A DNA stretch of 45,941 nucleotides, taken from Saprospiraceae bacterium. Lineage in GTDB: Bacteria > Bacteroidota > Bacteroidia > Chitinophagales > Saprospiraceae. Position numbers and translations under genes: made by a program. The notes beneath the pieces are model-generated. The model saw only the letters and a list, made by a program, of their open reading frames with translations. It searched no databases and had not been told where the DNA came from. Positions 1-45,941 of the stretch are shown here, piece after piece; within the stretch, counting starts at the first letter, position 1; every line of letters starts with the position of its first letter. The stretch is taken from positions 1 through 45,941 of the forward strand of contig JALZUU010000374.1 of assembly GCA_023300665.1 (NCBI GenBank), written 5' to 3'.

Positions 1-330
1 GATTTAGCCTACTTAGCAGAATTAATGAACAAATACCCAGATATGGTAATTGAACTTTCTTCTCATACCGATAGTCAAGGTCTTTCTAATTATAATAAAA
101 AACTATCTCAACGTCGTGCTACTTCTGCTAAAGACTGGCTCGTACAACGTGGTATTGTGACAGAGCGAATTCAAGACGTAGGATATGGAGAAACACAGAT
201 TCGAAATCAGTGTGTCAATGGTGTAAAATGTGAAGACGACGAACACCGATATAATCGACGTACTGAATTTAAAATCATAGCTGGACCAACCTCCATCCAA
301 ATCGAGAAAAAACGATTAAAGAAAAACTAA
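1..330 (+). CDS. OmpA-family (peptidoglycan-associated) domain protein, C-terminal fragment; the 5' end lies outside the window
   Basis: The frame is open from base 1. The translation SSHTDSQG..YNKKLSQRRATSAKDWLV..GYGE..NRRTEFKI matches the OmpA_C-like motif, including the C..C..EH..NRRTEF tail common in Bacteroidota. Confidence 0.85.
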   Translation, partial: DLAYLAELMNKYPDMVIELSSHTDSQGLSNYNKKLSQRRATSAKDWLVQRGIVTERIQDVGYGETQIRNQCVNGVKCEDDEHRYNRRTEFKIIAGPTSIQIEKKRLKKN

Positions 331-338
331 GATTTTCT

Positions 339-437
339 TCTGATGATTGGACATTTGCGGGCTTGCGGCTACTCTCCGGCGGTACTGCCGGAGCTGGGAG
401 GCGGAAAATGGAAAAAATGTCTAATCAAATCATCAGA
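339..437 (+). repeat. GC-rich structured intergenic element, copy A (candidate ncRNA or MITE-like repeat)
   Basis: An outer 10-bp helix pairs 339-348 with 428-437. The conserved core spans 352-419, with a perfect 7-bp hairpin at 374-380/387-393. By hand alignment about 53 of 68 core positions match 41941-42007, and three hairpin base pairs are changed compensatorily. Confidence 0.6.
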
Positions 438-482
438 TTTTCTTTAATTTTACAGAACAACGAGAGAGATTCTGTCGTTGTT

Positions 483-516
483 ATCAGGAGAAGCTTTCTA
501 CAAGGCTTCTCCTGAT
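483..516 (+). terminator. Perfect 12-bp stem-loop downstream of the OmpA-like gene (possible intrinsic terminator)
   Basis: ATCAGGAGAAGC-N10-GCTTCTCCTGAT. It is followed only by ATGTTT, so the T-tract is weak. Confidence 0.4.
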
Positions 517-565
517 ATGTTTAGTGTTTGTCTAAACATCTATTTTTAATAAAAATAAAGTACTC

Positions 566-1012
566 ATGAAATTTTTTGCAAATAACCTATCATTCTTACT
601 AGCCGCTAGTTTTGTTTTCTTGATGGTAAATGCCTGCACTGGACAGAAAAAAGCAGTGCAGGAAATCAACATCGATCCTTACATGACTTTCGAGCAACAG
701 CGTGTAGATTTCGGAAACGTGAAAGCAGGGGAGCGTCCAGAGTTTATTTATAAATTTAAAAATACCGGATCAGAACCCATCAAAATTGAATTGATCTCAG
801 GCTGTGATTGTACGCAGTTTATTGATATACCAGATGGTCAAACATTTTTACCAGGAGAAGAAGGAAGCTTTAAAATTATCTTTAAAAGCGAAACAGAAGA
901 AGATCGCGGTAAAATGGAAAAAACAATTGATATCCTATTAGAAAATACAGATCCTAAAACAGGATATCAGATTATCAAAGAAGTCTTTTATGAATTGGTC
1001 TTATCAGATTAA
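566..1012 (+). CDS. DUF1573 domain lipoprotein
   Basis: The signal peptide ends in a lipobox-like VNAC. The core VDFGNVKAGE..F.FKNTGSEPIKI..ISGCDCT matches the DUF1573 pattern (FDFG..G..F.F.N.G..PL.I..SCGCT). Confidence 0.8.
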   Translation: MKFFANNLSFLLAASFVFLMVNACTGQKKAVQEINIDPYMTFEQQRVDFGNVKAGERPEFIYKFKNTGSEPIKIELISGCDCTQFIDIPDGQTFLPGEEGSFKIIFKSETEEDRGKMEKTIDILLENTDPKTGYQIIKEVFYELVLSD

Positions 1013-1025
1013 TCGCTAAACTTAT

Positions 1026-1664
1026 ATGGAAAATATTTCTGTCTTTAACCAAATACTAGCATCCGCGCTAGAAATGGGCTGGCTACAATGGCTGGCCTTT
1101 ATTTTTGGAATAGTCTATGTAATTCTGGCTGCTAAAGAAAATCCTTGGTGTTGGCCGGCAGGATTGATTAGTGTGATTATTTCTTTCTTCGTTTATGTTG
1201 ATCCCGCAGTTAGACTATACAGCGATGCTATTTTACAGATTTTTTATGCGATCATGTCCATTCATGGTTGGAGAGCGTGGACACGCAATTCTTCTCCTTC
1301 GTTAAAGGAACCACTGGATAGCCCAGAAAAAACAATCCTTAAAATACATACTTTGCCTATCAGGCGTCATCTTATATTTATAGCAATTGGAGTAGTATTA
1401 GCGGCTATTTGGGGAAGAATATGGCTGCAATTTGGGGCAGCTTTACCTTATATTGATGCTGCAACTACTGTCTTTTCATTAATTGCTACCTACCTAGTTA
1501 CCCAAAAAATCTTAGAAAACTGGCTTTACTGGATCGTGATTGATGTGGTCTGTATCTTTGTCTATTTTCATCGTGAACTCTATCTTTTTTCAATCATGTT
1601 CTTAATCTATGCAGTGGTAGCTGTAATAGGTTATAATAATTGGAGAAGGACCCACCTTATTTGA
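1026..1664 (+). CDS. pnuC: Nicotinamide riboside transporter PnuC
   Basis: Polytopic membrane protein. The motifs ILAAKENPWCW, LYSDAILQIFY..IHGWRAW and KILENWLYWIVIDV..GYNNW resemble the PnuC/NMN_transporter family. Confidence 0.8.
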   Translation: MENISVFNQILASALEMGWLQWLAFIFGIVYVILAAKENPWCWPAGLISVIISFFVYVDPAVRLYSDAILQIFYAIMSIHGWRAWTRNSSPSLKEPLDSPEKTILKIHTLPIRRHLIFIAIGVVLAAIWGRIWLQFGAALPYIDAATTVFSLIATYLVTQKILENWLYWIVIDVVCIFVYFHRELYLFSIMFLIYAVVAVIGYNNWRRTHLI

Positions 1665-2100
1665 ATAGACTGTTCCATTAAATTTTGTCCCACGCGTTTG
1701 ATTTTCTCCATAACCTCCCAAGGCTTTGGACTGATAAATGGCACCCTTTACGATATATAGAGTTTCATATATGAGCAATAAAAAGAACCCTGACATACCG
1801 AAGTATGAACAGGGTTCTGACATCCACTCTCTCATATAAATACAAAAATCTTAGTTAAATTCTCATATAGAGGATGCCAATTACAGTTTTAAGACAACGC
1901 TGAGTTGTTTTAAAGAACCAATTTTTTATAAATTTTTAGAGGAAACTAATAAACTAGAAGTGCTTTACTTTTGGTTATTTAGATTTCCTGTAATGTTGTT
2001 TTTTCTGATCGGCAATATAATTCATTTTTTTTTTAATACAAAAACAATATATGTTATATAGACATAACAATAGAATTAGGTGATTAATCATGAAATTATA

Positions 2101-2119
2101 TGCAAAATTTGCTTTTGCA
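2101..2119. promoter_or_regulatory. Inverted repeat TGCAAAA-N5-TTTTGCA (candidate operator); a third TTTTGCA lies at 2128-2134
   Basis: Perfect 7-bp arms at 2101-2107 and 2113-2119. The third half-site overlaps the -33 TTTG of the predicted promoter. Confidence 0.3.
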
Positions 2120-2128
2120 GGCTACATT

Positions 2129-2160
2129 TTTGCAAGGTAAATGTTTTTATATTAACTTTG
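2129..2160 (+). promoter_or_regulatory. Bacteroidota-type sigma-A promoter (TTTG-N20-TAACTTTG)
   Basis: The -33 TTTG lies at 2129-2132 and the -7 TAnnTTTG box at 2153-2160, 36 nt upstream of the ATG at 2196. Confidence 0.45.
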
Positions 2161-2195
2161 TATTTCAAAGTACTTTAAAATAAAATAGAAGCTTC

Positions 2196-4733
2196 ATGAA
2201 AAATTTAACTGTTTTCTCAGATCGTAAGACCTTTCTTTTTAAAATGGGCATTGCATGTATGGTCATTTCATTGCTTACTTTTGGATATTCTGATTGGCTT
2301 ATTGATAACAATCACCTCGAAAGAGATAATTCGTCAATCAGCTTCTTTGTTGGCTATGGTTGTTTCTTGGTTTTTATGCTTGGACTACTGAATACTCGAC
2401 TAGAGGAGCAACCCAAATCTATAAAGTTCTCAGATCTAGATTTAAATATCATTTTACTGATCTTGGGAAATATTAGTGCCTATGCGCTCAATCGGATGAT
2501 TGAAGTTTTTCATGAGTCTACTCCTTGGCTCACGGGTTATCTAATGCTACTCAATTTAGCCATGCTTGTGTTTGTATTTCGTAAGAAAAAAACACCGGAT
2601 GCATTTAATCATGTACTAGTAGCGGTGATTGCTTCAGGTGTATTATTTAATATTTATCAGGCGATTTATGTATTTCCATTTTATGGAATTACAGCGATGT
2701 CTTTTTGGTTTTTTGGAATTTCACTTCACACACTTATTCCGATTTGGTATGTTTTTACAACCATTAAGATTTTAAAAAAATATCGAAAAACTTCTGACTT
2801 ATATCAGTATGGAATTATTACTGGTATTTGTATTCCAGCGCTGATGACGATGGGATTTGCTTTTCAATTTTATCAGGTTAACAAATCTTTTCAAGAGGCT
2901 TATGCAGAAAAAGCATCTCCTTTTGTCAATCAAGATTTTCCAGCCTGGGTCAATGCTAGTAAAGATATTTCTAATGGTTGGATGACAGAACGAGTATTAA
3001 AAAGTGGTATTTATTATTCTGTACTAAATGAACATCATTTTAGTTTTGGAATGGGAAGTTTTAATAGGAGTAATATTCAAACAAAGCATGATCCCATGGT
3101 GGTAGTAGGTGCTTTAGTTAGTGGTCGGTTAGAAATCAATCGAAAAGAACGGATTCGGTTATTAAAGACGATGTACAACGAACGCCACGCAGTAGCACCT
3201 CGACTATGGAGAGGGGATGATCTTAATACGACCAATATTGAAACCAATGTCCAGCTCTTTCCCGACTATCGACTAGCATATACCGAAAAAAATATCACGA
3301 TTAAGAATGAAGCAACAAGCCGTTGGTGGGGCCGACAACAGGAAGCGATTTATTCTTTTTATTTACCCGAAGGATCGGTGGTTACTTCTGCTTCATTATG
3401 GATAGAAGGAGAAGAACAAAAAGCAATACTGACTACAAGAGCAAAGGCCGATAGTGCTTATCAAACTATTGTCGGTCGAGAACGAAGAGATCCACTCTTA
3501 TTGCATTGGCAGGAAGGCAATCGAATTTCTGTTCGAGTTTTTCCTTGTACTGCGAAGGAAGCACGTAAATTTAAAATCGGAATCACCAGTCCACTTACTT
3601 ACGAAGAGGATAAATTGACTTACCAAAACATTGATTTTGCTGGACCAGATTGGACCTCAGCAAACGAAATTATTCGAGTCAAGTCAGAAACAAATTTAAC
3701 CGATTTTTCTACTCCAAGCGGATTTTCTGATCAAGGAGATCACTGGGTTTATGATGGTCGTTATCAGTCAGATTGGTCAATGAATTTTACGGCCCCAACT
3801 CTAAATAAAAGTGCATTTTCTTTTGCTGGTCAATCGGTTCGACTACAAGCGTATAAGGAAGAACTAAGAAGTTTTAAACCCAATAAAATTTATCTTGACT
3901 TGCATAATGGTTGGAGTAAATCTACTTTGAAAAAAGTTTTAGCAGCTACCAAAAATCAAGAAGTATATGTTTTTGCAAATACCTTGCAGCAGTTGACGGC
4001 AGATAATGAAAAACGATTGACTAAACATCTTTTGAAAAATAACTATAGTTTGTTTCCTTTTTATGAATTACCTGATGAAGAAGGGGTGCTTGTGGTCAGT
4101 CATAGTGGACGGTTAACTCCTGCTATGGACGATTTAAAAGGCACCCCATTTTATTCGAAATCTGCGAGTCATCTTCCAGTACGTCAATTTCCACCGAGTA
4201 TGTTTCACCTAGGAGAAATTCCGTCTCCTTATTTAAAAACCCTACGAGAATTACGACTACTGGACTACACGCAAGGGACTACGAGTAAGCTACTTAATCA
4301 TTTAAAAAAGCAAACTTTTCCGATGAGTGGAGAAGGTGAAAATTATATCCTTTTACGACCAGCAAAAGTGCAGTTTGTTAAAACTGGAAGCGACCAAAAT
4401 GTATCCGTTAATGCACCGGATCACTTGTGGAGAATGTATGCATATAACAATGTTTTACGGAATATGGGGAAAGATTATTTTAGAAAAGGGCAGTATCAAC
4501 AACGCCATCTGGAAGAAGCGGAAGCTGCTTATGTGGTTACGCCGATTTCAAGTTTGGTGACTTTAGAAACGCAGAAAGATTATGATCGGTTTGATATTAA
4601 AAAATCTAAAAAAACATTGGGTAATGCGACTATTGCTACGGGTGGAGCTGTTCCAGAACCGCACGAATGGATGTTGATGATTCTTGGATTAATGCTCGCC
4701 AGTTGGTTGTTCTTTTTTAAAGGAAAAATTTGA
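2196..4733 (+). CDS. Polytopic membrane protein with a VIT domain and a C-terminal PEP-CTERM sorting signal (XrtN-system VIT domain protein-like)
   Basis: The first ~230 aa carry multiple hydrophobic helices. The central region (IYSFYLPEGSVVTSASLWIEGEE...RDPLLLHW..NRISVRVFP) is VIT-like. The motif VVTPISSLVTLE resembles VIT/vWA proteins. The last 30 aa, GGAVPEPHEWMLMILGLMLASWLFFFKGKI, combine PEP, a TM helix and a basic tail. Confidence 0.75.
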   Translation: MKNLTVFSDRKTFLFKMGIACMVISLLTFGYSDWLIDNNHLERDNSSISFFVGYGCFLVFMLGLLNTRLEEQPKSIKFSDLDLNIILLILGNISAYALNRMIEVFHESTPWLTGYLMLLNLAMLVFVFRKKKTPDAFNHVLVAVIASGVLFNIYQAIYVFPFYGITAMSFWFFGISLHTLIPIWYVFTTIKILKKYRKTSDLYQYGIITGICIPALMTMGFAFQFYQVNKSFQEAYAEKASPFVNQDFPAWVNASKDISNGWMTERVLKSGIYYSVLNEHHFSFGMGSFNRSNIQTKHDPMVVVGALVSGRLEINRKERIRLLKTMYNERHAVAPRLWRGDDLNTTNIETNVQLFPDYRLAYTEKNITIKNEATSRWWGRQQEAIYSFYLPEGSVVTSASLWIEGEEQKAILTTRAKADSAYQTIVGRERRDPLLLHWQEGNRISVRVFPCTAKEARKFKIGITSPLTYEEDKLTYQNIDFAGPDWTSANEIIRVKSETNLTDFSTPSGFSDQGDHWVYDGRYQSDWSMNFTAPTLNKSAFSFAGQSVRLQAYKEELRSFKPNKIYLDLHNGWSKSTLKKVLAATKNQEVYVFANTLQQLTADNEKRLTKHLLKNNYSLFPFYELPDEEGVLVVSHSGRLTPAMDDLKGTPFYSKSASHLPVRQFPPSMFHLGEIPSPYLKTLRELRLLDYTQGTTSKLLNHLKKQTFPMSGEGENYILLRPAKVQFVKTGSDQNVSVNAPDHLWRMYAYNNVLRNMGKDYFRKGQYQQRHLEEAEAAYVVTPISSLVTLETQKDYDRFDIKKSKKTLGNATIATGGAVPEPHEWMLMILGLMLASWLFFFKGKI

Positions 4734-6082
4734 TGCAGAAACAGGCATATACTATTTTAAAAAATCATTTTCCGATCTTGTTTTTGGGAGTGGTGGTTGC
4801 TGGTGTCTTTTTGTTTTTTCAATGGGATAATTTTCCGGGAAGTGCTGCGCTGTATCTAGGGATTTTATTTTTTCCTTATTTGCTTCAGCAAGAAAAAGCA
4901 CCAACAGATCGATTATTAATTCCTGTCGTTTTAGGATTATTGGGATTGTTTTTTTTTAATAGTAGTACGCTTTATTATTTGACGACCGCTTTGGTTATTT
5001 TATGGTTGATTGAAAATTCAATGGGTAAACAAAATCCACTTCCATATTTAATGGTGGTGGTGATTGCTCCCATCTTTCGGTATCTAGTACACATCTGGAG
5101 TTTTCCGATTAGAATAAAAATGAGTAGTCTGGTAGCTTGGTCTTTGCGTCAAATCGGAATGGATGTTACCGCTATTGGTAATTCTATTTTTGTGAATAAA
5201 GTAGTCTATGAAGTAGAGCCTGCTTGTATTGGTATAAAGATGACTGGAACCGCTTTGGTTTGTTGTCTGCTAATTCTTGGTTATTTTAAAAAAGAGCGAG
5301 AATTAAAAATGACTTGGGTCAAAGCAATTGGTTCATTATTGTTTGGTTTTTTACTAACCCTATTTGCAAATTATATTCGGTTATTAGGCTTGGTCGTTTT
5401 CGATATTCCTCCTTCGAATCCATTGCATTCGTTGATGGGAATTATTAGTCTAATCGTCTATGTATTAATTCCATTTTTTTTCTGGTGGAATTGGCGTCAG
5501 CCCAAAACACCTATTATTTCAGATAAAACAATTTTAGATCAAAAAACAGCGATAGTTCCGAAAATCATCGCTAAGCATCGGCTCCTAATTATTGGAATAT
5601 TTATTCTAGGACTAATTTTTACGGGCTGTCAGTTTGGAAATGAAAAAAAACAACCAAATATTACGACACACCCTTGGATGAAACTTAATGGATTTACCGA
5701 AACACCTAAAGATTATGGAGTTTTGGAATTAAAACGTTCTAACCAGCTTATCTATATCAAACCACCTGCTGGTCCATTTCAAGGTGCACACGATCCGCGT
5801 ATTTGCTGGCAGGGTAGTGGGTTTGTTTTTAAAAAAATAAGAAAGGAACAAATCGACGGAATAACCATCTATTTTGCCGAAATAACCCAAGACGAACTTA
5901 CCCTACAAACCGCTTGGTGGTATGATAATGGTCACTCACAAACAACTGAAGAATGGGACTGGCGTTGGCGTTCTCTTTTTTATGGAGAAAGGTATTATTT
6001 GATCAATATCAGCGTACTGGATCAAGAGGGTGAAACACTAGAAAGTTTGATTAGAGAAGTTATGCAAACGACAAGTGATTAG
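4730..6082 (+). CDS. xrtN: Exosortase (XrtN-like) fused to a C-terminal EpsI-like periplasmic domain
   Basis: Polytopic protein carrying the exosortase Cys/Arg/His triad context: EPACIGIKM (Cys166, codon 5225-5227), ANYIRLLG (Arg217) and PLHSLMG (His233). After an additional TM helix the tail contains AHDPRICWQGSGF, resembling the EpsI H.P..C..G.G motif. The start overlaps the upstream stop by 4 bp (ATGA). Confidence 0.75.
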   Translation: MMQKQAYTILKNHFPILFLGVVVAGVFLFFQWDNFPGSAALYLGILFFPYLLQQEKAPTDRLLIPVVLGLLGLFFFNSSTLYYLTTALVILWLIENSMGKQNPLPYLMVVVIAPIFRYLVHIWSFPIRIKMSSLVAWSLRQIGMDVTAIGNSIFVNKVVYEVEPACIGIKMTGTALVCCLLILGYFKKERELKMTWVKAIGSLLFGFLLTLFANYIRLLGLVVFDIPPSNPLHSLMGIISLIVYVLIPFFFWWNWRQPKTPIISDKTILDQKTAIVPKIIAKHRLLIIGIFILGLIFTGCQFGNEKKQPNITTHPWMKLNGFTETPKDYGVLELKRSNQLIYIKPPAGPFQGAHDPRICWQGSGFVFKKIRKEQIDGITIYFAEITQDELTLQTAWWYDNGHSQTTEEWDWRWRSLFYGERYYLINISVLDQEGETLESLIREVMQTTSD

Positions 6083-6186
6083 CTAAAGGAGAGAGATTTT
6101 GAATATTAATATTATTTAGAATAGGTCTAAATAGTGATAAGGTCCTAAATACCCTAACTACAACGATGTAATATCGTAAATCCTTT

Positions 6187-6194
6187 ATATCTTT
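6187..6194 (+). promoter_or_regulatory. -7 promoter box TATCTTTG upstream of the nqr operon
   Basis: Exact TAnnTTTG match. No clear -33 TTTG lies at the expected spacing. Confidence 0.35.
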
Positions 6195-6293
6195 GCGTAA
6201 ATTTTCTGGAATCTAAGGCAACTGGATATCGTATATCTCGTATATGTAATATTCAGAGGTACCTTTAGGTTACCATTTCTTATACACTAAAAA

Positions 6294-7937
6294 TTGCCAA
6301 TTTTGAAAAACGGAATAAGCAAACTCGCATTCCTGCTCTTTTTTACCACCTTAACATTTCAAGCTAATGCCCAGACTGCGGGAGAAGGATCAACCTATCT
6401 CTACACGGCACTGATTGCTGTGGTCGCCATTCTGATACTTGGAGCAGTCCTTCAGGTAGCAGATAGTTTGATGCGCATCGAAGCGAAAAACATGGGGATG
6501 GAGCAGGACAACACCAAATTTTCTCTATTTCCTGCTTGGTCGGATGTTTTTAAACCAAAAGCACCTGATTTCGCACAGAATGAACGCGTAGTCAGTTTAC
6601 AAGCTGGACACGATATTCATCTAGCAGGTGGTGCAAAAAAAGAATTTTTGGATATTACATCCACTACTTTTTCGGTAAAACCAACTGATTTCGTTGGAAT
6701 GTCTCCAATTCCTAAAGTAGAAGTGGAAGTGGGAGATGAGGTTAAAGCAGGAGATGTCATATTTTTTGATAAAAAACGACCAGACGTAAAATACGTTGCT
6801 CCAGTTAGCGGAGAAGTAGTAGCAGTCAATCGTGGTGAAAAGCGTTCTATCGCTGAAGTAGTCATCCTAGCAGATAAAGAGCAGACTAATTTCCGAAGCT
6901 ATAATATTCCAGATCTTGATGGTTCTCGAGAGACTTTAGTAGAATTTCTACTAGGAAGTGGTGTTTGGCCAATGATTCGTCAGCGTCCTTATGATGTAGT
7001 GGCAGATCCATTGGATTTTCCAAAGGCGATTTTTATTAGCTCATTTGATACAGCACCAAATGCTCCTGATCTAAATTTTGTGGTAGCAGGTAAAGAAACT
7101 GCTTTCCAAAAAGGATTAAATGTACTTGGAAGACTAACAGAAGGTAAAGTTCATTTAGGACTTAACGCTGGAGCTGAAGATGCTCCTGCTCTTGCCTTTA
7201 CACAGGTTACAGGAGTAGAAAAAACATATTACCATGGACCACACCCTTCTGGAAATGTAGGAGTTCAAATCCACCATACGAATCCAATTTCTGCCAATGA
7301 GCGCGTTTGGACGGTAGGCGTTCAAGATGTAATTACCATTGGGAAATTATTTATGGAAGGACGCTATGACGCGGAGCGAATTGTAGCAATAACTGGAGCG
7401 GAACTAGAAAACACAGGTTATGTGAAAACATATATCGGTGCTAATCTAGAAAATATGGTTAAAGGTAATTTGAAAAATGAACACGTTCGAGTTGTCTCAG
7501 GAGATGTACTTTCTGGTAAGACAGTTTCAACTAATGGTCATCTTGGGTTTTACGAAGATCAAGTAACCGTATTAGAGGAAGGTGATCAACATGAGATGTT
7601 TGGATGGTTATTACCTTTATCTCCTAGACCCACAATTTCTAAAACTTATCCTAACTTTTTATTCCCTAAATACAAGTTTACACCTAACACCAACATGCAC
7701 GGTGAAAAAAGAGCTTTCGTAGTAACGGGACAATACGAAAAAGTACTCCCAATGGATGTTTATCCACAACATCTAATGAAAGCCATTTTAGTCAATGACT
7801 ACGAAAGAATGGAAGGATTGGGAATCTACGAATTAAGTGAAGAAGATGTAGCACTTTGTGAATTTGTTTGTACTTCCAAACAACCAGTCCAAAAGATTTT
7901 ACGTCAAGGATTGGACATGATGCGAGAGCAAGGATAG
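6294..7937 (+). CDS. nqrA: Na+-translocating NADH:quinone oxidoreductase subunit A, with an N-terminal extension (start uncertain: TTG 6294 or 6303, or ATG 6471)
   Basis: From about aa 98 (VVSLQAGHDIHLAGG...) the protein is collinear with Vibrio NqrA (MITIKKGLDLPIAG...), including GPHPSGNVG and the C-terminal EEDVALCEFVC. It heads an nqrBCDEF gene order. Confidence 0.9.
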   Translation: MPILKNGISKLAFLLFFTTLTFQANAQTAGEGSTYLYTALIAVVAILILGAVLQVADSLMRIEAKNMGMEQDNTKFSLFPAWSDVFKPKAPDFAQNERVVSLQAGHDIHLAGGAKKEFLDITSTTFSVKPTDFVGMSPIPKVEVEVGDEVKAGDVIFFDKKRPDVKYVAPVSGEVVAVNRGEKRSIAEVVILADKEQTNFRSYNIPDLDGSRETLVEFLLGSGVWPMIRQRPYDVVADPLDFPKAIFISSFDTAPNAPDLNFVVAGKETAFQKGLNVLGRLTEGKVHLGLNAGAEDAPALAFTQVTGVEKTYYHGPHPSGNVGVQIHHTNPISANERVWTVGVQDVITIGKLFMEGRYDAERIVAITGAELENTGYVKTYIGANLENMVKGNLKNEHVRVVSGDVLSGKTVSTNGHLGFYEDQVTVLEEGDQHEMFGWLLPLSPRPTISKTYPNFLFPKYKFTPNTNMHGEKRAFVVTGQYEKVLPMDVYPQHLMKAILVNDYERMEGLGIYELSEEDVALCEFVCTSKQPVQKILRQGLDMMREQG

Positions 7938-7987
7938 AAAGTAAAAATTATTATTTCGTTTATAACGACTATTTATAAATATTGAAT

Positions 7988-9292
7988 ATGGGTTTATTAG
8001 ATTTTGTCAAAAAAGTTGAGCCGGATAAGAAAAAGAGTCCTTTCCTACACACATTGTACGATGGTTTCTTTACTTTTTTATATTCTCCGGATCACGTCAC
8101 CAAGAGTGGAACACACATCAAGGATGGAATGGATTTGAAGCGTACGATGGTGATGGTCGTACTTGCTATGCAATTCTGCTATATCTTTGGTTCTTATAAT
8201 ATTGGTCACCAACACTTTGTAGCGTTGGGACAACATGTAGGTTTCATTGAAGGATTTCACCTGAAATTAGCTTACGGTTTGATGCAAATTATTCCAATTT
8301 TTATCGTCACACACATTGTGGGACTGGGAGTGGAATTTTATTATGCTGCTAAAAAAGGCCACGGAATTGAAGAAGGATTTCTTGTTTCGGGTGCTTTGAT
8401 TCCTTTACTTATGCCACCAGACATTTCTTTATGGATTTTAGGTTTAGCTGTATTCTTTGCAGTGGTAATCGGTAAAGAAGCCTTCGGTGGAACAGGAATG
8501 AATATCTTAAACGTTGCACTACTTGCGCGTGTATTTATCTTCTTTGCTTATCCAACAACCATCTCTGGAGACGAAGTATGGGTAGCTGGTTTGGTAAAAG
8601 ATGCAGACGGTCTTTGGACTGCTAGTTATAACTGGTTCCATACTGGATTCTTTAATGGAATATTTGAATCGATGGGCTGGGATACCTTTAAACCCGGTCT
8701 TGCAATGGCAGATGGATATACTGCTGCAACTCCTCTAAGCTTAGCTTTCCAAGGTGGTTGGGAGAACGTAACTTCTGTTTATTCACCAGGTCAGATGTGG
8801 TGGGGAGCAATTCCTGGTTCTATTGGGGAAAGCTGTAAGCCACTAATTATTCTTGGTGCTATTATCTTATTGGTTACTGGAATCGGTAGCTGGAGAATCA
8901 TGTTGAGCGTAGTAATCGGTGCAGCATTTACAGGATATTTAATGAATATGTGGGGCGCTATTCCTTTTATGAATGTTCCATGGTATTACCAATTCTCAAT
9001 GGGATCTTTATTATTTGCTTTGGTATTCATGGCCACCGATCCGGTGACTGCTACGTCTACTAATACAGGTAAATTATTATACGGTTTTGGAATCGGAATG
9101 ATCGGAATGATCGTTCGTGTACTAAACCCTGCATATCCTGAAGGTTGGATGTTGGCAATTTTGTTTATGAACGTTTTTGCTCCACTGATCGATCATTATG
9201 TGTTAGAAGCAAATGTACGTCGTCGTCTGAAAAGAACTACGGTTGTAAAGCGCGTGAAAACAGAAGAAACCGCAGCACACGGAGCACATTAA
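7988..9292 (+). CDS. nqrB: Na+-NQR subunit B
   Basis: Polytopic protein. FMATDPVTATST is the covalent-FMN threonine motif of NqrB/RnfD. The ATG at 7988 is preferred over the TTG at 7982 used by the ORF track. Confidence 0.93.
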   Translation: MGLLDFVKKVEPDKKKSPFLHTLYDGFFTFLYSPDHVTKSGTHIKDGMDLKRTMVMVVLAMQFCYIFGSYNIGHQHFVALGQHVGFIEGFHLKLAYGLMQIIPIFIVTHIVGLGVEFYYAAKKGHGIEEGFLVSGALIPLLMPPDISLWILGLAVFFAVVIGKEAFGGTGMNILNVALLARVFIFFAYPTTISGDEVWVAGLVKDADGLWTASYNWFHTGFFNGIFESMGWDTFKPGLAMADGYTAATPLSLAFQGGWENVTSVYSPGQMWWGAIPGSIGESCKPLIILGAIILLVTGIGSWRIMLSVVIGAAFTGYLMNMWGAIPFMNVPWYYQFSMGSLLFALVFMATDPVTATSTNTGKLLYGFGIGMIGMIVRVLNPAYPEGWMLAILFMNVFAPLIDHYVLEANVRRRLKRTTVVKRVKTEETAAHGAH

Positions 9293-9335
9293 ATTTAGCA
9301 AAAGGAATAAAAATTATCATTTAAATAAATAAACG

Positions 9336-10100
9336 ATGGATAGTACTAGTAGTGTAATTCGATTCGTAGTAATAATGACTGCAGGCGTAGCTTTAACGTT
9401 GGCGCTGCTATCAACTTCTTGGGGTGGACAGATTAAAGCAAACGAAGCAATCTTTAACAAGCGCGCTATTTTAGGAGCCGTTAGTGATTATCTAACACAG
9501 GATCCTAAAGTGATGACAGATGGCGAAATAGAAGCCCTCTTTGCCTCTAAAGTGGAGCAGATCGCTCTTGATATAAGCGGTACTGTTTTGAAAGAAGCGG
9601 ATATTGTGAATGCTGGTTATAAAGGTGGAAAGCCAGAGAATATTGATATGGCTAAAGAAAAGAAAAAGCCAGAAGATGAGCGGATTTTTCCATTATATGT
9701 TTTTAATGGTGAAAAAGGAAAAAGTTTTATTCTTTCTATTCGAGGTAATGGTCTATGGGATGAAATTTGGGGGAATATTGCTTTAAAGGATGACCTTACT
9801 ACTATCGTAGGTGCTACTTTTGACCACAAAGGAGAAACACCAGGTTTAGGTGCTGAAATCAAAGACAATCCTACTTTTCCTAGTCGATTCAAGGGAAAGA
9901 AGATTTTTGATGATGCAGGAGTTTATACTTCTGTAGAAGTTAAAAAAATAGGCGGTACTGCTAATAACCCTTACGCAGTAGATGGTATTTCTGGTGCAAC
10001 AGTTACAGCGGATGGTGTAACTGAAATGCTAGAAAGATGTATCAAATATTACTTGCCTTATTTAAACAAACAGGCAGGAGCAAAAAAGACTAAAGGATAA
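9336..10100 (+). CDS. nqrC: Na+-NQR subunit C
   Basis: Single N-terminal TM helix. GETPGLGA and DGISGATVTADGV form the FMN-binding SGAT motif. Confidence 0.92.
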   Translation: MDSTSSVIRFVVIMTAGVALTLALLSTSWGGQIKANEAIFNKRAILGAVSDYLTQDPKVMTDGEIEALFASKVEQIALDISGTVLKEADIVNAGYKGGKPENIDMAKEKKKPEDERIFPLYVFNGEKGKSFILSIRGNGLWDEIWGNIALKDDLTTIVGATFDHKGETPGLGAEIKDNPTFPSRFKGKKIFDDAGVYTSVEVKKIGGTANNPYAVDGISGATVTADGVTEMLERCIKYYLPYLNKQAGAKKTKG

Positions 10101-10149
10101 TATCTTTTAGAATTCTCAAAAAATTGATAAAAATTTAATCTAATATAAA

Positions 10150-10893
10150 ATGGCTGAAACAACTGCAACGACCGAAGTAACAGTAAAGGAAAAAGAGCCT
10201 TTATTTGGAAAAGCGGAAAAGAAATTATTACTAGATCCACTAGGGGATACTAACCCAATTACAATTCAGGTACTTGGTATCTGTTCTGCTTTGGCAGTAA
10301 CCTCTTTAGTTTACCCATCAGTAGTTATGGCCATTGCGGTGGTCTTTGTATGTGGTTTTTCTAGTTTATTTACTTCCTTAGTAAGAAATAAAATTCCTAA
10401 GCAGGTTCGAATGATTGTCCAATTGGTCATCATCGCAACACTGGTAACCATCGTGGAGCTTACGCTAAAACGATTTAACTATCCGATCTATAAGCAACTA
10501 TCTGTTTATATCGGATTGATTATTACGAACTGTATTGTAATGGGACGATTAGAAGCATACGCAATGGCGAATCGCCCATGGAGAGCTTTTGTGGATGGTC
10601 TTGGTAACGGAGTAGGTTACGGAGTGATCTTGATTATGGTCGCAGTAATCCGTGAGATTTTTGGTAAAGGGACCTTGTTCGCAGGTAGTCCAATTCAAAT
10701 CAATATTATCGGGGCAAGTAACAACGAAGTGGGATACTTAATCAATACGGCTGCTGAAAGTGGTTTCGGTTCTTTATTCGCTGGATATACCAACAATAAC
10801 CTGATGGTACTCCCCGCCGCCGCGATGTTTATCATCGGCGTTATGATCTGGATACAACGATCTTACCGACCAACACTTGTCGACGTTTCGTAA
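10150..10893 (+). CDS. nqrD: Na+-NQR subunit D
   Basis: NPITIQVLGICSALAVT and ITNCIVMGRLEA are typical of the NqrD/RnfE family. Confidence 0.92.
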   Translation: MAETTATTEVTVKEKEPLFGKAEKKLLLDPLGDTNPITIQVLGICSALAVTSLVYPSVVMAIAVVFVCGFSSLFTSLVRNKIPKQVRMIVQLVIIATLVTIVELTLKRFNYPIYKQLSVYIGLIITNCIVMGRLEAYAMANRPWRAFVDGLGNGVGYGVILIMVAVIREIFGKGTLFAGSPIQINIIGASNNEVGYLINTAAESGFGSLFAGYTNNNLMVLPAAAMFIIGVMIWIQRSYRPTLVDVS

Positions 10894-10972
10894 GAAAAAG
10901 ATTGGTACTCAACTTAAACAAAAAATGTTCACCAGCCAGCAGAAAATCGTTGTTGGCTAATAGTTTAAAAAA

Positions 10973-11584
10973 ATGGAATTATTCAATATTTTTATCAAAG
11001 CTGCTTTTATCGAAAATCTTGTATTAGCATACTTCTTAGGAATGTGTTCTTACTTGGCCGTTTCTAAAACAGTAACTACTGCTTTTGGTCTTGGACTTGC
11101 AGTAATATTTGTACTTGGTATCACCATGCCGATCAACTGGTTGATCAGTGAATTATTACTAAGTGAAAATGGAATTTTTGGAATGGATCTTACTTTCTTA
11201 CGTTTTATTCTCTTTATTGCCGTAATTGCCTCAATGGTACAGTTGGTAGAGATGATCGTAGAAAAAGTTTCTCCAGCATTATATACTTCTTTAGGTATCT
11301 TTTTACCATTGATCACCGTGAACTGTGCGATTCTTGGTGGATCTTTATTCATGGTTGCCCGTGAGTATAGCTTTACAGAATCTATCGCTTTTGGTTTAGG
11401 TGGAGGATTTGGTTGGTTTTTAGCGATCATCGCAATTGCTGCCATCCGTGAAAAAATCAGATACTCAAATGTACCACCTGCACTACGTGGATTGGGAATG
11501 GCATTTATTTTAACAGGACTGATGGGAATTGCCTTTATGTCCTTGATGGGAATTGATCCTGCAGCCTTAACTGCTGGAAACTAG
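10973..11584 (+). CDS. nqrE: Na+-NQR subunit E
   Basis: ENLVLAYFLGMCSYLAVS and LPLITVNCAILGG are typical of the NqrE/RnfA family. Confidence 0.92.
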   Translation: MELFNIFIKAAFIENLVLAYFLGMCSYLAVSKTVTTAFGLGLAVIFVLGITMPINWLISELLLSENGIFGMDLTFLRFILFIAVIASMVQLVEMIVEKVSPALYTSLGIFLPLITVNCAILGGSLFMVAREYSFTESIAFGLGGGFGWFLAIIAIAAIREKIRYSNVPPALRGLGMAFILTGLMGIAFMSLMGIDPAALTAGN

Positions 11585-11802
11585 AGAATATTCAATATTG
11601 ATTTTCCATAATACGGTAAGATTGGTGTAAAAAAAATCGATCTCAGACCTGTTCAATAGAAAAATTAAACTGATTGATGAAAAATACGTTAGTTAAATAA
11701 GCAAGTTAAAACTATGTTGAAATATTAAATCGCTGTTCTAATAGTAAGTATACGCATTAGCACTCAACGATTCAATAATTCAACAATTCAACAACAATAT
11801 AT

Positions 11803-13065
11803 ATGATACTTTTATTTGAATTTGGATTAATCATCGCAGCCGTAGCCATCTTTACAGCGGTTATTCTGGCACTGTCGTTTATGTTGATCTACGCACGTAA
11901 GCAGTTAATTCCTCAAGGTGATGTAAAAATTATCGTGAACGGAGATACGGAAAATCCTATGCTAGTAAAGCCAGGTGTTTCGTTGTTGACTGCGTTATCA
12001 GATAGTAATATTTTTCTACCTTCTGCTTGTGGAGGTGGAGGAACTTGTGCGATGTGTGAATGTCATATCGACGCTGGAGGAGGAGATGTACTGCCGACAG
12101 AATTGAATCACCTTACTCGTAGAGAAGTAGCTGAAAATATGCGACTTGCTTGCCAAGTAAAAGTTCGTTCTGATATGGATATCCGAATCCCGGAAGAAAT
12201 TTTTGGTATCAAAAAATGGGATTGCCGAGTTAAGTCTAACGACGGTGTTGCTACCTTTATTAAAGAATTTGTAGTACAACTTCCAGAAGGAGAAACACTT
12301 GATTTCGAATCAGGTGGATATGTTCAAATTGATGTTCCTAAAATTACTTGTTACTTCAAAGGAATGGATATTGAAGAGGAGTACCGAGGAGATTGGGATA
12401 AATTCAATATGTGGGATTTAGTAATGACCAATGATGAGCCACAATTCCGTGCTTACTCTATGGCCAATCACCCTGCGGAAGGAAATATCGTGATGCTAAA
12501 TATTCGTATCGCAACACCACCATGGGATCGAAAGACAAATGGTTTCTTACCAGTAAATCCAGGTGTTTGTTCTTCATACGTATTCTCTCGTAACCCTGGA
12601 GATCGTGTTACGATCTCTGGACCTTATGGTGAATTCTTTATCAAGCCAACTAAAAAAGAAATGGTTTATATCGGTGGTGGAGCTGGAATGGCACCTTTAC
12701 GGTCGCATATCTTCCACTTATTCCACACCCTAAAAACCAAAGATCGAAAAGTATCTTACTGGTATGGTGGACGATCTTTAAGAGAATTATTCTATACAGA
12801 AGATTTCCGTGGAATCGAAAAAGAGTATGATAATTTCAAATACAATATCGCACTCTCTGATGCCATGGAAGAAGATAACTGGGAAGGATATACTGGATAT
12901 ATTCACCAAGTAGTTTTAGATAATTACCTAAAGAATCACGAAGAGCCAGAAGAGATAGAATACTACTTATGTGGACCTCCACTCATGTTATCTGCTGTTA
13001 TGAAAATGCTAGATGAGTTAGGAGTGCCAGAAGAGAATATTGCTTTTGATGATTTTGGTAGCTAA
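11803..13065 (+). CDS. nqrF: Na+-NQR subunit F (2Fe-2S ferredoxin / FAD / NADH domains)
   Basis: N-terminal TM anchor, the 2Fe-2S motif [12 protein letters not shown]...C, the FAD motif RAYSMAN, and the NADH-binding GGGAGMAP. Confidence 0.95.
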
Positions 13066-13083
13066 AACCAATGATTCTTAAAG

Positions 13084-13123
13084 GAAATGCCGAAGTGTCG
13101 AAAGATGCTTCGGCATTTTTTTT
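13084..13123 (+). terminator. Rho-independent terminator of the nqr operon
   Basis: AAATGCCGAAG-N12-CTTCGGCATTT is a perfect 11-bp stem running into a T-tract that ends at 13123. Confidence 0.85.
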
Positions 13124-13263
13124 TGAAATTAGGACACTATTTTAAATAGTATTTCGAAAGACAAAAAACCTATCTATTTTGATTATGAGAATGGAGAATT
13201 TAGATTTTTCAATTGAATCCGTATCTTTACTGGAAATACTTTTTTCTAATAAACATACAAAAC

Positions 13264-15720
13264 ATGAAATTCCATCTTAAACTCTTGTGCTGTCTCTTTC
13301 TATCTTTTAGCCTATTTTCTAGTTGTGCTACACAAAAAAAAGCGACGGATAAAATGGCTGCTGCTAAACCAGGTAGTAAAAAGAAAGATAAAGACAAGAA
13401 GAAAAAATACAGTGATGTTATCACTAAAGACGCAATTACGGACGAAGGTTTATTTACCGTTCACAAAGTAGATGATAAATACTATTTTGAATTACCATTT
13501 GATGTACTAGATGAAGAAATTCTGGTAGTTAGTCGGATTTCCGGCCACGTAAAAGGATTAAATTTTGGTGGAGCTGGAATGAAATCTCGACCACAACAAG
13601 TAATTCGTTGGGAACGATTGGATAATAAAATTTTACTCCGTTCAGTAAGTTATAATAGCACGGCTACTTTTGAAGAACCGATTTATCAATCTTTACGACA
13701 AAATAATTTTGAGCCTATTATTATGGCATTTGATATAGCTACGACAAACGATGACTCTTCTGCAGTGGTTATCAATGTAGATCCACTTTTTACCAAAGAT
13801 ATTGCTATGATCGGTGCCTTGCCTGCCAGAGACCGAAAAAGATTTGAAATTGGTGGATTAGATGCAAAACGTAGCTTAATCAGTGGTATCAAAAGCTTTC
13901 CAGAAAACGTAGAGGTTCGTCATATTCTTACTTATAAAGGAAAAAAATTACCTGACAACCAAATCACTGGAACCCTTTCGATAGAGATGAATCAGTCTTT
14001 TATTAAACTTCCAGAAGTACTCATGCAGCCACGTTATGCAGATGCTAGAGTTGGCTATTTTGGAATCTCACAAACAGATTATGGGGATGGTGATTATAAG
14101 GCAGATAATAAGCGATTTATTACCCGTTGGAAACTAGAACCAAAACCAGAAGATGCAGCAGCTTATGCAGCAGGTACCTTAGTAGAACCAGCAAAGCCGA
14201 TTGTCTATTATGTCGATCCAGCAATGCCTGAAGTTTGGCGAACGTATATCAAACAAGGAATCGAAGATTGGCAACCAGCCTTTGAAAAAGCAGGATTTAA
14301 AAATGCGATCATCGCTAAAGATCCTCCGTCAAAAGAAGAAGATCCAGATTGGAGTCCAGAGGATGTACGTTACTCCGTTATTCGTTATATCACCACAGAA
14401 ATTCAAAATGCACAAGGTCCGCACGTACATGATCCGCGTACAGGAGAAATTTTAGAAAGTGATATTCTTTGGTATCATAACATCATGAAGCTATTACGCA
14501 ACTGGTATTTAACTCAAGGAGCAGCGGTTGATCCAAATGCTCGTAAAGTTAAATTTAGCCGAGAACTAATGGGAGAGTTGATTCGATTCGTTGCTGCTCA
14601 CGAAGTAGGACACACACTTGGACTACCACATAACATGGGATCTAGTGTAGCTTATCCGGTAGATTCTTTACGGTCACCTACTTTTACAGCAACCCACGGA
14701 ACCGCTCCTTCAATTATGGATTATGCGCGTTTTAATCATATCGCTCAGCCAGGAGATGGAGTGACTAATTTATTTCCAAGAGTAGGAGAGTATGATGATT
14801 GGTCAATTATGTATGGGTATAAATTAATTCCAAATGCTAGCTCAGCAGAAGCGGAAAGAGCAACACTCAATGGATGGATTAAAGAAAGAGCAGATGATCC
14901 TGCAATGCGTTTTGGTCGTCAAACTAGGGACCCTGCAGATCCTACCGCTCAGACGGAAGACTTAGGAGATGATCCAGTAAAATCAGCTACCTATGGAACC
15001 AATAATCTAAAACTAATGGTCCCACAACTGGTTTCTTGGATGAAAGAAGATGGAGAAGATTATGAGGAATTAGAAGAAGTATATGATGCGGTTTATGGTC
15101 AATTAGGAAAATATCTTCGTCATGTAGCTACTACAGTTGGAGGCATTTATAATTACCAAAAAACGGGAGATGAAGAAGGAGTGATCTACACTCCAGTAGA
15201 AAAGAGTAAGCAAGAGGCAGCTATGCAATATCTAAATGCTAATATTTTTGAAACACCAAAATGGTTGTTGGATAATAATATACTTCAACGAATCGAGTCT
15301 GATGGTGCAACTCAACGGATGTTACGTCTTCAGTCCGGTGTGCTAAATCGTTTGTTAGTACCAGATAGATTAAATCGAATGGTCGAGTCTACGGCACTAC
15401 ATGGTGCTAACACTTACACGATAGTTGATTTATTTGGTGATCTTAAAGATGGAATATGGAACAATGATGGAGGAGATCTTTATCAACGAAATTTACAAAG
15501 AGCATTTGTAGATAAGATGGGCGAAGTGTTGGCAAGTAAAAGCAATGAAATAGATCAGACCGATATTCGTGCTGTTGCTTTTGGAACCCTCTCTGATATC
15601 AAAAAGTCAGTTAGTTCTCGAGCCAGTGGTAATGGAATTTCTAGTTACCATTATCAAGATATTAACAATCGTATCCAGCAGATTTTAGATGGCAAATATG
15701 AACTGCCTAAAAAGAGATAA
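13264..15720 (+). CDS. Zinc-dependent metalloprotease lipoprotein (HExxH; DUF5117/DUF4953-type)
   Basis: Starting at ATG 13264 gives MKFHLKLLCCLFLSFSLFSSC, a lipoprotein signal. A Lys-rich linker follows. The active-site motif is AAHEVGHTLGLPHNM. The TTG start at 13213 in the ORF track was not used. Confidence 0.85.
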   Translation: MKFHLKLLCCLFLSFSLFSSCATQKKATDKMAAAKPGSKKKDKDKKKKYSDVITKDAITDEGLFTVHKVDDKYYFELPFDVLDEEILVVSRISGHVKGLNFGGAGMKSRPQQVIRWERLDNKILLRSVSYNSTATFEEPIYQSLRQNNFEPIIMAFDIATTNDDSSAVVINVDPLFTKDIAMIGALPARDRKRFEIGGLDAKRSLISGIKSFPENVEVRHILTYKGKKLPDNQITGTLSIEMNQSFIKLPEVLMQPRYADARVGYFGISQTDYGDGDYKADNKRFITRWKLEPKPEDAAAYAAGTLVEPAKPIVYYVDPAMPEVWRTYIKQGIEDWQPAFEKAGFKNAIIAKDPPSKEEDPDWSPEDVRYSVIRYITTEIQNAQGPHVHDPRTGEILESDILWYHNIMKLLRNWYLTQGAAVDPNARKVKFSRELMGELIRFVAAHEVGHTLGLPHNMGSSVAYPVDSLRSPTFTATHGTAPSIMDYARFNHIAQPGDGVTNLFPRVGEYDDWSIMYGYKLIPNASSAEAERATLNGWIKERADDPAMRFGRQTRDPADPTAQTEDLGDDPVKSATYGTNNLKLMVPQLVSWMKEDGEDYEELEEVYDAVYGQLGKYLRHVATTVGGIYNYQKTGDEEGVIYTPVEKSKQEAAMQYLNANIFETPKWLLDNNILQRIESDGATQRMLRLQSGVLNRLLVPDRLNRMVESTALHGANTYTIVDLFGDLKDGIWNNDGGDLYQRNLQRAFVDKMGEVLASKSNEIDQTDIRAVAFGTLSDIKKSVSSRASGNGISSYHYQDINNRIQQILDGKYELPKKR

Positions 15721-15737
15721 TCTGATTCATTAAAATT

Positions 15738-15781
15738 AAAAAGTCGTTGAAAGTATAGATTTACTTTCAACGACTTTTTTT
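15738..15781. terminator. Bidirectional rho-independent terminator between convergent genes
   Basis: GTCGTTGAAAGT-N8-ACTTTCAACGAC is a perfect 12-bp stem flanked by an A-run on the 5' side and a T-run on the 3' side. Confidence 0.8.
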
Positions 15782-15865
15782 ATCAAAAAAATAAAACTGT
15801 AAAATTTCAAATCCTATTCATGAACGCGTTAAAAGGGACATTATTAATTATTCATTACCTAATTA

Positions 15866-17581
15866 TTAATTATTCCCCTTTTCATACTTCACCGCTCCAC
15901 CTACGATCGTCATCATCACTTCTGTAGTTGGAATAGCATCAGCTGGACAGGTCAATAAATTATTAGACAAAATCACGATGTCTCCTAACTTTCCAATCTC
16001 TAGACTTCCTTTATCTTTTTCTTCAAAAGCAGCATAAGCGTTTCCTAAAGTATACGAATACAAAGCCTCTTCTCGCGTCATACTTTGTTCCGGAAAAAAT
16101 TCCATTCCTGTATCTTGTCGTTTTCTAGTAACAGAAGCATAAATACTTGCCAGTGCGCTGACATCTTCTACGGGAGCATCTGTACCATTGGCTACCACAA
16201 CCCCTGCATCTAACAAACTTCGCCAAGGATAAGCACCAAATTTCGAACGTTCTACTCCTAATCGACTGACGACAAAAGGAGCATCAGAAGTACAATGAAT
16301 ACCTTGCATAGAAGCAATCACTCCCATTTTTTTAAACCTTGGAATATCATTTGGATCGAGATGTTGTGCATGTTCAATTCTCCAACGCCATGCCTCTTTC
16401 TTAGGATGGTTGGGTAATAATTCTTCGAAAATATTTAGTACCTCTTGATTTGCGCGATCGCCGATCGCGTGTACACACAATTGTAGATCATGTTTTACAG
16501 CGAGGCTTGCAATGTTTTTTACTTCTTCAATGGTCGTAGTATTTTGCCCTGTAAAATTAGGCTTATCTGCATAGGGTCTAAGTAACCAAGCACCAAAAGA
16601 GCCGAGTGCACCGTCTACTTCTGTTTTGATCGCTCGGACACTAAAAAAATTATTTCCTGCATCTATGATCGGAAAATTGGATAGCTTTCCATTATTCATT
16701 TCTTTATAACTATGACGAACCATTGCCCAAAGCCGAAGGTCTAGTTCTCCTTTTTCAGCCATTTTTTTGTACCGTTCTATTTCAATAAAACTACTTCCTG
16801 CATCTTGAAAAGAAGTGATTCCTTTAGCGAGACATTCTTGTTCTGCCAGTGCGATACCTTCTTCCCACAATGCTAGTTTTTCCTCCTCAGGAATCTTAGT
16901 AAGATAATCTTGATAACTACCCGAAATTACTTTCATCGCGCGTTCTTCAAATACTCCGATGGCATTTCCATTACTATCTTTAATGATTTCTCCACCAACT
17001 GGATTAGGTGTTTCGGTGCTGACGCCAGCGGTTGCCATCGCTGCTTTATTTGCAAATAACGCATGGCCACTAGCGTGATATAAGATCACCGGATTATTGG
17101 GTGAAACAGCGGACAATTGATCGTGGAATGGATATCCATGAATTTGTTGATCAAGTTTAGTATCCCATTTTTCTTGATGCCAACCACGTCCTTCGATCCA
17201 GACACCGGGTTCGAGGGTAGCTGCTTTTGCTGCGACCTGATCGACGATTTCTTGCCAGTTTTTAGAAGCCAGAAAATTAAGATGGATGAGGCTTTTTCCA
17301 AGATTGCTAAAGTGACCATGTCCTTCAATAAATCCCGGCATGGCAAACTGACCATTGAGGTCAATGGCTTTTTTAGCGGAGGATTGATATTTTTCTACAA
17401 GTTCAGAACCACCAATGGCGGAGATTCGGCCATCCGATATTGCGAGCGCAGTAGCACTAGGTTGGTTTGTGTTAATGGTAGAAAAGTTTCCATTGTAAAG
17501 AAATAGGTCGACCTCAGAATTAGAACTGTCTTTACAACTAAAAATTAATAAGAAGATAAAAAGGTAGATTAAGTTTTTCAT
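15866..17581 (-). CDS. Amidohydrolase-family (Amidohydro_3 / YtcJ-like) metal-dependent hydrolase lipoprotein
   Basis: Lipobox LLIFSC. GFIEGHGHF is the metal-binding HxH. Also present are VHAIGDRA and NGTDAPVE, a conserved Asp near the C-terminus. Confidence 0.8.
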   Translation of the reverse strand: MKNLIYLFIFLLIFSCKDSSNSEVDLFLYNGNFSTINTNQPSATALAISDGRISAIGGSELVEKYQSSAKKAIDLNGQFAMPGFIEGHGHFSNLGKSLIHLNFLASKNWQEIVDQVAAKAATLEPGVWIEGRGWHQEKWDTKLDQQIHGYPFHDQLSAVSPNNPVILYHASGHALFANKAAMATAGVSTETPNPVGGEIIKDSNGNAIGVFEERAMKVISGSYQDYLTKIPEEEKLALWEEGIALAEQECLAKGITSFQDAGSSFIEIERYKKMAEKGELDLRLWAMVRHSYKEMNNGKLSNFPIIDAGNNFFSVRAIKTEVDGALGSFGAWLLRPYADKPNFTGQNTTTIEEVKNIASLAVKHDLQLCVHAIGDRANQEVLNIFEELLPNHPKKEAWRWRIEHAQHLDPNDIPRFKKMGVIASMQGIHCTSDAPFVVSRLGVERSKFGAYPWRSLLDAGVVVANGTDAPVEDVSALASIYASVTRKRQDTGMEFFPEQSMTREEALYSYTLGNAYAAFEEKDKGSLEIGKLGDIVILSNNLLTCPADAIPTTEVMMTIVGGAVKYEKGNN

Positions 17582-19089
17582 GAAGGTGATTTTTTATTTC
17601 GTTCTAATGTTGCAATAAATAGTTCCCAGAAGTCTTCGTAAGGAATCGTTTCAATGGTGGTGTTTTTCCAATTTGAATTACTCTCTTTGTGTATCTCTAA
17701 TTTTTTTAAATATGGGGCAGCGTGTCGCTGAACTGCAATTGGGTGGAAGTTATGTTTAGGAATCAGTAGGATCATTCTGAGAAAACAAGTGATCCGAAAA
17801 CTATCTTGTTTTCTTAAATATTTTTGATTGTAAGCTTTGAGATTATCTACTCTGTCAATGATGGCGCCGTGGTCTTTTTTGATTAATAGTAATAAGAATT
17901 GAACGAATAAGATCAAGGTATTTGTTCCTTTTTTATCTTTAGAAAAAGCGGGAAGATCATTGATGAATTTTGTGATTCTGATTTTTGACTTTACCGGATA
18001 AGTGGGTGCTATTTTTTCTAAGGTTACTAGAATATAATATAACATTTCAAAAATGATAAAATGTTCTTTAAAGAAATTGATTGGTGATTTATCAATTTTA
18101 TTATCTTTAAAAAGTTGTAACGCTTCTCCTAAGTATTGGTAACGTTCGGTTGTAAAACATAGGATCGTGTAATAATAAACACAAGATAATTTATTGAAAT
18201 CTGATAAGTTTATGGTTTTAAGTCTAAGAAGAATTAATGCCTTACCTTTTTCAAATTCTTTTAGAGAAACATGCGCTTCCATCATGGCATTATGAAAGAG
18301 TGTTTCTAGGTTTGGAGAATTAAAGGGGACCATCATTTTAAGTCCTTCTTGACAACATTGGATGGTTCCAGGAATATCACGATGAATTAATCGATCATGT
18401 AAGTAAGCGTGGTAGGTGTAATAAATAGTTAATGGAGAATAATCTGTTTTTATGGTTTTAATTTTTTCTAAAGAATCGCTTAAAAATTCTTTTACTTGAT
18501 TGATCTCAGTTTTAGGATTATCAACCAACATAGAATATTCACTATTTATAGTACTTAGTTCTATTTGTACGTTTATAAATTGTTGAAAATATTTTACTTC
18601 ATTGTTATATTGACGAAATTCTTTATGCTGTTTTTGGTTGGCAGCCGTAGCTCTCAAGAGCAAAGATAAGCTCAGACCTGCATGAGGATTAAAAGCTGCT
18701 TTAGCTTTTGAAAGACTGGATTTTGCTAATGAATAAGAAAGCTTTCTTTCCCCTAGTTTAGCTAAAACATTACAAACAATTGATAGCTGATTTGCTAAAA
18801 AATAATCCCTTTGGATCCGTGAGGTAAATATTTTTTCGGGGTCAATTAAAAATAGGCTATACAGTAATCTATTTTGTAAACGGTATTTGAGTCTTTTAAA
18901 ATTTATGTTACTAGCATCTGTTCCATAAAGTGCTTGTGCAGCGCTATCCTCGTCTTCAAAACTACCATCACTAAAGCCTTTGACTAATTTAAAAGTTTTA
19001 GAACCTTTATTGGTAGGCAAACCCGTGTGATCTCGGTAGTGAGTTCGGTGCTTATTTAATACCTTGATTAAATTTTTTAGGATTTCCAT
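17578..19089 (-). CDS. Hypothetical 503-aa protein, judged helical from the sequence, family not recognised
   Basis: Long ORF with no competing frame. Its stop overlaps the start of the amidohydrolase gene by 4 bp (ATGA at 17581-17578). I recognise no catalytic or DNA-binding motif. Confidence 0.7.
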   Translation of the reverse strand: MEILKNLIKVLNKHRTHYRDHTGLPTNKGSKTFKLVKGFSDGSFEDEDSAAQALYGTDASNINFKRLKYRLQNRLLYSLFLIDPEKIFTSRIQRDYFLANQLSIVCNVLAKLGERKLSYSLAKSSLSKAKAAFNPHAGLSLSLLLRATAANQKQHKEFRQYNNEVKYFQQFINVQIELSTINSEYSMLVDNPKTEINQVKEFLSDSLEKIKTIKTDYSPLTIYYTYHAYLHDRLIHRDIPGTIQCCQEGLKMMVPFNSPNLETLFHNAMMEAHVSLKEFEKGKALILLRLKTINLSDFNKLSCVYYYTILCFTTERYQYLGEALQLFKDNKIDKSPINFFKEHFIIFEMLYYILVTLEKIAPTYPVKSKIRITKFINDLPAFSKDKKGTNTLILFVQFLLLLIKKDHGAIIDRVDNLKAYNQKYLRKQDSFRITCFLRMILLIPKHNFHPIAVQRHAAPYLKKLEIHKESNSNWKNTTIETIPYEDFWELFIATLERNKKSPS

Positions 19090-19174
19090 AATCTAATCAA
19101 AGAAACAAAATTTCCTTCAATCAGATAGTATAAATTTCTAGAAAGCTTTTCCCGATAGGGTAGGAGCATCCGTC

Positions 19175-21130
19175 TTAGCTCTGATGTTCGATTGGATTTA
19201 GAATGGCCATTATCCGATTATATAATTCATGTGGTTTGAAGGGTTTTGACAAATAATCATTGATTCCTATTGAAAGACATTTCTCTTCTTCTGGTTGAGA
19301 AGCATTTGCAGTAAGGGCTAAAATAGGAACGGAGCTAGTCGTTCTAATTTTTTGAGAAGCAATTATTCCATTCATGACGGGCATTTGTATATCCATCAGA
19401 ATTATATCGTAATCGTTTTTTTGATGTTTTTCTACCGCTATTTGTCCATTATCAGCAATATCAACCGATACCTGATCTGACCAAGAAGTTAGTACCTTTT
19501 TGGTAGCTAGTTGATTTAAAAAATGATCTTCTACCAATAATATTCGTAGAGCAGAAGTTGGAATATCTCCTTGTATTCTTAGCGGTTGTTTATCAATTTC
19601 TACTGGGATGGTAATTAGGAAAACAGTATTTTCGTTACCTTCAGATTGGAAAGATAAATTACCATTGATAATTTTAATCAACTTAGTGACGATGGCCATA
19701 CCAATGATCCGTTTCTTTTCTTCGTCTTCTTCTGGATTATAGATTTCAAGAATCTTTTCTGCTGCGTGTAAATCTTCAATTTCTTCTTCATCTAACTTTA
19801 ATCCTTCACTCTCTAATGAGAAGATCAATTCGTAATTTTTAGGAGTAATTTTCTGAGCGCTAGCTTTAAAAGACAAACGTTTTTGTTTTTCTGTTTTCGC
19901 AATCAAAAAGTCAATTAGATTATAGAGAATTTGGGTGATCTTTTTAGTATCACTAATGATCTTGTCGGGTATACTTTCATCAATGAGAAAGTTTAAGTCA
20001 ATATTGGCATTATCAGTTCTCATTTTTACGACTCTTTTCATGCTTTCCATGAATGCAAGAATCTCGAAACTCTCTTTTTCAGCTTCAATTTTATCAGAAA
20101 CCAAAACCGAAAAATTCATCAGATTATTAATCATAATCGATAGATCGTCCACGGAGGTCTTTAATCCATCAATTAATTCTGTTTGATCTGGTGAAATCTC
20201 TGTTTTTTCTATTAAAAATAATAGGTTGATGACAGAAGATAAAGGTGTTCTAATATGGAAACTAATATCCGCTAATGCTTCATCTTTTATTCTACCAGCC
20301 TTTGTGTTGATATTCTTTTCAATGATCAACTCTTCTGTTATCTTTTGTCGGGTAATATCTTGTAAAGTACCAGAAAGGAAAAGTTTTTGACGAATTTCAT
20401 CAAAATTCATCTTGGCCTGAATAGAAATATGTTTGATGGAACGCCCTTTAATAATTATTCGATGGGTAAGATGATGAAGTTGACCATCTTTGGCAGCTAA
20501 CTCAAAAAAGTCTTGAACTTTTTCTTTGTCTTCAGGATGCGTATAATTTATATAATCAGAAAGGGTAGGGATCATGCTATTGAGCGGAAATCCGAAAATC
20601 CGAAAAATCTCATCAGCCCATAGCATTTTGTTATCAACAATATTCATTTCCCAATTACCAAAATTTGCCATTTCTTGAGCTTCCACGAATCGTTTCTCAC
20701 TAATAGCTAGCTCTCTAGCTGTGGCCTTGATTTTTTGGTTGTTTGTTACGCGGTGTAATGCGTAGCGGATAGAACGTCCGAGAAGCTTACCATCAAATTG
20801 GCCTTTGACTAGGTAGTCCATCGCACCAGCTTTGATTGCCTGATTACCAATTAACTCGTTATTTGTTCCAGTCATGATAATGACTGGTGTATCGGGACAA
20901 CGTTTTAAAAATGACGTAAGTGTTTTAAACCCGGTAGAATCGGGAAGGGATAAGTCTAGAAGTACCATAGATATTTCCTGATTCTCAATGAGGGTCGCAC
21001 CTTCAAAAAGGGTAGAAACAGTATGTAATTCATATCTTACTGAGGATGACTTCAGCATATTGCTGATCAACCTGACATCACCTGGATTATCTTCAATTAA
21101 TAGAAGATGTAAGGTAGTATTGACATTCAT
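19175..21130 (-). CDS. Hybrid sensor kinase-like protein: REC - PAS - HisKA - degenerate HATPase_c - REC
   Basis: N-terminal REC (LLIEDNPGDVRL, VLLDLSLPD, YLVKG). PAS region (FGNWEMNIV...THPEDKEKV...GTLQDITRQK). H-box ISFHIRTPLSS. C-terminal REC (IILMDIQMPVMNG, YLSKPF). The N, G1 and G2 ATP-binding boxes are not recognisable. Confidence 0.85.
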   Translation of the reverse strand: MNVNTTLHLLLIEDNPGDVRLISNMLKSSSVRYELHTVSTLFEGATLIENQEISMVLLDLSLPDSTGFKTLTSFLKRCPDTPVIIMTGTNNELIGNQAIKAGAMDYLVKGQFDGKLLGRSIRYALHRVTNNQKIKATARELAISEKRFVEAQEMANFGNWEMNIVDNKMLWADEIFRIFGFPLNSMIPTLSDYINYTHPEDKEKVQDFFELAAKDGQLHHLTHRIIIKGRSIKHISIQAKMNFDEIRQKLFLSGTLQDITRQKITEELIIEKNINTKAGRIKDEALADISFHIRTPLSSVINLLFLIEKTEISPDQTELIDGLKTSVDDLSIMINNLMNFSVLVSDKIEAEKESFEILAFMESMKRVVKMRTDNANIDLNFLIDESIPDKIISDTKKITQILYNLIDFLIAKTEKQKRLSFKASAQKITPKNYELIFSLESEGLKLDEEEIEDLHAAEKILEIYNPEEDEEKKRIIGMAIVTKLIKIINGNLSFQSEGNENTVFLITIPVEIDKQPLRIQGDIPTSALRILLVEDHFLNQLATKKVLTSWSDQVSVDIADNGQIAVEKHQKNDYDIILMDIQMPVMNGIIASQKIRTTSSVPILALTANASQPEEEKCLSIGINDYLSKPFKPHELYNRIMAILNPIEHQS

Positions 21131-21179
21131 AAAGTGGAGGCTTTTACTACAGCGTTCTTATTTAGTTTTTTAATAAATT

Positions 21180-21626
21180 CTAAGAGATCATAGAGGGTAA
21201 GATCGCTGTAGTCAGCCAAAAATCCTCAATCTTTTGTATAATGTCAAAGAATTTATCGAAATCGACAGGTTTATTTAAATAACAGTTTACATGTAGGTTA
21301 TAACTCTTAAGTATATCCTGATCTGCATCAGAAGTAGTTAAAACAATAATTGGTATTCTTCGAAGGTTGTCGTCACTTTTTACTTTTTCTAATACTTCTC
21401 GACCATCCATTTTAGGAAGATTCAAATCTAGAAGAATCAAATCTGGACTTTTCTTGTTTTGATATTCCCCTTTTTTATACAGATAATTAATTGCTTCTAC
21501 ACCATCCATCACCACATCTAGGTTCACATTCTTACGACCTTCTTTAAATGCTTCTTGAGTTAATCTGACATCACCAGGGTTATCCTCAATTAAAAGGATT
21601 GTAATGGAACTTTGATTGTCATTCAT
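21180..21626 (-). CDS. Single-domain response regulator (CheY/Rcp1-like)
   Basis: ILLIEDNPGDVRL, LILLDLNLPKMDG, VLTTS and YLNKP carry the full acidic pocket, Thr and Lys. No output domain is present. Confidence 0.9.
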   Translation of the reverse strand: MNDNQSSITILLIEDNPGDVRLTQEAFKEGRKNVNLDVVMDGVEAINYLYKKGEYQNKKSPDLILLDLNLPKMDGREVLEKVKSDDNLRRIPIIVLTTSDADQDILKSYNLHVNCYLNKPVDFDKFFDIIQKIEDFWLTTAILPSMIS

Positions 21627-21638
21627 ATTATTAAATTT

Positions 21639-21646
21639 TATCTTTG
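21639..21646 (+). promoter_or_regulatory. -7 promoter box TATCTTTG upstream of the polyprenyl synthase gene
   Basis: Exact TAnnTTTG match in the divergent intergenic region. No clear -33 element was seen. Confidence 0.3.
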
Positions 21647-21771
21647 ATACGGCACTTTATTAAAGAGGTTGCATAGGATGTATTAATAAGTTTTTTTTAC
21701 TGATCTCATTGGTTAACTTTGCCGGAGTTTTAAACAACTTCTATATTAGAAAACTATCAAAATTCACTTTT

Positions 21772-22746
21772 ATGCTATCAGTTGAGCATCTACAAGAATT
21801 GTTCCTTAAGTATTTAAAAAAAGAACGGTTTCATCAATCTCCTGTAGAATTATATGATCCAGTTAATTACATCCTCCAATTAGGAGGCAAACGCCTACGT
21901 CCTGTATTGTTGTTAATGGGAGCTAATCTTTTCTCAGAAAAAATAGATCACGCCTTGCCAGCGGCTTTAGCAATCGAAATTTTTCATAATTTTAGTTTAG
22001 TTCATGATGATATTATGGATGAAGCTCCGTTACGTCGAGGGCAGCCTACCGTACATATTAAGTATGGCCAAAATGCAGGAATTCTTTCGGGTGATGTGAT
22101 GTTGATCTTAACTTATCAATACCTTAACCAGTTACAGGACCCTAGTCAATTACCGGCTATCTTGAAGATTTTCAATCGTTTAGCAGTAGAAGTTTGCGAA
22201 GGTCAGCAGTATGATATGAATTTTGAAACACAAGAATCAGTTGAAATTGCTGGTTATCTTAAGATGATTGAACTAAAAACTTCCGTTCTAATCGCTGGAG
22301 GACTTAAAATGGGGGCATTGATTGGAGGGGCTGGTGAAAAAGATGCTAATGAGCTTTATGAGTTTGGTCGTAATATTGGAATTGCCTTTCAATTGCAAGA
22401 TGATATTTTGGATACATTCGGAGATCCAGAAAAATTTGGTAAAAAAGTAGGCGGTGATATTGCTCAGAATAAAAAAACCTTTTTATTATTAAGCTCAATG
22501 GAACAGGCAAAAGGCCAAGATAGAGCAAATCTAATGGCAGCACTCTCTCAAACTACTGATCCAACCAAAAAAATTCAAGCAGTAACAAATATTTATCGAA
22601 AGTTAAAGGTAAAAGAACAAGCCACTGAATTAATGGATGATTACCTACAAAAAGCATTTAGCCATCTTGATAAGGTAAAAGTGGAGCCGTCTCGTAAAAA
22701 ATTATTACGAAATCTAGCTAATCAGTTGATGATGAGGGAGATATAA
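21772..22746 (+). CDS. Polyprenyl (geranylgeranyl/farnesyl-type) diphosphate synthase
   Basis: Two Asp-rich motifs are present, LVHDDIMDE and FQLQDDILD, together with GGKRLRP. ATG 21772 gives about 324 aa, typical for the family. The TTG at 21709 was not used. Confidence 0.9.
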   Translation: MLSVEHLQELFLKYLKKERFHQSPVELYDPVNYILQLGGKRLRPVLLLMGANLFSEKIDHALPAALAIEIFHNFSLVHDDIMDEAPLRRGQPTVHIKYGQNAGILSGDVMLILTYQYLNQLQDPSQLPAILKIFNRLAVEVCEGQQYDMNFETQESVEIAGYLKMIELKTSVLIAGGLKMGALIGGAGEKDANELYEFGRNIGIAFQLQDDILDTFGDPEKFGKKVGGDIAQNKKTFLLLSSMEQAKGQDRANLMAALSQTTDPTKKIQAVTNIYRKLKVKEQATELMDDYLQKAFSHLDKVKVEPSRKKLLRNLANQLMMREI

Positions 22747-22922
22747 AAAAGGAGCAACCACATTAATGGTTACCCCTCACACTATGAAACACTATATTTT
22801 TTCGACAAGAGCCGCTATTATTATCTTTTGATTCTACTAAAATATACAATTAAATGCTAATTTCAAAATTTTATAAAAAACCTATAGAGTTGTAAATAAT
22901 GCGTAAATGTACATTGTTGAAT

Positions 22923-23375
22923 TCATTTTTCCAAAAATATTTTTCCAGACCACCAATTTTTTTCAATAATTGCATTATTTTTTATATAAAAATTCAAAGC
23001 TGGTTCATTCCAGTCTAAGACTTGCCATTTGACCATAACCGCTTTCTTTTCTTTGGCTACTGCCAAATAGGCGTCAAATAATAATTGACCAACTCCATTT
23101 TTTCGGTAGGCTTCCCTTACCACAAAGTCTTCTAAATATAACATCTTCCCCTTCCAAGTCGAATAACTCATATAATATATGGTCGTACCAACAACATCTT
23201 CCCCATCAAGTGCTACATTTGCCTCAAATATGCCTGCTTCAAAGTCATTTTGATAATCTTCTAAGGTAGCAGTTACCGCATTTGGTTCTTTTTCATAGAC
23301 TGCTAATTCTTGGACAAGACCATAAATTGCGGCAAGATCTCTTTTTTTTGCTTTTCGGACAGTAATTTCACCCAT
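22923..23375 (-). CDS. GNAT-family N-acetyltransferase (diamine/SSAT-like)
   Basis: At 150 aa, the segment YLEDFVVREAYRKNGVGQLLF corresponds to the acetyl-CoA-binding R/Q-x-x-G-x-G/A motif, and NEPALNFY is also present. Confidence 0.8.
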   Translation of the reverse strand: MGEITVRKAKKRDLAAIYGLVQELAVYEKEPNAVTATLEDYQNDFEAGIFEANVALDGEDVVGTTIYYMSYSTWKGKMLYLEDFVVREAYRKNGVGQLLFDAYLAVAKEKKAVMVKWQVLDWNEPALNFYIKNNAIIEKNWWSGKIFLEK

Positions 23376-23429
23376 AATCGGCCTTTAAAATGTAAAATGA
23401 TATAGCTAAAAAATAAATATAATTTCTCT

Positions 23430-23460
23430 TTTGAATTTCACCTAAATAGTCTTATCTTTG
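23430..23460 (+). promoter_or_regulatory. Bacteroidota-type promoter of the str operon (TTTG-N19-TATCTTTG)
   Basis: The -33 TTTG lies at 23430-23433 and the -7 box at 23453-23460, about 125 nt upstream of the rpsL ATG. Confidence 0.5.
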
Positions 23461-23585
23461 CATTCGTTTTGGAGAGCGGTGGATGATGAAAATCAAAAAA
23501 AACACTTTATCCTTCAAAAAAAACACAATTTACACCTTTCTAATTAAGGTGTTTATAATTCATTAAAAAGAAAAGATTAGACTGT

Positions 23586-23960
23586 ATGCCGACTATTAAT
23601 CAACTTGTACGTAAAGGCAGAAAGAAAATTGTGGAAGCGAGTAAGTCTCGTGCCCTAGATTCTTGTCCTCAAAAACGAGGTGTTTGCACTAGAGTATATA
23701 CTACTACTCCTAAGAAGCCGAACTCTGCCCTTCGTAAAGTAGCTAAGGTTCGTCTTACCAACGGTATTGAGGTTATTGCCTATATCCCTGGTGAAGGTCA
23801 CAATCTACAAGAACACTCAATTGTACTTATCCGTGGAGGTCGTGTAAAAGATCTACCTGGTGTACGTTACACAGTTGTACGTGGTGCATTAGATACCGCC
23901 GGTGTAACGGATCGTCTACAGAGTCGTTCAAAATATGGAACAAAGCGTCCAAAGAAATAA
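23586..23960 (+). CDS. rpsL: 30S ribosomal protein S12
   Basis: [12 protein letters not shown]...[12 protein letters not shown]... Confidence 0.98.
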
Positions 23961-23992
23961 TAAAATTAGTTATCAGAAATCACGTTTAGCTC

Positions 23993-24460
23993 ATGCGTAA
24001 AAGAAAACCTAAAGTAAGACATATTGCCCCTGATCCTCGATTCGGAGATCCATTGGTAACTCAGTTTGTGAACAACATGATGTTGTCAGGTAAGAAAAGT
24101 ACTGCACTTACTGTATTCTACGAGGCGATGGATATCGTGAAGGAGAAAACTAATGAAGATGAACATGCTGTTTGGAAGAAAGCTTTAAACAATGCAATGC
24201 CTCAAGTGGAAGTACGTAGCCGAAGAATCGGTGGTGCTACTTTCCAAATTCCTACTGAAATTCGTGCTAAACGAAAAATTTCTATCGGAATGAAATGGTT
24301 GATTCGATTTGCTCGTACCCGTAGTGGTAAAGGATTTGCCGAAAAAATGGCAGCAGAGCTAATCGCAGCAAGCAGAGGAGAAGGTGCTGCTGTGAAACGT
24401 AAGGAAGATACGCACAAAATGGCGGAATCTAACCGAGCTTTTGCACACTTTAAAGTTTAA
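23993..24460 (+). CDS. rpsG: 30S ribosomal protein S7
   Basis: DPRFGD..V..F.N..M..GKKS...[16 protein letters not shown]. Confidence 0.98.
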
Positions 24461-24511
24461 TAACAGAGATTTATCATCAACAATTTATTATCCTTATAGA
24501 CTAAAAAAATT

Positions 24512-26647
24512 ATGGCTAGAGATCTTAGATTTACGAGAAATATTGGTATTGCCGCACATATTGACGCCGGTAAAACAACTACCACAGAACGAATCCTTTA
24601 TTACACTGGATTGAGTCACAAAATTGGTGAAGTACACGATGGTGCTGCAACCATGGACTGGATGGAGCAAGAGCAGGAAAGAGGTATCACAATTACTTCA
24701 GCAGCGACAAAGACAGAATGGAAGTGGGAAGATCAAATGTATACGGTAAACATTATCGATACGCCTGGTCACGTTGATTTTACAGTTGAAGTTGAGCGTT
24801 CTTTACGTGTATTAGATGGTACCGTTGCATTATTTTGCGCAGTATCTGGTGTAGAACCACAATCTGAAACTGTTTGGCGTCAAGCTAATAGATATAAAGT
24901 ACCTCGTATTGGATTCGTTAATAAAATGGACCGTACAGGAGCTGATTTCTTCGCAGTAGTGAAAGATGTTAGAGATAAATTAGGAGCAAATGCAATTCCT
25001 TTGCAGATTCCTATCGGTGCTGAAGAAAATTTCCGTGGAGTTGTTGATTTGATGACTAACAAAGCCATCATCTGGGACGACGAAACACAAGGAATGACTT
25101 TCAAAGAAATTCCAATTCCTGAAGATTTAACTGAAATCGTTAATACTTCTCGTGCAGAACTAGTGGAAGCTATTGCTGAATATGATGAGAAATTGTTAGA
25201 AAAGTTTTTCGAAGATCCGGATTCAATTACGCTAGAAGAAATGCGTGCAGCTATCCGTCAGGCTACCATCGATATGACTATTTGTCCAATGATGTGTGGT
25301 TCTGCTTTCAAAAATAAAGGAGTACAAGCATTACTAGATGCAGTATGTACTTTCTTACCTTCACCAATGGATATCGAAGCTGTAACTGGAACTCACCCAG
25401 ATACAGAGGAAGAAATTCAACGTAAGCCAAACTCAGAGGAACCATTTGCTGCTTTAGCATTCAAAATTGCCACAGATCCTTTCGTAGGTCGTTTAGCATT
25501 CTTCCGCGTTTATAGTGGAGCATTAGATGCAGGTTCTTACGTATTAAATACACGTTCTGATAATAAAGAGAGAATCTCTCGTATCTATCAGATGCACGCA
25601 AACAAACAAAATCCAGTATCTAGAGTAGAGGCAGGAGATATCGCAGCAGGTGTTGGATTTAAAGATATTCGTACTGGAGATACACTTTGTGATCTTAAAA
25701 ATCCGATCATTCTAGAAAGTATGACTTTCCCTGATCCTGTAATCGGAATCGCAATTGAGCCTAAAACTCAAAGTGATGTAGAAAGATTAGGTATGGCACT
25801 CGGTAAACTTGCCGAAGAAGATCCTACTTTCAAAGTACGATACGACGAAGATACTAACCAAACTGTAATTAGCGGAATGGGAGAGTTACACCTCGAAATT
25901 ATCGTGGATCGCCTAAAAAGAGAATTCAAAGTAGAATGTAACCAAGGTGCGCCTCAGGTTAACTACAAAGAAGCACTTACAGAAACCGTTGATCACCGTG
26001 AACGTCTAAAGAAGCAAACGGGTGGTTCTGGTCTTTTCGCTGATATTCAGTTTGAATTAGGACCAGCAGATAAGGAATTCCTTGAAAGCGAAGACTTCAA
26101 AAACGGAAAAGTACAATTACAATTTGTTAACAATATCACCGGTGGATCTATTCCTAAGGAATTGTTGGCTCCAACTGAAAAGGGTTTCAAAGCCATGATG
26201 AAGAATGGTATCTTAGCAGGATACAATATTGATAGCATGAAAGTGCGTGTTTACGATGGTTCTATTCACCAAGTGGATTCTAAACCAATCGCATTCGAAC
26301 TTTGTGCAAAAGAAGGTTTCAAAGCAGCAGCTCACAAAGCAAAACCTGTTTTATTGGAGCCAATCATGAAACTAGAAGTAGTAACTCCAGAAGATTATGT
26401 AGGATCTGTTATCGGTGACCTTAACCGTCGTCGTGGAATCCCTACCGGTCAGGAACCACGTCCAGGTGGTGCAGTAGCCATTCAGGCAACCGTACCTTTA
26501 GCAGAAATGTTCGGTTACGTAACTACTTTAAGAACGATTACATCAGGTCGTGCTTCTTCCACTATGGAATTTGCCAGCTACGAAGCAGCTCCTAAGAGTA
26601 TTGCTGAAGAAGTAATCGAAAAAGCAAAAGGCGCAGTTAACTCATAG
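24512..26647 (+). CDS. fusA: Elongation factor G
   Basis: [29 protein letters not shown] and NKMDR form the GTPase motifs. At 711 aa, the protein sits after rpsG. Confidence 0.98.
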
Positions 26648-26680
26648 TTAACTTTCCTTTTTTAAAAATTGAAAAGAAAC

Positions 26681-26710
26681 GTTGCCGGTCGATTCCGGTC
26701 TGCCGGCAAC
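26681..26710 (+). terminator. GC-rich hairpin between fusA and rpsJ (possible attenuator or partial terminator)
   Basis: GTTGCCGG-N14-CCGGCAAC is a perfect 8-bp stem. CCGG occurs three times, and ATTATATTTTATTT follows. Confidence 0.35.
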
Positions 26711-26741
26711 TATTATATTTTATTTAACATCCAACAGGGTA

Positions 26742-27050
26742 ATGAATCAAAAAATCAGAATCAAACTCCGATCTTACGACCACAATTTAGTTGATAAGTC
26801 AACTGAAAAAATTGTTAAGACTGTAAGAAATAGTGGAGCTGTAGTGACTGGACCGATTCCGCTGCCAACCGAGAAGAAAATCTTCACTGTACTGCGGTCC
26901 CCGCACGTCAACAAGAAATCTCGCGAGCAGTTTCAGTTACGCACCCACAAGAGATTAATCGAAATCTACACGCCTACGCAGAAAACCGTAGACGCATTAT
27001 CTAAGCTAGAATTGCCTAGTGGTGTAGATATACAGGTAAAGTTGACATAA
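26742..27050 (+). CDS. rpsJ: 30S ribosomal protein S10
   Basis: [16 protein letters not shown]... gives 102 aa from ATG 26742. The TTG extension at 26682 in the ORF track runs through the hairpin. Confidence 0.97.
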
Positions 27051-27161
27051 ACTTTCAAAGAAAAAATAATTAACGAGGCGTTATTTATAGCTCCTCAATT
27101 ATAAAAAAAGTGTACCAGTACTGAACTAGCTATTTTTAGCTAAAAAGTATCGAAAATTAAG

Positions 27162-27169
27162 TATCTTCG
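27162..27169 (+). promoter_or_regulatory. Near-consensus -7 box TATCTTCG in the rpsJ-rplC spacer
   Basis: One mismatch to TAnnTTTG. It lies 83 nt upstream of the rplC start. Confidence 0.2.
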
Positions 27170-27251
27170 CGGATCCTTAGTAAAAATGGCTGCGTTGTAG
27201 TCGCCAGATACTATTGTTCTGTATATTATTTATACATAAAATCATATTGTT

Positions 27252-27926
27252 GTGAACGGTATAATAGGTAAAAAAATAGGTATGACTAGCGTTTTTGATG
27301 ACGCTGGAAATAACCTCGCCTGCACAGTTATTGAAGCAGGTCCATGTGTTATCACTCAAGTAAAAACAGAGGATGGCATAGACGGATATAATTCTTTACA
27401 GTTAGGATTTGGCGAAGTAAAAGCCAAAAATTCTACTAAAGCCATGATTGGTCATTTCGAAAATGCTAAGACTGCGCCTAAACGTAAAGTTGTCGAATTC
27501 CGTGATTTCGATTTAGATGCCTTAAACGGTATGACTGATGACGATGGCAAGACTGCTGATCCAGTTGCTAAATCAATCGGTGACATTATCGAAGCTTGGG
27601 AAGTTTTCCAAGAAGGAGATAAAGTAAATGTAGTCGGAACTTCTAAAGGTAAAGGTTTCCAAGGGGTAGTAAAACGATATAACTTCAAAGGGGTAAACGA
27701 TGCTACTCACGGTCAACATAACCGACAGCGTGCTCCTGGTTCTATCGGTGCCGCTTCTTATCCTGCAAAAGTATTTAAAGGAATGAGAATGGCCGGTCGT
27801 ATGGGTGGTAAACGAATTACTGCCGAAAATTTGGAAGTTGTAAAAATCTTCCCAGAGAAAAACATTATCCTGATCAAAGGTGCAGTACCGGGTCATAAGG
27901 GTGCATTCGTAATCATTGAAAAGTAA
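27252..27926 (+). CDS. rplC: 50S ribosomal protein L3 (GTG start)
   Basis: (M)[14 protein letters not shown]...[13 protein letters not shown]. No in-frame ATG precedes the conserved GKKIGMT. An acidic loop about 17 aa longer than in E. coli L3 lies before the SKGKGF motif. Confidence 0.95.
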
Positions 27927-27933
27927 TTCAGCA

Positions 27934-28563
27934 ATGAAAATCGATATAATCAACATAGATGGCCAGTCAACTGGCAAGCAAGTAGAGCTTCCTGAAGATA
28001 TCTTCGGAGTAGAGCCTAACGAGCACGCGGTTTACCTTGCGGTAAAATTGCACTTGGCTAACAAACGTCAGGGAACAAACAAAACTAAGGAACGTGGAGA
28101 AGTGAAGGGGTCAACCCGGAAAATTAAGCGTCAAAAGGGAACAGGTACAGCCCGTGCGGGTGATATCAAAAATCCTTTATTCCGAGGTGGTGGTAGAGTC
28201 TTTGGACCTCGTCCAAGAACTTACGATATGAAGGTGAACAAAAAAGTTCGCTCTTTAGCTAGAAAGTCTGCTTTGTCTGACAAGCAAGCTCAAGGAAATA
28301 TCGTAGTGATTGAAGACTTTACCTTCGAAGCCCCAAAAACAAAGGAGTTTAGAGGAATCCTTGATAAGTTAAATCTTTCTGATAAGAAATCAGTATTGGT
28401 TACTGGAGATATGGATAAGCAATTATACTTATCTAGCCGTAACCTTCCTAAAGCATCCGTAACACGTGCTTCAGATCTGAATACATACGAAATCGTTAAA
28501 GCTCAAACTTTGGTCCTTTCAGAAGGAGCGATTGAGCAAATTAAAGCCACCTTCGCTAAATAA
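27934..28563 (+). CDS. rplD: 50S ribosomal protein L4
   Basis: Starting at ATG 27934 gives MKIDIINIDG...RQGT..TK.RGEV.GS.RK..RQKGTG.AR.G. Confidence 0.96.
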   Translation: MKIDIINIDGQSTGKQVELPEDIFGVEPNEHAVYLAVKLHLANKRQGTNKTKERGEVKGSTRKIKRQKGTGTARAGDIKNPLFRGGGRVFGPRPRTYDMKVNKKVRSLARKSALSDKQAQGNIVVIEDFTFEAPKTKEFRGILDKLNLSDKKSVLVTGDMDKQLYLSSRNLPKASVTRASDLNTYEIVKAQTLVLSEGAIEQIKATFAK

Positions 28564-28570
28564 TAAGATC

Positions 28571-28870
28571 ATGGCAAAGAATAGTATTTTAATCAAACCC
28601 ATTATCACTGAAAAGTCTGAACGACTAACAGAAGATCGTGGTCAATATAGCTTCTTGGTTAACAAATCTTCTAACAAGATTGAGATCAAAAAAGCAGTCG
28701 AAAAAATGTACAGTGTCAGTGTGACATCTGTCAACACAATCACCATGCCTGGTAAAGCTAAATCTCGTAACACCCGTTCTGGTGTTGTACGAGGGAAAAG
28801 CTCTTCCTACAAAAAAGCAATCATTACAGTTGCAGATGGTGAAGACATCGATTTCTTCGGCGAAGTATAA
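28571..28870 (+). CDS. rplW: 50S ribosomal protein L23
   Basis: Starting at ATG 28571 gives MAKNSILIKPIITEKS...F.V....NK.EIKKAVEKMY.V.V..VNT. Confidence 0.96.
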   Translation: MAKNSILIKPIITEKSERLTEDRGQYSFLVNKSSNKIEIKKAVEKMYSVSVTSVNTITMPGKAKSRNTRSGVVRGKSSSYKKAIITVADGEDIDFFGEV

Positions 28871-28921
28871 ACTTAATTTAGATACGCCTCTTAGAGGATT
28901 GAACTGATAAATTTTTAAGAA

Positions 28922-29761
28922 ATGCCAGTTAAAAAGTATAGTCCCGTTACACCGGGTACGCGTTTTAGAGTAGGAAATACTTATTCGGCTATCACTACTG
29001 ATAAACCGGAAAAAAGCCTACTAGCTCCTATCTCAAGAACAGGAGGTCGTAACCGTACCGGTAAAATGACCACACGTAACCGTGGAGGTGGACACAAAAG
29101 AAAATACCGTGTTATTGACTTTAAGCGTGATAAGGATGGAATTCCAGCAACGGTTAAGTCTATCGAATACGATCCGAATCGTACTGCTTTCATCGCATTA
29201 TTGTTTTATGCTGACGGTGAAAAGCGATACATCATTGCTCCTGACGGACTAAAAGTTGGTGACAATGTTGTTTCTGGAGCAGACGCTACACCTGATACAG
29301 GTAACACAATGTTGTTGGATAAAATTCCTTTTGGAGCAGTAATCCACGCTATCGAACTTCAACCAGGTCGTGGCGCAGCATTAGCAAGAAGTGCTGGTAC
29401 TTACGGTCAGTTAATGGGACGGGAAGGAAAGTATGTTGTCGTAAAATTACCTTCTGGTGAGGTTCGTCGTATCTTATCTACTTGTCGTGCTACCATCGGT
29501 ACTACTTCAAATCCAGATCACGGATTACAAGTATTAGGAAAGGCTGGACGAAAGCGCTGGTTAGGACGTCGTCCAAGAGTAAGAGGGGTAGCAATGAACC
29601 CAGTTGATCACCCAATGGGTGGTGGTGAAGGTAAATCTTCAGGTGGACACCCAAGATCACGTACTGGTATCATGGCGAAAGGTCAGAAGACTCGTAACAA
29701 TAAGAAAAATTCTACCAAGCTGATTATTACCAAGCGTAAGTCAACTAACAAAAACAAATAA
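28922..29761 (+). CDS. rplB: 50S ribosomal protein L2
   Basis: TPGTRF...GGRN..G..T.R.RGGGHKR.YR.IDF...NPVDHP.GGGEG. Confidence 0.98.
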
Positions 29762-29773
29762 AATACCTTTATA

Positions 29774-30040
29774 ATGGCTAGATCAGTAAAAAAAGGACCT
29801 TATATATTCCACAAGCTACTTACCAAATTGGAAAAAGCTAAGGAATCAAAGAAAAAAACAGTTATTAAAACTTGGTCCCGTTCTTCGATGATTATTCCCG
29901 ATATGGTAGGAGAAACCATCGCAGTTCACAACGGAAAAACTTTTGTTCCGGTATTCGTTACCGAAAACATGGTAGGACATAAGCTAGGAGAATTTTCTCC
30001 AACTCGTTCTTTCCGAGGACACTCAGGTAACAGAAAGTAA
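29774..30040 (+). CDS. rpsS: 30S ribosomal protein S19
   Basis: [10 protein letters not shown]...[22 protein letters not shown]. Confidence 0.98.
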
Positions 30041-30097
30041 TCGCGATACTTCGTGAGTACTTTTTAAAAAAATTAAAATTTTATAAATCTTTATACA

Positions 30098-30496
30098 ATG
30101 GAAGCTGTAGCTAAATTGAGAAATTGTCCAATGTCTGCCCGCAAAATGCGCTTGGTAGTTGACAATATTCGTGGTAAGCGAATTGATCATGCTTTAGATT
30201 TACTCCGTTACACTAACAAAGAAGCGGCAAAGTGGTTAGAGAAATTACTACTTTCTGCCATCGGTAACTGGGAATATAAGACTGATATGAGTCTTAGTGC
30301 AGATGATTTTGATCTGGTAATAAAAACTGCCTTTGTAGATCAAGGTAGAATGCTAAAACGTTTTCAGCCTGCTCCTCAAGGACGTGCGCACCGAATTCGT
30401 AAGCATAGTAACCACGTAACAATTGTAGTAGAAAACCGAATTGCAACTGATTACGATAATGCTGATGCTGCAGTAGCAACAACAGAAGCTGAATAA
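30098..30496 (+). CDS. rplV: 50S ribosomal protein L22
   Basis: AKLRNCPMSARKMRLVVDNIRGK...VDQG..LKRF.P.A.GRA..I.K..HVT. Confidence 0.97.
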   Translation: MEAVAKLRNCPMSARKMRLVVDNIRGKRIDHALDLLRYTNKEAAKWLEKLLLSAIGNWEYKTDMSLSADDFDLVIKTAFVDQGRMLKRFQPAPQGRAHRIRKHSNHVTIVVENRIATDYDNADAAVATTEAE

Positions 30497-30530
30497 AATA
30501 ATTTAATAAACTATATTATATACCTCAATT

Positions 30531-31268
30531 ATGGGTCAAAAGACAAATCCAATTGGTAATCGTTTAGGAATCGTCAAAGGATGGGAATCAAGCTGGTTCG
30601 GTGGAAAGGATTTTGCGGACAAAGTGGTTCAGGATGAAAAAATCCGAGTTTACCTACATGCACGTATTCGTCGAGGAGGCATTGCAAGAATTGTTATCGA
30701 ACGTACACTTAAGCGTATTACCGTAACAATCCACACTTCTCGCCCTGGTATCATTATCGGTAAAGGTGGAACAGAAGTAGATCGTATCCGTGAGGAGTTG
30801 AAAAAGTTGACTGGTAACGATGTACAAATTAATATCATCGAAATTCGTAAGCCTGAAATGAATTCAGCTTTAGTAGGTGAGTCTGTAGCAAAGCAAATTG
30901 AGGCGAGAATCAATTATCGTCGTGCCATCAAAATGGCAATCCAAGCTGCTATGCGTGCTGGTGCTGAAGGAATTAAAGTGAGAATCTCTGGTCGTTTGAA
31001 CGGAGCTGAAATGGCTCGATCAGAAGAATATAAAGAAGGTCGTACACCACTACATACCTTCCGTGCAGATATCGATTACGCATTGACAGAAGCACAGACC
31101 GTATATGGTAAGATCGGAATCAAAGTATGGATCTGTAAAGGTGAAGTATTAGGAAAGCCTGATTTATCTCCAAATGGTCGAGTCGACTCGAAGCGAAACG
31201 ATCGTGGTGGAAGAGGAAATAGAAGAGGAAATGATCGTGGAGGTCGTAATAATGACCGTCGTCGATAG
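30531..31268 (+). CDS. rpsC: 30S ribosomal protein S3 (with an RGG/RGN-rich tail)
   Basis: [13 protein letters not shown]...KH-domain [11 protein letters not shown]. Confidence 0.98.
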
Positions 31269-31303
31269 TCTTATTACCCACTAGGGAATTCATTAAAAAA
31301 AAT

Positions 31304-31311
31304 GTACCTTT
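31304..31311 (+). promoter_or_regulatory. -7 box TACCTTTG inside the S10 operon (rpsC-rplP spacer)
   Basis: Exact TAnnTTTG match 46 nt upstream of the rplP ATG. No -33 element was seen. Confidence 0.3.
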
Positions 31312-31356
31312 GCCCCTGTTTTTTTCAGAGGCATTAAAACAGTAAAAATTTAGGAA

Positions 31357-31779
31357 ATGTTACAGCCAAAAAGAACGAAATATCGCAAGGCGCAAAAGGG
31401 AAGAAACCGAGGTCTTGCACACCGTGGAAGCTCTATTTCTTTTGGATCTTTTGGACTCAAAACTTTAGATGCCGGATGGATTACTAATCGTCAGATTGAA
31501 TCTGCTCGTATCGCCATGACCCGTTACATGAAAAGAGAGGGTAACGTTTGGATTAGAATCTTCCCAGACAAACCTATTACTGCTAAGCCGCAAGAGGTAC
31601 GGATGGGTAAGGGTAAAGGACCACTATCTCATTATGTAGCAGTGGTAAGACCTGGTCGGATCATGTTCGAAATGGACGGAGTACCTTTAGAAACTGCTAA
31701 AGAAGCATTACGTCTAGCAGCACAAAAATTACCAGTGCAAACGAAATTCGTAATCAGAGCTGATTACACGGAGGAATAA
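31357..31779 (+). CDS. rplP: 50S ribosomal protein L16
   Basis: [16 protein letters not shown]. Confidence 0.98.
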
Positions 31780-31817
31780 TATCATAATATAAAAAGTACG
31801 TTTTTAATTTATATAAA

Positions 31818-32081
31818 ATGGCAACCAAGAAATTTTTAGAACTCAAAGGGTATTCGGACGAAGAACTGGCTAGCCAGCTCCAAGTTACGGAAACGGATTA
31901 CCATAAATTGGTTTTTGATCACGGAGTTAAAGGCCTAGACAATCCATTGGAAATTCGTGAATTTCGACGTGATATAGCACGTATGAAAACAGAAGTCCGT
32001 CGCCGAGAATTAGAGAACATGACCGAAGCTCAGCTGGCCAATCGTTCTAATATTCGTCGCCGTAGAAAGAAAAAATCTTAA
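31818..32081 (+). CDS. rpmC: 50S ribosomal protein L29 (with a basic C-terminal extension)
   Basis: LKGYSDEEL...L..FRRDIARMKT, located between rplP and rpsQ. Confidence 0.93.
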   Translation: MATKKFLELKGYSDEELASQLQVTETDYHKLVFDHGVKGLDNPLEIREFRRDIARMKTEVRRRELENMTEAQLANRSNIRRRRKKKS

Positions 32082-32109
32082 TCATCAATTGTAGCGTTAA
32101 GTCAATATC

Positions 32110-32367
32110 ATGACAGAAAAAACATTAAGAAAGCAAAGAGTCGGGGTGGTATCCAGTAGTAAAATGGATAAAACTATCACCATTGTAGTTGAAAGAAAAC
32201 TACGTCACCCGATCTACGGAAAATTCGTAAAGAAAACCAAAAAATTTGCAGCTCATGACGAGAACAATGAGTGCAATGAAGGTGATACTGTACGGATCAT
32301 GGAGACCCGTCCATTAAGTAAGCGCAAAAGATGGCGTTTAATTGAAATTATTGAACGAGCAAAGTAA
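32110..32367 (+). CDS. rpsQ: 30S ribosomal protein S17
   Basis: R.GVV.S.KMDKTI.V.VER...HP.YGK......K..AHDE.N....GD.V.I.ETRPLSK.K.W. Confidence 0.97.
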
Positions 32368-32407
32368 TTCTGCTCTCTTTTAGGAAATATATATTAAATA
32401 AGCAGTC

Positions 32408-32773
32408 ATGATACAGCAAGAATCCAGATTAAAAGTTGCGGACAATAGTGGAGCCAAAGAAGTGCTTTGCATCCGTGTACTGGGAGGATCTAAAAGAAGA
32501 TATGCTTCTATTGGTGACCTCATTGTAGTCACTGTTAAGGAGACTTCTCCTGGAGGTGTAAAAAAAGGTACGGTTTCAAGAGCCGTTATCGTACGAACAA
32601 AAAAAGAAATACGGAGAAAAGATGGTTCTTACATCCGATTCGACGACAACGCAGTAGTTCTACTAACTGAAGCCGACGAACCTAGAGGAACTCGTATCTT
32701 TGGACCTGTTGCCCGTGAACTACGTGATCGCGATTACATGCGAATCGTGTCATTGGCTCCCGAAGTATTATAA
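32408..32773 (+). CDS. rplN: 50S ribosomal protein L14
   Basis: [25 protein letters not shown]. Confidence 0.98.
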
Positions 32774-32795
32774 TCATTTTATAAATTTAAGTGCA

Positions 32796-33140
32796 ATGGC
32801 TAAGCAAGCTAATTCTAAAATACCAACTCATAAACTCAAAGTCAAAAAAGGCGATAGAGTAATGGTTATAGCAGGTGCTGATAAAGGAAAATCTGGAGAA
32901 ATCCTACAAGTTTTTCCTGGTAAGAACCGCGTAATTATTGAAGAGGTAAACATTCGAAAAAAACATCAAAAACCAACTCAGGACAATCCCGGTGGGATCA
33001 CTGAAATGGCAGCTTCTATCCATGTTTCCAATATCATGTTGATTGACCCTAAATCTGGTGAAACTACCCGAATTGGTCGTCGTGAAGAAAACGGAAAACT
33101 GGTAAGATATTCTAAGAAATCTGGCGAAAATATTAATTAA
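32796..33140 (+). CDS. rplX: 50S ribosomal protein L24
   Basis: Starting at ATG 32796 gives [22 protein letters not shown], a KOW motif. The ORF-track start at 32700 overlaps rplN. Confidence 0.95.
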
Positions 33141-33142
33141 CG

Positions 33143-33703
33143 ATGAGTTATCAACCAAGATTAAAAACAAAATACCGCGAGGAGGTAAAAGCAAAATTGC
33201 AAACGCAATTCAATTATACAACTCCTATGCAAATACCTAAACTTGAAAAGATTTGTATCAATCAAGGGGTAGGGGACGCTTCTGCGGACAAAAAGTTAGC
33301 AGATAATGCATTATCAGAGCTAACATTGATTGCTGGCCAAAAAGCAGTTCCTACGAAGGCTCGTAAATCTATCGCCAACTTTAAGTTGAGAGAAGAGATG
33401 GTAATTGGTGCTAGAGTAACACTCCGTAACGATCAAATGTGGGAATTCCTAGATCGCTTCATTGCGATCGCTTTGCCACGTGTTCGTGACTTTAGAGGAA
33501 TTAACGATAAAAGCTTTGATGGCCGTGGTAATTATTCAATGGGCATCAAAGAACATATCATCTTCCCGGAGATTGATTTAGATAAAGTACCAAGAATTAC
33601 AGGTATGGATATTACTTTTGTAACTTCCGCTCCTACAGATGCTGAGGCATTATTCCTTCTAAAGGAAATGGGATTGCCATTTAAAAATCAGAATAAAAAT
33701 TAA
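33143..33703 (+). CDS. rplE: 50S ribosomal protein L5
   Basis: RLK..Y.......L......N.MQ.PKLEKI.IN.GVG...FPEI. Confidence 0.98.
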
Positions 33704-33709
33704 ATAATC

Positions 33710-33979
33710 ATGGCTAGAAAAGCATTAATAGCACGCGAACGTAAGCGCGAAAGAATGGTGGCGAAATACGCTGAACTACGTGAAACTTTAAAGAAAGAAG
33801 GAAAGTGGGAAGAGTTAGATAAACTACCTCGGAATAGCTCTAGTGTTCGTTTACACAATCGTTGTCGACTTACTGGTCGTCCCAAAGGTTACATGAGAAT
33901 GTTTGGTATTTCCAGAGTTGCTTTTCGTAGAATGGCACTAAATGGAAAAATTCCTGGTGTTACTAAGGCTAGTTGGTAA
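33710..33979 (+). CDS. rpsN: 30S ribosomal protein S14 (89-aa form)
   Basis: [12 protein letters not shown]...V.KY...R..LK...RNSS..R..NRC..TGRP.GY.R.FG.SR..FR..A..G..PGV.KASW. Confidence 0.97.
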
Positions 33980-34016
33980 CCACAATTAAATAATAAAGCG
34001 TTTCAATAATAATAAA

Positions 34017-34421
34017 ATGGCATTAACAGATCCAATTGCAGACTTACTGACCAGAATACGCAATGCTCAACAGGCAGGTCACCGGGTAGTAGAAATTCCT
34101 TCTTCTCGAATGAAGAAGAGTATTACAGAAATTCTCTACAACCAAGGATATATCCTCAAATACAAGTTTGATGATAACGCTGGGAAGCAAGGTATTATCA
34201 GTATCGCACTTAAGTACGATCCAGTAACCAGAGAACCGGTTATCAGAAAATTAGGACGTATTAGTAAGCCAGGTTTACGTAAATACAGCAAAGGAGCAGA
34301 TGTTCCTCGTATTATCAACGGACTAGGCGTTTGTATCGTTTCTACTTCTCATGGGCTAATGACTGGTCGTCAAGCGAAAGAGAAAAACGTAGGAGGAGAG
34401 TTAATCTGTTACGTATATTAA
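34017..34421 (+). CDS. rpsH: 30S ribosomal protein S8
   Basis: TDPIADLLTRIRNA...GGE..CYV. Confidence 0.98.
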   Translation: MALTDPIADLLTRIRNAQQAGHRVVEIPSSRMKKSITEILYNQGYILKYKFDDNAGKQGIISIALKYDPVTREPVIRKLGRISKPGLRKYSKGADVPRIINGLGVCIVSTSHGLMTGRQAKEKNVGGELICYVY

Positions 34422-34444
34422 TTTAAATTTTTAAATCAGCAATC

Positions 34445-34999
34445 ATGTCAAGGATAGGAAAAGCTCCCATTGCAGTACCAAGTAACGTTACAATTGACGT
34501 TAGTGGAGGTAATATGGTAACCGTAAAGGGTCCTAAGGGAGAATTAAAGCAGCAGATTAACCCAGATTTATCCATCAATATCGATGAAGGAGAATTAGTT
34601 GTCGCTCGCCCAACAGAACAAAAGCGTCATAAAGCAATGCACGGTCTATACCGTTCGTTAATTGCTAACATGGTTGTGGGAGTTTCTGAAGGATATGTAA
34701 AAGAACTTGAACTTGTAGGGGTTGGATACCGTGCCGATAATACGGGACAACTTTTAACCCTCATGTTAGGATATTCTCACCCTATTATGTTCGCTGTTCC
34801 TGATGAAGTCAAATTGGAAACTATTTCTGAAAAGAGTAAGAATCCAGTCGTTAAATTGACTTCTCACGATAAACAATTGATCGGACAGGTTGCTGCAAAA
34901 ATCAGAGCCTTCCGTGCACCAGAACCTTACAAAGGAAAAGGTATTCGTTTCAAAGGTGAAGAAATTCGTCGTAAAGCTGGTAAGACTGCCGCTAAGTAA
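34445..34999 (+). CDS. rplF: 50S ribosomal protein L6
   Basis: MSRIGK.PI.VP..V.....G..V.VKGPKGEL...PEPYKGKGIR. Confidence 0.98.
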   Translation: MSRIGKAPIAVPSNVTIDVSGGNMVTVKGPKGELKQQINPDLSINIDEGELVVARPTEQKRHKAMHGLYRSLIANMVVGVSEGYVKELELVGVGYRADNTGQLLTLMLGYSHPIMFAVPDEVKLETISEKSKNPVVKLTSHDKQLIGQVAAKIRAFRAPEPYKGKGIRFKGEEIRRKAGKTAAK

Positions 35000-35036
35000 T
35001 CGACCAATTGTAAATAAGCTATATAAATTTTTTATA

Positions 35037-35390
35037 ATGAAAATGACCAAGCAGGATAAGCGCCGAAGAATTCACAAGCGCATTCGCAAAAAAATTAAAG
35101 GAACTTCTGAGATTCCACGATTGGTAGTATATCGAAGTAATAAAGAAATCTACTGCCAGGTAGTAGATGATCTTAATGGTCACACAATGTTGGCCGCTTC
35201 TTCTCGCGATAAAGGCTTCTCTTTTTCCGGTAATAAAGTGGAACAAGCTAAAGCAGTAGGAAAAGCACTCGCTGAAAAAGCAAAGTCCGCAAATCTTTCC
35301 GAAGTGGTTTTTGATCGTGGCGGTTATTTATATCATGGTAGAATTAAAGCATTAGCTGAAGGTGCCCGAGAAGGTGGCCTCCAATTTTAA
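35037..35390 (+). CDS. rplR: 50S ribosomal protein L18
   Basis: Starting at ATG 35037 (alternative 35043) gives RR.IHKRIRKKI.GT.E.PRL.VYRSNK.IY.Q..DD...VFDRGGY.YHGR.KALA...RE.GL.F. Confidence 0.95.
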   Translation: MKMTKQDKRRRIHKRIRKKIKGTSEIPRLVVYRSNKEIYCQVVDDLNGHTMLAASSRDKGFSFSGNKVEQAKAVGKALAEKAKSANLSEVVFDRGGYLYHGRIKALAEGAREGGLQF

Positions 35391-35402
35391 AAATAAAATA
35401 TA

Positions 35403-35921
35403 ATGGCAAAAAGAAGAAACGATCGAGGTAATAATACCGAATCAGAATTTAAAGAGAAATTGGTGAACCTTAACCGTGTTGCGAAGGTAACAAAGGGGGG
35501 ACGAACTTTTAGCTTTGCTGCAATCGTCGTAGTTGGCGATGGAAAAGGTAAAATTGGACACGGTCTGGGTAAAGCCAGAGATGTTCAAGAATCAATCGCA
35601 AAGGCGGTTGATGTTGCTAAGAAAAACATGATCTCTGTGCCTATTTATAATGGTACAATTCCTCATGAGCAAAAAGGAAAATACGGTGCTGGTAAAGTAC
35701 TTATTAAGCCAGCTTCTGAAGGTACCGGTGTAATCGCTGGTGGTGCTATGCGTGCCGTTCTAGAAATTGCAGGTGTACAAAACGTACTTGCTAAGTCGCA
35801 AGGTTCTTCTAACCCACACAACGTGGTAAAAGCAACCATCGACGCATTATCTAAGCTACGTTCGCCAATGACAGTTGCCAAGCAACGTAGAATAACAATG
35901 GAAAAAGTTTTTAAAGGTTAA
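35403..35921 (+). CDS. rpsE: 30S ribosomal protein S5
   Basis: V.LNRV.KV.KGGR.FSF.A.VVVGD..G..G.G.GKA..V. Confidence 0.98.
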
Positions 35922-35926
35922 TCATT

Positions 35927-36106
35927 ATGGCTAAAGTAAAAATTACACAGGTGAAAAGTATCATCGATCGCCCACAGCGTCAGAAAGATACTATGAAAGC
36001 ATTGGGAATTCGAAAGATGAACCAATCTGTTGAGATTGAACTAAATCCGCAATTGCAGGGTATGATTAATAAAGTAAGTCATCTGCTGAAAGTGGAACAA
36101 TTATAG
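35927..36106 (+). CDS. rpmD: 50S ribosomal protein L30 (59 aa; below the ORF-track cutoff)
   Basis: Translated by hand as MAKVKITQVKSIIDRPQRQKDTMKALGIRKMNQSVEIELNPQLQGMINKVSHLLKVEQL. It occupies the canonical position between rpsE and rplO. Confidence 0.93.
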   Translation: MAKVKITQVKSIIDRPQRQKDTMKALGIRKMNQSVEIELNPQLQGMINKVSHLLKVEQL

Positions 36107-36152
36107 TAAACTATTCGTACAAAATTTATAGATCCGTAAAAGGAATCAAATC

Positions 36153-36599
36153 ATGGAATTACATACGCTAAAGCCTGCAAAAGGCGCAACAAAAAAAGGA
36201 AAGCGAATTGGTAGAGGACAAGGTTCAGGTCATGGTGGTACGAGTACCCGTGGTCACAAAGGACAAAAGTCCCGTAGCGGTTTTAGCCGCAAGCGTGCAC
36301 ACGAAGGTGGGCAAATGCCACTACAGATGCGACTACCAAAAAGAGGTTTTAAAAACTTCAACCGTGTTCCATACGTAGCGCTTAACTTAAAAAGACTGCA
36401 AGAAGTTGCAGACAAATACAATCTAACGACTATTGACTTGGATGCCTTAGTTTCTAACGGTATCGTCAATAAAGAAGACCGTGTCAAAATTTTGGCGCAC
36501 GGTGAACTGACTACCTCAATTTCTGTTTCTGCTCATGCTATCTCCGAATCTGCTAAAAAAGCAATCGAAGCAAAGGGTGGAACCGTAAATCTTGTTTAA
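36153..36599 (+). CDS. rplO: 50S ribosomal protein L15
   Basis: L..L.PA.G..K..KR.GRG.GSG.G.T..RGHKGQKSRSG. Confidence 0.98.
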   Translation: MELHTLKPAKGATKKGKRIGRGQGSGHGGTSTRGHKGQKSRSGFSRKRAHEGGQMPLQMRLPKRGFKNFNRVPYVALNLKRLQEVADKYNLTTIDLDALVSNGIVNKEDRVKILAHGELTTSISVSAHAISESAKKAIEAKGGTVNLV

Positions 36600-36608
36600 A
36601 AATAACTG

Positions 36609-37964
36609 ATGAAAAGATTTATTACGACCATTCAAAATATCTGGAAAATTGAAGAATTAAGAGATCGAATTCTCTTTACACTTCTAATCCTTATGGTCTA
36701 CCGTTTTGGCTGTTTTGTAGTTTTACCAGGGGTTAACCCAGCTGTTTTAGAAGCTGCTACTAGCTCAAATACTGGTGACCTTTTCGGTTTGATTAACGCA
36801 TTCACTGGTGGAGCATTTAATAATGCAGCCGTTTTTGCATTGGGTATCATGCCTTATATCACTGCATCGATCATTATTCAGTTAGCTGGTTTCGCTGTTC
36901 CATACTTCCAACGTTTACAACAACGAGAAGGGGAATCTGGTCGTAAGAAAATCACTCAAATTACACGTCTATTGACCGTAGCAATTACCTTAGTACAAGG
37001 TGGTGGTTATTTAACTTGGGTAAAATCTCAAGGTGCGGTTGATCCAGGGATATCTGATGCGGTATTCTGGTTTAGTAACGTAATCATATTATCTACAGGA
37101 ACTATCTTAGCTATGTGGCTAGGGGAGAAAATCACTGATAAAGGAATCGGTAACGGTATTAGTTTATTGATCATGATCGGTATTATCGCAACTTTACCTG
37201 GTGCCCTTGTATTTGAAATCACTAAAAATTTCGGTCTATTAATTATCGTTGAATTAGCTGCCTTATTTATGGTAGTATTAGCAACCGTAATGATCGTTCA
37301 AGCTGTACGACGTATTCCAATTCAATTCGCTAAGCGAATGGTCGGACGTGGAGCCAGTGCAATGCCAGTTGCGGGTAACCGTGATTACATTCCAATTAAA
37401 GTAAATGCTTCAGGAGTAATGCCTATTATCTTTGCTCAAGCATTAATGTTCTTACCAGCTTCTGTAGCACAATTTGCAGCAGGTGAAGGAAGTGCATTGA
37501 CTACTTCTAGCTGGTTTATGGCACTTAATGATTTTACATCACCACTCTATAATGTAATCTATTTCGTTTTAGTAGTTGTGTTTACTTATATCTATACTGC
37601 CTTATTGGTAAATCCACAGCAGTACTCTGAATACCTAAAGCGACAAAATGCTTTTATTCCAGGTATTAAGCCAGGTGTACAGACTGCCGAATTTATCGAT
37701 TCAGTAACTACACGGATTACATTGCCAGGTTCTATTTTCCTAGGACTAATCGCAATCTTACCTGCTTTCGCAGCTGCTTTAGGAATTAATATTAGCTTCG
37801 CAATGTTCTTTGGAGGAACTTCTCTATTGATCTTGGTTGCAGTAGTATTAGATACCCTACAGCAAATCGAAAGTTACCTTCTAATGCGTAAATATGATGG
37901 TCTGGTAAAATCAGGTCGTCTGAAAGCTAGAGGAGGTATTCAAGGGATTGGAGCCAGTATGTAA
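36609..37964 (+). CDS. secY: Preprotein translocase subunit SecY
   Basis: Ten-TM protein after rplO. It contains ELR.RILFTL..L..YR.G..V.PG.N, GIMPYITASII.QL and GNGISL.I. Confidence 0.97.
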   Translation: MKRFITTIQNIWKIEELRDRILFTLLILMVYRFGCFVVLPGVNPAVLEAATSSNTGDLFGLINAFTGGAFNNAAVFALGIMPYITASIIIQLAGFAVPYFQRLQQREGESGRKKITQITRLLTVAITLVQGGGYLTWVKSQGAVDPGISDAVFWFSNVIILSTGTILAMWLGEKITDKGIGNGISLLIMIGIIATLPGALVFEITKNFGLLIIVELAALFMVVLATVMIVQAVRRIPIQFAKRMVGRGASAMPVAGNRDYIPIKVNASGVMPIIFAQALMFLPASVAQFAAGEGSALTTSSWFMALNDFTSPLYNVIYFVLVVVFTYIYTALLVNPQQYSEYLKRQNAFIPGIKPGVQTAEFIDSVTTRITLPGSIFLGLIAILPAFAAALGINISFAMFFGGTSLLILVAVVLDTLQQIESYLLMRKYDGLVKSGRLKARGGIQGIGASM

Positions 37965-38042
37965 GGCTTCTGGTCCAATCGTAATCGTTACGTTCTCACT
38001 ATAATTAGTGAACATCTTACAACCATATTATTACATTGAACC

Positions 38043-38873
38043 ATGATTTACTATAAGACAGACGAACAGATTGAGTTGTTGAGAGAAAACTGTCTATTAG
38101 TATCTAAGGTTCTTACAGATATTGCCGGTAAGATCCGTCCAGGGATGACCGGTGCTCAGCTTGATAAAGAAGCCGAAGAACTAATTCGTGATAACGGAGC
38201 AGTTCCAGGCTTTAAAGGCTTATACGGCTGCCCTTCTACTTTATTGATTTCCATTAACGAACAAGTTGTACACGGATTGCCTTCTACGGAGCCTTTCAAG
38301 GACGGAGATATCGTTTCTATTGATTGTGGAACCCTTAAGCATGAATATTATGGAGATGCCGCTTATACATTTGCTTTAGGTAATATTGATGAGGAAGTAA
38401 TGGCCTTATTACAAACAACGAAAGAAGCGCTATATCGTGGTATCGAACAAGTGAAAGCTGGAAATAGAGTAGGAGATATTAGTCATGCCATCCAATCTTA
38501 TTGCGAAAAAACACATAAATACGGGGTGGTTAGAGAATTAGTTGGACATGGAGTCGGGAAAAAGCTTCATGAAAAACCGAATGTTCCAAATTTTGGAAAA
38601 AGAGGCAAAGGGGTAGTTATGAAGGAAGGATTGGTGATTGCTATTGAACCGATGATCAATATGGGACGAAAAGAGGTAAAACAACTACCTGATGGCTGGA
38701 CAATCGTTACAAAAGACGGCAAGCCTTCTGCTCATTATGAACATACAGTGGCAGTTAGAAAAGGAGGAGCAGATATTTTGTCTAACCATTTAGTCATTGA
38801 AGAGGCAATTAGTAAAAATAAAGAGTTGCGAGAAGTTATTGCCCGTGAACCACTAAATGTGCTACTGGGATAG
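38043..38873 (+). CDS. map: Methionine aminopeptidase, type I
   Basis: Metal ligands sit in the expected context: SIDCG....YYGD, VGHGVG, AIEPM and EHT. Confidence 0.95.
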   Translation: MIYYKTDEQIELLRENCLLVSKVLTDIAGKIRPGMTGAQLDKEAEELIRDNGAVPGFKGLYGCPSTLLISINEQVVHGLPSTEPFKDGDIVSIDCGTLKHEYYGDAAYTFALGNIDEEVMALLQTTKEALYRGIEQVKAGNRVGDISHAIQSYCEKTHKYGVVRELVGHGVGKKLHEKPNVPNFGKRGKGVVMKEGLVIAIEPMINMGRKEVKQLPDGWTIVTKDGKPSAHYEHTVAVRKGGADILSNHLVIEEAISKNKELREVIAREPLNVLLG

Positions 38874-38968
38874 AATAATCTTAAGATCGTATCTTTCCGA
38901 TTTTAGAACCTTTCAAAGATTTTGTTGAATTTTAAGTTTCAAAACATAGAAATTCAGGTAAAATTTAG

Positions 38969-38976
38969 TATCTTTG
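38969..38976 (+). promoter_or_regulatory. -7 box TATCTTTG upstream of infA
   Basis: Exact TAnnTTTG match 20 nt upstream of the infA ATG, inside the 122-bp map-infA spacer. Confidence 0.35.
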
Positions 38977-38995
38977 CACTCCGAAATCAGAATTT

Positions 38996-39214
38996 ATGGC
39001 TAAGCAAGAACTAATTAAACAAGATGGTATTATTGAAGAAGCGCTTTCAAACGCAATGTTTAGAGTGCGTCTAGAAAACGATCATCAAATTGTAGCCACT
39101 ATTTCCGGTAAGATGCGGATGCACTACATCCGAATCCTTCCAGGAGATAAAGTAGCAGTAGAAATGTCTCCTTACGATTTGACTAGGGGAAGAATTACTT
39201 ATCGTTATAAATAA
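38996..39214 (+). CDS. infA: Translation initiation factor IF-1
   Basis: G.I.E.L.NAMFRV.LEN.H...A.ISGKMR...[22 protein letters not shown]. Confidence 0.98.
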
Positions 39215-39222
39215 ATTATATT

Positions 39223-39339
39223 ATGAAAGTTAGAGCATCAGTTAAGAAGCGTTCTGCCGATTGTAAAATTGTAAGACGCAAAGGAAAACTCTACGTAATC
39301 AACAAAAAGAATCCACGTTTTAAGCAAAGACAAGGATAA
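39223..39339 (+). CDS. rpmJ: 50S ribosomal protein L36 (38 aa; below the ORF-track cutoff)
   Basis: Translated by hand as [38 protein letters not shown]. It occupies the canonical position between infA and rpsM. Confidence 0.93.
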
Positions 39340-39365
39340 TTTTTAATATTTAAAAGATCTGAAAA

Positions 39366-39743
39366 ATGGCAAGAATTGCTGGTGTTGATTTACCAAAAAA
39401 TAAAAGAGGGGTTATTGGATTAACCTACATTTTCGGGGTTGGACCTTCCAAGGCTAAAAAGATTTTAGCAGATAATGGTATTGATGAAAATACCAAAATC
39501 AATGATTGGACGGATGATAATATCAAGGAAATATCTCGATATATTCAAGACGAAGTAAAGACCGAAGGTCAGCTTCGATCTGAAATCCAATTAAACATCA
39601 AACGTTTGATGGATATTGGTTGTTACCGTGGATTGCGTCACCGTAAAGGTCTTCCTTTACGTGGTCAGCGTACCCAGACCAATGCTCGTACTCGTAAGGG
39701 TAAGCGTAAAACAGTTGCTAACAAGAAGAAAGCAACTAAGTAA
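39366..39743 (+). CDS. rpsM: 30S ribosomal protein S13
   Basis: [19 protein letters not shown]...CYRG.RHR.GLP.RGQRT.TNART. Confidence 0.98.
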
Positions 39744-39782
39744 TTCACTGTATTTTTCAATTTTATATAATTTTTCCAAGTT

Positions 39783-40163
39783 ATGGCAAAGGTTAAAAAG
39801 AAAAGAAATGTAAAGGTTGACCCAGAGGGTGTAGTACACATCCAGGCAACTTTCAACAATATTATTATCTCTATTTGCAATAAAGCAGGACAGGTAATCA
39901 GTTGGGCATCTGCAGGTAAAGCAGGATTCAGAGGTTCTAAAAAGAACACTCCATATGCTGCTCAAATGGCTGCTAACGATGCTTCTAAAGTTGCTTACGA
40001 CGCTGGATTGCGTACGGTTGAGGTTTTAGTAAAAGGTCCTGGTTCTGGAAGAGAAGCGGCAATCCGTGCAATCGACCAATCTGGTATCAAAGTATCAAAA
40101 ATTAAGGACGTTACACCGGTACCACACAATGGTTGCCGACCTCCAAAACGTCGAAGAGTATAA
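39783..40163 (+). CDS. rpsK: 30S ribosomal protein S11
   Basis: G..HI.ATFNN.I.SI.....Q.ISW.SAG..GF.GS.K.TP.AAQ...V.V.V.GPG.GRE.A.RA....[18 protein letters not shown]. Confidence 0.98.
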
Positions 40164-40190
40164 TCTTTATTATAAAAGCATATTTAAGAA

Positions 40191-40802
40191 ATGGCTAGAT
40201 ATACCGGTCCTAAGACTAAAAAATCAAGAGCTTTCGGAGAAGCAATTTTCGGATTTGATAAATCTTTCGAAAAGAAGAAATACCCACCTGGCATGCACGG
40301 GAACGGGAAACGAAGAAAGCAAAAGTCTGATTACGCGAATCAGTTAATGGAAAAGCAAAAAGCTAAATACACTTATGGTGTTTTAGAACGTCAATTCCGT
40401 AAAATATTCGTAAAAGCAACAAGTAAATCAGGGGTTACCGGTGAGGTATTACTCCAGTTACTAGAAGCACGTTTAGACAACACTGTTTATCGTTTTGGTA
40501 TGGCTCCTAGCCGTCCAGCTGCTCGTCAGTTGGTTAACCATAAACACATCATGGTGAATGGTAAACTCAATAATATTCCTTCTACTCAACTACGTGCTGG
40601 TGATGTAATCACAGTTCGTGGAAAATCTCAACACCTACTGATCGTACAGGAAAGTGTGAAGAGTAAAGGTGATGTTCGTTCATTCCCATGGTTAGAATTT
40701 AACCCTGACAAAATGCAAGGAACTTTCATTGGATACCCAGAAAGAGAAAATATTCCGGAAAAGATCAATGAACAACTTATTGTTGAACTTTACTCTAAGT
40801 AA
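40191..40802 (+). CDS. rpsD: 30S ribosomal protein S4
   Basis: [11 protein letters not shown]...RLDN.VYR.G.A.SR..ARQLV.H.HI.VNG. Confidence 0.98.
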
Positions 40803-40815
40803 TCAATAAAATAAT

Positions 40816-40861
40816 CATTAGCGAAACAACTTTTTTAGCTGTTTCGCTAATGTACTTTTTT
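40816..40861 (+). terminator. Strong hairpin plus T-tract between rpsD and rpoA (intrinsic terminator or attenuator)
   Basis: CATTAGCGAAACA-N11-TGTTTCGCTAATG is a perfect 13-bp stem (40816-40828/40840-40852), followed by TACTTTTTT. Confidence 0.6.
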
Positions 40862-40921
40862 CCCCCTCCCGCGGGGCCATCCATCATCCTCATAAATTCT
40901 TTTAAAGAAACCGCAAATCAT

Positions 40922-41920
40922 ATGAGTATATTAAACTTCCAGAAGCCCGACAAAATCATATTACAAAAATCTACTGATTTTGAGGGTACTTTCGAATTTA
41001 AACCATTAGAGCCAGGATTTGGACAAACGGTCGGAAATAGTCTCCGTCGTATCCTCCTATCTTCTTTGGAAGGTTTTGCAATCTCCGCTGTTCGTATCGC
41101 TGGTGTTGACCACGAGTATTCTACGATCAAAGGAGTAGTCGAAGATGTAGTTGATATTATCCTAAACCTAAAACAAATCCGATTTAAGCAGTTAATCGCT
41201 GATGAGGATGTTTCTAGCGAAAAAATCTACCTAACCATTAGTGGACAGGATGCACTTAAAGCTGGAAATATTGAAGAGCATACCAACGTATTTAAGATAA
41301 TGAATCCTGAATTGATTGTCTGTAACATGGAACCTTTCGTTAACCTAGAAATGGAATTAACGATCACCAAAGGACGTGGTTACGTTCCTGCTGACGAGAA
41401 TCTTCCTAAGGATGCACCAATTGGTGTTATTCCAATCGATTCGATCTATACGCCAATAAAAAATGTTGCTTACAATATCTCTAACACACGTGTGGGACAG
41501 AGAACGGATTACGAAAAATTAACCATCGACGTTAAGACGGATGGTACAATCCACCCAGAAGAAGCAATCAAAGAAGCTTCTCGTATCATGATTCAACATC
41601 TAATGTTGATTACTGATGAAAACATTACTTTCGATGAAGGTACTGGACGAGAAGATAATATCGTTGATGAGCATATCTTACACATGCGTAAGTTGCTTAA
41701 GACTTCGTTAGAAGATCTTGATCTATCTGTACGTGCATACAACTGTTTGAAAGCAGCGAAGATCAATTCTTTAGCGGAAATGGTTCGTTACGATATGCAT
41801 GAACTATTGAAATTTCGAAACTTCGGTAAGAAATCTTTGGTAGAAATCGAAGAACTATTACAGGAAAAAGGCTTGACCTTCGGAATGGATTTATCCAAAT
41901 ATAAATTAGACGAAGAGTAA
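40922..41920 (+). CDS. rpoA: DNA-directed RNA polymerase subunit alpha
   Basis: Starting at ATG 40922 gives MSILNFQKP....F...PLE.GFG.T.GN.LRR.LLSS..G.A. The C-terminal domain has L.LSVR..NCLK...I....L. The ORF-track start at 40850 lies inside the terminator region. Confidence 0.97.
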   Translation: MSILNFQKPDKIILQKSTDFEGTFEFKPLEPGFGQTVGNSLRRILLSSLEGFAISAVRIAGVDHEYSTIKGVVEDVVDIILNLKQIRFKQLIADEDVSSEKIYLTISGQDALKAGNIEEHTNVFKIMNPELIVCNMEPFVNLEMELTITKGRGYVPADENLPKDAPIGVIPIDSIYTPIKNVAYNISNTRVGQRTDYEKLTIDVKTDGTIHPEEAIKEASRIMIQHLMLITDENITFDEGTGREDNIVDEHILHMRKLLKTSLEDLDLSVRAYNCLKAAKINSLAEMVRYDMHELLKFRNFGKKSLVEIEELLQEKGLTFGMDLSKYKLDEE

Positions 41921-41927
41921 AATCTTT

Positions 41928-42019
41928 ATTGACTACTAAGCATTTGCGGGATTGCGGCTACTTCCCGGTGTATTACCGGGACTAAGAGGTTGGAAATGCA
42001 AAAAATGATTGTAGTCAAT
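41928..42019 (+). repeat. GC-rich structured intergenic element, copy B (candidate ncRNA or MITE-like repeat)
   Basis: An outer 9-bp helix pairs 41928-41936 with 42011-42019 (ATTGACTAC/GTAGTCAAT). The core spans 41941-42007, with a perfect 7-bp hairpin at 41963-41969/41975-41981. It is the paralog of 339-437. Confidence 0.6.
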
Positions 42020-42120
42020 CTTTTTAATAAAATTAAATTAGCGATTACTAAGTACGTTTCGACGGAAAAGTGTCGCGATGATCACGCCGAATAGTCGGCA
42101 TCACTTTTAAAATCTTTATA

Positions 42121-42639
42121 ATGAGACACGGTAAGAAATTTAACCACCTCGGAAGAAAAGTAGGACACCGTAAGGCACTACTTAAAAATCTATCTATTGC
42201 TTTAATCACACACAAGCGTATCAATACGACTTTGGCGAAAGCAAAAGCATTACGTCGTCACCTTGAGCCTTTGGTTACCAAGACTAAGACAAACACTACA
42301 CACTCTCGACGTGTGGCATTTAGCTACCTGCAAAACAAAGAAGCAGTAACTGAATTATTCGGACCAATCGCTAGTAAAGTAGCAAGCCGCCCAGGTGGTT
42401 ACTTACGAGTTATCAAATTAGGATTCAGACAAAGTGATGGCGCAGAAATGGCGATGATCGAATTTGTAGACTACAACGATGTTTACACGGTAGGTACTGC
42501 TTCTGGAAAAGAGAGCAAGAAGAAGAAGCGTACTCGACGTGGAGGTGGAAGCAAGAAAGTAGCAGCAGTAGCAGCGGGTACTGAAACAACGAAAGAAATT
42601 GTAGAAGAAGTAAAGAACGATATTTCAGAAGAGGAATAG
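42121..42639 (+). CDS. rplQ: 50S ribosomal protein L17 (with a Lys/Glu-rich C-terminal extension)
   Basis: [21 protein letters not shown]...L..H.RI.TT..KAK.LR...E.L.T. Confidence 0.98.
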
Positions 42640-42670
42640 ATTAGTACTTTCAACTACTTGAAAAAATATA

Positions 42671-42709
42671 GACAGGCGATTTCCGAAAGGAGATCGCCTG
42701 TCTTCATTT
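42671..42709 (+). terminator. Rho-independent terminator ending the ribosomal cluster
   Basis: GACAGGCGATTTCC-GAAA-GGAGATCGCCTGTC is a 14-bp stem with one G-U pair and a GAAA tetraloop, followed by TTCATTT. Confidence 0.75.
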
Positions 42710-42751
42710 AGATAAGCTCTTACTAATGCTTAGATTCATTAGAACTGGTCA

Positions 42752-43672
42752 ATGAAATATTATTTTACACTACAATACCGTAGAACAATTCGTTTATTGG
42801 ATGAAATAGGACTTCACCCAATCCTTGCGCTCGTACTTGGTGTAACCGCTTTTTTAGGCGTTTCTAAATTTTTATTTCTAAAAAGTGAAATAGCTGGATT
42901 GGTTTATTGGGGAATGACTATTTCAATCCTAACAAATCTGGGAAAGGAAAAACGAAATGACCAATTAAAAGCGATATTTAATAAACGAGATTATCTACTG
43001 GTTAGACTTTGGGAGAACGGATTATTGCTATTGCCATTTTTCTTTTATCTCTGTTGGGAACAGGTTTTTTTGTTAGCATTAACCTTGATTCCGATATCTA
43101 TGGGGTTGGCAGTGTTTACTAATTTGCCACAGATCCAGACGACCATTCCAACACCTTTTAAGAAATTTCCATTTGAGTTTATCATAGGTTTTAGAAAAAC
43201 CGCTTGGTTTATTTTTTTGGTCTATTTACTGAGTATTAAAGCATTAGAGGTCGGGAATTATAATCTGGGAGTATTTGCTTTGGCAGTATTGTTTTTTGTT
43301 AGTATGAGCTTTTATTCAAAACCAGAAGATGAATATTATTGTTGGATTTTTTCCATGAGTCCAGTAGAATTTTTATTAAAAAAAATCGCCAGTGGACTGA
43401 TCTGTTTATCAATTTTAACGATTCCAATTTTTATAACAATCATTGTCTTTTTTCCAGAGAATATTTGGATAACCATTGCGGTACAGTTGTTAGGATATAT
43501 TTATCTTAGCTCTATGATCTTGGCAAAATACTCAGGATTTCCAAAAGGATTGAATATTGCTCATGGGATTTTCTATGGAATCAGTATCTTATTTCCACCT
43601 TTATTAATCATTATTATTCCAATTTTTTATATTCAGGCAAAACGTAGACTAACCGCAATATTAGGATGGTAA
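42752..43672 (+). CDS. Polytopic membrane protein, family not recognised (putative permease partner of the downstream ABC ATPase)
   Basis: The 306-aa protein has about 8 hydrophobic segments. Its 3' end overlaps the ATPase gene by 7 bp. Confidence 0.65.
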   Translation: MKYYFTLQYRRTIRLLDEIGLHPILALVLGVTAFLGVSKFLFLKSEIAGLVYWGMTISILTNLGKEKRNDQLKAIFNKRDYLLVRLWENGLLLLPFFFYLCWEQVFLLALTLIPISMGLAVFTNLPQIQTTIPTPFKKFPFEFIIGFRKTAWFIFLVYLLSIKALEVGNYNLGVFALAVLFFVSMSFYSKPEDEYYCWIFSMSPVEFLLKKIASGLICLSILTIPIFITIIVFFPENIWITIAVQLLGYIYLSSMILAKYSGFPKGLNIAHGIFYGISILFPPLLIIIIPIFYIQAKRRLTAILGW

Positions 43673-44343
43673 ACATAAAAAATCTTTCAAAATCTTATGG
43701 TAATAAAAAAGTACTGACTAATCTAAACTTAGCATTAGCAAGTGGCCAGGTGGCAGGTATGGTTGGTGAAAATGGCGCTGGAAAAACCACCCTTTTTAAG
43801 TGTATTGCAGGGATGGAAAATTATGAGGGACAAATTGAGGTTAAGGTAGAAAATCTAAAAGAGCGCGTAGGTTTTCTTCCTACCAACCCCATCTTTTTAT
43901 CCCGAATCACCGGTTGGGAATATCTCAAACTACTTTGTGTAGCTCGGAAAATAAAAACAGAAAATTTTGAAGAACAAAATATATTTGAACTACCGCTCAA
44001 TCAATATGCAGAGACCTATTCTACAGGGATGAAAAAGAAGTTAGCGTTGATGGGAATTTTACTACAAAAAAATGAAATCTACATCTTGGACGAACCTTTT
44101 AATGGCGTAGATATTCATAGTAATATGATCATCTCAGAAATCATCAAAAAACTAAAAGCCAAACAAAAAACCATCCTGATTTCTTCTCATATTTTTTCTA
44201 CCCTAAGTGATTGCTGTGATACAATTCATTTATTAAAAAATGGCGAAATTTCACGAATGGTAACCAGAGAAGGGTTCTCTACCTTAGATCAAGAAATGCA
44301 GTCATTCATTGTCGGAGATAAGGTTGATCGGCTAGATATCTAA
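43666..44343 (+). CDS. ABC transporter ATP-binding protein (short form, 225 aa)
   Basis: Walker A is GENGAGKTT, the signature-like segment is YSTGMKKKLAL, Walker B is ILDEPFNGVD, and the H-loop is SSH. Confidence 0.88.
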   Translation: MVNIKNLSKSYGNKKVLTNLNLALASGQVAGMVGENGAGKTTLFKCIAGMENYEGQIEVKVENLKERVGFLPTNPIFLSRITGWEYLKLLCVARKIKTENFEEQNIFELPLNQYAETYSTGMKKKLALMGILLQKNEIYILDEPFNGVDIHSNMIISEIIKKLKAKQKTILISSHIFSTLSDCCDTIHLLKNGEISRMVTREGFSTLDQEMQSFIVGDKVDRLDI

Positions 44344-44416
44344 TAACCTAGTTTTAGCTTAGTATAACTATGGTCACTTTCTCACGTTTACCTTCTCTTC
44401 CTTCCTAAAACTTGCT

Positions 44417-44424
44417 TATATTTG
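44417..44424 (+). promoter_or_regulatory. -7 box TATATTTG upstream of carA
   Basis: Exact TAnnTTTG match 17 nt upstream of the carA ATG. Confidence 0.35.
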
Positions 44425-44440
44425 CGAAAACTTCATATTC

Positions 44441-45562
44441 ATGGCTGAGTTAGAACAAGTACCAACGATACTTTTACTAGAAGATGGAAAAGCATTTTAC
44501 GGCAAATCTGCTGGAAAAATTGGCACTACCACTGGAGAAATTTGCTTTAATACTGGAATGACCGGTTATCAAGAGATCTTTACAGATCCTTCCTATTTTG
44601 GTCAAATTATGGTAACCACCAATGCTCATATTGGAAACTATGGTACCCGTAATGTAGAAACAGAATCTGAGCAAATTACCATCGCAGGTTTGGTGTGTAA
44701 AAACTATGTCAACGAGTATTCTCGATTGATGGCAGACCAATCTATTCAAGAATATTTTGAACGAGAAGAATTGGTGGGAATTTGTCAGGTTGACACCCGC
44801 GAAATCGTTCGCCATATTCGAGACAAAGGGGCAATGAACGCCATCATCTCTTCAGAGATTACCGACATTGGAGAATTAAAAAAATTACTGGATAAGGTAC
44901 CGAACATGGAAGGCTTAGAATTAGCCAGCAAAGTAAGTACCAAGGAACCATATTTTTACGGAGATCCAGCAGCTGAAAAGAAAGTAGCAATTCTAGATTT
45001 AGGAGTGAAAAAGAATATCCTTAATTGCATGGTCGAAAGAGGATGTTATCTAAAAGTATTTCCAGCAAAGACTCCATTTGAAAAAATGAAAGAATGGAAC
45101 CCTGATGGATATTTTATTTCTAATGGACCTGGAGATCCTGCTCCGATGAAATATGCAGTAGATGTGGTAAAAGCAATCTTGGCAGAAGACAAACCTCTTT
45201 TTGGAATTTGTCTAGGACACCAAATTCTTGCACTTGCCTTGGGAATTCCAACGTATAAAATGCACAACGGTCACCGAGGAATTAATCATCCAGTGAAAAA
45301 TCTAGTAACCGGGAAATGTGAAATCACGAGCCAAAATCACGGGTTTGGTGTAAGCCCTGATGCACTAAAAGAAAATGAAGATAAGATAGAAATTACACAT
45401 GTTAATCTGAATGATGATACCATCGAAGGAATCAAGGTAAAAGCTAAGAAAGCCTTCTCTGTTCAATATCATCCAGAAGCTTCTCCTGGTCCACATGATT
45501 CACGATATCTTTTTAATGAGTTTATCAGTATGATGACTATGGTAGAACAGCCATCAAATTAA
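44441..45562 (+). CDS. carA: Carbamoyl-phosphate synthase small (glutaminase) subunit
   Basis: L.LEDG..F.G.S.G and TGYQE..TDPSY.GQI are present. The GATase triad context is GICLGHQ ... HPE. Confidence 0.96.
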   Translation: MAELEQVPTILLLEDGKAFYGKSAGKIGTTTGEICFNTGMTGYQEIFTDPSYFGQIMVTTNAHIGNYGTRNVETESEQITIAGLVCKNYVNEYSRLMADQSIQEYFEREELVGICQVDTREIVRHIRDKGAMNAIISSEITDIGELKKLLDKVPNMEGLELASKVSTKEPYFYGDPAAEKKVAILDLGVKKNILNCMVERGCYLKVFPAKTPFEKMKEWNPDGYFISNGPGDPAPMKYAVDVVKAILAEDKPLFGICLGHQILALALGIPTYKMHNGHRGINHPVKNLVTGKCEITSQNHGFGVSPDALKENEDKIEITHVNLNDDTIEGIKVKAKKAFSVQYHPEASPGPHDSRYLFNEFISMMTMVEQPSN

Positions 45563-45666
45563 ATTTAAAAAACCACTGCCCTAACCAAATATTTTCCCTC
45601 AAGCGTTTTTATAGCCGTTTGTAGAAAGACCAAAAGTTTTAATTACCTATTTAAAAAAGAAAAACA

Positions 45667-45941
45667 ATGAGCGAAATTATCGACATCCGATCCCGACAAA
45701 TTCTTGACTCTCGTGGTAATCCTACCGTGGAAGTAGAAGTTACCACTTCTTATGGAGCCGTAGGGCGAGCAGCCGTTCCATCTGGTGCCTCTACTGGAAA
45801 ATACGAAGCAGTAGAATTAAGAGATAAAAATAAAAAAATATATTTAGGTAAAGGGGTAACAAAAGCTGTTCGAAACGTAGAAGATCAGATCCGTGAGCAA
45901 TTGATGGGGGTAGATGTTTTTGATCAAATTTATATCGATCA
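45667..45941 (+). CDS. eno: Enolase, N-terminal fragment (runs off the window end)
   Basis: Hand translation from ATG 45667 gives [53 protein letters not shown]. There is no stop before 45941. Confidence 0.95.

Follow-up and report, generated by a model that had tools for sequence, protein, structure and literature searches.

The closest described systems are the small palindromic repeats of bacterial intergenic DNA. Prokaryotic MITEs are recognized by a length below 500 bp, terminal inverted repeats, direct repeats in the younger copies, AT-rich intergenic targets and stable stem-loop transcripts (PMC10969869). The element described here is likened to them, for example to QMITE2 of Coxiella burnetii, by description and not by sequence. 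Like QMITE2, it is small and non-coding with terminal inverted repeats, direct repeats of 7–10 bp, AT-rich intergenic targets that are mostly ORF 3′ UTRs, and a stable stem-loop transcript, which in the present case is a prediction (PMC10969869). It differs in being about 90 nt rather than 150–200 nt long, in having termini that are not conserved between its two copies, and in its low copy number so far.

ERIC/IRU in Enterobacteria and Correia/NEMIS in Neisseria are likewise imperfect palindromes of a 100–150 nt class with presence or absence among related strains, but they belong to other phyla, and here too the likeness is of description, not sequence. Correia elements duplicate a TA target, as against about 10 bp for the present element. 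The ERIC and Correia repeats are co-transcribed with flanking genes, and their RNA hairpin alters the fate of the transcript through processing by RNase III or RNase E (PMC10969869). Other small mobile repeats combine a hairpin and a T-run into something resembling an intrinsic terminator. The present element has the same overall look, except that its T-run comes from the duplicated target and not from the element. Compared to a canonical terminator, its hairpin is far longer, and the closing stem is AU-rich. Finally, REP/BIME repeats with RAYT are also extragenic palindromes lying just downstream of genes, with a hairpin that is conserved more than its sequence. However, they are 20–40 nt long, make no target-site duplication, occur in hundreds of copies and have a RAYT gene, none of which is seen for the present element.

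The window (the whole stretch of 45,941 nt that was analysed) is a portion of a 100-kb metagenomic scaffold, ENA ERZ23499574 scaffold_54. RpoA homologues at about 90% identity carry the label 'MAG: Saprospiraceae bacterium'. We read the element as a mobile, imperfectly palindromic, non-coding insertion of the MITE type, about 88–95 nt long, in a narrow uncultured lineage of Saprospiraceae, and give this reading a probability of about 0.68. In this capacity it is a new, lineage-restricted example of the known transcribed palindromic MITE-like repeats (ERIC, Correia or SPRITE-like). An earlier note made from the letters of the window had played down a MITE-like origin. The comparative data show it: copy A has a clean 10-bp duplication and is missing from four lineages, and no more than three of seven related contigs have copy B.

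Two copies of a rod-like palindrome

The two copies have unrelated host contexts. Copy A lies in the 3′ UTR of a T9SS-linked OmpA-family gene, and copy B lies in the intercistronic spacer between rpoA and rplQ. A distance of 41.6 kb separates the two insertion sites, whose flanks are not homologous. The parts are as follows.

328–330, + strand: TAA stop codon of the OmpA-family gene (681 aa; TPR, PD40 and OmpA domains), downstream of a PorP/SprF gene
330–339, + strand: left target-site duplication of copy A, AGATTTTCTT, an exact 10-mer with a repeat spacing of 105 nt; relatives have a single similar T-rich site
340–434, + strand: element copy A, 95 nt between the direct repeats; covariance-model match of 90.3 bits
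340–350, + strand: 5′ arm of the copy A outer stem (helices 1 and 2), with partners at 421–424 and 430–436
374–393, + strand: apical hairpin of copy A (helix 5), CTCCGGC, loop GGTACT, GCCGGAG; six of its seven pairs covary across copies
435–444, + strand: right target-site duplication of copy A, AGATTTTCTT, providing the T-rich run immediately 3′ of the hairpin
459–517, + strand: older 3′ UTR hairpins kept in all relatives, including a native terminator-like hairpin at 482–517
41918–41920, + strand: TAA stop codon of rpoA
41921–41927, + strand: left flanking repeat of copy B, AATCTTT, probably a decayed target-site duplication (8 of 10 positions if extended)
41929–42018, + strand: element copy B, 90 nt; covariance-model match of 98.8 bits; orthologues in contigs L078 and L058
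41929–41936 with 42011–42018, + strand: outer stem of copy B (drawn one pair shorter, 41929–41935 with 42012–42018)
41963–41969 with 41975–41981, + strand: apical hairpin of copy B, TCCCGGT/ACCGGGA
42017–42023, + strand: right flanking repeat of copy B, AATCTTT, running on into a T-run (TCTTTTT)

When aligned with MAFFT, the core of copy A (352–419) and that of copy B (41941–42007) are identical at 53 of 68 positions, which equals the count reached earlier by hand. The similarity exceeds chance by far and indicates a common origin: its blastn E value is 2e-10, and a 22-nt pattern from the core occurs twice against 0.00 expected from shuffles. The cores are indeed GC-rich as the earlier note had remarked, at 0.59 and 0.48 compared to 0.30–0.34 in the remaining spacer at each site. 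The starting positions that it gave, 9 nt past the stop codon at 328–330 for copy A and 8 nt past that at 41918–41920 for copy B, hold as well. Both copies enter at T-rich sites just 3′ of the stop codon.

Each copy folds as one long rod-like hairpin, with z = −3.6 for copy A and −4.2 for copy B as whole elements against dinucleotide shuffles. Element length varies from about 88 to 97 nt across copies. The covariance-model match and the hairpin of copy A span 340–436, reaching to 436 because the final two stem pairs use the AG of the right-hand repeat. The apical 7-bp helices, 374–380/387–393 and 41963–41969/41975–41981, are both perfect, and the three pairs reported to differ between them are each altered on both sides. 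The earlier note had also enclosed each core in an outer helix of unrelated sequence. The outer helices exist (340–348/428–436 and 41929–41936/42011–42018), but they are not unrelated. The terminal inverted repeats are 8–17 bp in each copy, and those of A and B, while agreeing only there, have 10 of 17 positions and TGA...TCA termini in common. The arms covary, and among the orthologues of copy B the outer helices have undergone step-wise compensatory changes.

We compared the element to the MITE criteria of PMC10969869 and bioRxiv 10.1101/2024.01.18.576219, which ask for a non-coding sequence of roughly 50–800 bp, inverted repeats of about 10 bp or more at the termini that stay the same among copies as the ends a transposase recognizes, several dispersed copies in a genome and an autonomous IS with matching ends. 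It falls within the size range and is non-coding, and at copy A there is a target-site duplication together with an empty site in relatives. Against the MITE reading, the terminal inverted repeats of A and B differ, which is unusual for an end recognized by a transposase. The count of two loci, the lack of a parent IS in the window and the lack of matches in the collections searched weigh against it too. The earlier note had raised non-conserved termini as an argument against a classical MITE, and that objection is real; even so, it fits old, diverged copies with co-evolving arms.

Three other features were considered and set aside. A small ORF (the ATG-GAA/CAA-AAA-ATG frame) is ruled out since neither its length nor its sequence is conserved: by reading, the only internal ATG frame, ATG..AAAAAATG, has 35, 32, 10 and 5 codons across the four copies, running on into unrelated flanks. 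An outward promoter is likewise rejected; the element contains no sigma-70-like site and, by eye, no Bacteroidota TAnnTTTG motif. A 34-nt imperfect repeat (306–339 versus 411–444) has only 62% identity outside the duplicated 10-mer and is A-rich, and so was treated as chance.

A covariance model built from four copies was run over the window with filters off and over about 280 kb of related loci, and neither yielded a third locus. The known loci are two, in about 62 kb of the source scaffold, and the term 'repeat family' rests on these two sites for that reason. The earlier note had recognised no riboswitch or sRNA family in the element, and it does not belong to a known RNA family: Rfam has no match to it at gathering thresholds, and at E <= 10 there is only noise (e.g., miRNA and sRNA models at 10–23 bits). 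Pattern searches of public collections gave chance matches only. The pattern GCGGGNTTGCGGCTAC had 39 matches in IMG/VR, all by chance and with no flanking similarity, and TTTGCGGGNTTGCGGCTAC had eight chance matches in the GTDB representative genomes, among which the source genome is not included. The pattern GCTACTYYCCGN{7,14}CGGRRCTRRGARG had only chance matches in JGI metagenomes and IMG/VR, but it is too strict and would miss the L078 variant; a looser pattern fitting all four copies had one chance match in IMG/VR. Blastn against plasmid and phage collections returned no match. Since only chance matches turned up, the element is, at the sequence conservation that these searches require, restricted to a narrow uncultured lineage. 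The window contains no transposase, parent IS, RAYT or TnpA gene, and we found no such small-repeat family in the literature for Saprospiraceae, a group known almost wholly from metagenomes.

Filled and empty sites in related lineages

The 10-nt direct repeat AGATTTTCTT around copy A, which the earlier note had pointed out, is exact. Only four exact 10-mers in the entire 46-kb window are repeated at a spacing of 85–120 nt. We compared this site to the OmpA-to-DUF1573 spacers of relatives whose DUF1573 protein is 83–91% identical. Spacer length is 235 nt both in the window and in a same-species contig (L064), and 110–170 nt in L067, L068, L069 and L072. Copy A is missing from all four of these related lineages. 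When 340–444 (the 95 nt plus one AGATTTTCTT) is taken out of the window, what remains is colinear with L067, L068 and L069 with a gap of at most 1 nt, and these have a single similar T-rich site (AGATTTTTCTT, AGAATTTCTT and GCATTTTTTT). Copy A is an insertion specific to its lineage, flanked by a clean target-site duplication of 10 bp. The downstream hairpins at 459–517 (AACAACG...CGTTGTT, and the 16-bp terminator-like ATCAGGAGAAGC...GCTTCTCCTGAT) are present in every relative; therefore, copy A went into the 3′ UTR downstream of the stop codon and upstream of the native terminator.

Two observations were made in passing around this locus. Logan contigs L065 and L066, from different sequencing runs, both begin at the base equivalent to window position 382, in the apical loop of copy A. 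The shared start looks like a break in the assembly graph, and it hints weakly at other near-identical copies or strain variants as a possible cause. Also, a VIT-domain gene (845 aa; in the region of window 2196–6082) is absent in L069, L070 and L072, and an exosortase gene is absent in L069 and L070 as well. These differences are gene-content variation beside the copy A locus.

The site of copy B can be followed through more lineages. Copy B is found in three of seven related rpoA–rplQ spacers, those of the window, L078 (ERZ23487468 scaffold_4654) and L058 (ERZ6863860 c_000000221751), and is missing in L050, L054/L055, L075 and L077. The spacer is about 193–201 nt long in the three with the element and 91–113 nt in L050, L054, L055, L075 and L077 without it, and its flanks are highly conserved between filled and empty contigs. 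Copy B lies 102 nt upstream of rplQ. Its flanking repeat is only 7–8 nt, and it is weak evidence alone because AATCTTT is found a third time at 42111. A target-site duplication at copy B is plausible, but it has no independent significance.

Coding divergence from the window is 6% for L078 and 14% for L058. A tree from 2 kb of flanking coding DNA is nearly star-shaped, with the groups (window, L078), (L050, L054), L058 and L075. On such a tree, the patchy presence of copy B calls for several separate losses or for at least two gains. The empty site of L075 (L075:9888–9925, TAAAATTTTCTGACTGGTAATAAAAAAATAAATTAGC) has TGAC and TGGTAAT parts similar to the 5′ and 3′ ends of the L058 copy; judging from these letters, it may be the remnant of an internal deletion. 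In L078, the copy B orthologue (L078:2640–2721) has its apical hairpin cut to 4 bp (CTCC-TTTA-GGAG), and its middle segment is A-like (CTCC..GGAG, CTGGGAGGC). It differs from the copy B of the window by 22% plus 10 gap columns, while the flanking third codon positions differ by only 15%. The A-like middle and the excess divergence together suggest a conversion between family members or a replacement of the copy.

The rplQ side of the spacer has features of its own. An exact 12-nt direct repeat, TAAAATCTTTAT, lies at 41918–41929 and 42108–42119, just after the rpoA stop and just before the rplQ start. The rplQ 5′ leader (window 42036–42120) diverges by 7–13% among lineages differing by 34–36% at third codon positions, a conservation far above background. 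It contains two hairpins (about 42041–42076 and 42079–42103) with four compensatory pairs, the second being followed by CTTTTAAAAT, and Rfam has no match for it. One possibility is a Saprospiraceae L17 leader or attenuator that has not been described so far.

Covariation and the strand probably under constraint

The four distinct copies (A, B, B-L078 and B-L058) were folded together with RNAalifold. The consensus is one rod of 30 pairs in five helices. Double compensatory changes occur in 12 of the 30 pairs, and 97.4% of pair cells hold standard pairs, with the reservation that the structure was derived from the same four sequences and the statistic is not of R-scape grade. Once the 3′ partners are slid by 1–3 columns, the paired cells drop to 28–49%. 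None of 500 column shuffles matches the observed value on four of the five measures. Covariation is seen in helices 1 and 2, which form the outer stem, and in helix 5, the apical hairpin; helices 3 and 4 are nearly invariant.

The sequence of copy B differs by 22–23% between lineages that differ by 15–36% at third codon positions. On the sequence comparisons, then, the element drifts near the neutral rate while its pairing is kept. The earlier note had concluded that this is a selected RNA (or cruciform) structure rather than a decaying duplication. The part of that claim that stands is the conservation of pairing despite drift. The part that does not is the idea of mainly a regulatory RNA or sRNA, given the relatives without the element. 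Template-switch mutation is another possible source of compensatory-looking changes in a quasi-palindrome, and it needs no selection.

The strands are not equivalent. The pair cells comprise 103 Watson–Crick pairs, 11 G·T and no A·C. The consensus fold has −28.95 kcal/mol and 30 pairs on the + strand, and −17.56 kcal/mol and 23 pairs on the − strand. Every single-copy fold is more stable on the + strand, and both strands fold significantly better than shuffles. The G·U over A·C asymmetry and the better fold of the + strand favor a constraint on the sense transcript over a cruciform. As far as sequence can indicate, the constraint points to a + strand RNA hairpin.

Under the MITE-type reading, the element would be mobilised in trans by a transposase making staggered cuts 9–10 bp apart. 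Since both copies lie past a stop codon, upstream of the next transcription signal and in sense orientation, each should be transcribed in the upstream mRNA. That would place copy A in the OmpA-family 3′ UTR and copy B in the rpoA–rplQ intercistronic spacer of the respective messages. In the transcript, each copy would fold into a rod-like hairpin of roughly 90 nt with the U-rich duplicated target immediately 3′ of it, a putative geometry similar to an intrinsic terminator or a 3′-end-protecting hairpin. A U-rich run follows the outer stem in all four copies, with an AU-rich closing stem enclosing about 70 nt. A consensus terminator scan did not call the element; it called only the native hairpins at 482–517 and 42086–42099. 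Insertion of a palindromic element with duplication of a T-rich target automatically yields a hairpin plus U-run on the sense strand, and no prior selection is needed. After insertion, the copies would drift nearly neutrally, and pairing would be kept by G·U-tolerant compensatory changes under an RNA-level constraint, as in ERIC, Correia and SPRITE-type repeats.

Alternative readings and other insertions

A stronger version of mobility is that the element is a structured-RNA module that homes to a T-rich motif just after stop codons (TAA-RATYTTT at both sites). It would then come under RNA-level purifying selection as a portable 3′-end hairpin or attenuator, with sequence exchange or same-site re-insertion among family members, for which the L078 mosaic would be an instance. 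We regard this as a speculative possibility with the odds clearly against it. If it were true, Bacteroidota would have in this element their own equivalent of ERIC or SPRITE, one that targets sites close to stop codons.

Also unlikely is that the host benefit is primary. The element would then be a functional structured RNA, such as a portable terminator, an mRNA-stabilising 3′ hairpin or a 3′-UTR-derived sRNA, with mobility accounting for its spread and the retained copies being domesticated. This would explain the strong covariation over the whole rod, the G·U versus A·C asymmetry favoring sense RNA, the U-run after the hairpin in four of four copies, and the use of two independent sites in the same orientation, 8–9 nt past a stop codon. 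Copy B also persists across lineages differing by 34–36% at third codon positions. However, close relatives are without the element at both sites with their flanks otherwise intact, and because of this it is not a gene-specific riboregulator. Tested as a cis-regulatory RNA, it has no conserved gene association or retention, being absent from four of four lineages at A and four of seven contigs at B. The OmpA-family gene already has a conserved downstream terminator, and the apical hairpin of L078 is reduced to 4 bp. The U-run is not decisive, since the duplicated target and the palindrome supply the terminator-like geometry without selection.

It is improbable that the palindrome is maintained at the level of DNA, either as a cruciform or protein-binding site or as a REP/BIME-like or IS200/IS605-associated hairpin used by a RAYT/TnpA-type enzyme on single-stranded DNA. 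Structure-recognising HUH enzymes tolerate a conserved hairpin shape with an unconserved sequence, which is the pattern seen here, and the significant folding of both strands also speaks for this reading. But REP and IS200/IS605 elements make no target-site duplication, and the REP/RAYT and IS200/IS605 models were rejected for the clean 10-bp duplication at copy A. The element is also about 90 nt compared to 20–40 nt for REPs, the window has no RAYT or TnpA gene, and with 11 G·T against no A·C, one of the DNA strands would carry 11 A·C mismatches.

Least probable by our estimate is an origin without mobility, by one-off templated duplications or patch insertions or as the relic of an old segmental duplication, with the compensatory changes coming from quasi-palindrome template-switch mutation; only two loci are known and copy B divergence is not clock-like (22% between the window and L078 against 15% at third positions, with an A-like L078 middle suggesting conversion), but the precise boundaries with an exact 10-bp duplication, the sites 41.6 kb apart without common flanking homology, and a GC-rich core within AT-rich spacers speak against it.

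The MITE-type reading has consequences beyond this locus. A textbook-looking signature of RNA selection, with perfect helices, compensatory changes and two copies, can come from a small mobile palindrome, and it is the check for an empty site in relatives that decides. With this element, Saprospiraceae gain a small-repeat family that had not been described before. In practice, insertions of this sort interrupt assemblies and may be annotated as sRNAs by mistake. Should the RNA-level constraint be real, a 90-nt hairpin between rpoA and rplQ and another in the 3′ UTR of a T9SS-linked outer-membrane gene make a natural experiment. It would be usable for studying termination and mRNA 3′-end stability in Bacteroidota, where such signals are poorly characterised.

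Two further spacers of these contigs drew attention. An apparent 155 nt of extra spacer between rpsM and rpsK in L054 is a scaffolding artefact, consisting of a 100-nt N-run with duplicated flanks (L054:7646–7745). At L050:1903–1951, and also at L054:1751–1799, the stop codon of the S14 gene (rpsN) is immediately followed by another, different palindromic insertion, about 49 nt long. Its sequence is GTACTTGGACAAA...TTTGTCCATGTACTTGG with an 8-nt direct repeat, GTACTTGG, and it is missing in the window, L058 and L075. It is a second small hairpin insertion beside a stop codon in this lineage.
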